Source: an uncultured Holophagales bacterium (GTDB lineage: Bacteria > Acidobacteriota > Thermoanaerobaculia > Multivoradales > UBA5704). Taken from it: a stretch of 64,000 nt of DNA. Position 1 is the first letter of the stretch. Each line of letters opens with the position of its first letter. The DNA is taken from NCBI GenBank assembly GCA_963842525.1, contig CAWJGT010000009.1:1-64000 (forward strand), given 5' to 3'. Shown here piece by piece: positions 1 to 64,000 of this stretch. A program made the position numbers and the translations under genes. Under the pieces are notes generated by a model that was not told where the DNA came from, made no database searches, and saw only the letters and a list, made by a program, of their open reading frames with translations.

Positions 1-271
1 TTTCGATGGCGAGGCCTTCTTGGCGGAGGTCCCGCAGGCGGCGGTCTCCGGCGCGGCTCCCCCGGCCCAGGGCTCTCGCAGGACCCAGGTGGGCACCCAA
101 CCCGCGGGAAGCGCTATGCCGGCCCACTTGCCAACGGTGGGCACGCCGGCTCGTCTCGAGGAGAAGGTTGTAGACGCGGGCGGCGGTGCCCGAGATGGAC
201 TTGCCGCCGGGGAGGGTGGCCTCGTCGGCGAGGTGCCAGCCGGGCGGGAGGGGGGCTTGGTGGTGGATCAC
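1..271 (-). CDS. Partial hypothetical early-region phage gene running off the window edge
   Basis: Open frame from GTG at about 271 (IHHQAPLPPGWHLADEATLPGG...), downstream of and co-oriented with the cro-like operon; not in the ORF track. Confidence 0.35.
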   Translation of the reverse strand, partial: MIHHQAPLPPGWHLADEATLPGGKSISGTAARVYNLLLETSRRAHRWQVGRHSASRGLGAHLGPARALGRGSRAGDRRLRDLRQEGLAIE

Positions 272-347
272 CCCCTCACCCCCTGGAAGAACACGGACGG
301 ACACGGACCAACACGGACTGGCACGGACGAATGGAAGACACGGACGC

Positions 348-662
348 TCATGCGGTGGCTCCTGCGGCGGCGGCTACGGCGGATTCGAAGGCCTCGGCTT
401 CGGCGAGGCGCTGCTCCCAGGTGGCTCGCCGTTCGGTCCAGCTTCCTCGACGACTTCGAGGTAGAAGGGTTCGGCAGATCTGGTTGGGCGGGTACTGGAT
501 CAGGGCGCAATGCATGGTCTCGGCACCGGCGAGAATGCCGAGCTGGCCCTGGTAATGCGGGCACCAGTCCTTCGCGCAGAAGTAGAGGATGTCGGAGCCT
601 TCGACCTGGCGGGCTTCGGCCACGGCTTCGCCTCGGCGGAGGGAGAGGTGCACGAGGTTCAT
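348..662 (-). CDS. Hypothetical protein (104 aa, Cys-containing) in the cro-like operon
   Basis: ATGA overlap with the stop of the cro-like gene; protein-like composition. Confidence 0.6.
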   Translation of the reverse strand: MNLVHLSLRRGEAVAEARQVEGSDILYFCAKDWCPHYQGQLGILAGAETMHCALIQYPPNQICRTLLPRSRRGSWTERRATWEQRLAEAEAFESAVAAAAGATA

Positions 663-913
663 GGGTGGCCGCTCTCCTGGCTGGCTCTATCGATCCCGAG
701 AGCGAGATGCGCGGGAATGCCCGTGATCGAGACGATCTGCCCCAGGAACTTCCATGACGGGCGGGACGCCTTTTCCCAGCAGCTCACGGTGGAGTGCCGG
801 ACCTCGGGAGCGAGGAGCTTGCCGAGATCGCCCTGGCTGAGACCCCGATTGCGGCGCCAGCGCCGCAACAGCTCACCAAAGGATGCTTGTGTGCAGAGGC
901 AATCGATTGTCAT
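659..913 (-). CDS. Cro-like XRE-family HTH regulator
   Basis: FGELLRRWRRNRGLSQGDLGKLL...STVSCWEKASRP HTH_3 pattern; ATG at 913 lies 7 nt after a -10 box. Confidence 0.8.
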   Translation of the reverse strand: MTIDCLCTQASFGELLRRWRRNRGLSQGDLGKLLAPEVRHSTVSCWEKASRPSWKFLGQIVSITGIPAHLALGIDRASQESGHP

Positions 914-920
914 GCAGAGC

Positions 921-950
921 ACTGTATGCACCATATAGCAACAGTGTCAA
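921..950 (-). promoter_or_regulatory. Sigma70-type promoter for the cro-like gene (leaderless)
   Basis: TTGACA (950-945), 18 nt, TACAGT (926-921), then 7 nt to ATG 913. Confidence 0.65.
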
Positions 951-983
951 GAGGGAAATTGGGCTGGTCTGCAACTCAGGGGC

Positions 984-1012
984 TTGCTTTTGCGCTCTGC
1001 AACATCTAGAAT
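984..1012 (+). promoter_or_regulatory. Sigma70-type promoter for the cI-like gene (leaderless)
   Basis: TTGCTT (984-989), 17 nt, TAGAAT (1007-1012), then 7 nt to ATG 1020. Confidence 0.65.
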
Positions 1013-1019
1013 GTCTTCC

Positions 1020-1394
1020 ATGGATGCGACCGACCCTTTCGAAGGTCTTGGAAAAGCACTCGCCCAGCTTCGTGCACGAGCGGGGTTTGCGACGCAAACG
1101 GAGGTGTCCGACGCTCTGGGCTTCGACAAGGGGCAACTGTCACGCTGGGAGAACGACAAGCCCCGCCCGACTCTCGAGAACCTCGGGCGTCTGCTCGTGG
1201 GCTACGGGGCTACGGTGCAGGACCTTGCGACCGCTCTGGGTGGCATTGCGGAAGCCAAGGTGGAGCGAAGCCCTTCCGACGAGGAGCTGATCAGGTCGCT
1301 GACGGAGGCGATCCGCCGCGTGGAGGGGCGTCAGAGCGAGACGGAGAGCCGGCTCGAACGGCTGGAGCAGGACCTGGGACGCAGCACGGCGTAG
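1020..1394 (+). CDS. CI-like XRE repressor with C-terminal coiled coil (no S24 peptidase domain)
   Basis: LGKALAQLRARAGFATQTEVSDALGFDKGQLSRWENDKPRPTLENL HTH; divergent from the cro-like gene. Confidence 0.85.
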   Translation: MDATDPFEGLGKALAQLRARAGFATQTEVSDALGFDKGQLSRWENDKPRPTLENLGRLLVGYGATVQDLATALGGIAEAKVERSPSDEELIRSLTEAIRRVEGRQSETESRLERLEQDLGRSTA

Positions 1395-1499
1395 GCCGCA
1401 CGCCCTGGCCTCCGCTCCGATCTTCCAGCCGTCCGCCGCCGGGAGAGGGGGGACGCGCGGAACCTTCCCCGACTGGCCCCCTGTCCCGTGCGAGCGCCG

Positions 1500-2308
1500 C
1501 TCCCCACGCCGAACGGGAGAGGGGGGACGGTTGCCTGGGCCTCCGTGGCGAGGGCTCGGGGGATCGCGAATCGGTAGGGAAATTTGTAGAGGCTCGTTCG
1601 CAGGCAAGCCGGGCGGCGATGAACCGCCAGCAGGTTGCGCCATAGACGGGCTCGCACCCAGGCGCACCTGGCGGCCAGACGCGCGGAGGCGAGGCGGCGA
1701 TAGAAGGGCTCCAAGACTTCCAGGGCCGCTGCTGCCGCCGAGAGCCGGCCGGCCTGAATGAGCGCTCTGAAGAGGCTATGACCGGTTGAAGCCACGACAT
1801 CGAGAGGTGCATCGCCCAGGAGGCCGAGGGCGGTTTGAAAGGCGCAAAGCGCCCGCTCTGGCTCACCGGAGTCCAGATAGGTGAGGCCAAGGAGATGCAT
1901 AGACCGGGCTTCGCCAGTGGAGTCGCCGAGCAACTTCTGGTCGGCGATGGCAGAGGTCAGCAGGTGCACTGCACTTTCGTACCTGCCTGTATCGCGGTGG
2001 AGGTTGGCCGTCACCTCGAGCAGAGCGACCTTGGTTGCCGTGTCGGAGGTCGGCAGCTCGGCTGCCCGATTCAGCGCTTGCTGCGCAACCTCGTAGCGGC
2101 CGGCGATTCGGTGCGCATTCCCGAATTGCGTCCATGCGGCGATGACGAGGTCATTCGGGAGCTCGGCGATCTTCTCTTCAGCGAGAGCAACGGCTGCGCT
2201 CGACAGCCTGAGCATGGTCGGCAGGTCGCGATTGCGGCTTGTGCGTGCGGAATCCACCAACTTCCGCAGTCTTTCAGCGGGTGTAAGCCGCTTGCGTCGC
2301 AGAGGCAT
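1500..2308 (-). CDS. TPR-repeat protein (3' end frameshifted near 1630; true end uncertain)
   Basis: TPR-like helices such as AWTQFGNAHRIAGRYEVAQQALNRA and SMHLLGLTYLDSGEPERALCAFQTA. Confidence 0.7.
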
Positions 2309-2476
2309 GAGCGCTCCCTTCCGCGGTGGAACTTCGCAGGGGAGTATACGGGGAAGGCGGTGCGAGTGTTTAGCGTGGGGACAGCAAGGACAGCAGGGAC
2401 GACAAGGACAGAAAGGACGGCACGGCCTGGCACGGACGGAATCGGACGGAGCGGACGGAGCGGACGGAGCGGACGA

Positions 2477-3976
2477 TCATGTGGTGGCCCTGCCGCGCGC
2501 CTTGGAGAGCTGGTCCTGGAGCCGCCGGACCAGCCCGGCGGTGACCTGCTCCTTCTCCGCCGCTTCCTGGAAGAGAAGCACCGCGGCCAGGGCTTCCCGG
2601 TCCACCTTCTGGGCCTTGAAGATCTCCACCATCTGGGCGGCCAGGAGCTTGATGTCCGCGAAACGGCCGACCTCGCGGTAGAGCAGCGCCAGGTCCAGGC
2701 TCGCCAGTGCGTAGTCGAAGGGATTCTCCCGGACCTCGAACTCGTGCCGCACCTGCTCCAGCTTGAGCAGAGCCTCGTCCCTCTGCCCCAGGCCTGCAGC
2801 GCAGTTTCCTTCCAGCCACAGGGTCCTCACAAGATCCTCGCTATTGCGGAGTCGCTCGACAAGCTCCCGAACCTCGGCCACGATCGGTGCCGCCTCCCCG
2901 GCCCGGCCCAGCAAGAGCAGGTTCGACGCCTGGTTGAACCGGAGGACGCAACGCAGCCGCGGCTGGCGCGCGGCGTCGATGGCCTGCGCCGCCTGGGCCA
3001 GGGTTCGAAGCGCCTCTTCGTGGTCGCCTTTTACCTGAAAGATACAGGCTTTGTTCAGCAGGATGCCGCCACGTTCCTCAGGGCGCGCTTTCTTCAGTGC
3101 CTCGTTGTGAAGGCGGAGGGCCGCGTTGAACTGCCGCAGATCGTTGCGCAGCGAAGCCTCCAGATGGAGCATGTGCGCTTCGGAGAAAAGGCCCGCCGGG
3201 TCCTGCCCTTCGTGCCAGAGGCGCCAGGCGCGGGCGAAGGTCGCCAAAGCGCCGGGGAAGTCGCGGCCGATCACTCGTTCAGCGTTCGCAATGTGTGCGG
3301 TGCACCAGCCCTGGAGGCGGGGCTTGACGACGCTCTCTTCGACGTGCGCGGCGATCAAGAGAGCCAGCTCCGCCAACGCAAGGGCTTCCTTTGCGGCGTG
3401 TGGCGCCATGTGCTCACTCACCTTGCAGATGTGCAGGCAGAGCAGCGGGTCGCAGTATGACGGCGCACGCCGGATGAGGAGGCGCTGCTTGTCCGGTGGA
3501 GCGGCCTTCAGCCTCTCGAAGAGAGCCTCGACCCGTTGCTGGTCCTCCTCCGCAGGAGGGCCGAGCCGGCGCGGCGCGCTCCGCAACAGCGCCTCCTCCG
3601 CCCGGCCCAGGGCCAGCGCCCTCTCCACGATGTCCACGACGGCCGCCCGGGACGCTTCAGTCAGGGCCGGTGTGGCGGGCGGTTCGAGCACCTCGTCCAG
3701 GGCGAGCGCCCCGCGGACCAGCCGGTGGCACCAGCGGAGAAAGCCGATGAGCCGCTGGGGGACGCCGACCGCCTCCCGGATCAACTGGAAGGTCGCCTCC
3801 CTCGGCCGCGTCTTCCCCTTCTCATAGCGGCGAAGATCGCTGCGGTCGATTCCGGCCTTGGTGGCGAGGCGGACCTGCGACCACTCTCCTGGCAGCCAAC
3901 GAAGGAAGGAGATGAAGTCACCAAAAAGCGCCGGCTCGCCAAGCTGCTTCTCCTGATCGCCTCTGTCCTGTGGCAT
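2477..3976 (-). CDS. HTH-XRE + TPR regulator, copy 1 (RRNPP-like architecture, about 499 aa)
   Basis: N-terminal WSQVRLATKAGIDRSDLRRYEKGKTRP HTH followed by multiple TPR helices; likely start MPQDRG at 3976. Confidence 0.85.
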   Translation of the reverse strand: MPQDRGDQEKQLGEPALFGDFISFLRWLPGEWSQVRLATKAGIDRSDLRRYEKGKTRPREATFQLIREAVGVPQRLIGFLRWCHRLVRGALALDEVLEPPATPALTEASRAAVVDIVERALALGRAEEALLRSAPRRLGPPAEEDQQRVEALFERLKAAPPDKQRLLIRRAPSYCDPLLCLHICKVSEHMAPHAAKEALALAELALLIAAHVEESVVKPRLQGWCTAHIANAERVIGRDFPGALATFARAWRLWHEGQDPAGLFSEAHMLHLEASLRNDLRQFNAALRLHNEALKKARPEERGGILLNKACIFQVKGDHEEALRTLAQAAQAIDAARQPRLRCVLRFNQASNLLLLGRAGEAAPIVAEVRELVERLRNSEDLVRTLWLEGNCAAGLGQRDEALLKLEQVRHEFEVRENPFDYALASLDLALLYREVGRFADIKLLAAQMVEIFKAQKVDREALAAVLLFQEAAEKEQVTAGLVRRLQDQLSKARGRATT

Positions 3977-3981
3977 AGATC

Positions 3982-3997
3982 CCCTCACCGGTGAGGG
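3982..3997. promoter_or_regulatory. Perfect 16-bp palindrome CCCTCACCGGTGAGGG (candidate operator)
   Basis: Lies in the divergent gap between HTH-TPR copy 1 and the peptide gene. Confidence 0.4.
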
Positions 3998-4102
3998 CGG
4001 AAGTTGGATATATTCGCCTGGTCCGGGCACCATGGAGAGGCCGGAGGCGCCACCGCGGCCATGGCGGCCGTGCAGAAGGCCGCCTCCTCCACAGGAGCCG
4101 GT

Positions 4103-4408
4103 ATGGCCCATCGACGACTTGCCCGTATCCTCCTCGTCTTCCTGATGATCACCCTGTTGTGCGCACCCGCCTGGGCAGCGCCAGGGCCCGCCCCCGAGGC
4201 GCGGCTGTTCGACGTCCTCGCACGCCTCTGGGGCACCCTCACGGCCGCCTGGGCGGAGCATGGCTGCGGGCTCGACCCCTACGGCGCCTGCACGGATCAT
4301 GGCTGTGGGATCGATCCCAATGGCCCTTGCGAGCCAGTTGCGCCACATTCTACGGTGGACCATGGCTGCATGCTCGACCCAAATGGCATCTGCGTGCCCG
4401 GAAGCTAA
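4103..4408 (+). CDS. Secreted precursor peptide (101 aa) with three (D/E)HGCxxDPxGxC repeats
   Basis: GGAG RBS before ATG 4103; signal peptide MAHRRLARILLVFLMITLLCAPAWA; cores EHGCGLDPYGAC, DHGCGIDPNGPC, DHGCMLDPNGIC. Confidence 0.85.
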   Translation: MAHRRLARILLVFLMITLLCAPAWAAPGPAPEARLFDVLARLWGTLTAAWAEHGCGLDPYGACTDHGCGIDPNGPCEPVAPHSTVDHGCMLDPNGICVPGS

Positions 4409-4458
4409 CAGCGACCTGCTTGCCGGGAGGGGCTCGCCATGACCCCTCCCCTTTCCAC

Positions 4459-5923
4459 TCAGCCCTCGAAGCGAAGCTGAAGATTGCTCCTCGCCCTGGA
4501 GAGGTAGCCCTGGAGGCGCCGGACCAGCCCCCCAGTGACCTGCTCCTTCTCAGCAGCTTCTTGGAAAAGGATCACCGCGGCGAGGGCCTCGCGGTGCACC
4601 TTCTGGGCCTTGAAGATTTCCAGGATCTCGCCCGCCAGCACCTTGATTTCCGCAAAGCGCCCTTCCTCGCGATAGCAGAGCGCCATGTCCAGGCTCGCCA
4701 GGGCATAGTCGAAGGGGTTTTCACGTGCTGCGAATTCGCGCCGCACCTGCTCCAGTCTGGTGAGCGCTTCCTCCCTCTGGCCCAAGCCGGCGGCGCAGTT
4801 TCCTTCCAGCCATAGAGGCTCTCAGAAGATCCTCGCTGTTGCGCAGCCGCTCGGCCAGCAGGCGTACTTCGGCAATGATCGGAGCGGCCTCCCGGGCCCG
4901 GCCCAGCAGGAGCAGGTTCGCGGCCTCGTTGAAACGCACTACACAGAGCAGCCGCGGCTGGCGCTCGGCATCGATGGCCTGCGCCGCCTGTGCGAGGATC
5001 TGAAGCGCCTCTTCGTGCTCGCCAGCCACCTGAAGGATACAGGCTTTGTTCAACAGGATGGCACCGCGCTCGTCCGGGCGCGCTTTCTTCAGCGCCTCGT
5101 TGTGAAGGCGGAGGGCCTCGTCAACTTGCCGCAGATCGTTGCGCAGCGAGGCCTCCAAATGGAGCAGGTGTGCTTCGGAGAGCAGGCCCGCCGTGTCCTC
5201 GCCTTCGTGCCAGAGGCTCCAGACGCGAGCAAAGGCCGTGGCAGCGCCGGGAAGATCGCGGCCGATGACTCGGTGAGCGTTCGCGACGTGCCCGGTACAC
5301 CAGCCCTGGAGGCAGGGCTTGAAGACGCTGTCGTCCACGTGATCGGCGACGAAGAGGGCCAGCTCGGCCAGCGCCAGGGCCTGGCGGGGATCGCGCGGTG
5401 CCGCGGCCTCGCTTTCGGTGCAGAGGACCACGGCCAATCCCCAGTGCTGATACGCCGGATCGCTTTCGACCAGGTACCGCTGGTCTGCGGGTGCATCGCT
5501 CAGAAGCTCGCGCGCGAGCCTCCTTCCTTCTTCACGGGCCGCCCGGGCGTTTTCCTGCCTGATCTCCTGGAGGCGGAGGTCCAGGACCAAGTCACCCATC
5601 TCGCAGGCCGCCTGGGCCGCGGTTTTCTCGGCCCTGCGGCGCTGCTCGGGTGTGGGGTCCACCGGCGAGCTGGCAGAAGGTGGGTCCGGCTTTACCAGCC
5701 GGGCGGCGAGGACGGCGCGCTCGACCTCTTCCGGGCCCAGCTCCATGAGCGCTGCGAGCTCCTCCAGGCGCTCCCGGCTCAAGCCAGCGTTGACAAAAGC
5801 GGAAATCGTGGCGGGGGCCACACCCGCAGCGTCCGCAAGCCGCGCTCCGGTCCAGCCGTGTGCTCCCAGGAGGAGCTCCAGGGCGAAGCCTAGCTGCGAA
5901 GGGTTTCCGCGCAAATTCTCCAA
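4459..5923 (-). CDS. HTH + TPR regulator, copy 2 (paralog of 2477-3976; 1-nt frameshift near 4815)
   Basis: WTGARLADAAGVAPATISAF HTH; near-identical segments to copy 1 (LQGWCT.H.ANA.RVIGRD, ENPFDYALASLD); ORFs 4721-5923 and 4459-4785 join after removing one base. Confidence 0.85.
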
Positions 5924-6117
5924 CTCTCTCCTCCCAAGGATTCTCCTCCATAAGAGTAGGTTGCCGCAGGCGGCTTTTTAGGGACAAAGGGAAAAGACAT
6001 TTTAGTCGGGACCCCAGGGGTGGGGTGTTTGCGAAATTCGTTGCCAAAAGCGGGCATGAACGGGTTTAGCCTCGCCCTGCCGCGGGAGGGGCGCGGCAGG
6101 ACAGGAGGATGTTTGGC

Positions 6118-6306
6118 ATGGCGTCAACACACCCGGAGAGAGCGGTGCTGCAGCGATTCGCCCGGGGCGAAGCGGCGAGGACAGAGGCCAAGCAAGTGGT
6201 AGCTCACATGCTGCGGCGACGGTGCGAGAGTTGCGCAGCGACGATCCGGCAAGAGGCGTTACTGGTGATCGAGGACTCGGACCTGCTCGGGAGCGCTCGC
6301 AAATGA
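6118..6306 (+). CDS. Small zf-HC2/anti-sigma-like zinc-finger protein
   Basis: HPERAVLQRFARGE...VVAHMLRRRCESC (H...CxxC); GGAGG RBS upstream. Confidence 0.6.
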   Translation: MASTHPERAVLQRFARGEAARTEAKQVVAHMLRRRCESCAATIRQEALLVIEDSDLLGSARK

Positions 6307-7175
6307 ACCAGACAGTGATGCGCGCCAAACCGACGAGAGGCCCAGGGGGCCGTGAGGCGGACACGGACGGGCACGGACTGACACGGACGGGGCACGGATG
6401 GGGCCGGCGCCGCCGGCTGCCCGCGGACGTAGCGAAGAGGCTCGCTGGGGCTGGCGTCACTGTGGCCGAAGTGGAGCGGCTCACCCGCGAACAGGTGCTC
6501 GAACTTCCTGGGATCGGCGAGCTCACCGGCAAGCGGCTCGAACGGTACCTGGGGCGGCCATTTGAATCGCACGCGCCGTATTGGATTGAGCGTGGCCTAT
6601 CGGCGCGGCTTTCCCACAAGCTGGCTGTGGCTGGAATACGCAGCGAGGAGCAGCTCCGGCGCCTACGGCGCGCGGACCTTCTGAAAATCAAAGGCCTTGG
6701 CACCAAACAGGTGGAGCACCTCCTGCATTTCGGCAGACCTGCGCCGGCGCGCCAGCGGCCTCTTAGGTTTCTGGACAAGGTGCCGCAAGCACGGCTATGG
6801 GTCGAAGCGGGGATTACGCCGGGCTGTGCGCGGAGGCTTGTCGCAGCAGGAATCACAAGCATTGCGCACCTGAAGAGGCCGACAAGAGACGACCTTTTAG
6901 CAATTCACGGGATCAGCGAAGCGACGGTGGAAAAGTGTGAAAAGGTTCTTGGCCGCCCTTTTGCCGAGTCGGTCGCGGCGTGCTGGCGAGCGCGGGGCCT
7001 GCCCACGCATCTTGCCAACGTTCTGCAGCGATCAGGAATCAGCTCGCTGGAGCAATTGGCGGCGATGTCACGGGAGGACTTACTCGGCTTGAATGGAATC
7101 GGCCCAACAGGGCTCGCCGCTTGCGAGAGATTGCTCGGGCAACCACTTCGCTCCGACCCCAAAGGGAGAAGATGA
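6303..7175 (+). CDS. Protein of four tandem RNAP alpha-CTD-like/HhH repeats
   Basis: Four units resembling GLS.R....L...GI.S..QL......DLL.I.GLG. Confidence 0.75.
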   Translation: MNQTVMRAKPTRGPGGREADTDGHGLTRTGHGWGRRRRLPADVAKRLAGAGVTVAEVERLTREQVLELPGIGELTGKRLERYLGRPFESHAPYWIERGLSARLSHKLAVAGIRSEEQLRRLRRADLLKIKGLGTKQVEHLLHFGRPAPARQRPLRFLDKVPQARLWVEAGITPGCARRLVAAGITSIAHLKRPTRDDLLAIHGISEATVEKCEKVLGRPFAESVAACWRARGLPTHLANVLQRSGISSLEQLAAMSREDLLGLNGIGPTGLAACERLLGQPLRSDPKGRR

Positions 7176-7626
7176 ATGAAGCTTGGCGAAAAAACGGCCG
7201 CCCTTGTCGCGCAGCTCACGGCAGGGAGCACGGCAATACAAGAGAGGCATGAGCAGCGCACGACCCCGCCCAGGATAAGCGAGATTTGCCCATTTCGGGA
7301 AAGCTTCCTGCGCGAGCTGGCACCCAAGGACCAGGAAGCCTTTCGAGCCTTGGGTGCATACCTGATTCGGCGGCATCTGGTGGAAGATCAAGAGCCCAGC
7401 GACGAAAGCGAAGCAACACTGCTCGGCGATACTCAAGGGCTTTATACAGAAGCCCGGAACCTGGAGCAGGTGTGCGCGTACGTCGCGGATGTGAGCGCTT
7501 CGGATGATGCGATCGAAGACGAGGTGATTGAGCTCGATAAGATGTGCGGGAATCATAGTCGGCGCCGTTGGCGACCTTTTCGAGGTGGGTGTGGAGGCGT
7601 TGCAGGAAGCCGCCGCGGGATTATGA
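7176..7626 (+). CDS. Hypothetical helical protein (probably frameshifted near 7560)
   Basis: First half of ORF 7176-7940 is protein-like; the middle reads as an out-of-frame linker. Confidence 0.5.
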
Positions 7627-7940
7627 ACGGCGGCGTGCTGTCAGCGTTGCGCCGCCAGCGCGCGCGCCTGATACAGATCTTTGTGGAGAACGGGATTCCA
7701 CCAGCGGCGGCCGAGGAGATCCTTGAGGAAGCGCTGAGGACGCTCGGCAAGGAGAGCAAATGGGTAACCAGCGGGTGCATCGACGATCGGCTCGTGAGCC
7801 TGGTGGAGACAGCGGTTCTTCGGCAGACGTTGCTGGAGCCAAGCGGCGTTTATCGAGGAGTTACCTCAGATCGCCTGCGGAGGAAGGAGCAAGCCATCGG
7901 GCCTCGCCGACATGGATTCAGATCGAGGAGGGTAGGCTAA
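7623..7940 (+). CDS. Hypothetical protein with sigma-region-2-like stub
   Basis: RARLIQIFVENGIPPAAAEEILEEAL resembles ECF sigma region 2 (AEDxxQEAF). Confidence 0.4.
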   Translation: MNGGVLSALRRQRARLIQIFVENGIPPAAAEEILEEALRTLGKESKWVTSGCIDDRLVSLVETAVLRQTLLEPSGVYRGVTSDRLRRKEQAIGPRRHGFRSRRVG

Positions 7941-8314
7941 TAGAAGGTGAGATCGAGGACGGCGAGCTTGGACCCGTGCTGCTTGCCAATGATGGCGAGT
8001 GGATGCTTTTTGAATCAGAGGAGGCTGCGGGGGTCCGGGCACGCCGATTCATGGCAGACCTCTCAAGGCAGGACCCGGAAGAATTCGCCAACCTCGTAGG
8101 GGGCAGCGAGGTGCTTCTTGGGTGGACGACGGGTATACCAGCGGGCCCGGGCACAGAAAAGGTCACTTCACTCAGGAAGTACCTGGACCTGTGGCTCACT
8201 GACTTTGCTTCTCTCTATGACATCAACGGTGCAGGTTCCTTAATCAAAGCCTGTTCCGCTAGTTTGAGGAAGCGCTTGGGTTTTCATCCTGGAATAGCCT
8301 ATAGGAGAAATTGA
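7910..8314 (+). CDS. Hypothetical protein (start uncertain)
   Basis: C-terminal part of ORF 7760-8314 has globular composition. Confidence 0.5.
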   Translation, partial: TWIQIEEGRLIEGEIEDGELGPVLLANDGEWMLFESEEAAGVRARRFMADLSRQDPEEFANLVGGSEVLLGWTTGIPAGPGTEKVTSLRKYLDLWLTDFASLYDINGAGSLIKACSASLRKRLGFHPGIAYRRN

Positions 8315-8386
8315 TATCTTGCCTGAAGGGCTGGGGTGTATTAACCCGAATTAAGCCACTGCCATGCATTTGGAAAGGGGATAGCC

Positions 8387-8623
8387 ATGCCACCTAAATC
8401 GTCAAAGACCAAAAGAGAGGTCGAATTCGAAGCCGATGTAGACCGAGCCTTGTCGGCGTTTCGCTCCCTTGTCATGTCTGTCTACCTGAAGACGCAAAGC
8501 GATTGGTTACCGCCCCCTGGCCCCGAAACGGAGTCGATCGCAGCTCCCGCAAGAACGCCGAAGAAAGTTTCGAGAAAACGTGTAGGCAAACGTGAGGTGA
8601 AGCGCCGGGGGAAGGGCTCATGA
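8387..8623 (+). CDS. Small basic hypothetical protein
   Basis: 78-aa ORF with RBS-like AGGGG upstream. Confidence 0.45.
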   Translation: MPPKSSKTKREVEFEADVDRALSAFRSLVMSVYLKTQSDWLPPPGPETESIAAPARTPKKVSRKRVGKREVKRRGKGS

Positions 8624-8819
8624 GTGCCAGGGATCGTTCTGAGCAGGTTGCGCAGCGTGCCCTTGATCGGCGTGGCGCCCCAACTGCCCGCCTGGATGCG
8701 GGGGAGTGGCCGAGGGGGCGAAGGGCCCCCTGGCGGGTGGGGGTTCGACGGTCGATCGGAGGAAACGGGTGGCACCTATTTGGGCACCTATTTGGGTGGA
8801 CCTGCCCCCTCGGCGTGGC

Positions 8820-9152
8820 TCAGCAGCAGGTGATGCCGGGGGTGCAGGCTCCTCCGGGACCGCAGTCCGCGTTCGTCTTACAGGGTTGGCCGCAACTGCA
8901 GCGGCAGGTGCGGAACCCGACCGTGAGCTCCGGCGCGGGGTTCTGAGGCAACTCCGCAGGGCAGACCACCGGCTGCTCAAGCATCGCGGCGAGGTCCAGT
9001 GTTTCTCCGCAACCAGGCTGGTCAGGAGAGGAAGCTGCGTCCGGCGCGGCGGTGGGAACCACAGGCTTCTCGGCGAAGGCCGGTGCGGCGCTCAGAGCAG
9101 CCACGAAGAGCACGGCGATCAGGGCGAGACCGAACATCTTGGATCGGCGCAT
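8820..9152 (-). CDS. Secreted Cys-rich peptide (110 aa; C-terminal 8-Cys domain)
   Basis: AGGAGG RBS; signal peptide MRRSKMFGLALIAVLFVAALSAAPAFA; core RTCRCSCGQPCKTNADCGPGGACTPGITCC. Confidence 0.8.
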   Translation of the reverse strand: MRRSKMFGLALIAVLFVAALSAAPAFAEKPVVPTAAPDAASSPDQPGCGETLDLAAMLEQPVVCPAELPQNPAPELTVGFRTCRCSCGQPCKTNADCGPGGACTPGITCC

Positions 9153-9385
9153 GGCATCCTCCTTGGTATGTAGAACGACCGTATAGTCGGCCAGCGGGCC
9201 AGCCGGTGGGCGACCAAGACTCGACAGCCCGTTCAAGGGCTCCACTTTTGTAGGTGCTCCAGAGCGTCGGAGCAGTGACAGCGGATAACCGGGGCGCGTG
9301 CCCGGGACAGTGCGCCGGAGGCGGTGTCCCCCTGGAACACGCCTTCCACACCATGCTTCATGAGACTGCAAGAAGGAGGTCTGGA

Positions 9386-9607
9386 ATGAAACGCACCCTC
9401 GTCAAGCTCAGTTGCATGATCGCTCTCCTGGTCCTTGTCGAAGCTTCCCGATTGGAGCCCCTTTGGGCGAGCTGCGGGCTCACCTGCTCTCAAATGAAGG
9501 GTATCTGCCAGCAGTACTGTTTCAGCCGTGGCTGTAGCTGGAGCTTTGCCTGCAACTCTGCTGATCCGTGCAGCTCAACGTGCCTGTGCACGAACTGCGC
9601 ACCCTAG
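9386..9607 (+). CDS. Secreted Cys-rich peptide (73 aa; 10 Cys in mature part)
   Basis: AAGGAGG RBS; hydrophobic N-terminus; SCGLTCSQMKGICQQYCFSRGCSWSFACNSADPCSSTCLCTNCAP. Confidence 0.75.
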   Translation: MKRTLVKLSCMIALLVLVEASRLEPLWASCGLTCSQMKGICQQYCFSRGCSWSFACNSADPCSSTCLCTNCAP

Positions 9608-9711
9608 GCCGAGCGGATCCGGCGGCGAAGTTATTCCAATTGAGAACGGGTCCCCCTCACCCAGGGAGCGGCGGGAGAGGGGGACAGGGGGGCGAGGTTC
9701 TGGGAGTTCCT

Positions 9712-10230
9712 CTACTGCGACGGGGGGCCGATGCGGGTGGCGAGGAGGGTTCCGGCGTGGTGGAGGGCTTCGGCGCCGGCGGCTTCCAGGAGGTTGGCCA
9801 GGGAGTCGGGGTTGGTGAGCAGGGTGTGCAGGGTGCTGAGGGCGTCGATCAGCTTCTCGTCGTAGATGGGCAGGTAGCCGACGACGGCTCCCCAGGCGTT
9901 GCGGCTCTCGATGGCGTAGCCCTCGAGGTCTCGCTCCTTGCGCAGGCGGAAGAGCGGGTCGTGTCCGATGCCGGGCAGGACGGCGGCGGCGAGCAGGGCC
10001 AGGTGGGGCTCGGCGAAGGCGGCGAGGGGACGGTGCTTGCCGGGGACTTCTCCGGGGCGGTAGAGGCCGAAGCTGTGGCTGGTCGCCTCGACGCGCCAGG
10101 GGCCGGCGACATCGGCCTCGCGGGCCGTGGGCGGCTCGTCGCGCTTGCCGAGGAGCTCCAGGAAGCGGGGATCGAAGGCGTTGAGCGGGGGGTGGGGAGG
10201 GTGGGTGGTACCATCGTCGCAGCTGGGCAT
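9712..10230 (-). CDS. Hypothetical protein (172 aa)
   Basis: AGGAGG RBS, high-GC codon usage, globular sequence. Confidence 0.7.
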   Translation of the reverse strand: MPSCDDGTTHPPHPPLNAFDPRFLELLGKRDEPPTAREADVAGPWRVEATSHSFGLYRPGEVPGKHRPLAAFAEPHLALLAAAVLPGIGHDPLFRLRKERDLEGYAIESRNAWGAVVGYLPIYDEKLIDALSTLHTLLTNPDSLANLLEAAGAEALHHAGTLLATRIGPPSQ

Positions 10231-11087
10231 GGGACTGACCTCCTATGCTTGGTTAGGCTCGGGGTGAGGTTGGCGCCTCGCTCCGGGCTGTTTTCTGATC
10301 GGCCGGAGGCCTCCGGCCGGGTGATTCATTGCCGCTTAGTTTACGCTTTTCGGGTTGCGGATGTCAAGGCTTTGGCGCGGGAAGGGGCGACGGGCCCTCT
10401 CCCCCTGGCCCCCTCTCCCGTGCGGCCCCCGGCCGGCCTCCCCGAACGGGAGAGGGGGAACGGCGGCCCCGATCCCAAAGGCTGGTGAGCAGGACGGACA
10501 CGGACTGGCACGGACGGGCACGGATGGCGACTGGCGGCAGCGGGGCTTCGGCTCGCGGTGAGGTGTGGCTTTGCCCCTTGGCCAGGTTTTGCCCCACCTG
10601 ATCAGAGCTACGAGGCTGGAACGGACACAGAGGGTGCTCGGGCGAAGCTGAGGGGGCCGGCGTGGCGGTGGGGCTTCAACTGCCCGCCTGGAACTCCACG
10701 GGTGAGCGGAGGGGCACGGCAGCACCTCGGCAGGCGTAGCCCTTGAGGCGGGCTCCTTGCGCAGATGCCCGAGTCGTGGCCGACGCCGGCCTCGGGCAGG
10801 TCGGAAAAAGCGGCTGGCCTGTCCCGCCCTAGCCTCAACCTCGTGTAATCAGAATTTAAGCCAGCGTGGGTCATTATGATGTGATAATAACTATGCCGGT
10901 TATCAGCTACTCGATCCCCATACTTGCATTCAATGCATCGTCATGGCCTTTTAAGTGCTCGACATATGAGTCAGGTCGAGGTACCCTAGGGATGCATTGG
11001 AGAGGGCGTAATGCCCTTGAAGCGAAGAGCCGCCGGCGTGGCGTGTTGGGAGGTCGCTACTAGGTTCTTGAGGAAGGAGGATGGCCG

Positions 11088-11403
11088 TATGGGCAACGAC
11101 TATACGCGCGAGAAGCTGCACAAGGCGATGATGCAACTGGTTTCGGGAGAGGGCGATCTCACGAGTCGCCTACAGGCCACATATGATGAGTGTTTCTGGG
11201 ACAGCGGCCATTGGATGCTTCATTCTCCGGCAGCCCTAGCTCATAAAGCCAAGGTTGATGGCATTCGGACGCGGCTTGCCACTCTCGGCTCGCTTTCGGG
11301 TAGGGAGCGTTCTGTCCTTGCGCGTGATTTTTTCCCTCTGGGAGGGCGTGTTTGGGATCATGTCGCCAAGCGCCCTTGCACCACCCACACTGATTTAAGG
11401 TAA
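11088..11403 (+). CDS. Hypothetical protein, lower-GC moron
   Basis: MGNDYTREKLHKAMMQL... after a GGAGG RBS; 3' end possibly frameshifted. Confidence 0.5.
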
Positions 11404-11418
11404 GGAGGTGAGGAACTG

Positions 11419-11874
11419 ATGGCACCAATCGAGGATGGATGGGAGCGCGCCGGGAAAATCAACGAACGTCTTCAAGCGATCGCTCGAGCCAAGGCGGTAC
11501 GAGTAGGTTTCAAGTCAAGTTCTGCTGCCCGATTGGCTGTGAGAAAACTTAAAGACGATCCTTGTCGCGAGTTCAGGAAGCCACTGTTCACATCGCCGGA
11601 AAAGTGGGTTAGGAATACGGTCGTTTGGCATCGGGAGGCCTTCCAAATGCTCGCGGTAAATATTGAGCTTGCCTTCAAGGCTCCTGGCCCTGCCGGAGGG
11701 ATCAATTACTGGAACGGCCTCGGACTGCCAATCGACTATGGCGCCGAACTTAGGATGGCCCAACTCGGACTCGATTCTTTCCAGAACCCCAAATGGATCT
11801 CGATTCTTCTATTCGAGTACTTTGAGAATTTTTTGGATCTTCTACAGCCGTTCGACCTGGAGAAGAAAGAATAA
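11419..11874 (+). CDS. Hypothetical protein (151 aa), lower-GC moron
   Basis: TAAGGAGG RBS; uninterrupted ORF in a lower-GC segment. Confidence 0.65.
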   Translation: MAPIEDGWERAGKINERLQAIARAKAVRVGFKSSSAARLAVRKLKDDPCREFRKPLFTSPEKWVRNTVVWHREAFQMLAVNIELAFKAPGPAGGINYWNGLGLPIDYGAELRMAQLGLDSFQNPKWISILLFEYFENFLDLLQPFDLEKKE

Positions 11875-12059
11875 GGAGGGCGGCAACCACGAGGTTTGCG
11901 AGCAGGACGGACACGGGGCAGGTGGATGTGAGTAATGAATGTGAGTGGGTATTTTGATTGAGGGTGGATGTTGGGGGGAAGGGCCACCCCCCGGGCCGGT
12001 GGGGGCTCCACGGGGGGCGGGAGGAAACGGGCGGCAGCTATCCGGAGGAGAATCGAGCG

Positions 12060-13313
12060 ATGCATGAAGAGATCGCCATCCAAGTGGAGAGGCTCTGCTC
12101 ACGAATAACTCTGGACCGCCAGTTGGCCCATGAACTCGCCGACCTTGTAGTTGCAGCTCTAGGAAGAGAATTTTTTGAAACTCCTAAGCTCGCGAGAGAT
12201 CCAATCACTGGAGAGCGCACCCTTGCGCATCCGCTCCTAAGAACAATTGGGCTTTCTTCGGACACTCCAGAGCTTGGAGTCGGAGAATTGCTAGAACTTG
12301 GGCTCTATCTCCGTGCCTTCGCACTAGACCCTTCCATAAATTGCATTCTGGCAAACCTGCGGACCGCCAGAGAATACGATAGTACACTCTTTCATCTCGC
12401 GATCGCCTACCGACTCCACTGCGCCGGCTGTGCTCCCACTCTAGAGCCCAGAACTGATCGCGGCAGAGCAGACATTCAGTTTAATTTTGAGGATCGCATC
12501 TATGTGGCCGAGTGTTATCGCATGCGCCAGAGTTTCTTCGAGCACGTCGGTGAGTTTGAGAGCGCACTCGCCAATAGGCTATTTGACAAGACGCCGCAGG
12601 GTAAAAGATATCGATTTACCATCGATATCAACAGTCCTCTCACATACGATGGCATGAGACGGCTGCTAAGAAAGGCGGATGACCTCATCTTGCTTTTCCA
12701 CACGCGGGGGGATGTTAAGCTCATACAGAGACACGACTCTCACCTGCTCGGCGTCGAAGATATTACAAACGTCAATCCCGATCCTGACTATGACGACGAT
12801 CCGGATGTTTCCCCGCGTGCGTTGGGCGCCAATGAGGCTGATCTCATAATTTGCCGGAGCAGCTTGGTGGCAGGTAATGTTTTTGAGGTTGCCTATGATG
12901 TATCAAGGAGGATGACGAGACATAGTCGCGCTCTGATCCGGCGGGGCTATGAGCGCCATTGGCCTAAAGACCCCTACCTCATTCTTGAAGGAAAGCTCGG
13001 TCACAAACTGAAACAGACGAAGGTAGCGGAAGCCGGCTACGGACGGATGCTTTTTGTTCAGTTTCCCTGGGGCCTCAATCTGGATCGCACAGGTACGGTT
13101 GGCGCGCACAAAAGACTCCAGGCGGGCTTCGTACGGAACTTTCCAGAGGTGGGTGCAGTCATGTTACTGGAGAGACGGCCATCGGCTAGTCATTTTGGCT
13201 ACCACGGCCCAGCGCTCTTGGGGAGCGAAGAGGTGGCCATCCCAAACAGCCTAATCGATAGGCTCAATCAGATTGAAATCGCAGGACTCTTTAACACTGG
13301 CCTATCTTCGTGA
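12060..13313 (+). CDS. Hypothetical 417-aa protein, possible PD-(D/E)xK nuclease-like
   Basis: LEPRTDRGRADIQFNFEDRIYVAECYR resembles the restriction-endonuclease-like motif; long ORF in lower-GC DNA. Confidence 0.65.
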   Translation: MHEEIAIQVERLCSRITLDRQLAHELADLVVAALGREFFETPKLARDPITGERTLAHPLLRTIGLSSDTPELGVGELLELGLYLRAFALDPSINCILANLRTAREYDSTLFHLAIAYRLHCAGCAPTLEPRTDRGRADIQFNFEDRIYVAECYRMRQSFFEHVGEFESALANRLFDKTPQGKRYRFTIDINSPLTYDGMRRLLRKADDLILLFHTRGDVKLIQRHDSHLLGVEDITNVNPDPDYDDDPDVSPRALGANEADLIICRSSLVAGNVFEVAYDVSRRMTRHSRALIRRGYERHWPKDPYLILEGKLGHKLKQTKVAEAGYGRMLFVQFPWGLNLDRTGTVGAHKRLQAGFVRNFPEVGAVMLLERRPSASHFGYHGPALLGSEEVAIPNSLIDRLNQIEIAGLFNTGLSS

Positions 13314-13335
13314 GCGCGAGGCATGAGGCTTGGCT

Positions 13336-13746
13336 TCACGCACTGCTGATGGGCCCTTCCTTGCGCCTGCCGGCGAGGAGGTCGTTCGCGTGGTCGAGAT
13401 CTCGAGTGAGGGCTACGTTGGCGTGGGTCAGGACCTCGAGCTTCGGCTGCATCTGGGCTTCCAGGGCGGCAAGCTCGGCCTTGTGGCGGCGTTCTCGCTC
13501 TTCGGCTAGGGCTTGGAGGGCCTCTCGCTCGCGTTGGTAGGCTTCCTGGCGGAGGGCGTGGCCTTCTTCCAGGATGCGAACGTCGAGCTGGAGCTGCTCC
13601 TGGCGCTTGTCCTGGCGGCGCTGGAGCCAGCGGCGGAGGATCTCCAGAAAGGCCGCGCTTCCTCCCAGGGCGGCGAGGCCGGTGATGACTCGGTCGACGA
13701 GAGGGCAACCACAAGGGTTGCCCCTACGTGCGGGGTGTGAGATCAG
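13336..13746 (-). CDS. TM + coiled-coil protein, holin/lysis-accessory candidate (missed by the ORF track)
   Basis: Manual translation LVDRVITGLAALGGSAAFLEILRRWLQRRQDKRQEQ...; CTG start overlaps the upstream stop; last gene of the virion operon. Confidence 0.6.
   Translation of the reverse strand: MISHPARRGNPCGCPLVDRVITGLAALGGSAAFLEILRRWLQRRQDKRQEQLQLDVRILEEGHALRQEAYQREREALQALAEERERRHKAELAALEAQMQPKLEVLTHANVALTRDLDHANDLLAGRRKEGPISSA
13702..13727 (-). repeat. GTAG-type REP-like hairpin
   Basis: GTAGGGGCAACCCTTGTGGTTGCCCT: GTAG foot plus GGGCAACC/GGTTGCCC stem. Confidence 0.65.
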
Positions 13747-15242
13747 GGCCTCCTGCAGAGGAGATAGGCCTCCGCCTGGGCGGGGGTGCCGTTGGTTGGG
13801 TGCTCGATGGAGACCAGCTCGATCCGCTGGCCGGGGTGCAGGGCGGTGACCTCGTGGATGCTGCCTTGTCGGATGAGGTCGGCGGCGGCGTGGGGCCAGG
13901 CGGGACGGTGGTCGTCAAGAGCGCTCGAGGTATAGAGGGTGGCGCCGTCGAGGAGCAGGTCGAGCTGGGTCTGGCCGGAGTCCCCTCTCCCATTGTCAGA
14001 GAGACGGTAGAGGACGTCTTCCGGGATGAGGCCGTCTTGGAGGATGAGAGTGTCGGCGATCGGGCCGGGGGTGGATGGGAGGGGGCCTCGGAGGTGGAGG
14101 ACGACGGTGTCGGATGCGTAGGTGCGGCGATCCTGGAGGTCGATCACCGTGTCGGCGTCGGTGGTGGCGATCCAGAGAGGGCCGAGGACAGTGGTCTCGG
14201 GGGGCGGGGCGGTGGGGGCGGCGAGCTCCCAGGCGCCGTTGGCTCTTTGCCAGAGGTGGGTGGTCGTGTTGGGGGGCACGAGGAGATCGGTCGGCGTGGA
14301 GTGATAGCGCAGGGTGCCGCCGGCGATAGCGCGGCCGGGGTGGAGGCGGAGGTGGAGGCCTGTGCCGGGCTCGGCTTGGTAGCGGTCGAAGGTGCGGAGG
14401 TCGGTAAGGCCGGTGGAGTCGATCTCGGAGAGGCCGGAGGATTGGTACAGGACGGCAAGGACGGCAAGGACCGGCTCCCACGGGGGAGCCGAAGGACGGA
14501 CAGGGACGGGGGCTTGCTGGCTCTTCGTGAGGGTGAGGCCGTTCGGGCCGATGGAGAGGACGGCCAGATAGGCGTTGCCGGGGGCCAGGGGGGTGGCGGC
14601 GGCGTCTTCTTGGGAGAGGGCGAGGGTGGTGGCGACGTGGCCGATGAGGTTCCCCCGATAGATCAGGTGGCCGGCGGCGACGCGGACTTGGTCGTCTGGC
14701 GGGACGGAGGGGGTGACCTGGAAGCCTTTCAGGAGGGTGCTGTGGCCTCGGTCTCCCAGGCCGGTGAGTATGCCTTGGCGGGTACCGGGAGGTACGGGGT
14801 GGGCGTGCTCGGCGGCTACGACAGCGAGGCGGAAGCTCCAGGTCAGCGAGGCGGCGGTGGCGGGGGGGCGGAGCTTGAATTCTCCGTGTCGGATGCCTCC
14901 GGAGAGGAGCGTCCGGAGCGGCAGGGAGCGCCAGGCTCCTACGGGGAGCCAGTCGGTGATCTCTGGGAGCTGGTTGGGGGCGTAGGTGGTGTCCTGGCCG
15001 GTGAGGCGGAGGCGGCCCCAGAGCTCGTCGGTGGGGGGAACTCCTGAAGACATCCATTGGCCGGTGGTGGGGTCTAGGACTTGAAGGACGACAAGGACAT
15101 CAGCGACGTCAACGACATCGGGGCCGGTGTTGTGGATCGCGAAGGGGATGATGGCGCTGTCCTGGCCGGCCTCGAAGGGGTCGATCTGGACGTCCTGCAT
15201 AGGGGTCAGGTCGGGGTTGAGGATCTGGATCATGCGGGTCAC
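13743..15242 (-). CDS. Phage tail-distal/structural protein (499 aa)
   Basis: Beta-rich composition; translationally coupled within the virion operon. Confidence 0.7.
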   Translation of the reverse strand: MTRMIQILNPDLTPMQDVQIDPFEAGQDSAIIPFAIHNTGPDVVDVADVLVVLQVLDPTTGQWMSSGVPPTDELWGRLRLTGQDTTYAPNQLPEITDWLPVGAWRSLPLRTLLSGGIRHGEFKLRPPATAASLTWSFRLAVVAAEHAHPVPPGTRQGILTGLGDRGHSTLLKGFQVTPSVPPDDQVRVAAGHLIYRGNLIGHVATTLALSQEDAAATPLAPGNAYLAVLSIGPNGLTLTKSQQAPVPVRPSAPPWEPVLAVLAVLYQSSGLSEIDSTGLTDLRTFDRYQAEPGTGLHLRLHPGRAIAGGTLRYHSTPTDLLVPPNTTTHLWQRANGAWELAAPTAPPPETTVLGPLWIATTDADTVIDLQDRRTYASDTVVLHLRGPLPSTPGPIADTLILQDGLIPEDVLYRLSDNGRGDSGQTQLDLLLDGATLYTSSALDDHRPAWPHAAADLIRQGSIHEVTALHPGQRIELVSIEHPTNGTPAQAEAYLLCRRP

Positions 15243-16234
15243 TCCATGAGGAAGAGGAGGATGGGCCGGGTGTCGTGGATGGGATGGTTTGCCACGACTG
15301 CTCGGATGGTGGGCTCGCCGGCGGTGGCGGTACTCGGGGCCTCGATGACGACGGGGGCGTCGCCCTCGGGTGGATAGCCGTAGAGGAGGGCGGTGGTGCC
15401 GTCAGCGGAGACGTGGGCGTTGATGGCTGTTCCGAAGCCTTGGGCCAGGGCCCAGGCGCCGGTGGTGGGCCAGCGCGGGTCGGTGTCGGCTCCGAGAATC
15501 GGGGGTAGGGATCGCAGGATGTTGGAGGGAACGTGCAGGCCGAGCGCGGTGCCGTCTGCGCCGGCGAAGCCTTGGACGAGGCCGAGGCCGGCTCCGTCCT
15601 GGGACTCGGCGGCGGTGCCGTCGAAGGTGAAGCGGGCTCCGGCGGCGTCGGCCACTTCAAAGTTGATGTTGTCTCGCCACAGGGTTGCGAAGTGCAGGCT
15701 TGTCGAGTTTGCGGCTACGGTGGCGAGGGAGCCGAGATCCCAGCTTGCGACGAGGGCGGAAAAGACGACGGTGGCGACGGTCTGCGGGTTGGACAGGTCG
15801 CAGGGGGCGGTGCGGAGGGTGAAGGTCGCCTGGTTGGTGTTGGGCTCGTCTTCGTGGTCGGGGAACTCAACCCAGAAGAGCTGGCCCTGGTGGTAGACGG
15901 GGGGCGAGCAGTAGGCGGCGAGGGTGCCTTGGTAGGTGCAGAGCTGGGCGGCGGCTACGTCCCAGACGGTCAGCTCGTTGTCGCCGCTGCGCCAGGCGAG
16001 GGCGCCGGGGCCTACGGCGGCGTTGGGGTCGGCGGCGATGAGGGTGCCGTTTCCGGCGGAGGGGGGCTCGCCGGAGAGCGGGATCGCGCCTCGGTCAGCT
16101 AGAAAGGTGCCGTCGTTGGCGTAGAGGGCGGCGACGAGGGTGCCGGGGTTGAGGAAGGCGTAGTAGCGGGGGGCGGCCGTGGATTGAACGACCGAATAGG
16201 CGTCGGCTTTGCGGTGTCGGAGGGTGGTGCGCAT
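15239..16234 (-). CDS. Phage tail-associated protein (331 aa)
   Basis: Coupled ORF in the tail region; beta-propeller-like composition. Confidence 0.7.
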   Translation of the reverse strand: MRTTLRHRKADAYSVVQSTAAPRYYAFLNPGTLVAALYANDGTFLADRGAIPLSGEPPSAGNGTLIAADPNAAVGPGALAWRSGDNELTVWDVAAAQLCTYQGTLAAYCSPPVYHQGQLFWVEFPDHEDEPNTNQATFTLRTAPCDLSNPQTVATVVFSALVASWDLGSLATVAANSTSLHFATLWRDNINFEVADAAGARFTFDGTAAESQDGAGLGLVQGFAGADGTALGLHVPSNILRSLPPILGADTDPRWPTTGAWALAQGFGTAINAHVSADGTTALLYGYPPEGDAPVVIEAPSTATAGEPTIRAVVANHPIHDTRPILLFLME

Positions 16235-16237
16235 GGA

Positions 16238-16765
16238 TCAGACTCTTCCGTAGGCGATGGGGGCGTTGGTGATCGGGCGGGCGGTGGGAGAGAGGGCGAG
16301 GTCCAGGACGAGCAGCTCGGGCGAGACGACTTGCATGGCTTGGATCTCGAGGTCGGGGTTCACGGTGCCTTCGGGAAGAGAGGGGTCGGGGTCGAGGAAG
16401 GCGATGCGGACCTGGCTGTCGAAGCCTCGGCCTTGGACGGTGACTTGGTAGGTCTGGCCGGGGTGGTATTCGGATGGATCGAGTCTTTCGATCCAGAGGG
16501 TGGGGGCGGGGATGGTCTCGGAGGTGCCGATGCCGGTGGTGCCGGTGCGGTGGAAGGGGGCTTGGCTGGGGTTGAGGATCACGGTGCCGGTGTAGTGGTT
16601 GTTGGGGGTGCCTCTCGTGACGCAGCGGGCGTCGGTGCGCTGGAGGCGCTCGGTGCCGTCCTGGTGGCGGCCCAGGACTCTGGCGGTGCGGGCGGGGGCT
16701 TGCTGGCGCTCGCGGCGGGTTAGGAGGGTCCCGAGAAGATCGAGGACTCTTTCGGCGCCGGTCAT
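16238..16765 (-). CDS. Phage tail-associated protein with Ig/IPT-like C-terminus
   Basis: IERLDPSEYHPGQTYQVTVQGRGFD resembles an IPT/TIG motif; operon position. Confidence 0.65.
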   Translation of the reverse strand: MTGAERVLDLLGTLLTRRERQQAPARTARVLGRHQDGTERLQRTDARCVTRGTPNNHYTGTVILNPSQAPFHRTGTTGIGTSETIPAPTLWIERLDPSEYHPGQTYQVTVQGRGFDSQVRIAFLDPDPSLPEGTVNPDLEIQAMQVVSPELLVLDLALSPTARPITNAPIAYGRV

Positions 16766-16874
16766 GGACGGGGACCCTCACCCCCTGGCCCCCTCTCCCA
16801 TCCGCACTCCCTTCCCCCGGGAGAGGGGGAAAACACGGACGGACACGGACCTACATGGACTTGCACGGACGGGG

Positions 16875-19157
16875 TCATAGGGGCTGTTCCAGGGTGTAGG
16901 TGGCTAGGATCTGGGGACGCGGAGAAAAAACCCAACGCTCGGTGCGGCGGGTGACTAGACAGCGGTGGTGGATGCCGCTGCGGGGGTCGAGGAGGAGGAT
17001 GGTGTCGCCGGGTCTTGTGGGGCAGATAGGACGGATCACGGTGTGGGTGAAGGCGAGGCGCCGGGAGCGGCGGCGGCTTGCTATGAAGGCGGCTTCTTCG
17101 GGGGATTGGGCGTAGTCGAGGGTGAGGACTTCGACAGAGGGTCCCCACCAAGTGGCGACGACGGGGTCTTCGAGGATGATCTCGAAGGGGGTCTGGGTGA
17201 GGCGGGTCCAGCTCGATTGACGGTAACGGGGGCGGGGGGCTCGGCCCATGACGAGACGGGAAACCGCTCCGGTGCCGTCGTCGACCAGCTCTTCGTAGGT
17301 GGATTCGTCGAGGACGTTGTAGGCGGTCGTCTTGAGGTTGGCTGTACCCCAGGTTTCCTCGGTGAGGTTGGAGCTGGAGTCGCCCCAATCGTGGGCTCCG
17401 GCGACGCGGCGGGGGGCGATCCAGCCGGCGGTCGTTTCGGTCTTGCCGGTCAGGAGGCCATCTTCGGTGAGGTGGTTCGCGGTCGTCTTGCGGATGACTC
17501 TTTGGAAGGGGGCAACCAGGTCTTTCTGGCCGGAGCCTGAATAGTTGAGGAACCAGGGGACTTCGGAAATGGCGGTGCGCTGGGAGTACCAGGAGGAGGT
17601 CTCCTGGATCTCTTTGGTCACGGCTCCGGTGTCGCCGTACTCGTGCTGGATCTGATCGACCTGGGCGAGGCCGAAATCTTCGATGCGGAGGAGAGCGGTC
17701 AGGGCGACTTCGAAGGGATACCAGCTCAGGGTGTCGTCGCCGATTCCAGCTCCCACGACGTTGGGGATCGACGAGCCGACGTTGCGGACGGCCATGAGGC
17801 GGCTGTACCAGCGGAAGGTCTCGATGCGCCGGGCGGTCTCCGTTCCTTCGGCGTCGTAGGTGGGCAGCTCGCGGCGCTCGCCGGTCTTCACGAAGGCTTC
17901 CTGGCGCCAGGCTCGGCAGGCGCCTTCTTCGTCGAGGAAGGCCTGGGCCCAGTGGTAGCCGTCCTCCACAGGGCCGGGGAACTCTCCGGCGGCGGGGGTT
18001 CGCAGCTTGGCGGCTCTCGGGTTGTACCAGCCCCATTGCCTTGTGATCTTGGCGATCGTCAGGCCGGCCTGGTCGTGAGATTCGGTCTCCAGGACGGAGA
18101 CTAGCTGGAAGGTCTCGGCGCTCGCGGTGGCGATCGGCTGGAGGGTGCCGTCGGCCTGCTGCATGGCGACGGCTTTCTTGACGGCGTAGAAGTCGAAGAC
18201 CTCGTCTCGCTGCTTGGTGATCGTGATGCCGGTCGGGGCTTCGGTGATCTGGGTCGAACGGATCACCCATTGGCTGGGGACGTCGGTGGGGGCGGCGGAA
18301 TCGATCGAGAGGACATCTCGCAGGGTCCAGATGTCATCTGGGGGCTCGGGGGGCTCGCGCAGCTCGACTCGGTAGGCTTGGACGAGCTGGTCGTCGGCGA
18401 GGCGCCAGGACCAGCCTTCGGCTTCTCCGAAGGCGGCGAGGAAGAGCCAGAGGCGCTGGCTGTCCGTGAGGAGGGGTTTGGTGTAGAGGGCTCCGGCGGG
18501 GACGTCAGTGGTAAAGCCGGCGTCTGTGAGGATCTCGTGGCAGATCTGTCCGCGGGTGAGGCCGGCGTCGGCGGGGAATTCGTAGCAGAGGTCGTGGCGA
18601 TCGTAGAGGCGGGATGGGTCGCCGCACTTCACACGGAGGGTGGGCTCGAGGCCTTCTTGCTGCTCGCAGGAAAGGACGTAGCCGAAGGCTCGGCGCCAGG
18701 TGCGCAGGGCGCCGATGGGGCCGACGGTGACCCAGATCTCGACGGGGGTGGAGGTCCAGGTGGTGGCAGTGGACTGGATCGACCAGCGGCGGCCGATCAG
18801 GGTGAAAGAGAAAAGGACGGCGGGGGTGTCTATGGAGTCATCGATTTCTAGGGGGCCGACCAGGTCCGTGCTCGGAATCTCTACACCGTTGAGCTTGACG
18901 GTGAAGGTGTAGTGGATCAAGGGACCAGAAAGGCTTTCGATCAAGGAGCGGGAGAGGGTGCCTTGGAGGGTGGCGGAAAATGGGGAGAGCACGTGGCCGC
19001 GGAGACCCTCACCCCCGGCCCCTCTCCCATCCGCACTCCCTTCCACCGGGAGAGGGGAGACAAGCGCCCTCACCCCCGGCCCCTCTCCCGCGCGTCCACC
19101 ACCCACCGCCCCGAGCGGGAGAGGGGAGAAAACCGCGGAGGTGGCGACTATGGGCAT
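16875..19157 (-). CDS. Baseplate hub/tail-tip protein (about 760 aa) with in-frame repeat inserts near the N-terminus
   Basis: Start MPIVATS at 19157; C-terminal PICPTRPGDTILL typical of tail hub proteins; position after the Dit-like gene. Confidence 0.7.
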   Translation of the reverse strand: MPIVATSAVFSPLPLGAVGGGRAGEGPGVRALVSPLPVEGSADGRGAGGEGLRGHVLSPFSATLQGTLSRSLIESLSGPLIHYTFTVKLNGVEIPSTDLVGPLEIDDSIDTPAVLFSFTLIGRRWSIQSTATTWTSTPVEIWVTVGPIGALRTWRRAFGYVLSCEQQEGLEPTLRVKCGDPSRLYDRHDLCYEFPADAGLTRGQICHEILTDAGFTTDVPAGALYTKPLLTDSQRLWLFLAAFGEAEGWSWRLADDQLVQAYRVELREPPEPPDDIWTLRDVLSIDSAAPTDVPSQWVIRSTQITEAPTGITITKQRDEVFDFYAVKKAVAMQQADGTLQPIATASAETFQLVSVLETESHDQAGLTIAKITRQWGWYNPRAAKLRTPAAGEFPGPVEDGYHWAQAFLDEEGACRAWRQEAFVKTGERRELPTYDAEGTETARRIETFRWYSRLMAVRNVGSSIPNVVGAGIGDDTLSWYPFEVALTALLRIEDFGLAQVDQIQHEYGDTGAVTKEIQETSSWYSQRTAISEVPWFLNYSGSGQKDLVAPFQRVIRKTTANHLTEDGLLTGKTETTAGWIAPRRVAGAHDWGDSSSNLTEETWGTANLKTTAYNVLDESTYEELVDDGTGAVSRLVMGRAPRPRYRQSSWTRLTQTPFEIILEDPVVATWWGPSVEVLTLDYAQSPEEAAFIASRRRSRRLAFTHTVIRPICPTRPGDTILLLDPRSGIHHRCLVTRRTERWVFSPRPQILATYTLEQPL

Positions 19158-19828
19158 CAGGGCTGCTCCGTCTCGACGAGGGCGATGCGGCGGGGCTCTC
19201 GGATCCAGTCTCGGTAGTGGCGGGCTAGGTCCTCGGCGGCGGTGACCATGGCGAAGAGGGGGACGAGTTGGACGATCAGGCGGGTGCCTGCGGGGGGTGG
19301 ATCTGAGAGCTTGAAGCGGCGGCTTGTTCGCTCGAACCAGCAGTCGCCGGCGGATGGAGTGCCGGTGGCGTAGGTGGCGGGGTCGGGCTCTTGGATGGAC
19401 AAGGCGGTGCTTCCCCAGCCTGGGCGGATGGTGGGATGGAAGCGGTCGGGCGGGGCTCCGGCGGGCGGTGAGAGGAGATGGTGGGCTTGGCGCCAGGGGA
19501 GGTCCCATTCGGTGCGGTGGCCGTCGGCGAGGTAGCCGAGGGTGACGTGCTTCCAGAGAGTCAGGTCGTGGGGGCCGGGGAAGGCCAGGCGGGCTTCGAC
19601 TTCTTCGGCGAGGGGGCCTAGATGGCGGTAGTCGAGGGTGACTCCGTACCAGCGGCGGATGACGGGGGCGCCTGGAAGTGGGGCGAGACGCTGCTCTCTT
19701 GTGCTGCCGTTCGCCATGCGGATGGTGCCGACGAGCTCGGTCTCTACGACTTCCCAGGAGTCGGCGGCGGCTCCGATCAGGTGCAGGCCGTCGAGGGTGG
19801 GGGCGGTGGCGGCGCCAGAGGTGTGCAT
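19157..19828 (-). CDS. Distal-tail-like protein (223 aa)
   Basis: Start MHTSGAA at 19828; immediately downstream of the tape measure. Confidence 0.6.
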   Translation of the reverse strand: MHTSGAATAPTLDGLHLIGAAADSWEVVETELVGTIRMANGSTREQRLAPLPGAPVIRRWYGVTLDYRHLGPLAEEVEARLAFPGPHDLTLWKHVTLGYLADGHRTEWDLPWRQAHHLLSPPAGAPPDRFHPTIRPGWGSTALSIQEPDPATYATGTPSAGDCWFERTSRRFKLSDPPPAGTRLIVQLVPLFAMVTAAEDLARHYRDWIREPRRIALVETEQP

Positions 19829-20742
19829 CAGCCGCCTTTCTTCAGGGCGTCGTAGAGGGCCTGGGCGAGGTCGGAGAACTCGCTTTCTGGGAAGGCTCTC
19901 TTGATGTCTCTTACGATCTCTTCGACTCTTTTGAGGGTGACGGAACCCTTGCGGAACAGGTCGATGATGTCCGAGAGCTGCTTGGCGAAGAGGAGCTGGG
20001 TCTTGCCCAGATAGTCCTGGACTCTTGCGATCTCGACGCTGCCGTCCTGCAGGCCTTGGATGAATTCCCGGACCTGGTCTCGGTAGTAGTTGAAGTCGAG
20101 ACCTCTCAAATATTCCCTGAGACGTTCGCCTCCGATCTGGGCATCGCCGTAGAGGGTGATGAGCTGTTGGATGGGAACGGCTCCGATCTTGACGGCGTCG
20201 ATCAGCTCGCTCACGGCTTTGTTCCAGAGGTTGGAGTGGTTCGCGACCGCTTGCTGGAGGTCGTCGAGGCGGGTGGTGATTTGGCTCTGCGTGGCGGCGG
20301 CTTGGTGGTGGAGATCGGCGAGGGTGGTGGTGACAACCGCAGCAGTAGAGGTGGATTGGGCGGAGACAGAGGACATCAAGGACTGCAAGGACTGCAAGGA
20401 CGGGACGGCGGAAGATGTGGAAGTGGTGGCGAGGCGCTGGGTGGCGTCGTGGGCCTGGTTGGCTCCCTCGGTGATGCGATCGAGGAGGGCGGCGAGGTCC
20501 TGGAGCTGGGTGATCATGGCTGGGTGGTGGTGAGCTGGGAAACGGCGGTGGCGGCTTCACGAGCTTTGGTGATCACTTGATCAAGCTGGGCGAGGAGGGG
20601 GCCGAAGGCGTTGCCTCCTGAGGTCTGGATGGACTGGAGAGCCGCGGCGAGCTTCTCCGATGGCGGTGGCCGCGTCTCGAAAAATCTGCGGCTCTCCTTC
20701 CTGCTCGATGGTCAGGCGGGCTTTGACTTCGGCGTCAGGCAT
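19828..20742 (-). CDS. Short tape-measure-like helical protein (229 aa ORF; about 304 aa if two compensating indels near 20655 and 20522 are corrected)
   Basis: All-helical A/Q/L-rich sequence between tail tube and Dit-like gene; MPDAEVKARLTIE N-terminus at 20742 is in the same frame as 20517. Confidence 0.6.
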
Positions 20743-20755
20743 GGTGCGGGCTCCC

Positions 20756-22117
20756 CTACTCCACCGGGGTCCAATCCCGGGAGGTGATCACCTCGACGGT
20801 CAGCGGCGGGGCGATGGCATCGTCGGTCTCGCCGATGAGGGTCACCTCCTCGGCGATGGCTCGGGCGTCTTTGGCAATGCGCTTGGCGGCGTCGATCCTC
20901 GCGGAAGCGAAGGTGAAGGTGATCGATTCTCGGTGGGTGGCGTCGAGCTGGCGGCCGGTGAAGGCGAGCTGGGCTTCGAGGCGGGCGGCGGACTCGGCCT
21001 GGTCGGCGAAGAATGGATCGATCAGGGCTCTCTCGATCTTCAAGGACGGCGAGAAGAGACCGTCTCTCAGGAGGGCGTAGGGATAACGGCTGCCGTTGCC
21101 TCTTTCGTCGGAGAGCGGCCAGTACAGCTCGAGGGTGCCTTTGCGGCAATTCATCGTCGTCCACGGGGCGGCGGCTCCGGCGGGGCGGAGGGCGACGGTC
21201 CAATGGGCGCTGGTGAAGCGCTGGAAGCCGGAGAGGATCGGGAGGTCCGGATCGGTCCACTGGCCGGGGGGATGGAAGGTGAAGGTGTCGCCGGGGACGA
21301 GGGTGGCGTGGTCGGCGGCGGTGCCGGGCCAGATGATCTCCAGGGGATCACGGTTTTCGTCCCAGAAGCCCAGGTCGAGGCCATCGGCGCCTTGCAGGTT
21401 CTGCCAGATGGCTACGCCGTTGGGCGCGAGGGCGACGTCGACGGGCGGGCCGGGGAAGGTGGGGGCTCCGGAGGTCTGCTCGACTTGGAACTGGAGGTCT
21501 CCGGCGACTTGGGCGACCTGGACGTGAACGGGGCCGGCGGCGGGGGTTCGCAAGGCGCCGCGGAGGTAGGGACCGAGGGTGTAGGTGCCGGTGTTGGTGG
21601 GGGCCGCGGCGGGCGGGCCCATGCGGGTGCCGTGCGCAATGAGACCTTCGAGCTTGACGGGGATCTCGGTGTTGTCGCCGATTGTCAGGGAGAGCTTGCC
21701 AAACTTGAGACCGTAGAGCCAGGTGCGCAGGACGGGGCTCTTCGAGAGGAGGGCGAAAAAGGAGGTATCCGCGCCGTTGCGCGAGGGCTCGAAAAGATAT
21801 TGATAGATGCCGGGGGCGAGGACGGTCTTGGTGGCGAGGCCGAGGAGGTGCTCCAGAAAGTCGAGGATGGTGCCGGTCGTGAGGCTGAGCGACCAGATGG
21901 ACTTCCCGCCTTTGGGGCCGGGGACTCCTCTTTCCAGGTAGCCGCTTTGGTTGACGGAGGCTCCTTCGGATTGCTCCTCGAGGAGGTCGGAATCGATCGG
22001 CAGCACGGCTTTGTAGGTCGTGAGCCCCCCACCAGGAAGACTGCCCGGGACTCCGAAGCTCCTTTCGCGGCCGACGGCCCAGAGGACCGCAGAACCTGTG
22101 GCGCCGAGCTGATTCAT
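20756..22117 (-). CDS. Major tail tube protein (453 aa, non-contractile type)
   Basis: Start MNQLGATG with GGAG RBS; GRERSFGVP...GIYQYLFEP...YGLKFGKLSLTI tube-like motifs; no sheath gene nearby. Confidence 0.7.
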   Translation of the reverse strand: MNQLGATGSAVLWAVGRERSFGVPGSLPGGGLTTYKAVLPIDSDLLEEQSEGASVNQSGYLERGVPGPKGGKSIWSLSLTTGTILDFLEHLLGLATKTVLAPGIYQYLFEPSRNGADTSFFALLSKSPVLRTWLYGLKFGKLSLTIGDNTEIPVKLEGLIAHGTRMGPPAAAPTNTGTYTLGPYLRGALRTPAAGPVHVQVAQVAGDLQFQVEQTSGAPTFPGPPVDVALAPNGVAIWQNLQGADGLDLGFWDENRDPLEIIWPGTAADHATLVPGDTFTFHPPGQWTDPDLPILSGFQRFTSAHWTVALRPAGAAAPWTTMNCRKGTLELYWPLSDERGNGSRYPYALLRDGLFSPSLKIERALIDPFFADQAESAARLEAQLAFTGRQLDATHRESITFTFASARIDAAKRIAKDARAIAEEVTLIGETDDAIAPPLTVEVITSRDWTPVE

Positions 22118-22645
22118 GGGAGGGCCTCCTGATCTCGCAGGTCGATGGCGGAGCGGTACTCGACGTTGATCACGGTCAGGAGGAGGTTCGAACGGGAGCG
22201 GGGTGGCGTCGAGTTGGACTCGCTGGATGCGGGTCACGGCTTCGGTGAGAAGGGCGCCGTCCGGGTCCTGGAGGACACCGGCGTTGCGGCGGACAACGCG
22301 GCGGAGCTGGGCGACGATGCGGGAGCGCAGCAGGTCGGCGGTGTCGCCCCAACCGGCCGGGGGGCTGGTGACCAGAGCGAGCTGGACGATCGTGGTGTAG
22401 CTCGCGCCGTAGCTGGAGGTGGTCTCGCGCTCTTCGTCGGCGAGGATCGAGAGGGCGAGACAGGGGGCGGGGATGGTCTCGGTGCGCAGGACGGCGGCCA
22501 TTTCGAGGATGGAAATCTGATCGTCTTGCGGGAAGACGGTGCGCAGGGGGGCGTCGGCGAGGAGCTTCTCGTGCAGGGCGAGGAGGATCTTCGCGTCGAG
22601 GGACCACGGGAGGGTTGGATAGACGGCGGGATCAGGCAGTGGCAT
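22114..22645 (-). CDS. Tail terminator/completion protein (1-nt frameshift near 22188 fuses it artificially to the tail tube)
   Basis: Removing one T gives ...PSNLLLTVINVEYRSAIDLRDQEALP* ending in an ATGA overlap with the tube gene. Confidence 0.65.
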
Positions 22646-23111
22646 CGAAGTAGTGCTCCTGGATGAGAGTCACGAGGTCCTGGACCTCGGCGGCGGTGAC
22701 GTAGACGAATGGGAAGGCCTGGACGGTGCGCTCGCGGCCGGTCTTGGGGTCGGTGAGGGTGCCGCCGTCCTGGAGGGTTCTGGCGAAGGGGGCTCTCGTG
22801 CCCACTTCGAGGGCTCGGTCTTCAACGGTGAGGGTGGTGATGCTCTGCAGGAGATCGCCTCCTCGGATGAGGGCCGGGCCTTCGGGTGGGTGGCCGTAGT
22901 AGGCGCGGATTCTCTGGGTGGCGGGGGCGAGTGGGGGCCAGGGGGCGTCGGGACCGGATTGGGCTTGGATGTGGGAGTGGAAGTAGGACTGGAGCGCCGA
23001 AGCCAGGGCTTCGAGGAGGGGGCGGGGCGGCTGCTCCAGGTGGGCGGCGGCGGCCTCGAGGAGCTGCTGGGCCTCGGCGGCGCCTTCGATCGTGAGGGTG
23101 AGGCGGAGCAT
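22632..23111 (-). CDS. Mu gpG-like virion morphogenesis protein
   Basis: QSGPDAPWPPLAPAT...LIRGGDLLQSIT...VGTRAPFARTLQDGG motifs. Confidence 0.8.
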   Translation of the reverse strand: MLRLTLTIEGAAEAQQLLEAAAAHLEQPPRPLLEALASALQSYFHSHIQAQSGPDAPWPPLAPATQRIRAYYGHPPEGPALIRGGDLLQSITTLTVEDRALEVGTRAPFARTLQDGGTLTDPKTGRERTVQAFPFVYVTAAEVQDLVTLIQEHYFDATA

Positions 23112-23190
23112 TAGTCCTCACCCCCCGCCCCTCTCCCATCTCCCTTCCACTCCTCCGCCGGGAGAGGGGAGAAATACAGGAAAAGGCTCA

Positions 23191-23622
23191 TCACCAGTCC
23201 TCCAGGTCTTGAAGGCGAAGGCCGGGGGTGGTGGGGGCGGAGATGGCGATCAACGGAGACACGTCGTCGGCGGGCGGGGCCTGGGAGAGATCGAGGCTGG
23301 CGGCGCCTCGGGCGACGTCTCGGAGCCAGGTGAGGGCTTGCTGGGATTCGCTCTCCAGGGCGGGGCTGGGTTGGCCTCCGGTCACGAGGCGGCGGTGGGC
23401 CAGGACGGCGACTTTTGCTTTCAGGACGGGGGGCGTGGTGGTTGGGGTAGATGGGAGCGTGGAGCGATAGCGGCCTAGCAGGTAGGAGGTCGCTTCGGCC
23501 TCGGCCTGGTCGATGGCGGAAAGAAGGGCCGGCTCGCCCCCCTGGCCGGCGAGGCGGAGGATTTCCGCCTCGCCGCGGAGGGCGAGCAACTCGGCCGGGG
23601 TGAGGTAACGGGACGGCATCAC
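23191..23622 (-). CDS. Mu gp36/DUF1320 head-tail connector
   Basis: YLTPAEL...AIDQAEAEATSYLLGRY...QALTWLRDVARGAASL. Confidence 0.85.
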   Translation of the reverse strand: MMPSRYLTPAELLALRGEAEILRLAGQGGEPALLSAIDQAEAEATSYLLGRYRSTLPSTPTTTPPVLKAKVAVLAHRRLVTGGQPSPALESESQQALTWLRDVARGAASLDLSQAPPADDVSPLIAISAPTTPGLRLQDLEDW

Positions 23623-24032
23623 CGGCGCTTGCGAGTGGTGGGCGCTTCGGCGGCGGCCGCCATAGCGAGCTCGGGCTCAGGCTCGACCGGCGCGATGGAT
23701 GTCGGCTCCTGGACCCGCTCCGCCTTCAGATTGGGATCGAGGACGCCAGGATCCACGGGAGTCGCGAAGGACTCCGGCTCCTGGACTCGCTCGGCCTTGA
23801 GGTTGATGATGGTGATCTCGACGTCAACGGTGCCGGGCGAGACCTCCTGGATGAGGAGATGCTGATCCTGGGCGATCTCTCGCGGCAGCATGTCGCATTC
23901 GAGGTAGGTGGGCTGGGCTCCGAGCACCAGGGTCATGGAGCCGCCGGGGTACGACACGGTGCGGCGGCGGGTGCCCGAACCCTCGGGACCCTTGGAGCTG
24001 ACTTCACGGTCGGTGCGGATCTTGAAAATCAT
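23619..24032 (-). CDS. Mu-like post-capsid hypothetical protein with internal duplication
   Basis: NLKAERVQEP occurs twice; position after the capsid gene. Confidence 0.7.
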   Translation of the reverse strand: MIFKIRTDREVSSKGPEGSGTRRRTVSYPGGSMTLVLGAQPTYLECDMLPREIAQDQHLLIQEVSPGTVDVEITIINLKAERVQEPESFATPVDPGVLDPNLKAERVQEPTSIAPVEPEPELAMAAAAEAPTTRKRR

Positions 24033-24056
24033 GTTTCTTCTCCTTGTATAAAGCGA

Positions 24057-24983
24057 TCAGTCCGGGTCGATCCGGACTGCGCACTGGGGGAAGCCCGGCT
24101 CGACGCCGTACTCCCCATCCATTCCGAAGCTGATCTGGGCGTGGGAAAACGACTTGGTCGTGTCGAACTCGATGCCGTTGGGCTCGCGCGTCGGCATCCA
24201 GAGAACAGGACGGGGGCCGGTCGGCAGCGAGAGGATGAAGTCCACTTTGTTTTCGGTGCCGGGGGCAGGGTTGTAGTCCAGCCAGAGGCTGAACTTTTCC
24301 TTCCAGGTGTTGGGATCGGCTCCGAAGCTCGGCTCGGTGCGGAGCAGCTCGTAGGCTTGGAAAACGTCGGTTGAGCGCGTAATCACGATCAGGTTTTGGC
24401 GGACCTGATCGGCGGAGGCGAGGGCGTCTCCCCAGAGCCGGATGGACATGAGCTGAAGGAGGGCCTTCGTGATCTCGGAACGCGCTTCCATCACGTCCGG
24501 CTTCGCGGGAGTCTGGCGGATGACGGAGACCAGATTGGAGTAACTGCGGCCGTCGGGGTGGGCGTGATCGGTATCGAAGAAGTTCTGGCCGTCGTAGGCG
24601 AGGCGGTTGTGGCGCAGGACTTTGACCGCGAGCATGACCTTGCCCGCGACAAAGCCTTCGGCGATGGCGGCGGACTTCTGCTGGACCGTGGCGAGGGCGG
24701 TGCCCCTCTCGATGTCGTTGCGATCAACGGCGTCAGTGATTTCGTATTTCTCTCCGACGATCGTGATCGGCGTTGCGAAGGAACGCTGGACGATCCTCTC
24801 GCCCACCCATTTGTGGAGCTGCGTAAAAAGGGTGGTCCATTCGATCGTGAGGCTCTTGGCCTTGGTCGGGTTGGGCACGGTCGCGGTGAGCTGCGGCAAT
24901 AAGGCGTTGGCCGCAGACCGGTCGTAGAGGTCGAGGGCGTAGGGCGTGACAACGCGGGCGATGCTTTGAAGCTCGCTGAGCAT
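24057..24983 (-). CDS. Mu gpT-like major capsid protein
   Basis: KWVGER...KYEITDAVDRNDIE and AYDGQNFFDTDH signature motifs. Confidence 0.9.
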   Translation of the reverse strand: MLSELQSIARVVTPYALDLYDRSAANALLPQLTATVPNPTKAKSLTIEWTTLFTQLHKWVGERIVQRSFATPITIVGEKYEITDAVDRNDIERGTALATVQQKSAAIAEGFVAGKVMLAVKVLRHNRLAYDGQNFFDTDHAHPDGRSYSNLVSVIRQTPAKPDVMEARSEITKALLQLMSIRLWGDALASADQVRQNLIVITRSTDVFQAYELLRTEPSFGADPNTWKEKFSLWLDYNPAPGTENKVDFILSLPTGPRPVLWMPTREPNGIEFDTTKSFSHAQISFGMDGEYGVEPGFPQCAVRIDPD

Positions 24984-24986
24984 GGC

Positions 24987-25454
24987 TTACTCCACGGGCG
25001 GCTCGGCGCCAGGCACCCGTTCGACGTCGATGAACCAGGTCGAGGGACCGTAGGGGCGGGTGAAGCGCCCGGCCTGAACGGAGTTATTGGTGAAGGCGGC
25101 GGAAACGGTGTTGTCGTCGACGACGAAGGCGATGCCGCCGGGTTTCGGAGTGCCTCCTGAGACGTTGAACAGCCATTCGCCGCGGGTGTCGACGCGAACG
25201 TAGCGCACGGCGTCGGTGTAGTCCTCGGTGGTGCCGAGTGAGCCGGCGGCTCCGTTGAGGTTGTTGAGGCCCTCGCGGCAGATGCCTTGGACCGTCAGGC
25301 CGTCGGTGTCGGAGGCGGGAACCGCGCGCCCTGAGCCGTTGGTCGCGACGAGCGCTCCGACGAAGAGGACCGCTCCGGCGGCGGCCGGAAGCGGCAGGAT
25401 CTGCGGTTGGTGCAGCGCCCAGATGCGCTGCGTGTCTTGCGTGAGATGTGACAT
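24987..25454 (-). CDS. Capsid decoration/cement protein
   Basis: LPAAAGAVLFVGALVATNGSGRAVPASDTDGL...FVVDDNTVS pattern of Mu-like head decoration proteins. Confidence 0.75.
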   Translation of the reverse strand: MSHLTQDTQRIWALHQPQILPLPAAAGAVLFVGALVATNGSGRAVPASDTDGLTVQGICREGLNNLNGAAGSLGTTEDYTDAVRYVRVDTRGEWLFNVSGGTPKPGGIAFVVDDNTVSAAFTNNSVQAGRFTRPYGPSTWFIDVERVPGAEPPVE

Positions 25455-25463
25455 GGCTGGGCC

Positions 25464-26429
25464 TCAGTTGGCTCGGAAGCCGAAGCCGGTGGTGGTGAAC
25501 TGATATTTGGCGTCGAGCTCTCGACGTCGCTCGGCGGAAAGGCCGAGGGCGGTGGTGGCCTGGTGCTCCTGGTCGGCCAGGCGGCCGGCGGTCATCGCTT
25601 CGACGGCCGGGACGGCGGCGAGGATCTCGAGGAGCCGGTCGGCGATCGCGATGTCGGCCGGAGGCTTGGCGGGGTCGTCCTGCAGCTTCACGGTGGCGGG
25701 GGTGCGGGTGGCGAGCAGCTCGATGAGGAGGGGCTTCGCGAGCTTCGCCATGGCGGGGGTGAGACAGGCGCCGAGGGCTTTGAGGCGGCTGTCGGCTTCC
25801 AGCTCGGCTTTCTGCCTCAGGATGATGGCGACGGCTTGGTCGCTTTCGGCGACTCGCTGTTGCAGGGCGGCGGTCAGCTCGACCTCGCCGAGGGCTGGCG
25901 GCGCCGGAGGATCACTTTCGGGCATGGGAGTCTCCTTTCTGGGCGTGAGCACGTACTGCGGGCGGCAGAGGGTTACCGGAGGGAGGCCGGTGACTGCGGG
26001 TCTTGCGTTGCCGAGGAGAGCGCAGCCGGTGAAGTACCAGCCGCCGGTGACCGGATGGCCGAGGGCGATCTCGGCGGAGCGCCGGGTGTAGCGCTTGGTG
26101 CGGATCAGCTCGACGGTGGCCGGGTCGAGGTCGGTGTAGCGAACCCAGAGGGCTTCGTCCTGGAGCCAGATGCGCTCGCACCAGCCGAGCGACGGGCCGG
26201 CGGTGCTGTGGTCGAGGTTGAGGCTTGCCATCTCGACGGCGGGGTCGTAAGCGGCTGCCATTTCGGCGAGGCGCTCGCTCGTGATCTCGATGCCGTGGGT
26301 CTCGGTGAGATCGATCGGGACGAGGGCTGGGAACTCCAGGGCTGGGGTTTCGCTGGCGGCTGCGAGATCGATCAGGTTTTCGGTGGCAGGCGTCCAGAGG
26401 ACGGCGCCGGTGATGATGCGCGGGGTCAT
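25464..26429 (-). CDS. Mu-like prohead protease/scaffold
   Basis: NLDHS...GWCERI...KRYTRRSAEI...GCALLGNARPAVTGL. Confidence 0.85.
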   Translation of the reverse strand: MTPRIITGAVLWTPATENLIDLAAASETPALEFPALVPIDLTETHGIEITSERLAEMAAAYDPAVEMASLNLDHSTAGPSLGWCERIWLQDEALWVRYTDLDPATVELIRTKRYTRRSAEIALGHPVTGGWYFTGCALLGNARPAVTGLPPVTLCRPQYVLTPRKETPMPESDPPAPPALGEVELTAALQQRVAESDQAVAIILRQKAELEADSRLKALGACLTPAMAKLAKPLLIELLATRTPATVKLQDDPAKPPADIAIADRLLEILAAVPAVEAMTAGRLADQEHQATTALGLSAERRRELDAKYQFTTTGFGFRAN

Positions 26430-28111
26430 GGGATGACTCCTTGGCCTTGAAAGCCGGGATCGGGTAGGGCGGGGAGGCCGGTGTCGGGTGCGATGGGCCA
26501 GGGACCGGTGGGCTCGGGGCCGGTGTAGCCTCGGGCTTCGGCTTCTTCGGCAGTGATGACTTCGATACGACAGCGGCAGCTATGGCCGGCGGGGGGCCAC
26601 CAAGTCTTCCAGATCGGGTGATCGATCGCGAAGACTTTGCCGTGCATGACGGCGTGGTTGTGAAGGGGGCGTTGGCGGACGCGGTCGTCGTCTTCGGTCA
26701 ACCAGATCAGGTAGGGGATCTGGTGGGCCAGACCGGATGGCAGGGACGACAAGGACTGCAAGGACACCAAGGACTGCAAGGACGATAAGGACAAGGACGG
26801 AGAGGAAGGAGAAACGGCGGGCTGGCGTTTGACCACGGGCTCGCCTTCTGTGGGGGCGGGGACCCTCATGGTCATGCGGTAGTAGCCTTCGGGGACGGAG
26901 ACGTCATCCGCGAGGGCGTGGGCGATGCCCTGCATGCGCTGGGCTCGGTCGGGCGCGTCGGTGCTGTCGTAGACGGACCTGGGGATGGGGGCGCTGGGTC
27001 CGAAGTTGAGGAGGACCATCCAGCGGATGAGCGTGTCGGTTTCGAAGGAGCCGAGCAGGTGGGCATCGTGATCGACGGTCTCCAGGCGGACTTCGTTGGA
27101 AACCTGACTCTTTGCAAAGGAGCCCGGGCCTTTGGCGAGGCCGCTGGTGTCCACTTCGCCGAGGAGGAGGAGGGCTTCGGCTCGGTCGAGCCAGGAGAGG
27201 AAGGCGGCGTAGCTGGCGTCTCCTCCTCGGCTGGCTTCGAGGAAGGTGATGTCGAGGCCATCGGGGAGGGCGATCGAGGTGCCGGTCCGGATCGCGTCCA
27301 GGATCGCGAGGAGGCGGGCCTGCTGCTCTTTGTTGGCGGCCTCCTGGCCGGGCTTGTACGGGTAGGTCCCTTTCGCGAGCGGCTGCGCGAAGCGCTCGAC
27401 GAAGAGGGCCCAATACTTCGAGGCGTGCTTCTTCAGGTACCAGACCCAATAGAGACGATCGAGGAGGGCTCGGCCCCACGGGTTGTCCTTGGTCCCGTAG
27501 GACAGAACTTGGAACTTCATCGGCGGGGCGGGGACCGGCGCGATCCGCACCGGGTGATTGACGATATGAAGGGATCTGTCGCTCGCGGCCCAGCCGAAGC
27601 GCCACATGGGGCGATCGATCAGATCGACGGGGAGCCAGGCGCCGGCCAGTGGGCCGCGAGATGCCTGCTCCCACATGACCTCGTTGATGGCGACACCCTT
27701 GAGGATCGCTTCGAGGGTGTTGGAGATTGGGACGACGCGGAGCGGGATCTGTGAGAGCGCGGTGCGAACGAAGAGTGCGGTCTCTTCGGCCTTCGGAGAA
27801 GAATCAGCGGCTCGGATGAAGCGCGGCAGGGAGAGGACTGCTTTGACTCTCTTTTCCCAGAGGCCGGCCATGGTCGTATCGGTTTCGACCATGCGGCTGT
27901 AAAGCTCCCCCACCCGGTCGCCCACCTCGGACCTCTCTCGGACGAAGCGCGAGGGATGCTGGATCTCCTGCCATCTTCCGAACGCGCGGAAGAACATGGG
28001 ATCGCCGCCGAGCTCGCCGACGAACGGACGGAGCTTGCGCTCCGCCTCAAGGGCGGTGACGACCAGCTCCGCGAAGAGCTGCTCGGTTGGGGCGAGGTGG
28101 GCGGTCTCCAT
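26426..28111 (-). CDS. DUF935 (Mu gp29) portal fused to the C-terminal MuF/gp7 domain
   Basis: DNPWGRALL...YWVWYLKK...WALFVERFAQP portal motifs; C-terminal DDDRVR...H...HGKVFAIDHPIWKTWWPPAGHSCRC MuF motif. Confidence 0.9.
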   Translation of the reverse strand: METAHLAPTEQLFAELVVTALEAERKLRPFVGELGGDPMFFRAFGRWQEIQHPSRFVRERSEVGDRVGELYSRMVETDTTMAGLWEKRVKAVLSLPRFIRAADSSPKAEETALFVRTALSQIPLRVVPISNTLEAILKGVAINEVMWEQASRGPLAGAWLPVDLIDRPMWRFGWAASDRSLHIVNHPVRIAPVPAPPMKFQVLSYGTKDNPWGRALLDRLYWVWYLKKHASKYWALFVERFAQPLAKGTYPYKPGQEAANKEQQARLLAILDAIRTGTSIALPDGLDITFLEASRGGDASYAAFLSWLDRAEALLLLGEVDTSGLAKGPGSFAKSQVSNEVRLETVDHDAHLLGSFETDTLIRWMVLLNFGPSAPIPRSVYDSTDAPDRAQRMQGIAHALADDVSVPEGYYRMTMRVPAPTEGEPVVKRQPAVSPSSPSLSLSSLQSLVSLQSLSSLPSGLAHQIPYLIWLTEDDDRVRQRPLHNHAVMHGKVFAIDHPIWKTWWPPAGHSCRCRIEVITAEEAEARGYTGPEPTGPWPIAPDTGLPALPDPGFQGQGVIP

Positions 28112-28113
28112 GA

Positions 28114-30150
28114 TCAGAGGGCCTTCAGGATGTCGAGAGAATCGATCGGGTTTGCGGCGGGGGTGGCGTAGATGAGGGGCGGAGTGAAGGCTCCCCAATC
28201 GGCGGTGAGCTTGCGTAGCTCGGCGACTCGCAGAGCATCGACGAGGTGGTCGTTGACCTTCGAAAAGCGGCGCGATTCGCCGGATTGCGAATAGGTATGG
28301 TTTGCGAGGAGGTGGCGGACCTCGGGGTCGAAGGGCAGCTCGAGGCCTCGGCCGTGGAGGCGGCGCTCGATCAATTGGGTTCCCAGCTCTTTGTAGGAGA
28401 TGAGGATCTCTCGACCGGTGGCCGGATCGAGCTGGGCTTCGCCGGTCGTGGGATCAAGGGCGGGCGTCGCGCGATTGAAGACGTAGCCGGAGAGGCGCTC
28501 TCCCAGCTCGGGAGCCAGGAGATCGACCAGGACTCGGCCAACTCCGGTGGCGTCGATCCCCCAGCCGCCGGCCGGGGCGAGGATGGCGTCGAGAGCGAGG
28601 ATGAAATCTCGCTGCGCGTACCAGTTCCAGCCGGTGAGGTGGAGGCGGAGGACAACGGTGTCGGCCAGGCCGTTGCGGCGCTCGATGAGGATCTCCGTGA
28701 CGGTGGCCGAGCCGACATCGACTCCGGCGGTGAGGTCTCCGGGGATGGGGCGGAGGAAGAAGCTGGCAAGGTCGTTGGTGAATTTGCGGCGGTGGTCGGC
28801 GTCCCAACGATCCCAGCCGGTTACGTCGAGGGTGTCCTGCAGGACTGTGAGATAGGGCTGCAGGGCGGCTTCTCCCTCGAGGTCCTCGTCGGAGTGGTCG
28901 TCGGCCGGCTCGCGGCCGGGGGCGGGCTGCGGGCGGTGCTCACGAACTCGCCAAGGCTCAGACAGTTGCGCTCCGTCCTCGCTCCGCCCCCTGGCCGCTG
29001 GGCCTGCGCTGAGGGCTTCCTCGCCCCAGGGATAGGAGGGGTTGAGGCGGCGGGAGAGGGCGTCGAGGTGCCCGGCTCGGGTGTCCCAGCGGAAGGTGAG
29101 GGAAAGATAGTCGGGGATCCAGGTCAGCGCGGGCTGGAGGAGGCGCTCGGGGAAAAGTGAGTACTCGGGATCGCCGGGGAGACCGAGGACGTTGTGTACG
29201 TAGCCCGGCTCATCCGGGCCGCCATAGAAAGCTATGAACTCCTGGCGGCGGTCTTCGCTCCAGAAGGGGGCGGGCATGATGGTCTTCGGCCAGTGGAAGC
29301 GGACCCAGATGCGGCCTCCGAGGTCGCGAGCCAGGGCGCGCGTGCCTTCCGGGACCGTCGCAGAGGTGGGACGGAGGAGCTGCTCGATGACCAGCTTGGG
29401 CGTGTCGGCGGGGACAACGGATTCGGCGGGGACCGCGTTGTCGGCGATCCTCTGGAAAGTGCAGAGGCGGTCGCCAGTAGGAACCGAGTAGATCCGGATC
29501 TCGCAGCCGGGCTTGGCGGCGCGCCAGAACTCGGCCCAGCTTCTCGGGTTGACGACTTTGGCCGCTTCGTCGTGCAGGAGCCAGCCGCGCACGTGGATGC
29601 CTCGGTAGGCGCGGCCGTCGTGGCCGGCGGGGCGGAAGAGGACGCGCAAGCCGTTGCGCCAGGTCAGGCGGCGGTAGGGCTTCGTGGTGCGCGTCCGCAG
29701 GGAGTCGTTGAGGAAGGGGTTGGCAGTGAGCTGCCACTCGACTTCCTCCCAGATCTCGTCGAGGTCACCGTCCAGGGCGGAGCCGACCAGCACACTTCCC
29801 CGCTCCGCCGCGAGGCAGCCCCACAGGAGCAGGCCGACGATCTCGCGGCTCTTCCCCACCTCGGCGCCGTCCTGGTGGACGACATGGCCACGGAAGCGCA
29901 TCGACGGTCGCTGATAGGCGAAGAGGCTCCAGAGGCCGCCGCCGTCCTCGGGCTTGTTGACGAGGTTGGTTTCGACCCAGAGGACCGGGTCGGCGTTGAT
30001 CAGCCACCACTGGAGGCGGTCGATGTCGAGGACCTCGTCGCCGAGCTTGAGGTCACCGCGTTCGAGGGCTTGCCAGGACCAGCGGTTGCGGCGCAGGAGC
30101 GCGTCGATCAGCTCGGGCAGCGCGGGATGGAGCAGCTCGATGCTATGCAT
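28114..30150 (-). CDS. terL: Terminase large subunit
   Basis: Walker A-like GAEVGKS, LLHDEAA Walker B, YSVPTG, nuclease GVDVG, GIDATGVG, NDHLVDALR. Confidence 0.9.
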   Translation of the reverse strand: MHSIELLHPALPELIDALLRRNRWSWQALERGDLKLGDEVLDIDRLQWWLINADPVLWVETNLVNKPEDGGGLWSLFAYQRPSMRFRGHVVHQDGAEVGKSREIVGLLLWGCLAAERGSVLVGSALDGDLDEIWEEVEWQLTANPFLNDSLRTRTTKPYRRLTWRNGLRVLFRPAGHDGRAYRGIHVRGWLLHDEAAKVVNPRSWAEFWRAAKPGCEIRIYSVPTGDRLCTFQRIADNAVPAESVVPADTPKLVIEQLLRPTSATVPEGTRALARDLGGRIWVRFHWPKTIMPAPFWSEDRRQEFIAFYGGPDEPGYVHNVLGLPGDPEYSLFPERLLQPALTWIPDYLSLTFRWDTRAGHLDALSRRLNPSYPWGEEALSAGPAARGRSEDGAQLSEPWRVREHRPQPAPGREPADDHSDEDLEGEAALQPYLTVLQDTLDVTGWDRWDADHRRKFTNDLASFFLRPIPGDLTAGVDVGSATVTEILIERRNGLADTVVLRLHLTGWNWYAQRDFILALDAILAPAGGWGIDATGVGRVLVDLLAPELGERLSGYVFNRATPALDPTTGEAQLDPATGREILISYKELGTQLIERRLHGRGLELPFDPEVRHLLANHTYSQSGESRRFSKVNDHLVDALRVAELRKLTADWGAFTPPLIYATPAANPIDSLDILKAL

Positions 30151-30799
30151 CGGAGTCCTCCCCCTCCCCCGCCAGACCTCTCCGCATCTGGCTCACCCAG
30201 GCGGCCCTTCCCGCCAGGCCGAGTCCGTGGTCTCTTTCGCGCTCCCCGCTCGCCTTGGGTGTGATCGCCTGGTCGGTGGCGGTGTGGCCGAGCTGCCGCA
30301 GGAGCTGGAAAGTGTTTGCCGCCCGAGGGTTTTCGACGGGGCGCTCGGCGACGATCTCGAGCTCGCCTTCGGCGTTGCGGCCGACGACAGGGACTTGGAC
30401 GACGAGGCCTTCCTGCATGAGGACGGCGAGCTCGCCATGGGCAAGCGCGAGCTGGCCTGCCATCGAAGTCGCGGCGAGCTCGGCCAAGCCGTTGAGGTCG
30501 CCGGCCTGGATGGCGGCGAGGTACTTCTCCATCACGTCGTGATGGCCGAGGGAAACGAGGCAGGCCGAAAGGCCGGCGCCGCGCGACTCGACGGCACGCT
30601 TGACGTCGCAGGTGCCGGTGCCGCCGTTCGGACAGACGGCGGGCTTGCAGGGCGGGAGCGCCTGGCCGAGGGCGGTCGTAGCGTACTGGCCGGTCTTCAC
30701 CGCGGCGGCACGGCGCTGGGCGCGCTCTTTGGCGGACAGGGGCTTGCCCTTGGGCCGGCCGCCCTTTCCTTTACTCCCCTGCTGTGTCCGTTTCGGCAT
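30143..30799 (-). CDS. terS: Terminase small subunit candidate
   Basis: Basic GGRPKG N-terminus, AVKTGQYA (HGxY-like), VENPRA...LRQLGHTA; directly upstream of terL. Confidence 0.7.
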   Translation of the reverse strand: MPKRTQQGSKGKGGRPKGKPLSAKERAQRRAAAVKTGQYATTALGQALPPCKPAVCPNGGTGTCDVKRAVESRGAGLSACLVSLGHHDVMEKYLAAIQAGDLNGLAELAATSMAGQLALAHGELAVLMQEGLVVQVPVVGRNAEGELEIVAERPVENPRAANTFQLLRQLGHTATDQAITPKASGERERDHGLGLAGRAAWVSQMRRGLAGEGEDSDA

Positions 30800-30836
30800 C
30801 TTGACAGCGCTCCTCGTTCGTGGGCAGCTTGAGGAC

Positions 30837-31907
30837 ATGAGCGCAAGACCCCAAATCGGCCCAGCTCGTCGTGCCCCTGCTAAGTCGAGGTTTTCCAGTG
30901 AGATACCGCGCAAAAAAGAGCCGCTCCAAGGACCAGATAATCTGGTCCTTGTGGAGGAATGGACGGCGTTCCTGGTGAGCGTCCGGGGGCGGACGGAGGG
31001 GACGGCGGCCAGGTATCGGCGGCTCGTCGAGCGGCTGCTCGCGGACTCCGGGAAGCCTCTCGTGCAGCTCGGCCGGGAGGACGTCGAAAAGCATCTGCGG
31101 CGGCTGCATCTGGCCGGGCGCGGGGAGTCGGTGCGGCAGGGGGTGGTGGTGGCGATCCGCTCGCTGGGCGAGTGGTGCCTGGCTCACGGCATCCTCGACG
31201 TGAACCCCTGGGCGTCGCTGTCGGGGCCACGGCCCTACCGGCGGGAGATCAAGGTGCTCACGGTCGCCGAGGTGTCTCGGCTGCTCTGGGGCGATCGGCC
31301 GGGGACTCTGCCGCGCGATCCGCTACAGATGCGCGACCGGGTGCTGCTGGGCGTGGCCTACGTGGCGGGGCTGCGGGCGTCGGAGACCGGGCCGCTGGAG
31401 GCGGAGGGGGTGGTCTGGCAGGAGGCGACTCAGACCTTCAGCATTCTGGTGCGACGTGGGAAGGGGGCAGGCTCGGATGTGCGGTTGCCTCTGGACCGGC
31501 CGGTGTCTCGGATGCTCGCGGTCTGGTTGACGACCCGGCCGGCGGGGCGGTTTCTCTGGGGACGGGCGCTGACGCGGGGAGCGGTGCGGAAGATTTTGCT
31601 TCGACGGTTCGCGGAGGTGGGGATCGAGGCGGGTGGGCGGCGGATTTCGCCTCACGTGCTACGGCACAGCCTGGCGACGCATCTGCTTGCTCAAGGGCTG
31701 GATATCCGGGAGGTGCAGCTTCTGATGCGCCACCGGTCGATCGCGACGACGGAGAAGTATCTGCATGTGAATGTGGATCGGCTGGGGGCGGTGTTGGTAC
31801 GGCGGAGTCCTTTGGAGGGACGGGGGCGGAAGAGAATGGCGAGCTCGCTGCGGCCGGCGATGGCGCAGCTCCTTGGCGAGCTTGGGGGGTTGGTGCGGGG
31901 GGAGTGA
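30837..31907 (+). CDS. XerC/D-like tyrosine recombinase
   Basis: GLRASE (R), RRGKG (K), SPHVLRHSLATHLL (HxxR), MRHRSIATTEKY (H, Y). Confidence 0.92.
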   Translation: MSARPQIGPARRAPAKSRFSSEIPRKKEPLQGPDNLVLVEEWTAFLVSVRGRTEGTAARYRRLVERLLADSGKPLVQLGREDVEKHLRRLHLAGRGESVRQGVVVAIRSLGEWCLAHGILDVNPWASLSGPRPYRREIKVLTVAEVSRLLWGDRPGTLPRDPLQMRDRVLLGVAYVAGLRASETGPLEAEGVVWQEATQTFSILVRRGKGAGSDVRLPLDRPVSRMLAVWLTTRPAGRFLWGRALTRGAVRKILLRRFAEVGIEAGGRRISPHVLRHSLATHLLAQGLDIREVQLLMRHRSIATTEKYLHVNVDRLGAVLVRRSPLEGRGRKRMASSLRPAMAQLLGELGGLVRGE

Positions 31908-31971
31908 GGGGCGGGAGAGAGGACGGACAGGGACTGGCACGGACGGGGCGCGGACCGGGGGCGTGCGAAGG

Positions 31972-34309
31972 TCAGGAGGGATTGAGGAGGTCGAGCAGCT
32001 CCTGGCGAACCTTCCTCTGATCGGCGGAAGGGATCGAGTCCTCGTCGAGGTCGAGGAGCCAGCGGAGTTTATCGATTAACTGGGCCTCGGCGGCGGGGTC
32101 ATTGAACTCTTTATGTATGACCTCGAGCAGGTTCCAAGTGGAGATCGAGGTGGCCGGGTACTCGCTGCCCTTGACGCGCTCGTAGGCCGCCAGGGTCTGC
32201 TCGTAGAGTGCCCGGGCACCGGAAAAATCCTTGAGATCACAGAGGACTGCGGCCAGGTTGTTCCTCGAACTCAAGGTGTCGGGGTGATCGTAACCCAACA
32301 CGAGCTCGCGGATTTTCAGATTCTCTTCATGGAGTTCCCTCGCTCTGGTGAGATCACCGCAAACTCGGAGAGTTGCGGCGAAGTTGTTCCTCGAACTCAA
32401 GGTCTCGGGGTGCTCGCGACCGAGCACGCACTCATAGATCTTCAGATTATCCTCGTGAAGCTTCTTCGCTCCGTCGAGATCACCCAGAGCGCGAAGAGCT
32501 TCGGCCAAGTGGTTTCTTGAGCTCAAGGTGCTGGAGTCATCGCCCCCCAGTAAGCGGTCATTGATCATTAGGGAGAAGCTCACCGAAGTGTTTGGCGCCG
32601 ATATGATCCCCGCGCTCCCGCGCAAACCAGCAACTCCAGTCGAACAGCCGGCCGGCGGCAGCGGATTCGAGCGTGTGTGCCCCAATCAACTCGGACGCGA
32701 GTCTCACGCTCGGCTGCAACTTTTCACAGAGCTGCCAGTTTTCAAATGTGGGCCATGGATATGCTTTTGTCAGCGCTCGAACCACCCGTCCCGCCCAATC
32801 CCGCCGGCCCTCCTCGCTCAAGGAATCTTTGACGACCTCCTGCGTCAAACGGTGGACTTTGAAAGCCTCGTCCGCCAAGCGCTCGACGAGCGAGTAGCGC
32901 TCCAGAGGCTCGAGTAGCTCCAAGAAGACCAGCGGGGCTTCGTCAGCACCCTTCAGCCCTTGGGCCAGTAGCTCGCCGAGCTCCGAGCCGCCAAGGGTGA
33001 AGATCTCGATTGGAACGAAATCTGGTACCAGGAATGCAGCAGCGGTCAGCAGGTCGGTGGAGGCCTGCGAGGTCTCACGTACGGCAGCGAAGCTCAAACT
33101 CCAGGTCGTCGCGACAGTCTTGGGGTAGTCCGTGCTCGGCTTGCCTTTCGCGAGCAGCGCCACGCCCTCGCGCCGGTATTTGGCGAGGTATTCGCTAAAG
33201 CCACCTCCCACCGTCTCGATATACGCCGCCGCCTGCTCAAGAGCAAGCGGCAGATAGCCCAACTCAGAGGCCAGAGCGGCGGCCGCCTCGGCATCCGCAA
33301 TACCCGTTCTCTCTCTCAGGAACTCAACGGCGTCCTCGGGATCCAAGGTCTCTACCCGGAACGGTTCTCGGATGCCGACTTTGACGAAGGATTTTGCCCT
33401 CGAGGTTAGCAGGACCTTGCCGCCCGTCCGGATCGGCGGCAGAAAGCCGCGCAACAGGGCGGGATTGTCTGCGTTGTCGAAGACGAGCAACCAGGCACCC
33501 TCGCGGGAAAGCCAGGCCTTCACCGCCATGACTGCGGTCTCAAGATCGGCCCTGGTATCAACGAGCCTCAACTCGCGAGCGATAGACAGATAAGCCGACT
33601 GGATCTCCGGCACGGTTTCGGCCATGACCCATAGGACAAAGCGATAGTGCTCACCAAATCGGTGCGCGTACTCGATAGCCGTCTGGGTCTTGCCGATGCC
33701 GCCCAGCCCATAGATCGCGGCTTGGGCGAGTGCGGAGATTCCCTGCGTCTGTAGTTGCTGGTGGAGGCGCGAGAGGAGGTCCTTGCGGCCGGTGAAGTAT
33801 GGGTTGTGATGGGGAACGCCGATCATGGTTGGCCGGAAGGGCGGTCGATTCGAGGCGGAGGGGACTCGGCCAGCCTCTGGGAAAATGCCCTTGATGCCAC
33901 AGATCAGCCGATGCAGCTCGTCATGATCGTCGAGCCCGGCGCGGAAGTCGACCCAGGTCAGGCGCCTCAAGAAACGGGGCAACGCCTTCTCCTCGGGTTG
34001 GGACGCACCTGGCAGCAGGACCGGGATCACCCGGCGGCTCCTGTCCCGGACCCGCGTGTTGAGAGCGTCTCGCATCTCCTCGTTCTGCCACGGTCCGATA
34101 TCGCCGGGCCCGAGGCAAACCGCAACGGTCTGGCTTCGATCCAGGGCCTCTTCGAGCGCTTCCTGCCATGGCTCTCCTGGCACCAGGTGCCACTTGTCGA
34201 GGAAGGCTTTTAGCTTCCTGCGCTTGAGACGGCGGGCCAGCTCTTCCACGGCTGGCTTGTCCTGGCTGGCGTGGCTCAGGAAGACGTCGTAGGTCGCTTT
34301 GGAGGCCAT
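31972..34309 (-). CDS. TIR + NB-ARC (STAND) + TPR protein; frameshift near 32590
   Basis: YDVFLSHASQDK...PWQNEE (TIR), GLGGIGKT P-loop, WLLVFDNA Walker B, LGYLPLALEQAAAY, and HPETLSSRNNLA TPR repeats in ORF 31972-32685. Confidence 0.9.
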
Positions 34310-34685
34310 GGCAGATGGCTTTGAGGATACCACCCACTCTACGCGAAAGGACGAAAAGGACAGCAGGGACAGCAAGGAGTCGCCGAGTGCCCAAAAACGT
34401 GGTTCTGAGCACCGCTGTTTCCGGCCGGCCGGCGTCGCGGAAAAGCCCGTCCGGCTTGGATTTGGCCGCTCTCATCCGTCTTCCAGACCCCCTCTCCTCC
34501 CGCCGCAGCTCCGAAAACGAAACCAGTTCCGTTTTTTCCACAGGGGAAAAGGCCCGCCGGGATTGCGTTTCCGCGACTTTGGCGGGTCAAAAAAGGTGGT
34601 TCTAACCGGCGCAGAAAGGCAACCGCAGGAAGGTGGTTTGGACGGGGGCTGGCGGGGGGTGGGAGGGCGGGGTCGGGCGGTGGGC

Positions 34686-36920
34686 CGAGGCCCCTTGCAG
34701 GGGCCGGAGGGGGATCGGGCGGGGCGGGGTGGTCGAGATAAAACCCGGCAGGTTGGCGGAGTGCTCTTCGAAGGCATGGCTCCAGCGGCCTGCGGAGCCA
34801 ATCTGGCGGACCTTTTTGCGGGGGGAGGGGAGGCCCGGGTAGGTGCCCCCCCTGGTTAACATAGTGCTTCATTATGTTAAGGCGCAGCCCGTAGGCGGGG
34901 AGTGGCGCAGGGCGTTGGTCCGATAATGCAGTTCTTATCGGACGAACGCCCGGTGGGAGGGGGAGCCGCCCCCGCCGGAGCCAGGGGCGGGCAGCTCCCG
35001 GGCCGGAGGGTGGGGGAAATCAAAATGGGGTGGGCGGCCGGGGATTGGGTGGTCGCGCCGGAGGATCGAACGGCTGGCTTTCCACGGCCTCAGGCTCCGG
35101 GGCGGCCACCCGGCCTTGTTGAAACACGGCTGCCATCACCACGAAAAACACGCCGGAGAGAGGGTGGCGGGACGCTGCCGTCGCCGCGGCGGTGCCCGGC
35201 GCGTGGGGCGGCGGGCTTTGCGCCAGCGTCTTGTGGGGGCGCGCCTTCGCGGCAACTCCGGGGACGCGGGTGGGTGGCGGGAGGTTGCCAACGACACGGC
35301 TGGATGGATCTCACGCGGGTGGCGGGACGCTGCCGACACCGCGGCGGCTGCCCGGCGCGCGGGGTGGTGGGTTTTGCGCCAGCGCCTTTGTGGGGGCGCG
35401 CCCTCGCGGGAGCTCCGCATGGAGATGCTGCCCTCCCCCACCTTCGGATGGAACTCGAGCGGGTGGGAGCAGGTTGCGGAGCGCCAGCGGAGTCAAGCTG
35501 CGTGGGCAGGGGGAAATCGAAATGGGCGGGCGGCCGGGAGATTGGGTGGGCGCGCCGGAGGACCGGAGGACGGCTTTTCACGGCCGCAGGCTCTGGCGCG
35601 GCCACCCGGCCTTATGGGCTGAGGCCCCTTGAGGGACCGGAGGTGGATGGGTGGGGCGGGGTGATCGAAGTAAACCCGGCAGGTTGGCGCAGCGGTCTTC
35701 GAAGGCATGGCTCCATCGGCCAGCGGAGCCAATCTGCCGGACCTTGTCTGGTGGGTGGAGCGGGTCGCGCACTGTGCACGTGAGTGGTCGGCCTGGGTGG
35801 TGGTCACGTGCACTGTGCCGATCCCGCGCGCGGGGGAAATCAAAATGGGCGGGCGGCCGGGGAATGGGTGGGCGCACCGGAGGACCGGAGGACGGCAGTT
35901 CACGGCCGCAGGCTCCGGGGCGGCCACCCGGCCTTTTCAAAAGACGGCCGCCGTCACCGCCCACGGATGGAAGCTCGAGCGGGTGGGAGCAGGTTGCGGA
36001 GCGCCCCGCGCGGAGTCAAGCTGCGGGGCGGAAAGCTGAGGGGACCACGATGGCTCTACCGCCGATGGAGCGAGTACGTCCCCGCACGGAGCTGCATCGG
36101 CGGGGCACGGCGGCTCGCAAGCCCTCCCCATCAAATGGGTGGGCGGGTGTGGAATTGGGGTGTGCGTCCTGGAGGACCAGAGGCCGGCTGCTCACGGCCG
36201 CAGGCTCCAGGACGGACACCCCGGCCTTGCAGGATGGAGGCTCCGACTGCGAAGAGGCTGAGCGCAGAGAGGATGGGAGCAGTTCGGCGGAGCGCCCCGC
36301 GCGGAGCTGATCTGCGGGGCGGAAAGCTGGGAGGCCACGATGGCCCTACCGCCGATGGAGCGAGTACGTCCCCGCACGGAGCTGCATCGGCGGGGCACGG
36401 CGGCTCGCAGACCCTTCCCATCAAATGGGTGGGCGGGTGTGGAATTGGGTGGGCGCGCCGGAGGACCGGAGGCCGGCTTTCCACGGCCGCAGGCTTCGGG
36501 GCGGCCACCCGGCCTTTTCAAAAGACGGCCGCCGTCCCCGCCCGCCGATGGAACTCGCGCGGGTGGGTGGATGGCGTCGTCGTCCCCGCCCGGCTGCCTG
36601 GCGCGCGGGGTGGTGGCGTGTGCGTCAGCGAGCTGGTGGGGGCACGCCTTGCAGGGGGACTCCGAGGACGCGGGTGGGTGGCGGGGACGTTGCCGACCCT
36701 GCGGAGGGCTCGACCTCGCGCGGGTGGTCGGCGGGGCGCTGCCGTCCCCGCCCGGCTGCTTGGCGCGCGGGGTGGTGGCGATTGTGCCAACAGCCAGGTG
36801 GGGGCGCGCCTTCGACGGTGCTCCGAGGACGCGGGTGGTCGGCGGGGACGTTACCGTCGCCGCGGCGGGACGGACCTTGCGGGGGTGGCGGATGGGGTCG
36901 CCGTCCCCGCCGGCTGTTTG
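34686..36920 (+). repeat. Mosaic degenerate repeat array (five copies of a roughly 110-bp core plus secondary modules)
   Basis: Core GGGTGGGCGCGCCGGAGGACCGGAGG...CACGGCCGCAGGCTCCGGGGCGGCCACCCGGCCTT at about 35012, 35509, 35832, 36130 and 36420. Confidence 0.85.
34856..34943. other. Two dif-arm-like palindromes (candidate tyrosine recombinase sites)
   Basis: TTAACATAG-7nt-TTATGTTAA (34856-34880) and GTCCGATAA-8nt-TTATCGGAC (34918-34943). Confidence 0.55.
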
Positions 36921-37379
36921 CCTTGCGTTATGTGACATTTCGTCAACATTCGAGCCGGTCCAGCTCCGCGGGTGGGGGGCTTCTTCTTTTTTCTTTCCTG
37001 CCCCTATCGGCCCGCTCGCCGGGGCTGTGCGTAGCTGTGGTGAATCCCGGCGAGGTGGTGGACGGTGGGCCGGGATTTCCAACGGGTGTGGGAAGGTCCG
37101 GAGGTGGAGGGGTGGCGGTCCGGAGCTTTCCATACCCGGTCAGCTTCCACAGCCCGGGAGGGGGAAAGCTTCAGCTACCACGCGCAGCTTCAAACCTGAG
37201 AGACGGCGGCCACCGCGCTGGATCTGCTGGTCGTCCAGGACCTGCCTGGCCTCCATGGGCTCGGCGGGGACTGCGTGCGGCTCTGCGCGGGCTCTGCCGG
37301 ACCTGCGTGCGGCTTTGCGTGGGGCTCCGCCGGAGCCGCGCGAAGGTCTGCGGGAGGCTCCCGCAGAGCCGCGCGGCTT

Positions 37380-39210
37380 GCCCGGGCCGAATCCTGCGGC
37401 CCCCACCCCCTTCCTTCCCCTTCGGATCAGCTCTCTCGCGAATGGTGCATATCAGGATTGAAACGAAACCTTGTCTACGGCTTTGCCTGGAGCCGTAATC
37501 TGTGCCATCCGGAAGGTGTCCACTCGCCGGAGGAATTTCTCTAAGTCCATGAAAACAGGAGGCTTATAGTTCGAACTCGGACCCTCTGGGGATACTCTTT
37601 AGAATCAACAACTTACGACGGTTTATGTCTCCCTCCGAAGCCCCGGCACACAATAGACAAACAATACAGATTTCAGAGGGTTCTCTGCTCCAGGTAGCCC
37701 TTGCGCCAGGGCGAAAGTAGCCGGTCGCTGAGCTGCTTGCGGCCGGTTCACGGAGCAGGAGCCGGCGGGTCATGAGCCACCTCGTTCCCTGGCAGCTAGC
37801 CACTCTGCGGAAGACTCTGGGTGGCTGGGATTTCGTTCCGCTCATTGCAATTCTCCATCCGCGAGAGAGCTGATGCGAAGGGGTGGAGAGGGGGGTGGGG
37901 GCCGCAGGATTTCGGCCGCGCAGAACCGCACACAGCTCGCGCAGGTCCCGCATGCGACTCCTGGGAGCCACATCCAGGTCTAGAGGCGTGGCCGGAAATC
38001 TGGGAAGGACCGCGAGCCGCAAGCCGTGCTCCGCGGCGCTGTAGAGGCTCTGGGAGGTTCGCTGCGGGGCCGTCTCGCCGCAGCTTGGCCCTCAGCAGCC
38101 GACGATTGTGCGATCAGGGAGAAGCCGGCTTAGGAGCGGCCGGCGGCGTCAGCTCGGCTCGTCGAGAACCTCGTTGACCGAAGCGGCAACGACTGCCTTC
38201 TCCAGCCAGCGCTCCAGCCGTTCTGGATCTGCCTCGGCCAGGATGCGCTCGCGGACGCCGTCCGGCACCGTAATGCCGCGGACCCGAAGCACCGACAGCA
38301 GGTTGCGCGCCGCCTCTTGGGTGCGCCCCTGGGTAAGCCCCTCAGCGACGTACTTTTTCGCGAAATCGCTCTGGTATTCGTAGCCCTTCATCGTCTCTAT
38401 CTCCCGGCGGGCCGCCTCATTCAAGAAATTGTACATGAGATCGTAATACAGCCTACCTTTATCATCGTCGAGCTTCAGGATCGCGGGCAGCACTGCGGCG
38501 GCAATCGCCGCTCCCCGTTCGGTCTCGCCGTGCGCCATCACGGAAAGCACACCGAGCTCCGGTCGGCGGATCGCGTCCTCAGTCTCCGTCACGACGGGAA
38601 CGGCGCTGCGGGGCAGCACAGACGGGCGCAGGATGAAGCCAGGGGCGCCGATCGCGATCGGTTCCGCACACCACTCGGCGACACGTGGCTCGGGCGCGAT
38701 GACCAAGATATCAGCCGGGCAATCGTGGATGGCGCGCGAGACGGTGAGATAGACGGGCCAGCTGAGGCGCTTTCTGGGGTCGATCGACACTGGACCTCGA
38801 CGATGATCACCCGGAAGGGGGTGCCGCCGTCGAGAAGGACGACTACGAGATCGGCGCGGTATTCGGCGGGCTGGGTCTCGGTGAAGTCGGTGGAGGCGAG
38901 GCGAGCTTCTTTGTAGGGCGGAAGCGAGACGCCCAGCACCTCCTCCAGGATCTCTGCGGCGAGCGACGGGCGGTTCTTGAACAGATCCACCAAGCTCTCG
39001 TGGGCCATCGAGGGCATGACGGCGTTGTTTCTCCTTCCGATCCTTCTCTCAACGGGGTACTCAGATCGCTGAGACAGGTGCAAGATACCATCATTCTGCC
39101 TCCGAGGACACGGCGAAAGGGGTAGGTTTCGTTCCGTTGCGAGTATTCCGTCATCCGCGAGAGAGCTGATCCGAAGGGGGCGGAGGGGGGGCCGCAGAAT
39201 CCGGCCGCCC
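37380..39210. repeat. Second repeat family, three copies of about 90 bp (37380-37470 +, 37830-37920 -, 39125-39210 -)
   Basis: Shared CTGCGGCCCCC...CCCCTTCG(G/C)ATCAGCTCTCTCGCG(G/A)ATG...AACGAAA. Confidence 0.75.
38149..39017 (-). CDS. PD-(D/E)xK/Rpn-like protein; frameshift near 38790
   Basis: HESLVDLFKNRP...EYRADLVV...IIVEVQ...KRLSWPVY; C-terminal YQSDFAKKY..EG...LERWLEKAV. Confidence 0.8.
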
Positions 39211-39513
39211 GAAGCCGCACGCAGGTCCGCACGCGGCTCGCGCAGGTCCGCACGCAAGTCCCGCAGTAGCTTTGGGGTGTCGCACGCAGGTCTGCACGCG
39301 AGTCCGCATGTGCCTCTCAGGCCCCACAGCAGCTCCGTTGATCGCCGGGATCATTCCCGACCGGGCCGGGTAGGGTCGCCAGCCACCCACCTCCTAAACT
39401 AAACCTAAACTTCTCAGGCCATGTCAATTTGTATTGTCATTCTGAATTACAAATATATTCCCGCGACGGGTGTGCGCTCCGAATGCTGCGGCCGGCGCCC
39501 CAGTGGGCTCCGA

Positions 39514-39939
39514 TCAGAAGATCTGGGTGTCGTGGAACGGATCGTACACGGGGACACCGAAGCCACGAAAGTGGTCGACGTTCCTGGTTGCGACGCCCAG
39601 GTCCTGAGACTTGGCGATCGCGAGAATCAACAGATCTCTCAGCTCGACCGTTCGCCCCCGGCGACGCGCTTCCGACTCCAAAGCGGCACAAATGAGTCCA
39701 GCAGCACGATCGAACGGCAGCACATCACAGTCTGACGCCAGAAGCTCAGCAAACCAGCCTTCCAGGAACTCTCGCTTCTTCCCTGCTGGAAGTCGCTGGA
39801 TTCCAGACGCGAGCTCATAGACTCCTACGGCTGGCAATTGGAGAGTCGAAAGCTGGCCGAGCCAGCGGATCACGCCAGCGTCCGGTTTCGGGCGCGCCGT
39901 TTCCGAGATGACGTTTGTATCGAGCAGGTAGTGGATCAT
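39514..39939 (-). CDS. vapC: PIN-domain toxin (VapC)
   Basis: YLLDTNVISE...DLLILAIA...VATRNVDHF. Confidence 0.92.
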   Translation of the reverse strand: MIHYLLDTNVISETARPKPDAGVIRWLGQLSTLQLPAVGVYELASGIQRLPAGKKREFLEGWFAELLASDCDVLPFDRAAGLICAALESEARRRGRTVELRDLLILAIAKSQDLGVATRNVDHFRGFGVPVYDPFHDTQIF

Positions 39940-40277
39940 CCACGCCCCGTTCGTCTTCGCGCGAAGGGTTCGGCTGGCACGAAATCGAGGCGCGCGGGCT
40001 CGAAGTCACTGACGCCCCCACCATGCCGCTGCTTCAAGGCTTCGACCCGCTGCAAGAAAGCGGCACCACCAGCCCCCGGCAGTTGCTGGTCGGCCGTTAG
40101 GCGCTCGTAGTCTTCGATTGCCAGTACGACGACGAGGTCTTTCCCGCGACTGTGAATGACCGTAGGTCCTTGCGCCGCCTCCCGCAGTACCTCCGACAGC
40201 TTGCTCTTGGCTTCGGCAACCCCCAACCGGCGTGTCCGCGGAGAGAGTGTTTGAATTCCCTTCTTCATGACCATCAT
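39936..40277 (-). CDS. Phd/YefM antitoxin
   Basis: GVAEAKSKLSEVLREAAQGPTVIHSRGK; overlaps the vapC start. Confidence 0.9.
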   Translation of the reverse strand: MMVMKKGIQTLSPRTRRLGVAEAKSKLSEVLREAAQGPTVIHSRGKDLVVVLAIEDYERLTADQQLPGAGGAAFLQRVEALKQRHGGGVSDFEPARLDFVPAEPFARRRTGRG

Positions 40278-40399
40278 AGTCTACTCGATGGTCATCGAGG
40301 TCGCAATGCCGCCCGATGACCAACCTTCCGATAGATGTACTTCACAGCGAGCGAGTGCAGATCTGTACGCAGCCCGCCGAGCCCCTGAAACTCAATCAA

Positions 40400-41580
40400 G
40401 GCCTCCTGGACGAACTGCCGATCGCTAGCCGGCTCCCGCGACCGCCGCGGGGATGGTAGCGCCAGCCCACCACGCGCAAGCAGCGTCCGCGGGACGACCA
40501 CCATCCGCGTACCCGGAGATCCGTGCAGGCACCCCCATTGGATTGTTGACGAAAAGACATCGGCCCTGGACGCCAGGCAGCCTGCGTGAGGATGACCACT
40601 CCCCCCGACCACCTCTCGCGGGCCAGCTCGAGGTGGCAAAGGCAGCCGCCCGGTTTCGTTTCCGGAAACGTTATCCGACTCCCGCGGCCTGGGCGGGGAC
40701 GGCAGTGCCCCGCCGACCACTCGCGCGAGGTCGATCCCACCGCGGCGACGGCAACGTCCCCGCCACCCATCCCGCGTCCTCGGAGCACCGCCGAAGGCGC
40801 GCCCCTACCTGACTGTTGACGCAATAGCCGCCACCCCGCGCGCCAAGCAGCCGGGCGGGGACGGCGGCGCCACCCGACCACCCGCGCAAGCTCCATCCGC
40901 GGGTGGGGACGGCAGCGTCTTTCGAAAAGGCCGGGTGGCCGCCCCGAAGCCTGCGGCCGTGAAAGGCCGTCCTCCGGTCCTCCGGCGCGCCCACCCATTC
41001 CCCGGCCGCCCACCCCATTTTGATTTCCCCCGCGCGCGGGATCGGCACAGTGCACGTGACCACCAGCCCGGCCGCCCACTCACGAGCACAGTGCGCGACC
41101 CGCTCCACCCGCGCGAGGTCAATCCGCGGCGGGGACGGCGACCGTCTTTGAAAAGGCCGGGTGGGCGCGCCGAAGCCTGCGGCCGTGAAAAGCCGGCCTC
41201 CGGTCCTCCGGCGCGCCCACCCAATTCCCCGGCCGCCCACCCATTTGATGGACAGGGCCTGCGAGCCGTCTTGCCCCGACAGAGCAGCTCCGGGTCGGCG
41301 AACCACCCCCGCCCGTCCGGTTCGCCGACTCTCCGCTCCTCTGTCGGCTCAGCGATCGTGGCCCCCGCAGCTTTCCGCCCCGCAGATCGGCTCCGCGCAA
41401 GGCGCTCCGCCGAACTGCTCCCACCCTCGCGAGGTCCCTCCTGTCGTGGTGATGGCAGCCGTGTATGAAATAAGGCCGGGTGGCCGCCCCAGAGCCTGCG
41501 GCCGTGAAAAGCCGGCCTCCGGTCCTCTGGCGCGCCCACCCAATCTCCGGCCGCCCGCCCATTTTAATCTCCCCCACCCG
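40400..41580 (-). repeat. Inverted counterpart of the mosaic repeat array (three core copies)
   Basis: 41010-41110 is nearly the reverse complement of 35755-35850; cores at about 40905, 41135 and 41445. Confidence 0.85.
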
Positions 41581-41699
41581 CGGGTCCCGACAGAAGTGCC
41601 AGCCGAACACTGCGTAGCTCCAGTGAACTGGAGAGATCCTGGCCGAAACGCCCGGCAGCCCTCCGGGCGGCCTCCCGCCGCCGGGCGTGTCGGCTCTCG

Positions 41700-43343
41700 T
41701 CACGGCGCCAGCACCCCGGCGTCCCAAACGGTCTCGCCGCCGACCAGGGTGAGCAGGCTCACGGTCCCCGGCACCGCCGGCGGTGGGATGGTGAAGATGT
41801 CCTGGGAAAGCACCGCCAGGTCTGCGAGGTAGCCAGGCTTGATCGAGCCTTTCTGCCACTCCTGGAACTCGGCCTTGGCCGAGCCGCGGGTATAGGCCGT
41901 CACCGCCTGCTCCATGGTCAGCGCCTCCTCGGGGCGGGACGGATGGACCACCGCGAAGAACAGGTCGACGAAAGGGTTGGGTTGCGGGCTGTCGGAGCCG
42001 AAGGCGAGGTCGACGCCCGCGTCCAGCAGCGAGCGGAGCGGCTGGGCTTCCGCGGCGCGAGCGGGTCCCAACGGGGCCTCGAGCTCGAGGGTCAGATGGG
42101 TGGGATTCTGCACCACGATCACCCCCAGACGCCGCGCTTTGTCGAGGTGCTCGGGTTGGATCATGTCCCCGTGCTCGATACGCGGCCGCAGGAGGCGCCA
42201 GACCAGGTCAGGCGCCGCGCGGTCGAGCTCGCCCAATGCCTTGTCGATGGCCCGGTCGCCGAACGTGTGGACGATGAGCTGGTCACGGACAGGCAGCCCG
42301 AAGAGGCTGCGCCGGACGAGCCGGGTCAGTTGGCTGTTGGTGGCGTTGAAGCGACCCCTGCCGGGATGATCGGCGTAAGGCTCGCGGAGCGCGCCGCTGC
42401 GCTCCACCGGAGTGCCGTCGAGCAGCCACTTGATCCCCGACGAGGTCAGCCGGTCCGCGAGGTCGAAATGCGCCGGCCGGCAGGACTCTTCGAGCTCCAT
42501 CGGCACACACATCGTGCGCAGCCGGACCTTGAGATCGGCGCCGGCGAGAATCCTCTCGCTGCGCTCCTTGATCAACCCGATCGTCATCTCCTGGAGGGAG
42601 GTCACTCCGACCTGGGCGACGAGTGCCGTCAGGGCCTCGAACTGGGCTCGCAGCTCCGCGTCGGAGACACGCGCACGAAACGGGCGGACCAGACGGAAGA
42701 ATCCGTATTCGTGGATGACTCCATTGACGATGTTGGTCCCGGGGAAGCGGTCGTAGGCGCCGCCAAAAGGGTTGGGCTGGTTGGGGGCGATGCCTCCCGC
42801 CTCCATCGCACGGGTGTTGATCACCGCGCTGTGGGACGACCAGGTGAGGAGGATCACCGGATTGTCGGGCGCCACGGGATCGATCGCCAGCCGGGTGGCG
42901 GCCGGGTCGAGAATCAGCGTCTCGCCGACGAACGCCAGGATCCACTCGCCCGGCTCCGCCACCGCCACCGCCTGCGCGACCTGGTCGAGAGCCTCCGCCA
43001 GGGTCGGACCCGGGCCGGGGATGTTGATGGACGGCAGCGTCAGGCGAGGGAATCCCACCCCCAGGTGGGCATGGGAATCGTTGAACCCCGGCACCACCAC
43101 ACGTCCGGCGAGATCGATCGATCGGGTTCCCGGACCGGCCAGAGCCAGCACCGGTCCGTTGTCGCCGACCGCGACGATCCGCGAGCCGCGGATCGCGACC
43201 GCCTGCGCCCAAGGCCGGCCGGAGTCGACAGTGAAGATCTTGCCGTGGTGAAGGATGATGTCGGCCGCAGGGATGGCGAGCGCGGGGCTGGCGAGAAGAA
43301 GCAGGAGGAAGGGAGCGAGCAAAACGAAGGACGTCCGGCGCAT
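41700..43343 (-). CDS. Secreted amidohydrolase (Amidohydro_3/YtcJ-like)
   Basis: Signal peptide; VVPGFNDSHAH, HTFGDRA, RIEHGD, FGSD, GSIKPGYLADLAVL. Confidence 0.9.
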   Translation of the reverse strand: MRRTSFVLLAPFLLLLLASPALAIPAADIILHHGKIFTVDSGRPWAQAVAIRGSRIVAVGDNGPVLALAGPGTRSIDLAGRVVVPGFNDSHAHLGVGFPRLTLPSINIPGPGPTLAEALDQVAQAVAVAEPGEWILAFVGETLILDPAATRLAIDPVAPDNPVILLTWSSHSAVINTRAMEAGGIAPNQPNPFGGAYDRFPGTNIVNGVIHEYGFFRLVRPFRARVSDAELRAQFEALTALVAQVGVTSLQEMTIGLIKERSERILAGADLKVRLRTMCVPMELEESCRPAHFDLADRLTSSGIKWLLDGTPVERSGALREPYADHPGRGRFNATNSQLTRLVRRSLFGLPVRDQLIVHTFGDRAIDKALGELDRAAPDLVWRLLRPRIEHGDMIQPEHLDKARRLGVIVVQNPTHLTLELEAPLGPARAAEAQPLRSLLDAGVDLAFGSDSPQPNPFVDLFFAVVHPSRPEEALTMEQAVTAYTRGSAKAEFQEWQKGSIKPGYLADLAVLSQDIFTIPPPAVPGTVSLLTLVGGETVWDAGVLAP

Positions 43344-43399
43344 GATGCGAGTCTCCTTTCTGTGGCCCTCAACCAGAAAGGTGCGCCTGCGAGCCTGAG

Positions 43400-43628
43400 C
43401 GGGCCGCCGGAAGAACGGCGAACCACTCACGCCCTCAGGAAGGACACCCAGATCCGTCCCATCCTGGAATCCCGCTGCAGTCCCTGCCACTTCGCAGGCG
43501 GCAAGATGTACCAGCAGCTCCCCTTCGACCGGCCGGAGACCATCCGCAAGCTCGGGGACAAGATGTTCACCCGCATCAAGGACCCGAAGGAGCAGGAGCT
43601 GCTGCGGGCCTTTCTGGCGGAACGGTAG
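43400..43628 (+). CDS. Small CxxCH protein (start uncertain)
   Basis: QIRPILESRCSPCHFAGGKMY...; convergent with the CHAT gene. Confidence 0.5.
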
Positions 43629-43629
43629 C

Positions 43630-45484
43630 CTACCGCCGGAGCACCTCGATCAAGCTCCCCGCCTCGGCGGCGAGGTCCGAGCCGCCGGGAAAGAAACCGT
43701 TTTCCGTCGTCCACCAATCTGTATAGCGGCGGAGCTGACGCACGGTCGAATCGAGAGGGAAGCAGTCGCCGTTGGCGTGGTCTCTCACGCAGAGCTCCAT
43801 GTCTTCGAGGATCTCGGCCGCCGCGTCCGTGCGCCGGGGTTGGCCGGCCAGCGGCGCGAGCAGGTAGAGCTCGGCGAGCGAGCCGCGAGCCCAGAAATCG
43901 TTCGGCTTCTTGCCGTCGATCTCCGCCGCCGCCAGCGCGGCGTACCAGTGGCCTGGGTTGCGGATCTTTCCTTCGAGCACTGACTCCAGGGAAAGGTGCT
44001 GAACTCCGGTCCAGTGATGGGAGAGGTTGTGCTCGTACCCCCTCTTGTACCAGAGGCGGGAACGGTTGAGGGCGTCCTGCATCTTTTGCCGCCGTTCGTC
44101 GCTGGGGATTCGCGTGCCGCACGTGAAGTGCAGCTCGGCCAGGCGCTTTTCGGCGCTTCCCAGCAGCCCCAGGTTTTCTTCGAGCACTCCTCCTCGCGCG
44201 TGTCCGGCCGTATCGTTCAGGAAGTCTTCGAGTGCCTTGATACATCCTTGCAGGTGGCTCGCGACGTCATCGAACTGCGCCGGATCGGCGCAGGTGCTCG
44301 CCACGAGCGCGTCGGACCAGGCCTGCGCGATTTTCAGCGAGGACAGGACCGCTTCCAGCCGCACCTCCTTCAGGTGCTCCGCATAACCTTCGGGCAGGCG
44401 TACGTAGCCGACGAGGCTGGCCCAGTCGTGACCGGTCCGATGGCGATTCTCGTACAAGGCTGCACGCGCTTCATGGAGCGCCGTCCTGACGTCTCGGCCG
44501 GCGAGCAACGCGCCATAGAAGCGTTCGACCATGAGGTTGGATCCGGACACGGTGAGCGGGAGCTGTGAAGCCACGACGACAGGAAATCCCGAGACATGGA
44601 GCTGGTGCGCGATGCTCTTTTCCGGCGCGAGAGTATTGGTCAGGTTTGCCGCGTCGCACGTCGCCATCGTCACCACGACCGTCCGGCCGCACAGCGGAGC
44701 GAGGGCCTCCGTGAGGGTCTCCGGGGTGACCGCTTGCAGCTCGTTGTTCTCGTCGTGCAGCGCCATGCCGAAACGCTGCCGGTGGGCGCGCCCGACGGGA
44801 TAGCCGTGCGCCAGGATGTGCACGTGAGTGAAAGGTTTTTGCGTCGCAACGGAGTCCGCGCAGGCCTTCTGGAGCGAGGCGATGCCGGTCTGCTCCAGGA
44901 CGGTGAGCGCGTCGGTCGCCACTCCTTGCTGCAGCGGCATCCACGGCTTCAGGGCGGCGCGCAGGGCCTCCTCGTGTGCGCGATATGGCACGTCGACGCC
45001 GGCCCCCGAAGGACAGGCCCAGGCGAACAGGATCCGCGGCCTCGCCGGCCAGCGCACGGCGGTCTCCGCGAAGTCGTGGCGTACGCGGCGCGTGAGCCTC
45101 GACGACGGGCCGCTCCTCCCGGACCAGCAGCGGCTGGCCTGCGCCGTCGGTGACCGTCTCGAACGGGAGGGCAGCCAACTCGGCGGCATTGACGACGAGG
45201 TCCAACTGGAGCGGGGTCTCGCTGTCTTCGAGCTCCTGGAGGCTTCCGACGCCCAGGATGGAGGTGACGACCTCGCCGATCTCCTTCAGGGCGGCCGTGC
45301 GCGCTTCGCCTCCCGCCTGGTATCGCAGGCCGAGCATGTGATCGAGGAGGTCGACCTGATCGAGCGGCATCTTGAATTCGCGAACGGGGTGGGCGGCGGC
45401 GGCGATGAGATAGGGGTCGCCCTTGCGCAAGGCGCCGGTCTCGAGATCGTTGAAGCGATGGAACTCGACGAGCAGGGATTTCAT
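43630..45484 (-). CDS. CHAT (caspase-like) protease with C-terminal TPR-S-like domain; frameshift near 45098
   Basis: ELAALPFE, VHILAHG (His), MATCD (Cys), VVASQ, FYGALLAG, DWASLV; C-terminal WYKRGY...WTGVQHLSL...DFWARGSLAEL. Confidence 0.85.
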
Positions 45485-45494
45485 AAAGCTGTCC

Positions 45495-46566
45495 TCAGCG
45501 CCATTCGAGCGCCATTCCATCTTCGCCGGGAGGCGGGAACACGGTGGTGTAGCCGTAGGCGTCGCGCAGCGGTTTGCTGTCCCAGACGGTGTTGTAGCTC
45601 GTGCGGTAGTTGAACCTCAGCTCGGGCTGCGGCCCTCCAAATTTGATCACGCGCGCCACGGCTTCCTGGTCCGGGTGCTTGAAATACGATCCATTGGTCG
45701 AGATCAGGTACATGTTGCAGTCGAGCGCGCGCAGCATCGCGGGGCTGACGTTCGACTTGCTGCCGTGATGGGAGACCTTGCACGCGTCGAAGGCGACTTT
45801 CGCCCCTCCGCCGAGGCGGTCGAGACCGGCTTTGAGGACGCTCGGGTGGGCGTCGGCGGAGAGGAGAAGGCGGCGGCCCTCGTATTCCGCCAGCAGCGCG
45901 ATGCTGCTCCCGTTCGCCGCCGCCTTGTCTTCGGAGAACGGCACCTGCGCCAGCTCGTCGACGTCGGGAGGGCCGCCGAGCAGCTCGAAGCCTTCGGCGG
46001 ACTCGACCTCCTCCGGCCGCTCCATGTTGGGATCGAGCCCGGCCTTGCGCATCTCGTCCTCCCACTTGGGCTTGAGGTCGGCGAGCCGGTCCGGTGTCGG
46101 GGAAAGCAGTGTCAAGACGAGCCCGCCTTCGAGCTCGACCCGTGGCAGGCTCCCGTGCGCCGGCACCATGGCGGCGGCCTTGTCAAAGGCGCTGTTCCAC
46201 CGGATTCCGGGTTTGACGAGCAGATCGGTCAGCCGTTCCCCGTGGATCGGCCCGAGGGTCTCGGGGGCTTCGTCGGGGAGGTGGCGAAAGCCGTTGAACC
46301 AGATGTCGTTGGCGCGAAACCCCGTCGCCCCGTCTTCGAGGAAGCTCCAGGGCGCCCGCGATGTGATCGGCGTCGATGTGGGTGACCACCAGGAGCTCGA
46401 AGCGGCGCTTGTCGTCGGGCAGCGTCTGGAGCTTCGGGCGCAAGGCTTTCTTGTAGGTCCCCTTGGTCCCTCCGTCGATGAGGACGCGGCGTGGGTTCCC
46501 GGGGTCGCCATACTCGATCCACAGGCAGTCGCCATGTCCCGCGGGCAGCATCTCGAGCTTCAGCAT
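45495..46566 (-). CDS. ComEC-like MBL-fold hydrolase/nuclease; frameshift near 46345
   Basis: LPAGHGDC, LIDGG, THIDADHIAG, NGSSIA, LLSADA, KVSHHGS. Confidence 0.88.
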
Positions 46567-46618
46567 GGACCCTCCTTTTTGAATCGTAGGGTCCACGGTA
46601 CCACGACGCCTGCCGGCG

Positions 46619-47809
46619 CTACTTGACCAGCTCCAGGACCTCGCTGCGCACGGTCTTCACCATGTCCGGCAGCAGGTCGGAGTGATACCGGGCAAGCCGC
46701 CCGTCGCGGCCGATGATCACGAGGCTGGGGAGGCCGGGGTTGTGAAAGGCGGAGAAGGCTTCGTTGCCCTGGTCGAGGAGGACGGGGAGCTCGAGCTTCC
46801 TGGAGCGGAGGAATTCGACGGCCAGGCGGCGCTGCTCCTCGGGGTCCTTGGTGTTCTCCAGCGTGTTCAGGGCGAAGACCTTGACGGGGAGGCCGGACGA
46901 CCTGGCCCAGGCGGCCAGCTCGGCAGTGTGTCCCAGAGCCGTCCAGCAGGGCACGCACCAAGTCGCCCAGAAGTCCAGGATGACGACCGAGCCATGGAGG
47001 TCGCCAGGCCGCACCGTGCCGCCTTCGAGGGCCCGGACGGCCACCTTCGGCGCCGGCTGGCCCAGGGGATAGCTGCTCGCTTCGAGCGCGGCCAGGGTCG
47101 GCACCGCGGTCCGTCCGGCGAGGTCTGGAAACGCGGCAGCGGCGCCCGGATCTCCGGCGGTGAAGATGAAGCGGCCGGAGGCGCGCACCTGCTGTTTCCC
47201 CTCTCCCAGGGCCAGATGGGCTTCTCGCAGGCGGTGGGTTGATGGATCGAGGCCGATCGTGACCTGTCCGTTGGCCGCTCGCAGCGTCACTTGCAGGGGC
47301 TCCGGCTGGAAGGCGACGATCTCCAGGGGAGCCAGGATGCCGAACCGCAGGGCCGCGAGGAAGCCGTCGAAGTCGCCCCCTTGCCCGGCCACGACGGCCG
47401 GCGGCGAAGCCAACTGGGCCTGCTCGCCGCCCATCCGGTGCAAGGCGTCCGCGAAGTCCCCTTGATAGGAGACCTCGGCGTAGCGCCCGTCGACGTTGAA
47501 TTGCGTCCCGATCAAACGCCCCTTCCGGGCGACGAACCGCATGACCTCCTTCCCGCCGGAAAAGATCGACAGGAACGCCTCGCCGTTCTTCCCTACGCCG
47601 TACTCCTGCTTCTTGGGCTCGCGGCGCCCGTCGGGCAGCTCCAGCGCGAAGTCGAAGGCCTCGTGGAAGGCCCCGGCCTGGCGATAGGAAGAGCGCGCCG
47701 TCTCCAGGGCTGCCTTGGCCTGCTCGATGTCGCCTGGAGCGGCAGCCTCCAAAAGGCAGGGGGAGAGCAGGGCGAGGGCAAAGACGGCGAGACGGCGCGG
47801 CACGTTCAT
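46619..47809 (-). CDS. Secreted TlpA-family redoxin
   Basis: Signal peptide; LDFWATWCVPC thioredoxin motif. Confidence 0.88.
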   Translation of the reverse strand: MNVPRRLAVFALALLSPCLLEAAAPGDIEQAKAALETARSSYRQAGAFHEAFDFALELPDGRREPKKQEYGVGKNGEAFLSIFSGGKEVMRFVARKGRLIGTQFNVDGRYAEVSYQGDFADALHRMGGEQAQLASPPAVVAGQGGDFDGFLAALRFGILAPLEIVAFQPEPLQVTLRAANGQVTIGLDPSTHRLREAHLALGEGKQQVRASGRFIFTAGDPGAAAAFPDLAGRTAVPTLAALEASSYPLGQPAPKVAVRALEGGTVRPGDLHGSVVILDFWATWCVPCWTALGHTAELAAWARSSGLPVKVFALNTLENTKDPEEQRRLAVEFLRSRKLELPVLLDQGNEAFSAFHNPGLPSLVIIGRDGRLARYHSDLLPDMVKTVRSEVLELVK

Positions 47810-47880
47810 AGGCAGCTCCCTTCAAAGGGGTTCTGCCGATCCTACGGGAATACCGAGGTGGAGGTTTCGCCGCGTCCAGC

Positions 47881-49257
47881 TTACAGACCCACCCCCGACC
47901 GTCGGATCAGCTCCGCCAGGCAGCGGCCGGACTCGCGGAGGATCTCTTCGAGGTCCAGCTCCGTGAGCCTGCCGTCTTCCACCAGGAGACGGCCGCCGAC
48001 GATCACGTGGCGGACGGCGGCGCGGGAGGCGCCGAAGGCCACCACGTCGTGCGGATCGGCCTGGGGAGAGGCCCACATTTCGGGGCGGTCAGTTGCCAGG
48101 ACGACGAGGTCGGCGCTTTTGCCAGGCTCGATCGTGCCGATCTCGTCGTCGAGGCCGAGGGCGCGGGCCCCTTCGCTGGTGGCGAGGCGCAGGGCGTCGA
48201 GGCCCGAGAAGGCTTCGGGGCCGTGCTTGAGCTTCTGGAGGAGGGCGGCGAGGCGCAGCTCGTGGAAGTTGTCCAGGTGGTTGCTGCAGGCGGCGCCGTC
48301 GCAGCCGATGCCGACCGGCACGCCGGCGCGGCGGATCGCGAGCAGGTCGGCGATGCCCGAGCCGAGCTTCAGGTTCGAGCTGGGGCAGTGGACGACGCTG
48401 AAGCGACCCTCCCGCTGACCCTGCACCCGTTCGAGGTGCTCGCGGGTGAGCCAGACGCCGTGGGCGAGGCGCAGGTCCGCGGCGAGCACGCCCTGGTCCG
48501 CGAAGTATTCGATCTCGTCCCGGCCGTCCTTGATCTCGCGGACCGCCTGGGTCTCGTCTTGCTGCTCGAGGGCGTGGGTGTGGATCGGCCAGCCGCGGCG
48601 GTGGGCGAGGTCGCGGATCCCCTTCCAGAGCGGATCGGAGCAGGTGAGGATGAAGCGCGGGTTCAGGACATAGCGCAGCCGGCCTTCGGCCGCGCCGTCG
48701 AATCCGTCGCCCATCTCCTCGGCCGTGGCCAGGACCGCGTCGGTCGGCTGGCGCATGGAAGCGGGGAGGGCGTCGCCGGAGTCCATCAGGCAGGGGCCCG
48801 CGAAGGCGCGCAGGCCGGAGTGCTCGATGGCCCGGAGCAGGCCGCGGGCCCCTGGTCCGATGCCGATGTCCTGAATCGTCGTGGTGCCGCTCAGGAGGCA
48901 TTCGGCGGCGCCGAGCAGGCTGCACCAGTATGCGCTCTCGTCGTCGTGGGCGGCTTCGAGCGGCCAGATCCGCTCGCGCAGCCAGGCGAGCAGCCGCCGG
49001 CCTTCGGCAAGGCCGCGGAAGAACGTCTGCCCCAGGTGGAGGTGCCCCTGCACGAGGCCGGGCAGGACGAGGCAGCCGGAGACGTCCAGAACCCGTGTCC
49101 CCGGTGGTGCTTCCGGCCGGCCGAGGGAGGCGATCCGGCCGTCCCGCACCAGGAGGTCGGCTCCCGGCAGGACCGTGGCGCCGGCGTCCAGGGTCAGGAC
49201 CGTGCCTCCGCGCAGGAGGAGCTGGGACGAGGCCGGAGGCGGTTCGGCGAAGATCAT
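47881..49257 (-). CDS. Amidohydrolase (SsnA/5'-deoxyadenosine deaminase-like)
   Basis: GLVQGHLH, IHTHALE, AHGVW, HCPSSNLKLGSG, GCDGAACSN. Confidence 0.9.
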   Translation of the reverse strand: MIFAEPPPASSQLLLRGGTVLTLDAGATVLPGADLLVRDGRIASLGRPEAPPGTRVLDVSGCLVLPGLVQGHLHLGQTFFRGLAEGRRLLAWLRERIWPLEAAHDDESAYWCSLLGAAECLLSGTTTIQDIGIGPGARGLLRAIEHSGLRAFAGPCLMDSGDALPASMRQPTDAVLATAEEMGDGFDGAAEGRLRYVLNPRFILTCSDPLWKGIRDLAHRRGWPIHTHALEQQDETQAVREIKDGRDEIEYFADQGVLAADLRLAHGVWLTREHLERVQGQREGRFSVVHCPSSNLKLGSGIADLLAIRRAGVPVGIGCDGAACSNHLDNFHELRLAALLQKLKHGPEAFSGLDALRLATSEGARALGLDDEIGTIEPGKSADLVVLATDRPEMWASPQADPHDVVAFGASRAAVRHVIVGGRLLVEDGRLTELDLEEILRESGRCLAELIRRSGVGL

Positions 49258-49350
49258 GGCTCTCCCGAAAGGTTTCGAGGCCGCGGAGCATCCTATATCG
49301 GCGACCTCTCGTTGACGCACATCCGTTGACCACCGTAGGGTAGAGCCGCT

Positions 49351-50044
49351 TTGAACGATCTGGAGCAGGAAGGCATTCTCGGGCTGGACAACATCCGTCT
49401 CGAGCTTCCCCATCGCGGGGGTGGGCAGCCGTACGCTCGCCGGGTCCATCGACTACTTCGTGCTGGCCGTCCTCCTCTTCATCTGGCTGATCCTCTGGGG
49501 GTTTCTGTTCGCCCGGCGCGGCACGTGGATGGTGGCCCTCCTCGTCTTCGGTCTGTTCCTGCTCGAATGGGGGTATTTCGCGTTCTCCGAGATCGCCACG
49601 GGCGGGCGGACGCTGGGCAAGATGGCGGTCAAGCTGCGCGTGGTCACGGCCGAAGGCGGGAGCCCGAGCACCGGCGCTCTCCTCGCCCGCAATCTGGTGC
49701 GCAGCCTGGACCTGGTGTTCGGCGTGCCGCTGATGGCGATCGATCCCCTGTCGCGGCGCCTCGGGGACCGGCTGGTCGGCACGCTCGTGGTCCACGACCG
49801 CAAGGTGGCGGCGGCACCGCTCATCGGGCGTGTGCCTCCGGGCTGGGGACCGCGCGAGCTGGCCGCGGTCGAATCCTTTCTGGTCCGGGCGCGGGAGCTG
49901 GAGGCCTCGGGACGCCTGTCGGAGATGGCGGACCACATCCTCGACCGTCTGCGGCGCGACGCTCCCGAGCTCCTGGCCGGCCTCGACACGCGGCGGCATC
50001 CGGTGGAGGTGATCCGCCGGGCCCTCCAGGTGGAGGAGGCCTGA
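49351..50044 (+). CDS. RDD-family membrane protein; frameshift near 49408
   Basis: GVGSRTLAGSID...GRTLGKMAVKLRVV...RRLGDRLVGTLVV. Confidence 0.88.
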
Positions 50045-51027
50045 TGGACTATGCGCGCTTCATCCGGCTCCGGCGGCCGCTCTGGGAGCGCTTCGAGGCC
50101 CAGCTCGCGGCGGCGCGGCGCAGCCTCCGGCGGTTGAGCCATGCAGGCCTGGAGGAGATGGCGCTCTCCTATCGCCAGGTGCTGCACGATCACGCCCTGG
50201 CGGCCTCCCGCTATCCGGGCACGGCGGCGGCCGGACGGCTGCGCGCCCTCGCCGTCGAGGGGACGCGCCGCCTGGTGGTCGGCCGCACGGACGGCGCAGG
50301 TGGGCTCCGGGCCTTCTTCGGCCGCACGTTTCCGCGGGCCTTCAGGCGGCAGCTCGATCTGCTCGGGGTCACCGTGGCCCTCTTCGTGCTCGCGGCCCTG
50401 TGGGGACTCGCCATCACGGCGATGCGGCCGGGGCTGGGCATCCAGTTCCTCGGCCCGGGCGCTGTGGAGGGGTTGGAGGAGGGGCGGCTGTGGACGGAGT
50501 CGCTGGTGAGCACGGTGCCGCCGTCGCTCTCCTCGTCGGCGATCGCCAGGAACAACATCTCCGTGGCGCTGGGTGCGTGGAGCGGCGGGATCCTGGCCGG
50601 TATCGTGCCGCTCTACATCGTGCTGCTCAACGGCCTTCTCCTGGGCTCGGTCATCGGCCTGACGCTCCACTATTCGATGGCCGGCGAGCTGCTGGAGTTC
50701 GTCTCGGCGCACGGGCCGCTGGAGATGACGCTGATCCTGGTCACCGCGGCGGCGGGCCTCGGCATCGGCCGCGCGCTGGTCGCCGCCGGAGACCGCCCGC
50801 GATCGGCGGCCCTGCGCGAGGCTGCGCGGGACGCCCTGACGGTCCTGCTGGGTTGTCTCCCCTGGTTCGTCGTGCTGGCGCTGGTCGAGGTGCTCGTGTC
50901 GCCCTCGCCCGAGCTGCCGGCTGCCCTGAAACTCGCCGTCGGGATCTCGCTGGAAGCCCTCTTCCTTTCCCTGGCGGCTCTGCCCAGCCGTTCCTTGGAG
51001 GACCATGAGCGAACCGATCCAGCATGA
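50044..51027 (+). CDS. SpoIIM/DUF95 membrane protein
   Basis: IARNNISVA...LLNGLLLG...HGPLEMT. Confidence 0.88.
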   Translation: MDYARFIRLRRPLWERFEAQLAAARRSLRRLSHAGLEEMALSYRQVLHDHALAASRYPGTAAAGRLRALAVEGTRRLVVGRTDGAGGLRAFFGRTFPRAFRRQLDLLGVTVALFVLAALWGLAITAMRPGLGIQFLGPGAVEGLEEGRLWTESLVSTVPPSLSSSAIARNNISVALGAWSGGILAGIVPLYIVLLNGLLLGSVIGLTLHYSMAGELLEFVSAHGPLEMTLILVTAAAGLGIGRALVAAGDRPRSAALREAARDALTVLLGCLPWFVVLALVEVLVSPSPELPAALKLAVGISLEALFLSLAALPSRSLEDHERTDPA

Positions 51028-51910
51028 GGCGGCACGGACCACCCCGATGCCTTTCCGGATGCTCCTCGACGAGGCGATGCGCCGGACGCGCCGCCATATC
51101 CGCCGGATCTATCCCGCGGTGGCCGTGCCGGTCGCCCTGGCGGCCGTGGTCACCAACATCGTCCAGGTTTTCTGGTTCCAGCGCATCGTGGCCGAGACCG
51201 GAATGGAGCAGCTCAGCTTCTGGAGCCCCGAGAGCATCCTGATGACGCTCGTGAATCTCTTCGTGGTGATCGTCGGCACGACCGCCATGCAGAAAGCCGC
51301 TGTCGATGTGACCGCGGGCCGTCCGGTAGTCATGGGGGAGGCCTGGCGTTTCGCGGTCCGTCCGGTGGTCCTGGTCACGCTCCTCCTGCAGTTCCTGGCC
51401 GTCGCAGCCTCGGCGATTCTCTGCCTCGTGCCGGTCCTCTACGTCGCTCCTCTGCTCTCGTTCACGGCGCCGATCATGGTGGACGAGGGGGTCTTCGGGG
51501 GCCGCGCCCTGTCGCGCAGCGCCGAGCTGACCCGCTACAACCCCGAGCGGCGGTTCTTCGAGATGCCTCTGGTGAAGGTCCTCATCCTCCAGATCGTGGG
51601 GGTCGTGATCAGTTATGCAGTGATTGCGGTGGTGACTCTCCCCTTCCAGATCCCGATGTTGATCGGCATGGTCCGGCAGGCGATGGCCGGTCGGGAGCCC
51701 GACCCGTCGCAGATGGTGTCCTGGATGTGGCTCCAGGTGCCGTCTCAGTTCCTGCAGTCGCTGGTCACCCTCGCGGTCTCCCTCTACGTGTCCTTCGGGT
51801 TGGCCCTGCTTTTCTTCGATACGCGCAACCGCAAGGAGGGCACCGACCTGGCCGCGGAGATCCATGCCGTGTTCGGGCCGGGCGCACCGGCGGGGGAGCC
51901 GGCTCCCTGA
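51005..51910 (+). CDS. Multi-pass membrane protein
   Basis: Several TM segments; conserved position in MoxR operons. Confidence 0.8.
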   Translation: MSEPIQHEAARTTPMPFRMLLDEAMRRTRRHIRRIYPAVAVPVALAAVVTNIVQVFWFQRIVAETGMEQLSFWSPESILMTLVNLFVVIVGTTAMQKAAVDVTAGRPVVMGEAWRFAVRPVVLVTLLLQFLAVAASAILCLVPVLYVAPLLSFTAPIMVDEGVFGGRALSRSAELTRYNPERRFFEMPLVKVLILQIVGVVISYAVIAVVTLPFQIPMLIGMVRQAMAGREPDPSQMVSWMWLQVPSQFLQSLVTLAVSLYVSFGLALLFFDTRNRKEGTDLAAEIHAVFGPGAPAGEPAP

Positions 51911-52531
51911 TCCGCGCCGTGCCGGCCGACCACGCGCTCGTCGAGCGCCTGCTGGCGCAGACCGGGGTCGAGCGGGACCCGGTGCCGCCGCAGCCCTCGT
52001 ATCTGGCCGAGGTCTACCGGACGTTCCTGCGGGCGCTGATGGAGCTGGTCGAGCGTGGCAGCCGGGCTCTGCGCCTGGACCGGGACGTCCTGCTCTGGAT
52101 CGTCGTGGCTCTCGCGGTGCTTGTCCTGGCCCTGGTGGCTCGCGCGCTGCTGCCCCGTCTCCGCCGCCGGAGCCAGGAGGCTGGCGCGCCGGAGGTCGTC
52201 AGCCGTGACCTCCCGCCGGCAGATTGGGATGCCGCGGCCTGGCGTGCCGAGCTGGAGCGCTGCCTCGCCGAGGAGCGGATCCGTGACGCCTTGCGCGCCG
52301 CCTGGTGGTGGCTGGCCCGCTCGGTCGCCGGAGCCCAGGTGGCGCCGGACTGGACCAGCCGTGAGCCTCCTGGCGCGGACACCGCGGCGTGATCTGCGCC
52401 ATCTTCGCGACATTCTCAGGCGGCTCGACCTCCTCACCTACGGCGCGGACCGCCCCGGCCTCACCGATCTGCGGCACCTTTCCGAGGAGATCGAGCGGAT
52501 CGCGCTGCCGCCGCGGGGAGGCATCGCATGA
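51907..52531 (+). CDS. DUF4129-like protein; frameshift near 52366
   Basis: TM segment then RDALRAAW...DWTSRE...LTYG. Confidence 0.7.
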
Positions 52532-53766
52532 GGCGCGGCCGGAAGGGATGGACGGTGGCGCTGGTCGCGGGGGCCGCCCTGTTCGGGATCGTCCTGGTCG
52601 CCTTGTTCGCCAGACCGGGAGCGGCAGGGGGGCAGCTCCGTCTCGCGCGGAGCCAGCGGCTGGCTGGCGGCGCGCAAGTACCTGGAGGCCCGCGGCGCCC
52701 GGGTCACGCTCTGGCGCGAGCCCCTGGGCCGGTTCTCGGGAGACGGCGTCCTGGTCGTCACCTTTCCCTGGCAGGCCACGCCTTCGCTGGAAGCCGCCGA
52801 AGCGTTGGAAGGCCATCTCCGGCGCGGCGGCGACCTGGTGTTGGCGTACTCCGGCAGCGACGCCGGCCTGGCCGAGCTCCTGGTCCTCACGGGGTTGGGC
52901 CTGCCGCCCGCGGAGGTGCGCAAGGCGCCGCTGAGCCCGTTGGCCTGGCGGAGGTTCGTCCGCGAGGAGTGGGAGCTGCGGCCAGTCGCGAGCCCCTCAC
53001 CCCCGGCCCCTCTCCCATCGCCCCCCCTTCCCCCGGGAGAGGGGAGACCCTCGCCAAAGAGTGCTGACGAGTCAACCTTCCCCCCTCTCCCGGTCGGTGG
53101 GGGGGCGATGGGAGAGGGGGGCCAGGGGGGTGAGGTTCTTGGCCCCGTCCGCGTCTGGGCGCCGCGCTCCGTGCCCGAGCTGCCCAAGAGCGCGGAGGCC
53201 CTCTACCAGGGGCCCACGGGCCGGCCGGTGATCGCCTCGGTCCCGCGGCTCCAGGGCCGGATCTGGCTCCTGCCGGCGGACGCCCTGGCCAATGCCCGGC
53301 TGGGCGGCGCCGGCAATGCCGACCTGCTGGAGAGCCTGCTGGCGTCGCTCGGCCCGGACTGGACGTTCGACGAGTACCATCACGGGCTGGCCATCGTCCA
53401 TGCCGAAGAGCGCGGATCTTTCGAACGGATCCTGGACCTCGTCCTGATCCATCTCGCCGTCCTCTACGGCCTGGCCGTGCTGACCCTGGCGCGGCGCTTC
53501 GGTCCGGCTTGGCGGGAGCCGCCGGTGGTCGCCGGCTCGGCGGGTTCGTTCCTGCTCGGCCTGGGAGCGCTGCACCACCGCCTGGGCCACCACCGCGAGG
53601 CGGCGCGGCGCCTGCTGGACCGCGTCCGCGAGCTGGCGCCGGATGCTGTCGTACCCGAAGATCTGGCCCGCCGGGCCGAGACCGCAGATTCCCGTGGCCT
53701 GGTCGAGGTCGCACGCGCCGTCGTGCGGCTGCGGCGCGGGCGCCCGATCGTTGCAGGAGACCGAGA

Positions 53767-53770
<4 letters not shown>
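52528..53770 (+). CDS. DUF4350-like protein; frameshift near 52630; carries an in-frame repeat insert
   Basis: LANARLGGAGNA...FDEYHHG...RRFGP motifs. Confidence 0.75.
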
Positions 53771-54762
<992 letters not shown>

Positions 54763-54773
54763 GCGGCGTACCG

Positions 54774-56096
54774 ATGCCCGCCGCCCGCTGCTTCCAGGTC
54801 CTGGGGCTGGTCACGCTGCTGCTGGCCGTGTCCGTGATCGACGTACGGCTGGCCTTCGTGGCCCTGGCGCTGGACGCCGCCGTGGTGGTCGCCACCTGGG
54901 TCGACTTCCGCCGCGCCGCCCGCACACCGCTCCGCGCGTCGCGCCAGAGGCCGCCGCTCCTGGTGCAGGGCGCCAGCGCCGCGCTCGAGGTCGCCGTGGC
55001 CACCGAGGCCCGCCGGCGCGTAACCATCGTCCTACGGGAGGGGCTCGCGTCCACCCTGGCCGAGGCGCCGCTGCGGCGCCAGTTGGAGATCGCGGGTCCG
55101 GGCGAGGTGCGCTGGAGCTACACCCTGGTGCCGCGCCGCCGCGGCGAGCACGCGATCGCGCCGCTCACCGCCCGCGTCCTCGGACCCTGGAAGCTCGCCT
55201 GGGCGCAGCGCGACCTGTTGCCCGCCGAGGCGGCCGTGCGCGTCTATCCCCAGGTACGCTGGGAAGGGCGCGCCGGGCAGCTCCTGGCGCTGGCGCAACG
55301 GCGCCGCCTGGGGCAGATCCCCCTGCGCATCCAGGGCGCCGGCAGCGAGCCCTACGGCCTGCGCGAGTACCTGCCCGGCGATCCCGTGGCCCGCATCCAC
55401 TGGAAAGCCACGGCCCGCCACGGCCGGCCGGTCAGCCGCGAGGACACCTGGGAGCGCGGCGGCCGTCTGATCATCCTTCTGGACTGCGCCCGCGGCATGA
55501 CCTCCATGGACGGCAGCCGCAGCAAGCTCGATTATGGCCTGGCCGCCTGCCTCGCTCTCACCCGGGTGGCGGCGGCGCGAGGCGACCGCGTCACCATCCT
55601 CGCCTTCGCCGACCGCGTGGTCCGCTCGGTGCGCGTGCGTTCCGGCGGACGCGGGGTCTCCCTGGCCTATGCGGCGCTCTTCGACCTGGAGGCCGGGCTG
55701 ACCGAGCCGGCCTACGACGTGGCGGCCGAAGCGGCATTCGAGGTCGAGTCGCGGAGCGCCACGGCGGTCCTCTTCACCTCGGTGGTGGACCTCGCCGCCG
55801 CCGAGCTGCTGCGCGAGTCCATGCTGCGCCTCGGCCGGCGCCACCGGGCGCTTCTGGTCAACCTGGAAGACCCGGAGCTGCGCGCCCTGGCCGAGGACGA
55901 GCCGGAAGACCCCGTCCACGCCTTCGCCCAGGTGGCGAGCCTGGAGATCCAGCTCGCCAACCGCCGCCTGGCCCGCCACCTGCGCCGCGGCGGTGTCCGC
56001 ATCGTCAACAGCTCCGCCGACCGCCTGGCCTTGGAGACGCTGGAGGCCTACCTGGCCCTCTTCCGCGCCGGTGCGGGGATACCGGCTCGTGGGTGA
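54774..56096 (+). CDS. DUF58 (vWA-like) protein
   Basis: GLREYLPGD...IHWKATAR...LLDCARGM. Confidence 0.92.
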   Translation: MPAARCFQVLGLVTLLLAVSVIDVRLAFVALALDAAVVVATWVDFRRAARTPLRASRQRPPLLVQGASAALEVAVATEARRRVTIVLREGLASTLAEAPLRRQLEIAGPGEVRWSYTLVPRRRGEHAIAPLTARVLGPWKLAWAQRDLLPAEAAVRVYPQVRWEGRAGQLLALAQRRRLGQIPLRIQGAGSEPYGLREYLPGDPVARIHWKATARHGRPVSREDTWERGGRLIILLDCARGMTSMDGSRSKLDYGLAACLALTRVAAARGDRVTILAFADRVVRSVRVRSGGRGVSLAYAALFDLEAGLTEPAYDVAAEAAFEVESRSATAVLFTSVVDLAAAELLRESMLRLGRRHRALLVNLEDPELRALAEDEPEDPVHAFAQVASLEIQLANRRLARHLRRGGVRIVNSSADRLALETLEAYLALFRAGAGIPARG

Positions 56097-56119
56097 GAGG
56101 GGGAAAGTCCTGCGCGAGC

Positions 56120-56402
56120 CGTGGGCCCTCACCCCCCTACCCCCCTCTCCCATCCTCACACCCTTCCCCCGGGAGAGGGGGGACGCGGCTCAGGCCACAG
56201 AGACAATGTCGAAGCCCGCCGTTGCTCTGTCATCCTGAGCGAAGCGAAGGATCTGGGGGTTGGGAAGCTCCGTCCGCCCAGATTCTTCGCTGCGCTCAGA
56301 ATGACGGTCGTGGGCTCGCGCTGACCGTCCCGCATGCGTCCCCCCTCTCCCGGGGGAAGGGTGTGAGGATGGGAGAGGGGGGTAGGGGGGTGAGGGCCCA
56401 CG
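56120..56402. repeat. Nested inverted repeat: CCCTCACCCC...GGGAGAGGGG arms enclosing a GTCATCCTGAGCGAAGCGAAGGATCT-type element
   Basis: 56120-56186 is nearly the exact reverse complement of 56336-56402; inner arms at 56229-56254 and 56280-56305. Confidence 0.9.
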
Positions 56403-56450
56403 GCGACGCCGGCAGCAGAGCTTTCCGAACACCTCTGACAAAATGGGAGC

Positions 56451-57749
56451 ATGGCAGCCTTGGTGATCCGCAGCCAGCGGGTGGTGACCCCCGAGGGGGT
56501 ACATCCCGCCACGGTCCATATCCGGGAGGGCAGGATCGAACGCGTGGGCTCCCCGGACGAGACCGCTTCGATCGACTGCGGCGACTCGGTCCTGATGCCG
56601 GGGATCGTGGACACCCACGTGCACATCAACGAGCCGGGCCGGACCGAGTGGGAAGGGTTCGAGACGGCCACGTCGGCCGCGGCGGCCGGGGGCGTTACCA
56701 CCCTGGTGGACATGCCGCTCAACAGCATCCCGGCCACGACCAGCAGTGAGGCGCTGCGGGCCAAGAGAGCCTCGGCTGCGGGAAAGTGTGCAGTCGACGT
56801 GGAATTCTGGGGCGGCGTGGTACCGGGCAATGCATCTGAGCTGCCGGGATTGCTGACCGACGGTGTTCGCGGCTTCAAATGCTTCCTGGTCCCCTCTGGA
56901 GTGGATGAGTTCCAGCACGTCGGGGAGGCCGACCTGCGGGAGGCCATGCCCATCCTGGCGCGGCACGGGGCCGTGCTCCTCGTCCATGCCGAGCTGCCGG
57001 GACCGATCGACGCGGCGGCACGGGTATGGGACGGCGCGGGGCCGGAGGAGCTGCGGTCCTACGAGCGCTACCTGCGGTCCCGTCCCGACGCGGCCGAGAT
57101 GGAGGCGGTCGAGCTGATGGTGCGCCTCTGCCGGGAGACCGGCTGCCGGGTCCATATCGTCCACGTCGCGTCCGCGGAAGTCTTGCCGGTGCTCCGGCGG
57201 GCGCGGGAGGAAGGGCTGCCGGTCACCGCCGAGACCTGCCCGCACTACCTGACCTTTGCCGCGGAAGAGATCCCCGACGGCGGGGTCGCCTTCAAGTGCG
57301 CGCCGCCGATCCGCTCGCAGGAGAACCGGGAGCGCCTGTGGGATGCCTTGCGGGACGGGCTGCTCGATCTCGTGGCCACGGACCACTCGCCGTGTCCGCC
57401 TGTGCTCAAGAAGATCGAGACCGGCGACTTCCGCGGCGCCTGGGGCGGCATCGCCTCGCTGCAGCTCGCCCTGTCCGCGGTGTGGACCGGAGCCCGGGAG
57501 CGCGGCTTCACGGTGGCCGACCTGGCAGAGTGGATGTGCGCGGCCCCGGCACAGCTTGCCGGCCTCGAAGGGAGGAAAGGAGCCATCGCTCCGGGATACG
57601 ATGCGGACCTGGTGATCTGGGATCCTGAGGCGAGCTTCGTGGTGGACCCCGCGATGCTCCGCCACCGACACCCGATCACACCCTACGTGGGGCGGACGCT
57701 TCATGGCGTGGTTCACCGGACCCTGCTGCGAGGAGAGGATGTCTTCTGA
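56451..57749 (+). CDS. allB: Allantoinase
   Basis: DTHVHINEPGRTEWEGF, DMPLNSIP, ETCPHYL, KCAPPIR, TDHSPC. Confidence 0.96.
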   Translation: MAALVIRSQRVVTPEGVHPATVHIREGRIERVGSPDETASIDCGDSVLMPGIVDTHVHINEPGRTEWEGFETATSAAAAGGVTTLVDMPLNSIPATTSSEALRAKRASAAGKCAVDVEFWGGVVPGNASELPGLLTDGVRGFKCFLVPSGVDEFQHVGEADLREAMPILARHGAVLLVHAELPGPIDAAARVWDGAGPEELRSYERYLRSRPDAAEMEAVELMVRLCRETGCRVHIVHVASAEVLPVLRRAREEGLPVTAETCPHYLTFAAEEIPDGGVAFKCAPPIRSQENRERLWDALRDGLLDLVATDHSPCPPVLKKIETGDFRGAWGGIASLQLALSAVWTGARERGFTVADLAEWMCAAPAQLAGLEGRKGAIAPGYDADLVIWDPEASFVVDPAMLRHRHPITPYVGRTLHGVVHRTLLRGEDVF

Positions 57750-58759
57750 TGACCGATTTCACTGAGCTTGTGGACCTCGCGGCCGAGCGGCTGGGCGGCG
57801 CGGTCCTGGCGGCGAACGACGAATTCTTCGCGCCCAAGGAGAACCTGCTCAAGGCCGCCGAGCCGGTCTGGATCGAGGGCAAGTACACCGACGTCGGCAA
57901 GTGGATGGACGGCTGGGAGACCCGGCGGCGGCGCGAGCCGGGCCACGACTGGTGCGTCGTCCGCCTCGGCCTGCCCGGGGTGCTCCGCGGCGTGATCGTC
58001 GATACCGCCTATTTCCGCGGCAACTACCCCGAGGCCTGCTCGCTCGAAGCCTGCGCGGTGCCGGGCCATCCGGCGCCCGAGGAGCTGACGCCCGACCGGG
58101 TGACGTGGACCGAGGTCCTGCCCCGGTCGCCGCTCCAGGGAAACACGAAGAACCGCTTTCCGATCGAAGCGGACGCCGGACGGGTCACCCACCTCCGCCT
58201 CCTCATCTATCCGGACGGCGGCGTCGCGCGGCTGCGGGCCTATGGAGAGGTCACGGCCGACTGGGCGCGGCTGGCTCGCTTCGGCAGCGAGGTCGACCTG
58301 GCGGCGGTCGAGAACGGCGGCCTCGTGGCCGCGGCGAGCGATATGTTTTTCGGCTCGCGGCACAGCCTGATTCTGCCCGGACCGTCGCGGGGCATGCACG
58401 ACGGCTGGGAGACGCGGCGACGGCGGGGACCGGGCCACGACTGGGCGATCCTGCGGCTGGGGGCGCGCGGCACGGTCCACCGGATCGAGGTGGACACCTC
58501 ACATTTCAAAGGCAACGCACCCGGGTCCTGCTCGATCGAAGGCTGTGATGTTGCCGACGCCCTGCCCGAGCAGCTCGCCCAGCCCACCTTCGGCGGTTGG
58601 CGGGAGATCCTGCCGCGCACGCCTCTGCGGCCCCACACCGTACACCGGTTCGACGAGGTCGCCGCGGCCGGACCGTTCACTCACGCCCGCCTCAACATCT
58701 ACCCGGACGGCGGCGTGGCGCGGCTGCGGCTCTTCGGCCGGCCGGGAGGTGTGCGGTGA
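57749..58759 (+). CDS. alc: Allantoicase
   Basis: Duplicated DGWETRRRR and IYPDGGVARLR motifs. Confidence 0.96.
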   Translation: MTDFTELVDLAAERLGGAVLAANDEFFAPKENLLKAAEPVWIEGKYTDVGKWMDGWETRRRREPGHDWCVVRLGLPGVLRGVIVDTAYFRGNYPEACSLEACAVPGHPAPEELTPDRVTWTEVLPRSPLQGNTKNRFPIEADAGRVTHLRLLIYPDGGVARLRAYGEVTADWARLARFGSEVDLAAVENGGLVAAASDMFFGSRHSLILPGPSRGMHDGWETRRRRGPGHDWAILRLGARGTVHRIEVDTSHFKGNAPGSCSIEGCDVADALPEQLAQPTFGGWREILPRTPLRPHTVHRFDEVAAAGPFTHARLNIYPDGGVARLRLFGRPGGVR

Positions 58760-59241
58760 GCCGGGGCCTGGAGCGGTTGAATGCGGCATCGGCCTCGGAC
58801 GCCGAGGCCATGCTCCAGCCGTGCTGCGGCTCCCACGCCTGGATGCGCCGGACGGCGGAGAGCCGGCCCTTCCGCGATCTGGACGACCTCTACGACACCT
58901 CCGACCGGATCTGGCGGAGCCTCGGCCCCGAGGATTGGCTGGAGGCCTTCGCCGCCCATCCGCGGATCGGCGAACGCGGCGGCCGCTGGGCGCGGCAGGA
59001 GCAGGCCGGAGCCGCCAACGCCGCCGAGGAGGTCCTCGCCGAGCTGGCCGCGGGAAACCGCCAGTACGAGGACCGTTTCGGGTACATCTTCATCGTCTGC
59101 GCCACGGGCAAGAGCGCCGAAGAGATGCTCGACCTCCTGCGCGAGAGGCTCGGCAATGATCCGGAGACCGAGCTCCGCGTCGCCGCCGAAGAACAGCGGA
59201 AGATCACGAACCTCCGGCTTGAAAAACTCCTGGGATCATGA
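58756..59241 (+). CDS. uraD: OHCU decarboxylase
   Basis: EAFAAHPRIGE...YEDRFGYIFIVCATG...EEQRKIT. Confidence 0.93.
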   Translation: MSRGLERLNAASASDAEAMLQPCCGSHAWMRRTAESRPFRDLDDLYDTSDRIWRSLGPEDWLEAFAAHPRIGERGGRWARQEQAGAANAAEEVLAELAAGNRQYEDRFGYIFIVCATGKSAEEMLDLLRERLGNDPETELRVAAEEQRKITNLRLEKLLGS

Positions 59242-59579
59242 GCGGAATCACCACCCACGTCCTCGACACCTCGCGCGGCCGGCCGGCGAGCGGCGTCCCC
59301 GTCCTCCTGGAAATGCGATCGGAAGACGGCTGGCGGGAGATCGGCCGCGCCGAGACCGATCCCGACGGCCGTGCCCGGCAGCTCCTGCCCGCGGGCTCGG
59401 TCTTGACGGAGGGCGTCTACCGCCTCACGTTCGGGATCGAAACCTATTTCCAGGCGCAGGGGATCGAGGGCTTCTATCCCGAGGCCTCCATCGTCTTCCA
59501 CGTGCGGGACACGGCCCAGCACTACCACGTGCCGCTCCTGCTGAGCCCGTACGGCTATTCGACCTACCGGGGGAGCTGA
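59238..59579 (+). CDS. uraH: 5-hydroxyisourate hydrolase
   Basis: ITTHVLDT...HYHVPLLLSPYGYSTYRGS. Confidence 0.96.
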   Translation: MSGITTHVLDTSRGRPASGVPVLLEMRSEDGWREIGRAETDPDGRARQLLPAGSVLTEGVYRLTFGIETYFQAQGIEGFYPEASIVFHVRDTAQHYHVPLLLSPYGYSTYRGS

Positions 59580-59581
59580 GC

Positions 59582-60424
59582 ATGCCCGTCACCCTGAGCG
59601 AAAACAACTATGGGAAACAGGCGGTGCGGCTGGTCACCGTCCGCCGCGGCGCGGAGCGCCACCGGCTCCAGGACGTCACGGTCGCGATCCATTTCTCAGG
59701 GGATTTCACGTCCGCCTACACCGACGGAGACAACCAGGAGGTCCTCCCCACGGACACCATGAAGAACACCGTCTACGCGCTGGCCGCTCAGCATCCGTTC
59801 GAGGACATCGAAGACTTCGGCCTCGCGCTGACCGATCACTTTTTGCAGGAGAGCCCGCGCGCCTCAACCGTCCAGGTCGATCTCGCCGAGCACCTCTGGG
59901 AGCCGATCGAAGCGGGAGGAGCGCCCCATCCGCACGCCTTCCGCAAGGCCGGCAGTGAGAAGCGTACCGCGGTCGTGACGCGCGACCGGGAAGGGGTTCG
60001 GGTGCAGGCCGGCCTCGAAGACCTGGTGGTGATGAAGACCGCGAAATCCGCCTTCGAAGGCTTTCCACGCGACCGCTACACGACACTCAAGGAGACCGCG
60101 GACCGCCTCCTTGCCACAGCAGTGCGAGCCACCTGGCGGTACTCGCGTCCCTACGTCCCCTACGGCGATCTCTGGAGCGAGGTGCGGCGCCTCCTCCTCG
60201 AGACCTTCGCGGAGCACGACAGCCGCTCCGTCCAGCAGACCCTCTACGCCATGGGTGAGGCGGTCCTGGAGACCCTGGACGTCGAAGAGATCCACATCGC
60301 CATGCCCAACCTCCACCACCTGCCGGTCGACCTCACCCCCTTCGACCTGGAGAACCGCAACGAGATTTTCGTGGCGACCGCCGAGCCCTACGGGCTGATC
60401 GAGGGGACGATGCGGCGGGGGTGA
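59582..60424 (+). CDS. pucL: Uricase (urate oxidase)
   Basis: NNYGK, PTDTMKNTV, SAFEGF..D.YTTL, SRSVQQTLY, MPNLH. Confidence 0.95.
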   Translation: MPVTLSENNYGKQAVRLVTVRRGAERHRLQDVTVAIHFSGDFTSAYTDGDNQEVLPTDTMKNTVYALAAQHPFEDIEDFGLALTDHFLQESPRASTVQVDLAEHLWEPIEAGGAPHPHAFRKAGSEKRTAVVTRDREGVRVQAGLEDLVVMKTAKSAFEGFPRDRYTTLKETADRLLATAVRATWRYSRPYVPYGDLWSEVRRLLLETFAEHDSRSVQQTLYAMGEAVLETLDVEEIHIAMPNLHHLPVDLTPFDLENRNEIFVATAEPYGLIEGTMRRG

Positions 60425-60492
60425 GGTTCTCGACATGTGTTATCGTAACGACATGACCGAATTTTCCTTGGCCTTTGCCTGAGGAAACCGCG

Positions 60493-60807
60493 GTGAAACA
60501 GGAAGAGTTGCTTCAGCGTGTGAAACAGACGATCCACGAGGGAGAACCCGGGGCAGAGATCATTCTGTACGGGTCACGCGCTCGCCAGGAAGCCAGGTCC
60601 GAGTCCGATTGGGATTTTCTTGTGCTCCTTGATGGGCCAATGAGCGAAGCGCGCGCAGATTCTATTCGACACCGGTTGTACGAAATTGAATGGGAGAGCG
60701 GGGAAATCTTATGTGCCGTCGTGCGGAGCCGCCAGGATTGGCATAGCCCGCGCTACCGTGCCATGCCGTTTCGGCAAAACGTGGAGCGTGAGGGAGTAGC
60801 GTTGTAA
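60493..60807 (+). CDS. Minimal nucleotidyltransferase (MNT antitoxin-like)
   Basis: ILYGSRARQEARSESDWDFLV. Confidence 0.88.
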   Translation: MKQEELLQRVKQTIHEGEPGAEIILYGSRARQEARSESDWDFLVLLDGPMSEARADSIRHRLYEIEWESGEILCAVVRSRQDWHSPRYRAMPFRQNVEREGVAL

Positions 60808-60941
60808 TGGAGGCAGGCGCAGCGGAAGCCGCACGGGCAGGGGCGGGCCTCGGCACCCCAGCCCGCCACGGCTGCCAACCAGCTTCGACCGCACACGAGT
60901 TGGGCAGGAATGGGCTACCATGGAGCATGATGGAGGTCTCG

Positions 60942-61226
60942 ATGGCACGCATCTCGTTCAACATGACCGAGGACATCCACCCAGCCGCTGACCTCGGGTC
61001 CAGGGCCGCGGATCTGCTCAAGCGGGTCCAGGAGACGCGCCGCCCCATTGTCCTTACTCAGGAGGGACGGGGTACGGCGGTTCTCGTCGATTTCGGCAGC
61101 TTCCAGTCCCTACTGGAAGAGCTGGAGCTCCTCCGCGATGTCCACCGGGGGCTCGCCGACGTTGAAGCCGAGCTGGTCGTCCCCCATGACGAGGCCCGTG
61201 CTCGCCTCCTGGCTCGATACGCATAG
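60942..61226 (+). CDS. Phd/YefM-family antitoxin
   Basis: EDIHP...AADLLKRVQETRRPIVLTQEGRGTAVL. Confidence 0.85.
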   Translation: MARISFNMTEDIHPAADLGSRAADLLKRVQETRRPIVLTQEGRGTAVLVDFGSFQSLLEELELLRDVHRGLADVEAELVVPHDEARARLLARYA

Positions 61227-61293
61227 ACCGTAACTGGCCGGGTCGAGCGGGCTGTCAAGGCCGGGCGTCGCAGCTACTTCATAGGGTGACTTG

Positions 61294-61800
61294 ATGTCAT
61301 TCGTCGATCCCTACATCGTGCCGCTGACCCTGCTCGCTGCGGTGGGGTGCGGCCTCATGGCCGGGCTATTCTTTGCCTTCTCAAACTTCGTGATGAAGGC
61401 CCTCGTGCGCCTCCCTTCTGAGCAAGGAATAGCCGCCATGCAGCACATCAACGTGACGGTCATCAACCCGGTCTTCCTTTTCATCTTTCTCGGAACTGCG
61501 GTGCTCTCGGTGGTCTTGGGGCTCTACTCGCTCACACATTGGGGAGCGGCGGCTTCGCCATGGCTTGTTGTCGGGAGCGCTTGCTACCTCTTTGGTACCT
61601 TCGGCGTAACGATGGCATTCAACGTGCCTCTGAATAATCTGCTCGCGCGAACCAATCCTTCCGCCTCCACATCTGCCGATACCTGGTCCAGCTATGTATC
61701 GCGTTGGCTGCGTTGGAATCACGTCAGAGCTGTCATGGCCGTCGCAGCTACCGCGTCGCTTGTCTATGGACTGACTCGTCTTGCCGATGCCGGCGTGTAG
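61294..61800 (+). CDS. DUF1772/anthrone oxygenase membrane protein
   Basis: GLMAGLFFAFS.FVM.AL...AMQHIN...FNVPLN...WNHVR. Confidence 0.9.
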   Translation: MSFVDPYIVPLTLLAAVGCGLMAGLFFAFSNFVMKALVRLPSEQGIAAMQHINVTVINPVFLFIFLGTAVLSVVLGLYSLTHWGAAASPWLVVGSACYLFGTFGVTMAFNVPLNNLLARTNPSASTSADTWSSYVSRWLRWNHVRAVMAVAATASLVYGLTRLADAGV

Positions 61801-61829
61801 GCGCTGGATCGAAACTCACGGTGATGAAG

Positions 61830-62049
61830 AGCCCCGAAGGGGCATGGGCGTAAAGCCTGGGGTTTTCAACCCCAGGACCTCGGTCCAATATTGACCCAAG
61901 CCCCGAAGGGGCGACGGCACGGGCAAGGGGCGCGAGCCCCGATGCGGTGGTGGAAGCACGCAGATCGAGGCTGAAGAATGCCTGCGCCCCTTCGGGGCTC
62001 AGGAGGATTTGGGGCCACCCACCTGGCGCTGAAGCGCCAGGCTTCTATG
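61830..62049. repeat. REP/BIME-like cluster (AGCCCCGAAGGGGC and CCTGGGG..CCCCAGG hairpins); last unit split by IS110
   Basis: AGCCCCGAAGGGGC at 61830 and 61899, reverse copy at about 61986; the split unit continues at 63653-63672. Confidence 0.8.
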
Positions 62050-63652
62050 TGGGCCCCCGTTGTCAAGCGTTTCGGGTAAGTGGGTCTGCGTTTCGTCTCC
62101 TTCCTGAATGCCGCCTGAGGTTTGTTGCCCGGAGCTCCCCCGGCAGCAAGGTGCTGTTTCTCCTACCTCAAATGCGATCCCGTCTGGGGCTTGCCGATTG
62201 CGCCAGGAACCGTAGTCCCCGTCAAGCTTCTATCCGTGCTGACCTCCCTCAATTTCTTGGAGAGGGCACCAAATGCAGCATGCGCTGCGAGCGACTCGGG
62301 CAAGCAAACGGAGCGGCCCCATCTTTAATGGCGGCTCGAAACCGAACCCAGCCTGGCGCCGGGCACGCTCCTCCCAGCCTGAAATCTCCTATTTTGCGGT
62401 CACACTTTCTGCCTCTTGATCCTTACCTGGCCTTCAGCTCAGCGCCATCAGGAATGATCCCTTGGTCCAAGTAGCGCCACAGCGCGGTCAGAAGCTTGCG
62501 CGCCAGGGCCACGATCCCTACCCGTCGCGAGCGCCGGTTCCCAGGGCCATAGCGCCCCTGGAACCATAAGCTCAAGCGGCTCTGCGGCTGGAACCGCAAC
62601 CACGCCCAGGCGATCTCGATCGACATCGTACGCACCCGCACATTGCCGGACTTACTGATCCCCTGCTCGTGGTCCACCGTCGTGCCGCTCTTGTAGGGCA
62701 TCGGCGTCAACCCAGCCAAGCTGCCTACCTCACGGCGATTCCGGAACTGCCGCCAGCCAAAAAATTCCAGGACGAACAACCAGGCGCTGTTGTCGCCGAT
62801 GGCCTTGAGCTTTTTCAGCCGCTGCACCATCCCGCCCTCTCTGGACGCGGCTTCGGCCCGCTGCCGAGTTTGCTCCAACTCCTTGATCTGACTCTCCAGA
62901 AGCTCCAGCCGCTCGACTTCCCGACGCAGACGCTCCCGCAAGACTGGCAGCAGCGGCTCGCCGTTCCACTGCCGCAACTGCTCCAACTGCTGCGCAAACC
63001 CCTTGCCTACCTTCACCCGGATTCCAAGGCTCACCAGCAAGGACTTGATCCGATTGGTGTGGGCCGTCCGCTCCTGCTTCAGGCCCTCCAACTCTCGACC
63101 CAGGTGGCGCACATCCTCCTGCTCCGGCGTCGGCGCATGCGCCACACCGAACACTTTTCTTTCACCTGCCGCGTAGCGGATCAGCAGCGACAGCAACTTC
63201 TCAGCGTCAACCCGGTCCGTCTTCGCCCGCCGAGCCCGACGATTCACCTCGATGCTCGAGGAGTCCACCACAACGTTCTCCACACCCTCCAGCAGCAAGA
63301 ACCGGTGAAGCCAGAATCCATCCCGGCCTGCCTCGTAGCAACTCACGACAGGAGTTGTTTCCGGTAAACCGAAACGGTGTTTGGCGCGTCCGATCTCCAA
63401 CATCAGCCCGTTGAGATCCCCGGCCGCCACCGAGCGCAGCCGAGGTTTCGGGCCAGCCTCCGCAGCAAAAGCCAACTTCCACTCGCTACCGCCCAGCTCC
63501 AATGCCACGTGCAATGCTCTCTCCGTTCGCGTAAACTCTGCCTTCTGGGCTGTCTGGTTCATCGGGGTTCCCCTTTCAAACGCTAAGTTCCCCGAAACAT
63601 ACAACCAGCGGCCCCGCTCTTGCACCCCCTCGCCCTGCATAGCATCTTTATG
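62050..63652 (-). mobile_element. IS110-family element (about 1.6 kb) inserted in a REP
   Basis: TATG at both junctions (62046-62049 and 63649-63652); removing the element restores a REP matching its partner at 61830-61876. Confidence 0.8.
62423..63562 (-). CDS. IS110-family transposase/recombinase
   Basis: ALELG, CYEAGRDGFWLHR, AKTDRVDA, GLTPMPYKSG, GISKSGN, VALARKL. Confidence 0.95.
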   Translation of the reverse strand: MNQTAQKAEFTRTERALHVALELGGSEWKLAFAAEAGPKPRLRSVAAGDLNGLMLEIGRAKHRFGLPETTPVVSCYEAGRDGFWLHRFLLLEGVENVVVDSSSIEVNRRARRAKTDRVDAEKLLSLLIRYAAGERKVFGVAHAPTPEQEDVRHLGRELEGLKQERTAHTNRIKSLLVSLGIRVKVGKGFAQQLEQLRQWNGEPLLPVLRERLRREVERLELLESQIKELEQTRQRAEAASREGGMVQRLKKLKAIGDNSAWLFVLEFFGWRQFRNRREVGSLAGLTPMPYKSGTTVDHEQGISKSGNVRVRTMSIEIAWAWLRFQPQSRLSLWFQGRYGPGNRRSRRVGIVALARKLLTALWRYLDQGIIPDGAELKAR

Positions 63653-63671
63653 CCCGCCCCCCCTCGGGGCT

Positions 63672-63870
63672 CTTCCCGCGCCGCGATCACCTGGCGCGCC
63701 GCTTCGCGGTCGTAGAGGGCTTCCACCGGCACCGGATTGGCCAGGACTCCCGGCGCCTCGAGCTGCTCGCCCGGATGCGCGATGCGCATCTTCCGGTCCG
63801 GCTGGTGCACCTCGATCCGCCGCGGACCGGTCAGGCGCACCGCCCAGATGTGGCGTGAGCCCGCGGCGAA
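63672..63870 (-). pseudogene. Fragment of a Uma2-like endonuclease C-terminus
   Basis: AAGSRHIWAVRLTGPRRIEVH...PGVLANPVPVEALYD with no intact N-terminus. Confidence 0.45.
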
Positions 63871-63871
63871 G

Positions 63872-64000
63872 CTATTCGTGCTCCCGGAGCATCTGCTCGA
63901 GAGGTATGGTGGCCTTCTCCGAGAAGCGTTCCTGCAGGAATCGCATGAACTCCGGGTTGCTGCCGAGGAGATCAGCCTCAACCCGGAGGTCGTCGACCGA
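63872..64000 (-). CDS. C-terminus of a small antitoxin-like protein (partial)
   Basis: Manual translation SVDDLRVEADLLGSNPEFMRFLQERFSEKATIPLEQMLREHE*. Confidence 0.5.
   Translation of the reverse strand, partial: SVDDLRVEADLLGSNPEFMRFLQERFSEKATIPLEQMLREHE

Follow-up and report, generated by a model that had tools for sequence, protein, structure and literature searches.

Gene content of the locus

Near the start of the window, i.e., the whole analyzed stretch of 64,000 nucleotides from an uncultured Holophagales bacterium, a small gene for a secreted peptide lies between two genes for HTH-TPR proteins. The peptide gene (4103-4408, forward strand) encodes a precursor of 101 amino acids and has an AGGAG motif 5 nt upstream of its ATG. 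Residues 1-25 (nt 4103-4177) were assigned as signal peptide by inspection only, with a basic n-region, a hydrophobic core and AWA before the cut. A conserved amphipathic helix containing Trp follows (~nt 4199-4255), and then three Cys-bracketed cores of 10 residues each on the forward strand, GCGLDPYGAC (nt 4262-4291), GCGIDPNGPC (nt 4301-4330) and GCMLDPNGIC (nt 4364-4393). The gene is divergent from TPR1 across a gap at 3992-4102 and convergent with TPR2 across a gap at 4409-4458. Both the coordinates and the features of this secreted triple-core precursor, including its orientation toward the two neighbors, had been given in the original prediction and were borne out. Of the HGCxxDPxGxC motif proposed there, the three GCxxDPxGxC cores stand, but the His is specific to the sub-clade of the window and not a feature of the family.

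In an alignment of upstream regions, the block at 4003-4072 is conserved in the three closest paralogous loci, i.e., the one in the window and those on contigs C14 and C19. The block contains a near-palindrome at 4051-4072 (inverted repeat I1, 14 nt, 86% complementary) and, judged from its sequence, is a candidate shared promoter/operator.

The A-type receptor gene TPR1 (2477-3991, reverse strand) encodes 504 amino acids with Pfam matches to HTH_3 (E = 9.3e-7) and TPR_12 (E = 3e-4). The protein comprises an N-terminal XRE HTH (residues ~19-75), a linker and a TPR superhelix of ~18 helices (residues 148-501), and inspection revealed no signal peptide or membrane segment. Names given to its homologues (n = 523) are restricted to XRE/TPR, and the named ones come from Thermoanaerobaculia/Acidobacteriota; the assignment of the host to a diderm phylum was judged from these names. 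The B-type receptor gene TPR2 (4459-5923, reverse strand; HTH_3 with E = 8.5e-4) is split into the frames 4721-5923 and 4459-4785. Because the reading frame shifts by one base near 4819, TPR2 represents either a pseudogene or an assembly indel; a near-identical copy on contig C18 shows the same break, and an intact B-type orthologue is located at C14:51891-53348. The TPR domain of TPR2 is 72% identical to that of TPR1 (70.6% over TPR1 residues 159-389 and 80.7% over residues 391-499), while the HTH differs and the N-terminal parts are unalignable. The second, paralogous HTH-TPR copy that had been predicted was therefore confirmed in its paralogy, but not as an intact ORF. A third TPR gene had also been claimed and is present as TPR3 at 1331-2308 on the reverse strand, matching Pfam TPR_12 (E = 2.3e-12), with HTH absent in the Pfam search. 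The first ~230 residues of TPR3 are conserved, and a homologue at C3:381416-382096 is 55% identical over residues 1-226; the rest of the ORF is doubtful, and the last ~90 codons look non-coding. Relatives of TPR3 in four other loci are preceded by a peptide gene of their own, which is missing before TPR3 itself.

Beside the cluster lies a divergent pair of XRE-family HTH genes. The one in the 'cro' position (659-934, reverse strand, 91 aa) matches Pfam HTH_31 (7.6e-8) and PHROGs transcriptional repressor families (1e-5). The one in the 'cI' position (984-1394, forward strand, 136 aa) matches HTH_31 (3.2e-11), HTH_3 (1.2e-8), PHROGs repressor families (2.5e-7) and, weakly, Phage_CII, and its product ends in a helical C-terminal tail. 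As had been stated for the cI-like repressor, an autocleavage domain is lacking: the S24 peptidase domain was absent from both XRE proteins in the Pfam search at E <= 0.1. No repeats were found in 900-1020. The gene at 659-934 heads a leftward operon, which continues beyond the window edge with a 112-aa ORF (351-686), an HTH_36 protein, a DnaB-type helicase and, further on, a resolvase-like gene and a split large serine recombinase; the genes downstream of 659-934 were read on the C18 continuation. The surrounding prophage carries portal, protease, major head protein and integrase. With the divergent XRE pair, the DnaB replication operon and these prophage genes, the phage switch suspected next to the cluster proved to be real. 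The TPR-peptide cluster sits between the XRE pair with its replication operon and the structural genes, i.e., between the cI-like gene and the remaining prophage genes. The prophage backbone is common to C1:553.7-592.4 kb, and different TPR-peptide cassettes occupy the same place in two related prophage copies. Only 3 of the ~46 loci of the genome could be placed in this prophage family, and the module is not phage-specific.

The peptide-TPR cassette family

The source genome holds 54 ORFs of the peptide family in ~46 cassette loci. Peptide homologues are enriched beside HTH-TPR genes, as the original prediction implied: a TPR-family locus is found no more than 1 kb away from 47 of the 54 ORFs, whereas random placement brought 1.5 ORFs on average and at most 7 into this range (2000 trials). 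The count becomes 45/52 when two duplicates at contig ends (C18, C8) are excluded. In other genomes, the peptide gene adjoins a TPR homologue in 11/11 loci, and on both sides in 10 of these. Viewed from the receptor side, no peptide gene was detected within 700 nt of 20 of the 53 intact TPR ORFs. Among the ORFs located up to 6 kb from the 46 loci, the TPR family alone recurs (43/46), and no recurrent maturase, protease or transporter family was found in this range. We show that the unit consists of one secreted multi-core peptide gene and one or two cytoplasmic XRE-HTH/TPR transcription factors; a modifying enzyme or transporter is not part of it.

Of 41 related genomes, 31 gave matches to the peptide profile. 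All genomes of the same taxonomic family (24/24) and 6/16 others of the order contain the peptides, which in the genomes searched are confined to the order that the window belongs to. Over the 41 genomes, which are kin to one another, match counts for peptide and TPR correlate with a Spearman coefficient of 0.96 (TPR counted among the matches listed, up to 37), and the cassette genes duplicate and diverge together. Public proteins contain 2293 clusters of the peptide family, which has no name in Pfam, NCBIfam or Atlas. It is a plausible, if tentative, reading at slightly below an even chance that the window cassette is a prophage-borne copy of a lineage-specific, massively expanded Thermoanaerobaculia family of regulators and pro-peptides.

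The cores follow the family consensus [DE]-x-G-C-x-[ILV]-D-P-x-G-x-C, and 140 of 150 family representatives contain 2-5 of them. In family alignment A1, P59 is invariant and C55, D58 and G61 occur in at least 90%. Since many members are free of Cys and terminate exactly at DP[ND]G, the Cys loop is not the conserved feature of the family. At the most variable core position, two cores of one precursor agree in 53% of pairs, compared to 9% for cores of different precursors; the former value was reached by 0/2000 shuffles, and linker residues are 30% identical. This sequence pattern of a variable residue that is kept within precursors suggests specific recognition.

The receptors are mosaics. The two receptors of one locus share 68.5-97.6% identity in their TPR domains and 13-24% in their HTH regions (6/6 readable loci), whereas identity between the TPR domains of separate loci is mostly 32-48%. 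In other genomes, TPR identity within a triad amounts to 51-85% in 6/9 triads, against a between-locus median of 37%, and the likeness is weak in the remaining 3/9. A tree of the N-terminal regions sorts mostly by receptor type, a tree of the TPR domains by locus. Even without selection for a shared ligand, gene conversion could keep the TPR domains of a locus alike, as they form direct repeats at a distance of 2 kb.

Receptor fold and possible functions of the cassette

The AF2 model of TPR1 (pLDDT 87) shows an HTH followed by a TPR superhelix. Its top Foldseek matches are the TPR domains of LGN/Pins (E = 4e-6, TM 0.47/0.60), which at an identity of 13-14% reflect a shared generic fold and are not evidence of kinship. 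At E <= 1e-3, the search also returned RapJ-CSF (rank 8, E = 1.8e-5), the Rap of phage phi3T with pheromone, RapF-PhrF and PlcR-PapR, with Rap and PlcR appearing amid many generic TPR matches. Of the receptors that the original prediction had named for comparison, PlcR was recovered; AimR was not among the matches listed at this threshold. A TPR1 profile compared to PDB sequences gave marginal values for RapH (8e-4) and PlcR (0.013), and 1e-6 for XRE/HipB HTH structures.

An HTH plus TPR receptor, an adjacent secreted pro-peptide and the lack of a maturase match the definition of RRNPP systems given in PMC10075063, and by this analogy the cassette may constitute an RRNPP-like receptor/pro-peptide module in a diderm. 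We favor this reading tentatively and rate it just short of evenly balanced. The original prediction is partly supported, namely in architecture, adjacency and the neighboring phage switch. In such a module, the signal peptide would export the precursor, which would be processed to short units with the framework x-G-(C)-x-[IL]-D-P-[NDSH]-G-(x-C), each closed by a disulfide in the sub-family of the window. The units would build up outside the cell and, once imported, would be bound by the TPR domains in their concave groove. The receptors on either side of the peptide gene, having the same locus-specific TPR domain, would then act on different operators via their unrelated HTH domains; for the window copy, the output may include prophage genes, the least supported step of this scheme. 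As the envelope is diderm, the signal would need to cross the outer membrane twice. The source genome holds three genes of the SBP_bac_5 type (OppA/DppA-type). Points against signalling include the lack of a recurrent exporter or importer gene near the cassettes (up to 6 kb from the 46 loci), the TPR ORFs that have no peptide gene nearby and the marginal similarity to RRNPP receptors; in addition, TPR2 of the window is out of frame, and TPR3 has neither HTH nor partner peptide.

A different role would follow if the HTH-TPR protein only switched the peptide gene on or off in response to another cue, e.g., the binding of a metabolite or partner protein to the TPR domain, which itself would never sense the peptide. 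The product could then serve outside the cell as a bacteriocin-like antimicrobial or in kin recognition, adhesion, or metal or calcium binding. Loops bracketed by Cys and cores in several copies are in keeping with stable extracellular products, in which disulfide-closed loops are more usual; in the cytoplasm, a loop of this kind would be reduced. The size and diversity of the repertoire (54 ORFs per genome, 2293 clusters) are typical of arms-race effectors; ~46 loci per genome, to our knowledge several-fold above any known RRNPP repertoire, could instead reflect a diversifying secreted-effector family. No importer is linked to the cassettes, and tight peptide-TPR linkage is equally expected for a dedicated regulator. 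However, the peptides are not accompanied by genes for immunity, export or maturation (up to 6 kb from the 46 loci), and the loop is not what is conserved, many members being free of Cys and ending at DP[ND]G. Moreover, a locus-specific TPR domain common to two HTH types is hard to explain if the cue is unrelated to the locus, and the variable core residue kept within precursors suggests specific recognition. We consider this effector explanation unlikely, though a serious contender.

Far smaller chances are assigned to two further explanations. A leader-like helix followed by repeated cores recalls RiPPs, and TPR3 has a weak NCBIfam match to a cyclophane-RiPP TPR protein (E = 1.9e-4, far below the cut-off); the Trp helix would then be a leader for the TPR proteins or for unlinked enzymes, and the cores would become post-translationally modified natural products. 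Yet radical SAM, YcaO, lanthionine synthetase or protease/ABC exporter genes do not recur within 6 kb of the 46 loci, the partner proteins carry DNA-binding domains, and the signal peptide of the precursor is of the classical kind, which is uncommon among RiPPs. This explanation is the least probable one. Scarcely more probable is a non-signalling prophage accessory module, acting in superinfection exclusion, in defence or like a toxin-antitoxin pair and spread as mobile-element cargo. The window copy and two others do lie next to immunity genes in related prophage copies, a place where morons and defence genes often sit, and XRE HTH domains are common in antitoxins (weak HipB and MqsA matches were obtained). 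Against it, PADLOC returned for six proteins matches to HTH regions only (HTH_VI, the RmrA N-terminus and capH; E = 2.5e-5 or weaker), only 3/46 loci could be placed in the prophage family of the window, and a secreted peptide bearing a signal peptide is unfit as a cytoplasmic toxin.

Returning to the RRNPP-like reading, it can be extended to a scenario that we regard as quite improbable. Thermoanaerobaculia, a lineage of soil bacteria, would maintain dozens of private peptide channels per cell, made up of HTH-TPR receptors and secreted peptides with DP[ND]G cores; temperate phages would have captured some of these near their immunity switch, giving rise to an arbitrium-like lysis-lysogeny decision outside Bacillota, and two receptors per signal would connect one ligand-binding domain to different promoters. 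If the signalling reading is true, peptide quorum sensing, and possibly phage-phage communication, extends to a soil-abundant, poorly understood diderm phylum, and numerous orthogonal peptide-receptor pairs become available from nature. It would also raise the questions of how the outer membrane is crossed, why a cell has ~46 channels and what role the two-receptor triad plays. Even as effectors, these secreted disulfide-loop peptides represent an extensive family that lacks annotation and has regulators dedicated to it. The family is found in every searched genome of one taxonomic family and has thousands of metagenomic variants.

Comparison with known systems

The two XRE HTH genes resemble lambdoid cI/Cro in their small size and divergent arrangement and in that a prophage replication operon (HTH_36, DnaB) starts with one of them; they differ in that neither protein has an S24 autocleavage domain. 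TPR1 shares with LGN/Pins a TPR superhelix of eight to nine repeats, whose inner groove in LGN/Pins accommodates a peptide in extended form; unlike TPR1, these are eukaryotic scaffold proteins without a DNA-binding domain.

As in the arbitrium system of Bacillus phages (AimR-AimP-AimX), a temperate phage genome carries the genes for both an HTH-TPR receptor and a secreted pro-peptide. Just as the peptide varies from one arbitrium phage to another, the receptor/peptide version at this site differs between related copies of the phage. In contrast to arbitrium, the precursor contains three Cys-looped cores of 10 residues and not a single C-terminal hexapeptide, AimR is not among the Foldseek matches listed, no AimX-like output was identified, and most family members lie outside the prophage family of the window.

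As in the RRNPP/RRNPPA systems (PlcR-PapR, NprR-NprX, Rap-Phr, Rgg-SHP, PrgX), a TPR-type receptor gene adjoins that of a secreted pro-peptide without a maturase, and many paralogous cassettes occur per genome. RRNPP receptors have an N-terminal HTH except in Rap; here it is present in TPR1 and TPR2. Pro-peptides holding several peptides are described for RRNPPA in PMC9765709, and RRNPP copies on phages and other mobile elements in PMC10075063. Both sources treat direct cytoplasmic sensing of encoded peptides, as in RRNPP and arbitrium, as a trait of Gram-positive Firmicutes and their mobile elements (PMC10075063, PMC9765709). Unlike these systems, the cassettes reside in Acidobacteriota, a diderm phylum, at ~46 loci per genome, and in sequence their receptors resemble those of RRNPP systems marginally. 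Their peptides belong to an unrelated family, which combines a pro-region containing the conserved Trp helix with DP[ND]G cores, often disulfide-bracketed; its Cys sub-family usually forms a triad in which two receptors combine one TPR type with two HTH types.

Gene content and assembly of the cassette

All genes of the cluster lie at the positions given by the original prediction, as borne out by the ORF list together with the sequence. TPR1, the A-type receptor with an XRE-type HTH and TPR repeats (2477-3991, minus strand), matched HTH_3 and TPR_12 in Pfam. TPR2, the B-type receptor of the same general build (4459-5923, minus strand), gave weaker Pfam HTH matches than TPR1, and TPR3, a gene lacking the HTH (1331-2308, minus strand), matched TPR repeats only. 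For the divergent pair of small XRE genes at 659-934 (minus strand) and 984-1394 (plus strand), which occupy cro- and cI-like positions and are referred to here as the switch, Pfam returned HTH matches only. No peptidase domain was detected by Pfam in any protein of the cluster, in agreement with the prediction that the cI-like repressor has no autocleavage domain.

The peptide gene (4103-4408, plus strand) encodes a precursor of 101 aa, composed of a 25-residue signal peptide, as read by us, followed by a Trp-containing amphipathic helix and three ten-residue cores (GCGLDPYGAC, GCGIDPNGPC and GCMLDPNGIC). The peptide had no match in Pfam, NCBIfam or PHROGs, and in the protein Atlas it matched only 'hypothetical protein' clusters, all of them from Acidobacteriota. 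A PADLOC search of the cassette proteins returned nothing specific.

Two HTH-TPR copies had been proposed to flank the peptide gene. Both are present, but TPR2 is not a single ORF and carries a one-base frame change near position 4819. This frame change is common to two assembled copies of the region, as C18:1-7001 is the reverse complement of positions 1-7002 of C9, the contig of the window, with 99.66% identity, 11 mismatches and 11 gaps. Judged from this alignment, the match is a contig-end overlap, i.e., the region is present twice in the assembly, and one copy or both contain indel errors. The window sequence was found in three DNA sequencing runs (X1-X3) at shares of 0.05-0.12, with no RNA run among them. 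Logan contigs of X1 over the window were short and without differences. A single X2 contig, from a ~92%-like relative, joins 3425-4185 to 4293-6398 and has 71 different letters where the window has 107 in the pro-region of the peptide. Among the alignments listed for X1-X3, the indels do not cover position 4819.

C8:1-1557 and C10:~31.4-33.6 kb resemble a similar duplicate. Furthermore, many genes of the TPR family fall into two overlapping frames, as at C1:43.3-45.0 kb, C5:32.9-34.4 kb, C19:68.9-70.4 kb and C9:1446.7-1448.3 kb, reflecting either frequent pseudogenes in the family or assembly indels.

Inspection of 3940-4130 and 5880-6260 revealed no direct repeats and only short GC-rich near-palindromes, and neither kind of element was found in 900-1020. 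A promoter/terminator scan yielded two promoter-like sites on the minus strand, at 950-921 and 2372-2343, and no terminator 3' of the peptide gene.

Prophage setting

The cassette resides in a prophage of ~37 kb that reaches from ~-4.7 kb (on C18) to 32.6 kb. Because the starts of C9 and C18 overlap, C18 extends the map leftward of the window. There, downstream of the XRE gene 659-934 and in its orientation, come a 112-aa ORF, an HTH_36 protein, a DnaB-type helicase (DnaB_C, E 2.4e-76), a resolvase-like gene and a split large serine recombinase. PHROGs matches within the window comprise the major head protein (24060-24986), the head maturation protease (25467-26579), the portal protein (26429-28453) and a tyrosine integrase (30543-31904). 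The prophage backbone, ~-4.7 to 32.6 kb, recurs at C1:553.7-592.4 kb with 83-88% identity, and remnants are found at C3:376.6-386.5 kb, C27:1-5 kb, C20:132.8-136.5 kb and C8:106.9-110.5 kb. The stretch from the switch to ~13.4 kb varies among the copies in the window, C3 and C1, and TPR and peptide genes are present in all three. The window copy contains TPR3 and the triad of peptide gene and two receptors. In the C3 copy, a TPR3 of 55% identity is accompanied by a peptide of its own and by another regulator and peptide, and the C1 copy has a peptide, a pair of TPR3-like genes and additional XRE genes.

Relatives of TPR3 lie at C14:56436-57702, C1:560162-561264, C3:381416-382396 and C34:233169-234877. 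Outside the window, such HTH-less proteins are preceded by a peptide type of their own, which starts with MTMF and carries one or two cores. The window TPR3 has just 168 nt upstream and no MTMF-type peptide gene, so that this gene seems to have been lost here.

Several further genes of this region were noted. Directly downstream of the cassette, 6222-7175 (plus strand) encodes a 317-aa protein of repeated helix-hairpin-helix/RNA-polymerase-alpha-CTD-like units (HHH_5, 1.6e-18; RNA_pol_A_CTD, 1.3e-12), situated in the variable, lower-GC stretch of the prophage. Also in the variable region, 8820-9371 (minus strand) encodes a small secreted Cys-rich protein without a Pfam or NCBIfam family, with a signal-peptide-like start inside the ORF and nine Cys in its C-terminal part. 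Immediately to the right of the integrase end of the prophage, a multi-copy repeat region at 34.4-37.2 kb matches more than ten contigs at 72-92% identity. Beyond ~13.5 kb, C18 carries ORFs of 1029 and 1644 aa, with segments matching more than 100 places of the genome at 64-73% identity; these very long ORFs look like part of a large NRPS/PKS-type multi-module gene family.

A genome-wide family of peptide and receptor genes

A six-frame pattern search of the 9.95-Mb genome found 45 GC..DP.G.C cores at about 22 places, and a profile built from 22 precursors detected 54 peptide ORFs at E <= 1e-3. TPR-family loci, taken as tblastn matches to TPR1, TPR2 or TPR3, numbered 95. Enrichment of peptide homologues beside HTH-TPR genes, proposed as a check in the original prediction, was indeed observed: 47 of the 54 peptide ORFs lie within 1 kb of a TPR-family locus, against a mean of 1.5 and a maximum of 7 under random placement (2000 trials). 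Two of the 54 are contig-end duplicates (C18, C8), and the count without them is 45/52. The linkage of peptide and TPR genes is not due to chance.

In the wider peptide family, the signal peptide is kept along with the Trp helix, as are the x-G-x-x-[IL]-D-P-[NDHS]-G units, which occur as repeats. Many of the precursors are Cys-free and end exactly at DPNG or DPDG; thus, the disulfide bracket is a sub-family trait. The His of the predicted HGCxxDPxGxC motif did not hold as a family feature, being confined to the clade of the window, C14 and C19. Peptide gene and regulator share a strand in the Cys-free sub-families, with the peptide gene placed upstream. The usual unit of the Cys sub-family is a triad, in which the A-type receptor is divergent from and the B-type receptor convergent with the peptide gene, and the window cassette corresponds exactly to this triad.

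Clustering of likely-coding ORFs within 6 kb of the cassettes identified TPR regulators as the only recurrent family (43 of 46 loci). Judged from an example member each, a second cluster (14 loci) apparently consists of antisense ORFs of TPR genes, and a third (6 loci) looks like small HTH proteins. For 20 of the 53 intact TPR ORFs in the genome, a peptide gene was not detected within 700 nt. Outside the window, at C9:424-441 kb, six or more TPR-family paralogues stand in tandem, and few peptide genes were detected among them. The genome has three SBP_bac_5 (OppA/DppA-type) genes, of which C9:403765-404823 and C1:375359-376348, also outside the window, are located 2-4 kb from TPR-family genes. 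By inspection of the ORF listing, neither of these two has an evident permease gene next to it.

The AlphaFold2 model of TPR1, based on 57 homologues, was confident (pLDDT 87) and consists of an HTH at residues ~19-75, then a linker that is disordered in part, and a TPR superhelix of ~18 helices at 148-501. In a Foldseek search against the PDB, eukaryotic LGN/Pins TPR domains ranked first (E 4e-6), RapJ with its pheromone ranked eighth (1.8e-5), phage phi3T Rap with pheromones, RapF-PhrF and RapI were also retrieved, and PlcR-PapR appeared at rank 42. A profile search of PDB sequences matched XRE/HipB HTH (1e-6), RapH (8e-4) and PlcR (0.013). By these matches, the modelled fold of TPR1 is of the peptide-binding TPR receptor type. 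When the TPR groove was searched for an Asn ladder or carboxylate clamp, N313 and N353 were invariant in the 57 close homologues but not across 53 paralogues, among which only L209, A210, N236, R239, S280, A291, P344, A367, W392, G402 and A407 are conserved at 85% or more.

In a tree of TPR domains, A and B receptors of one locus group together, whereas the N-terminal tree groups mostly by receptor type, apart from the C9:1872k and C31 pairs. At all six loci with both receptors readable, A and B share 68.5-97.6% identity over TPR1-numbered residues 185-395 (72.0% in the window) and only 13-24% over residues 18-100, the HTH region. Between loci, TPR regions are mostly 32-48% identical, except for the close window/C14/C19 clade. 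Of nine triads from other genomes, six have 51-85% TPR identity within the locus versus a between-locus median of 37%, and three have 40-45%. Within a locus, a single TPR type is thus joined to two unlike DNA-binding heads. This mosaic pattern is what selection for a shared, locus-encoded ligand would produce; gene conversion between direct repeats could be an alternative source.

Two to five cores are found in 140 of 150 family representatives. The most variable core site is the first position after G-C, which is the same in 9% of core pairs between precursors and in 53% within a precursor, a value reached by 0 of 2000 shuffles; the linkers reach 30% residue identity within a precursor. Recent tandem duplication accounts for part of this within-precursor likeness, and the cores appear to behave like specificity-bearing units.

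Distribution and comparison with known systems

Named TPR1 homologues come from Thermoanaerobaculia and Acidobacteriota metagenome bins and carry no annotation beyond XRE-HTH or TPR protein. The peptide profile matched 31 of 41 related genomes; every one of the 24 genomes from the same family was among them, with 1 to 50 matches apiece, as were 6 of 16 in other families of the order. Among 301 genomes sampled across the phylum, with 16 candidates scored per genome and low sensitivity, peptide matches occurred in only two, the window's genome and one of its family. Peptide and TPR match counts in the 41 genomes gave a Spearman coefficient of 0.96, which is descriptive only, as the genomes are kin and the TPR counts, taken from the matches listed, are lower bounds. 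At all 11 loci listed from other genomes, a TPR homologue lies directly beside the peptide gene, with one on each side in 10. A profile search of 1.84 billion public protein representatives returned 2293 peptide clusters at E <= 1e-3 and 913 at 1e-10.

The predicted association of peptide and receptor genes is therefore confirmed and, through the genome- and lineage-wide family, strengthened well beyond the window. It represents a receptor/pro-peptide family that is large, specific to the lineage and unannotated, and in which the two-receptor triad recurs; one copy lies in a prophage immunity region. The cassette was correctly placed beside the phage switch, a position conserved in the prophage family. 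Only 3 of the 46 loci can be placed in this prophage family. An arbitrium-like role of the window prophage copy seems improbable. A rival reading, in which an HTH-TPR regulator is paired with an extracellular peptide effector, is rather unlikely. Co-folding of TPR1 140-504 with the mature precursor 26-101 scored 0.01, a value that bears on binding in neither direction. No maturase, protease or transporter recurs within 6 kb of the 46 loci. An RRNPP-like mechanism of the cassette family, the reading we tentatively put forward, is a realistic possibility.

A search of openly available articles found no such system described in Acidobacteriota or other diderms, and the work on RRNPP-type signalling that it retrieved concerned Gram-positive bacteria or phages only. 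PMC10075063 places RRNPP systems in Gram-positive Firmicutes and in the plasmids and phages of these bacteria; two neighbouring genes encode the communication pro-peptide and the intracellular receptor cognate to it, and the peptide is secreted, processed and re-internalised. The cassette family resembles these systems in its architecture and differs from them in taxonomy, its host being an Acidobacteriota member instead of a Gram-positive Firmicutes.
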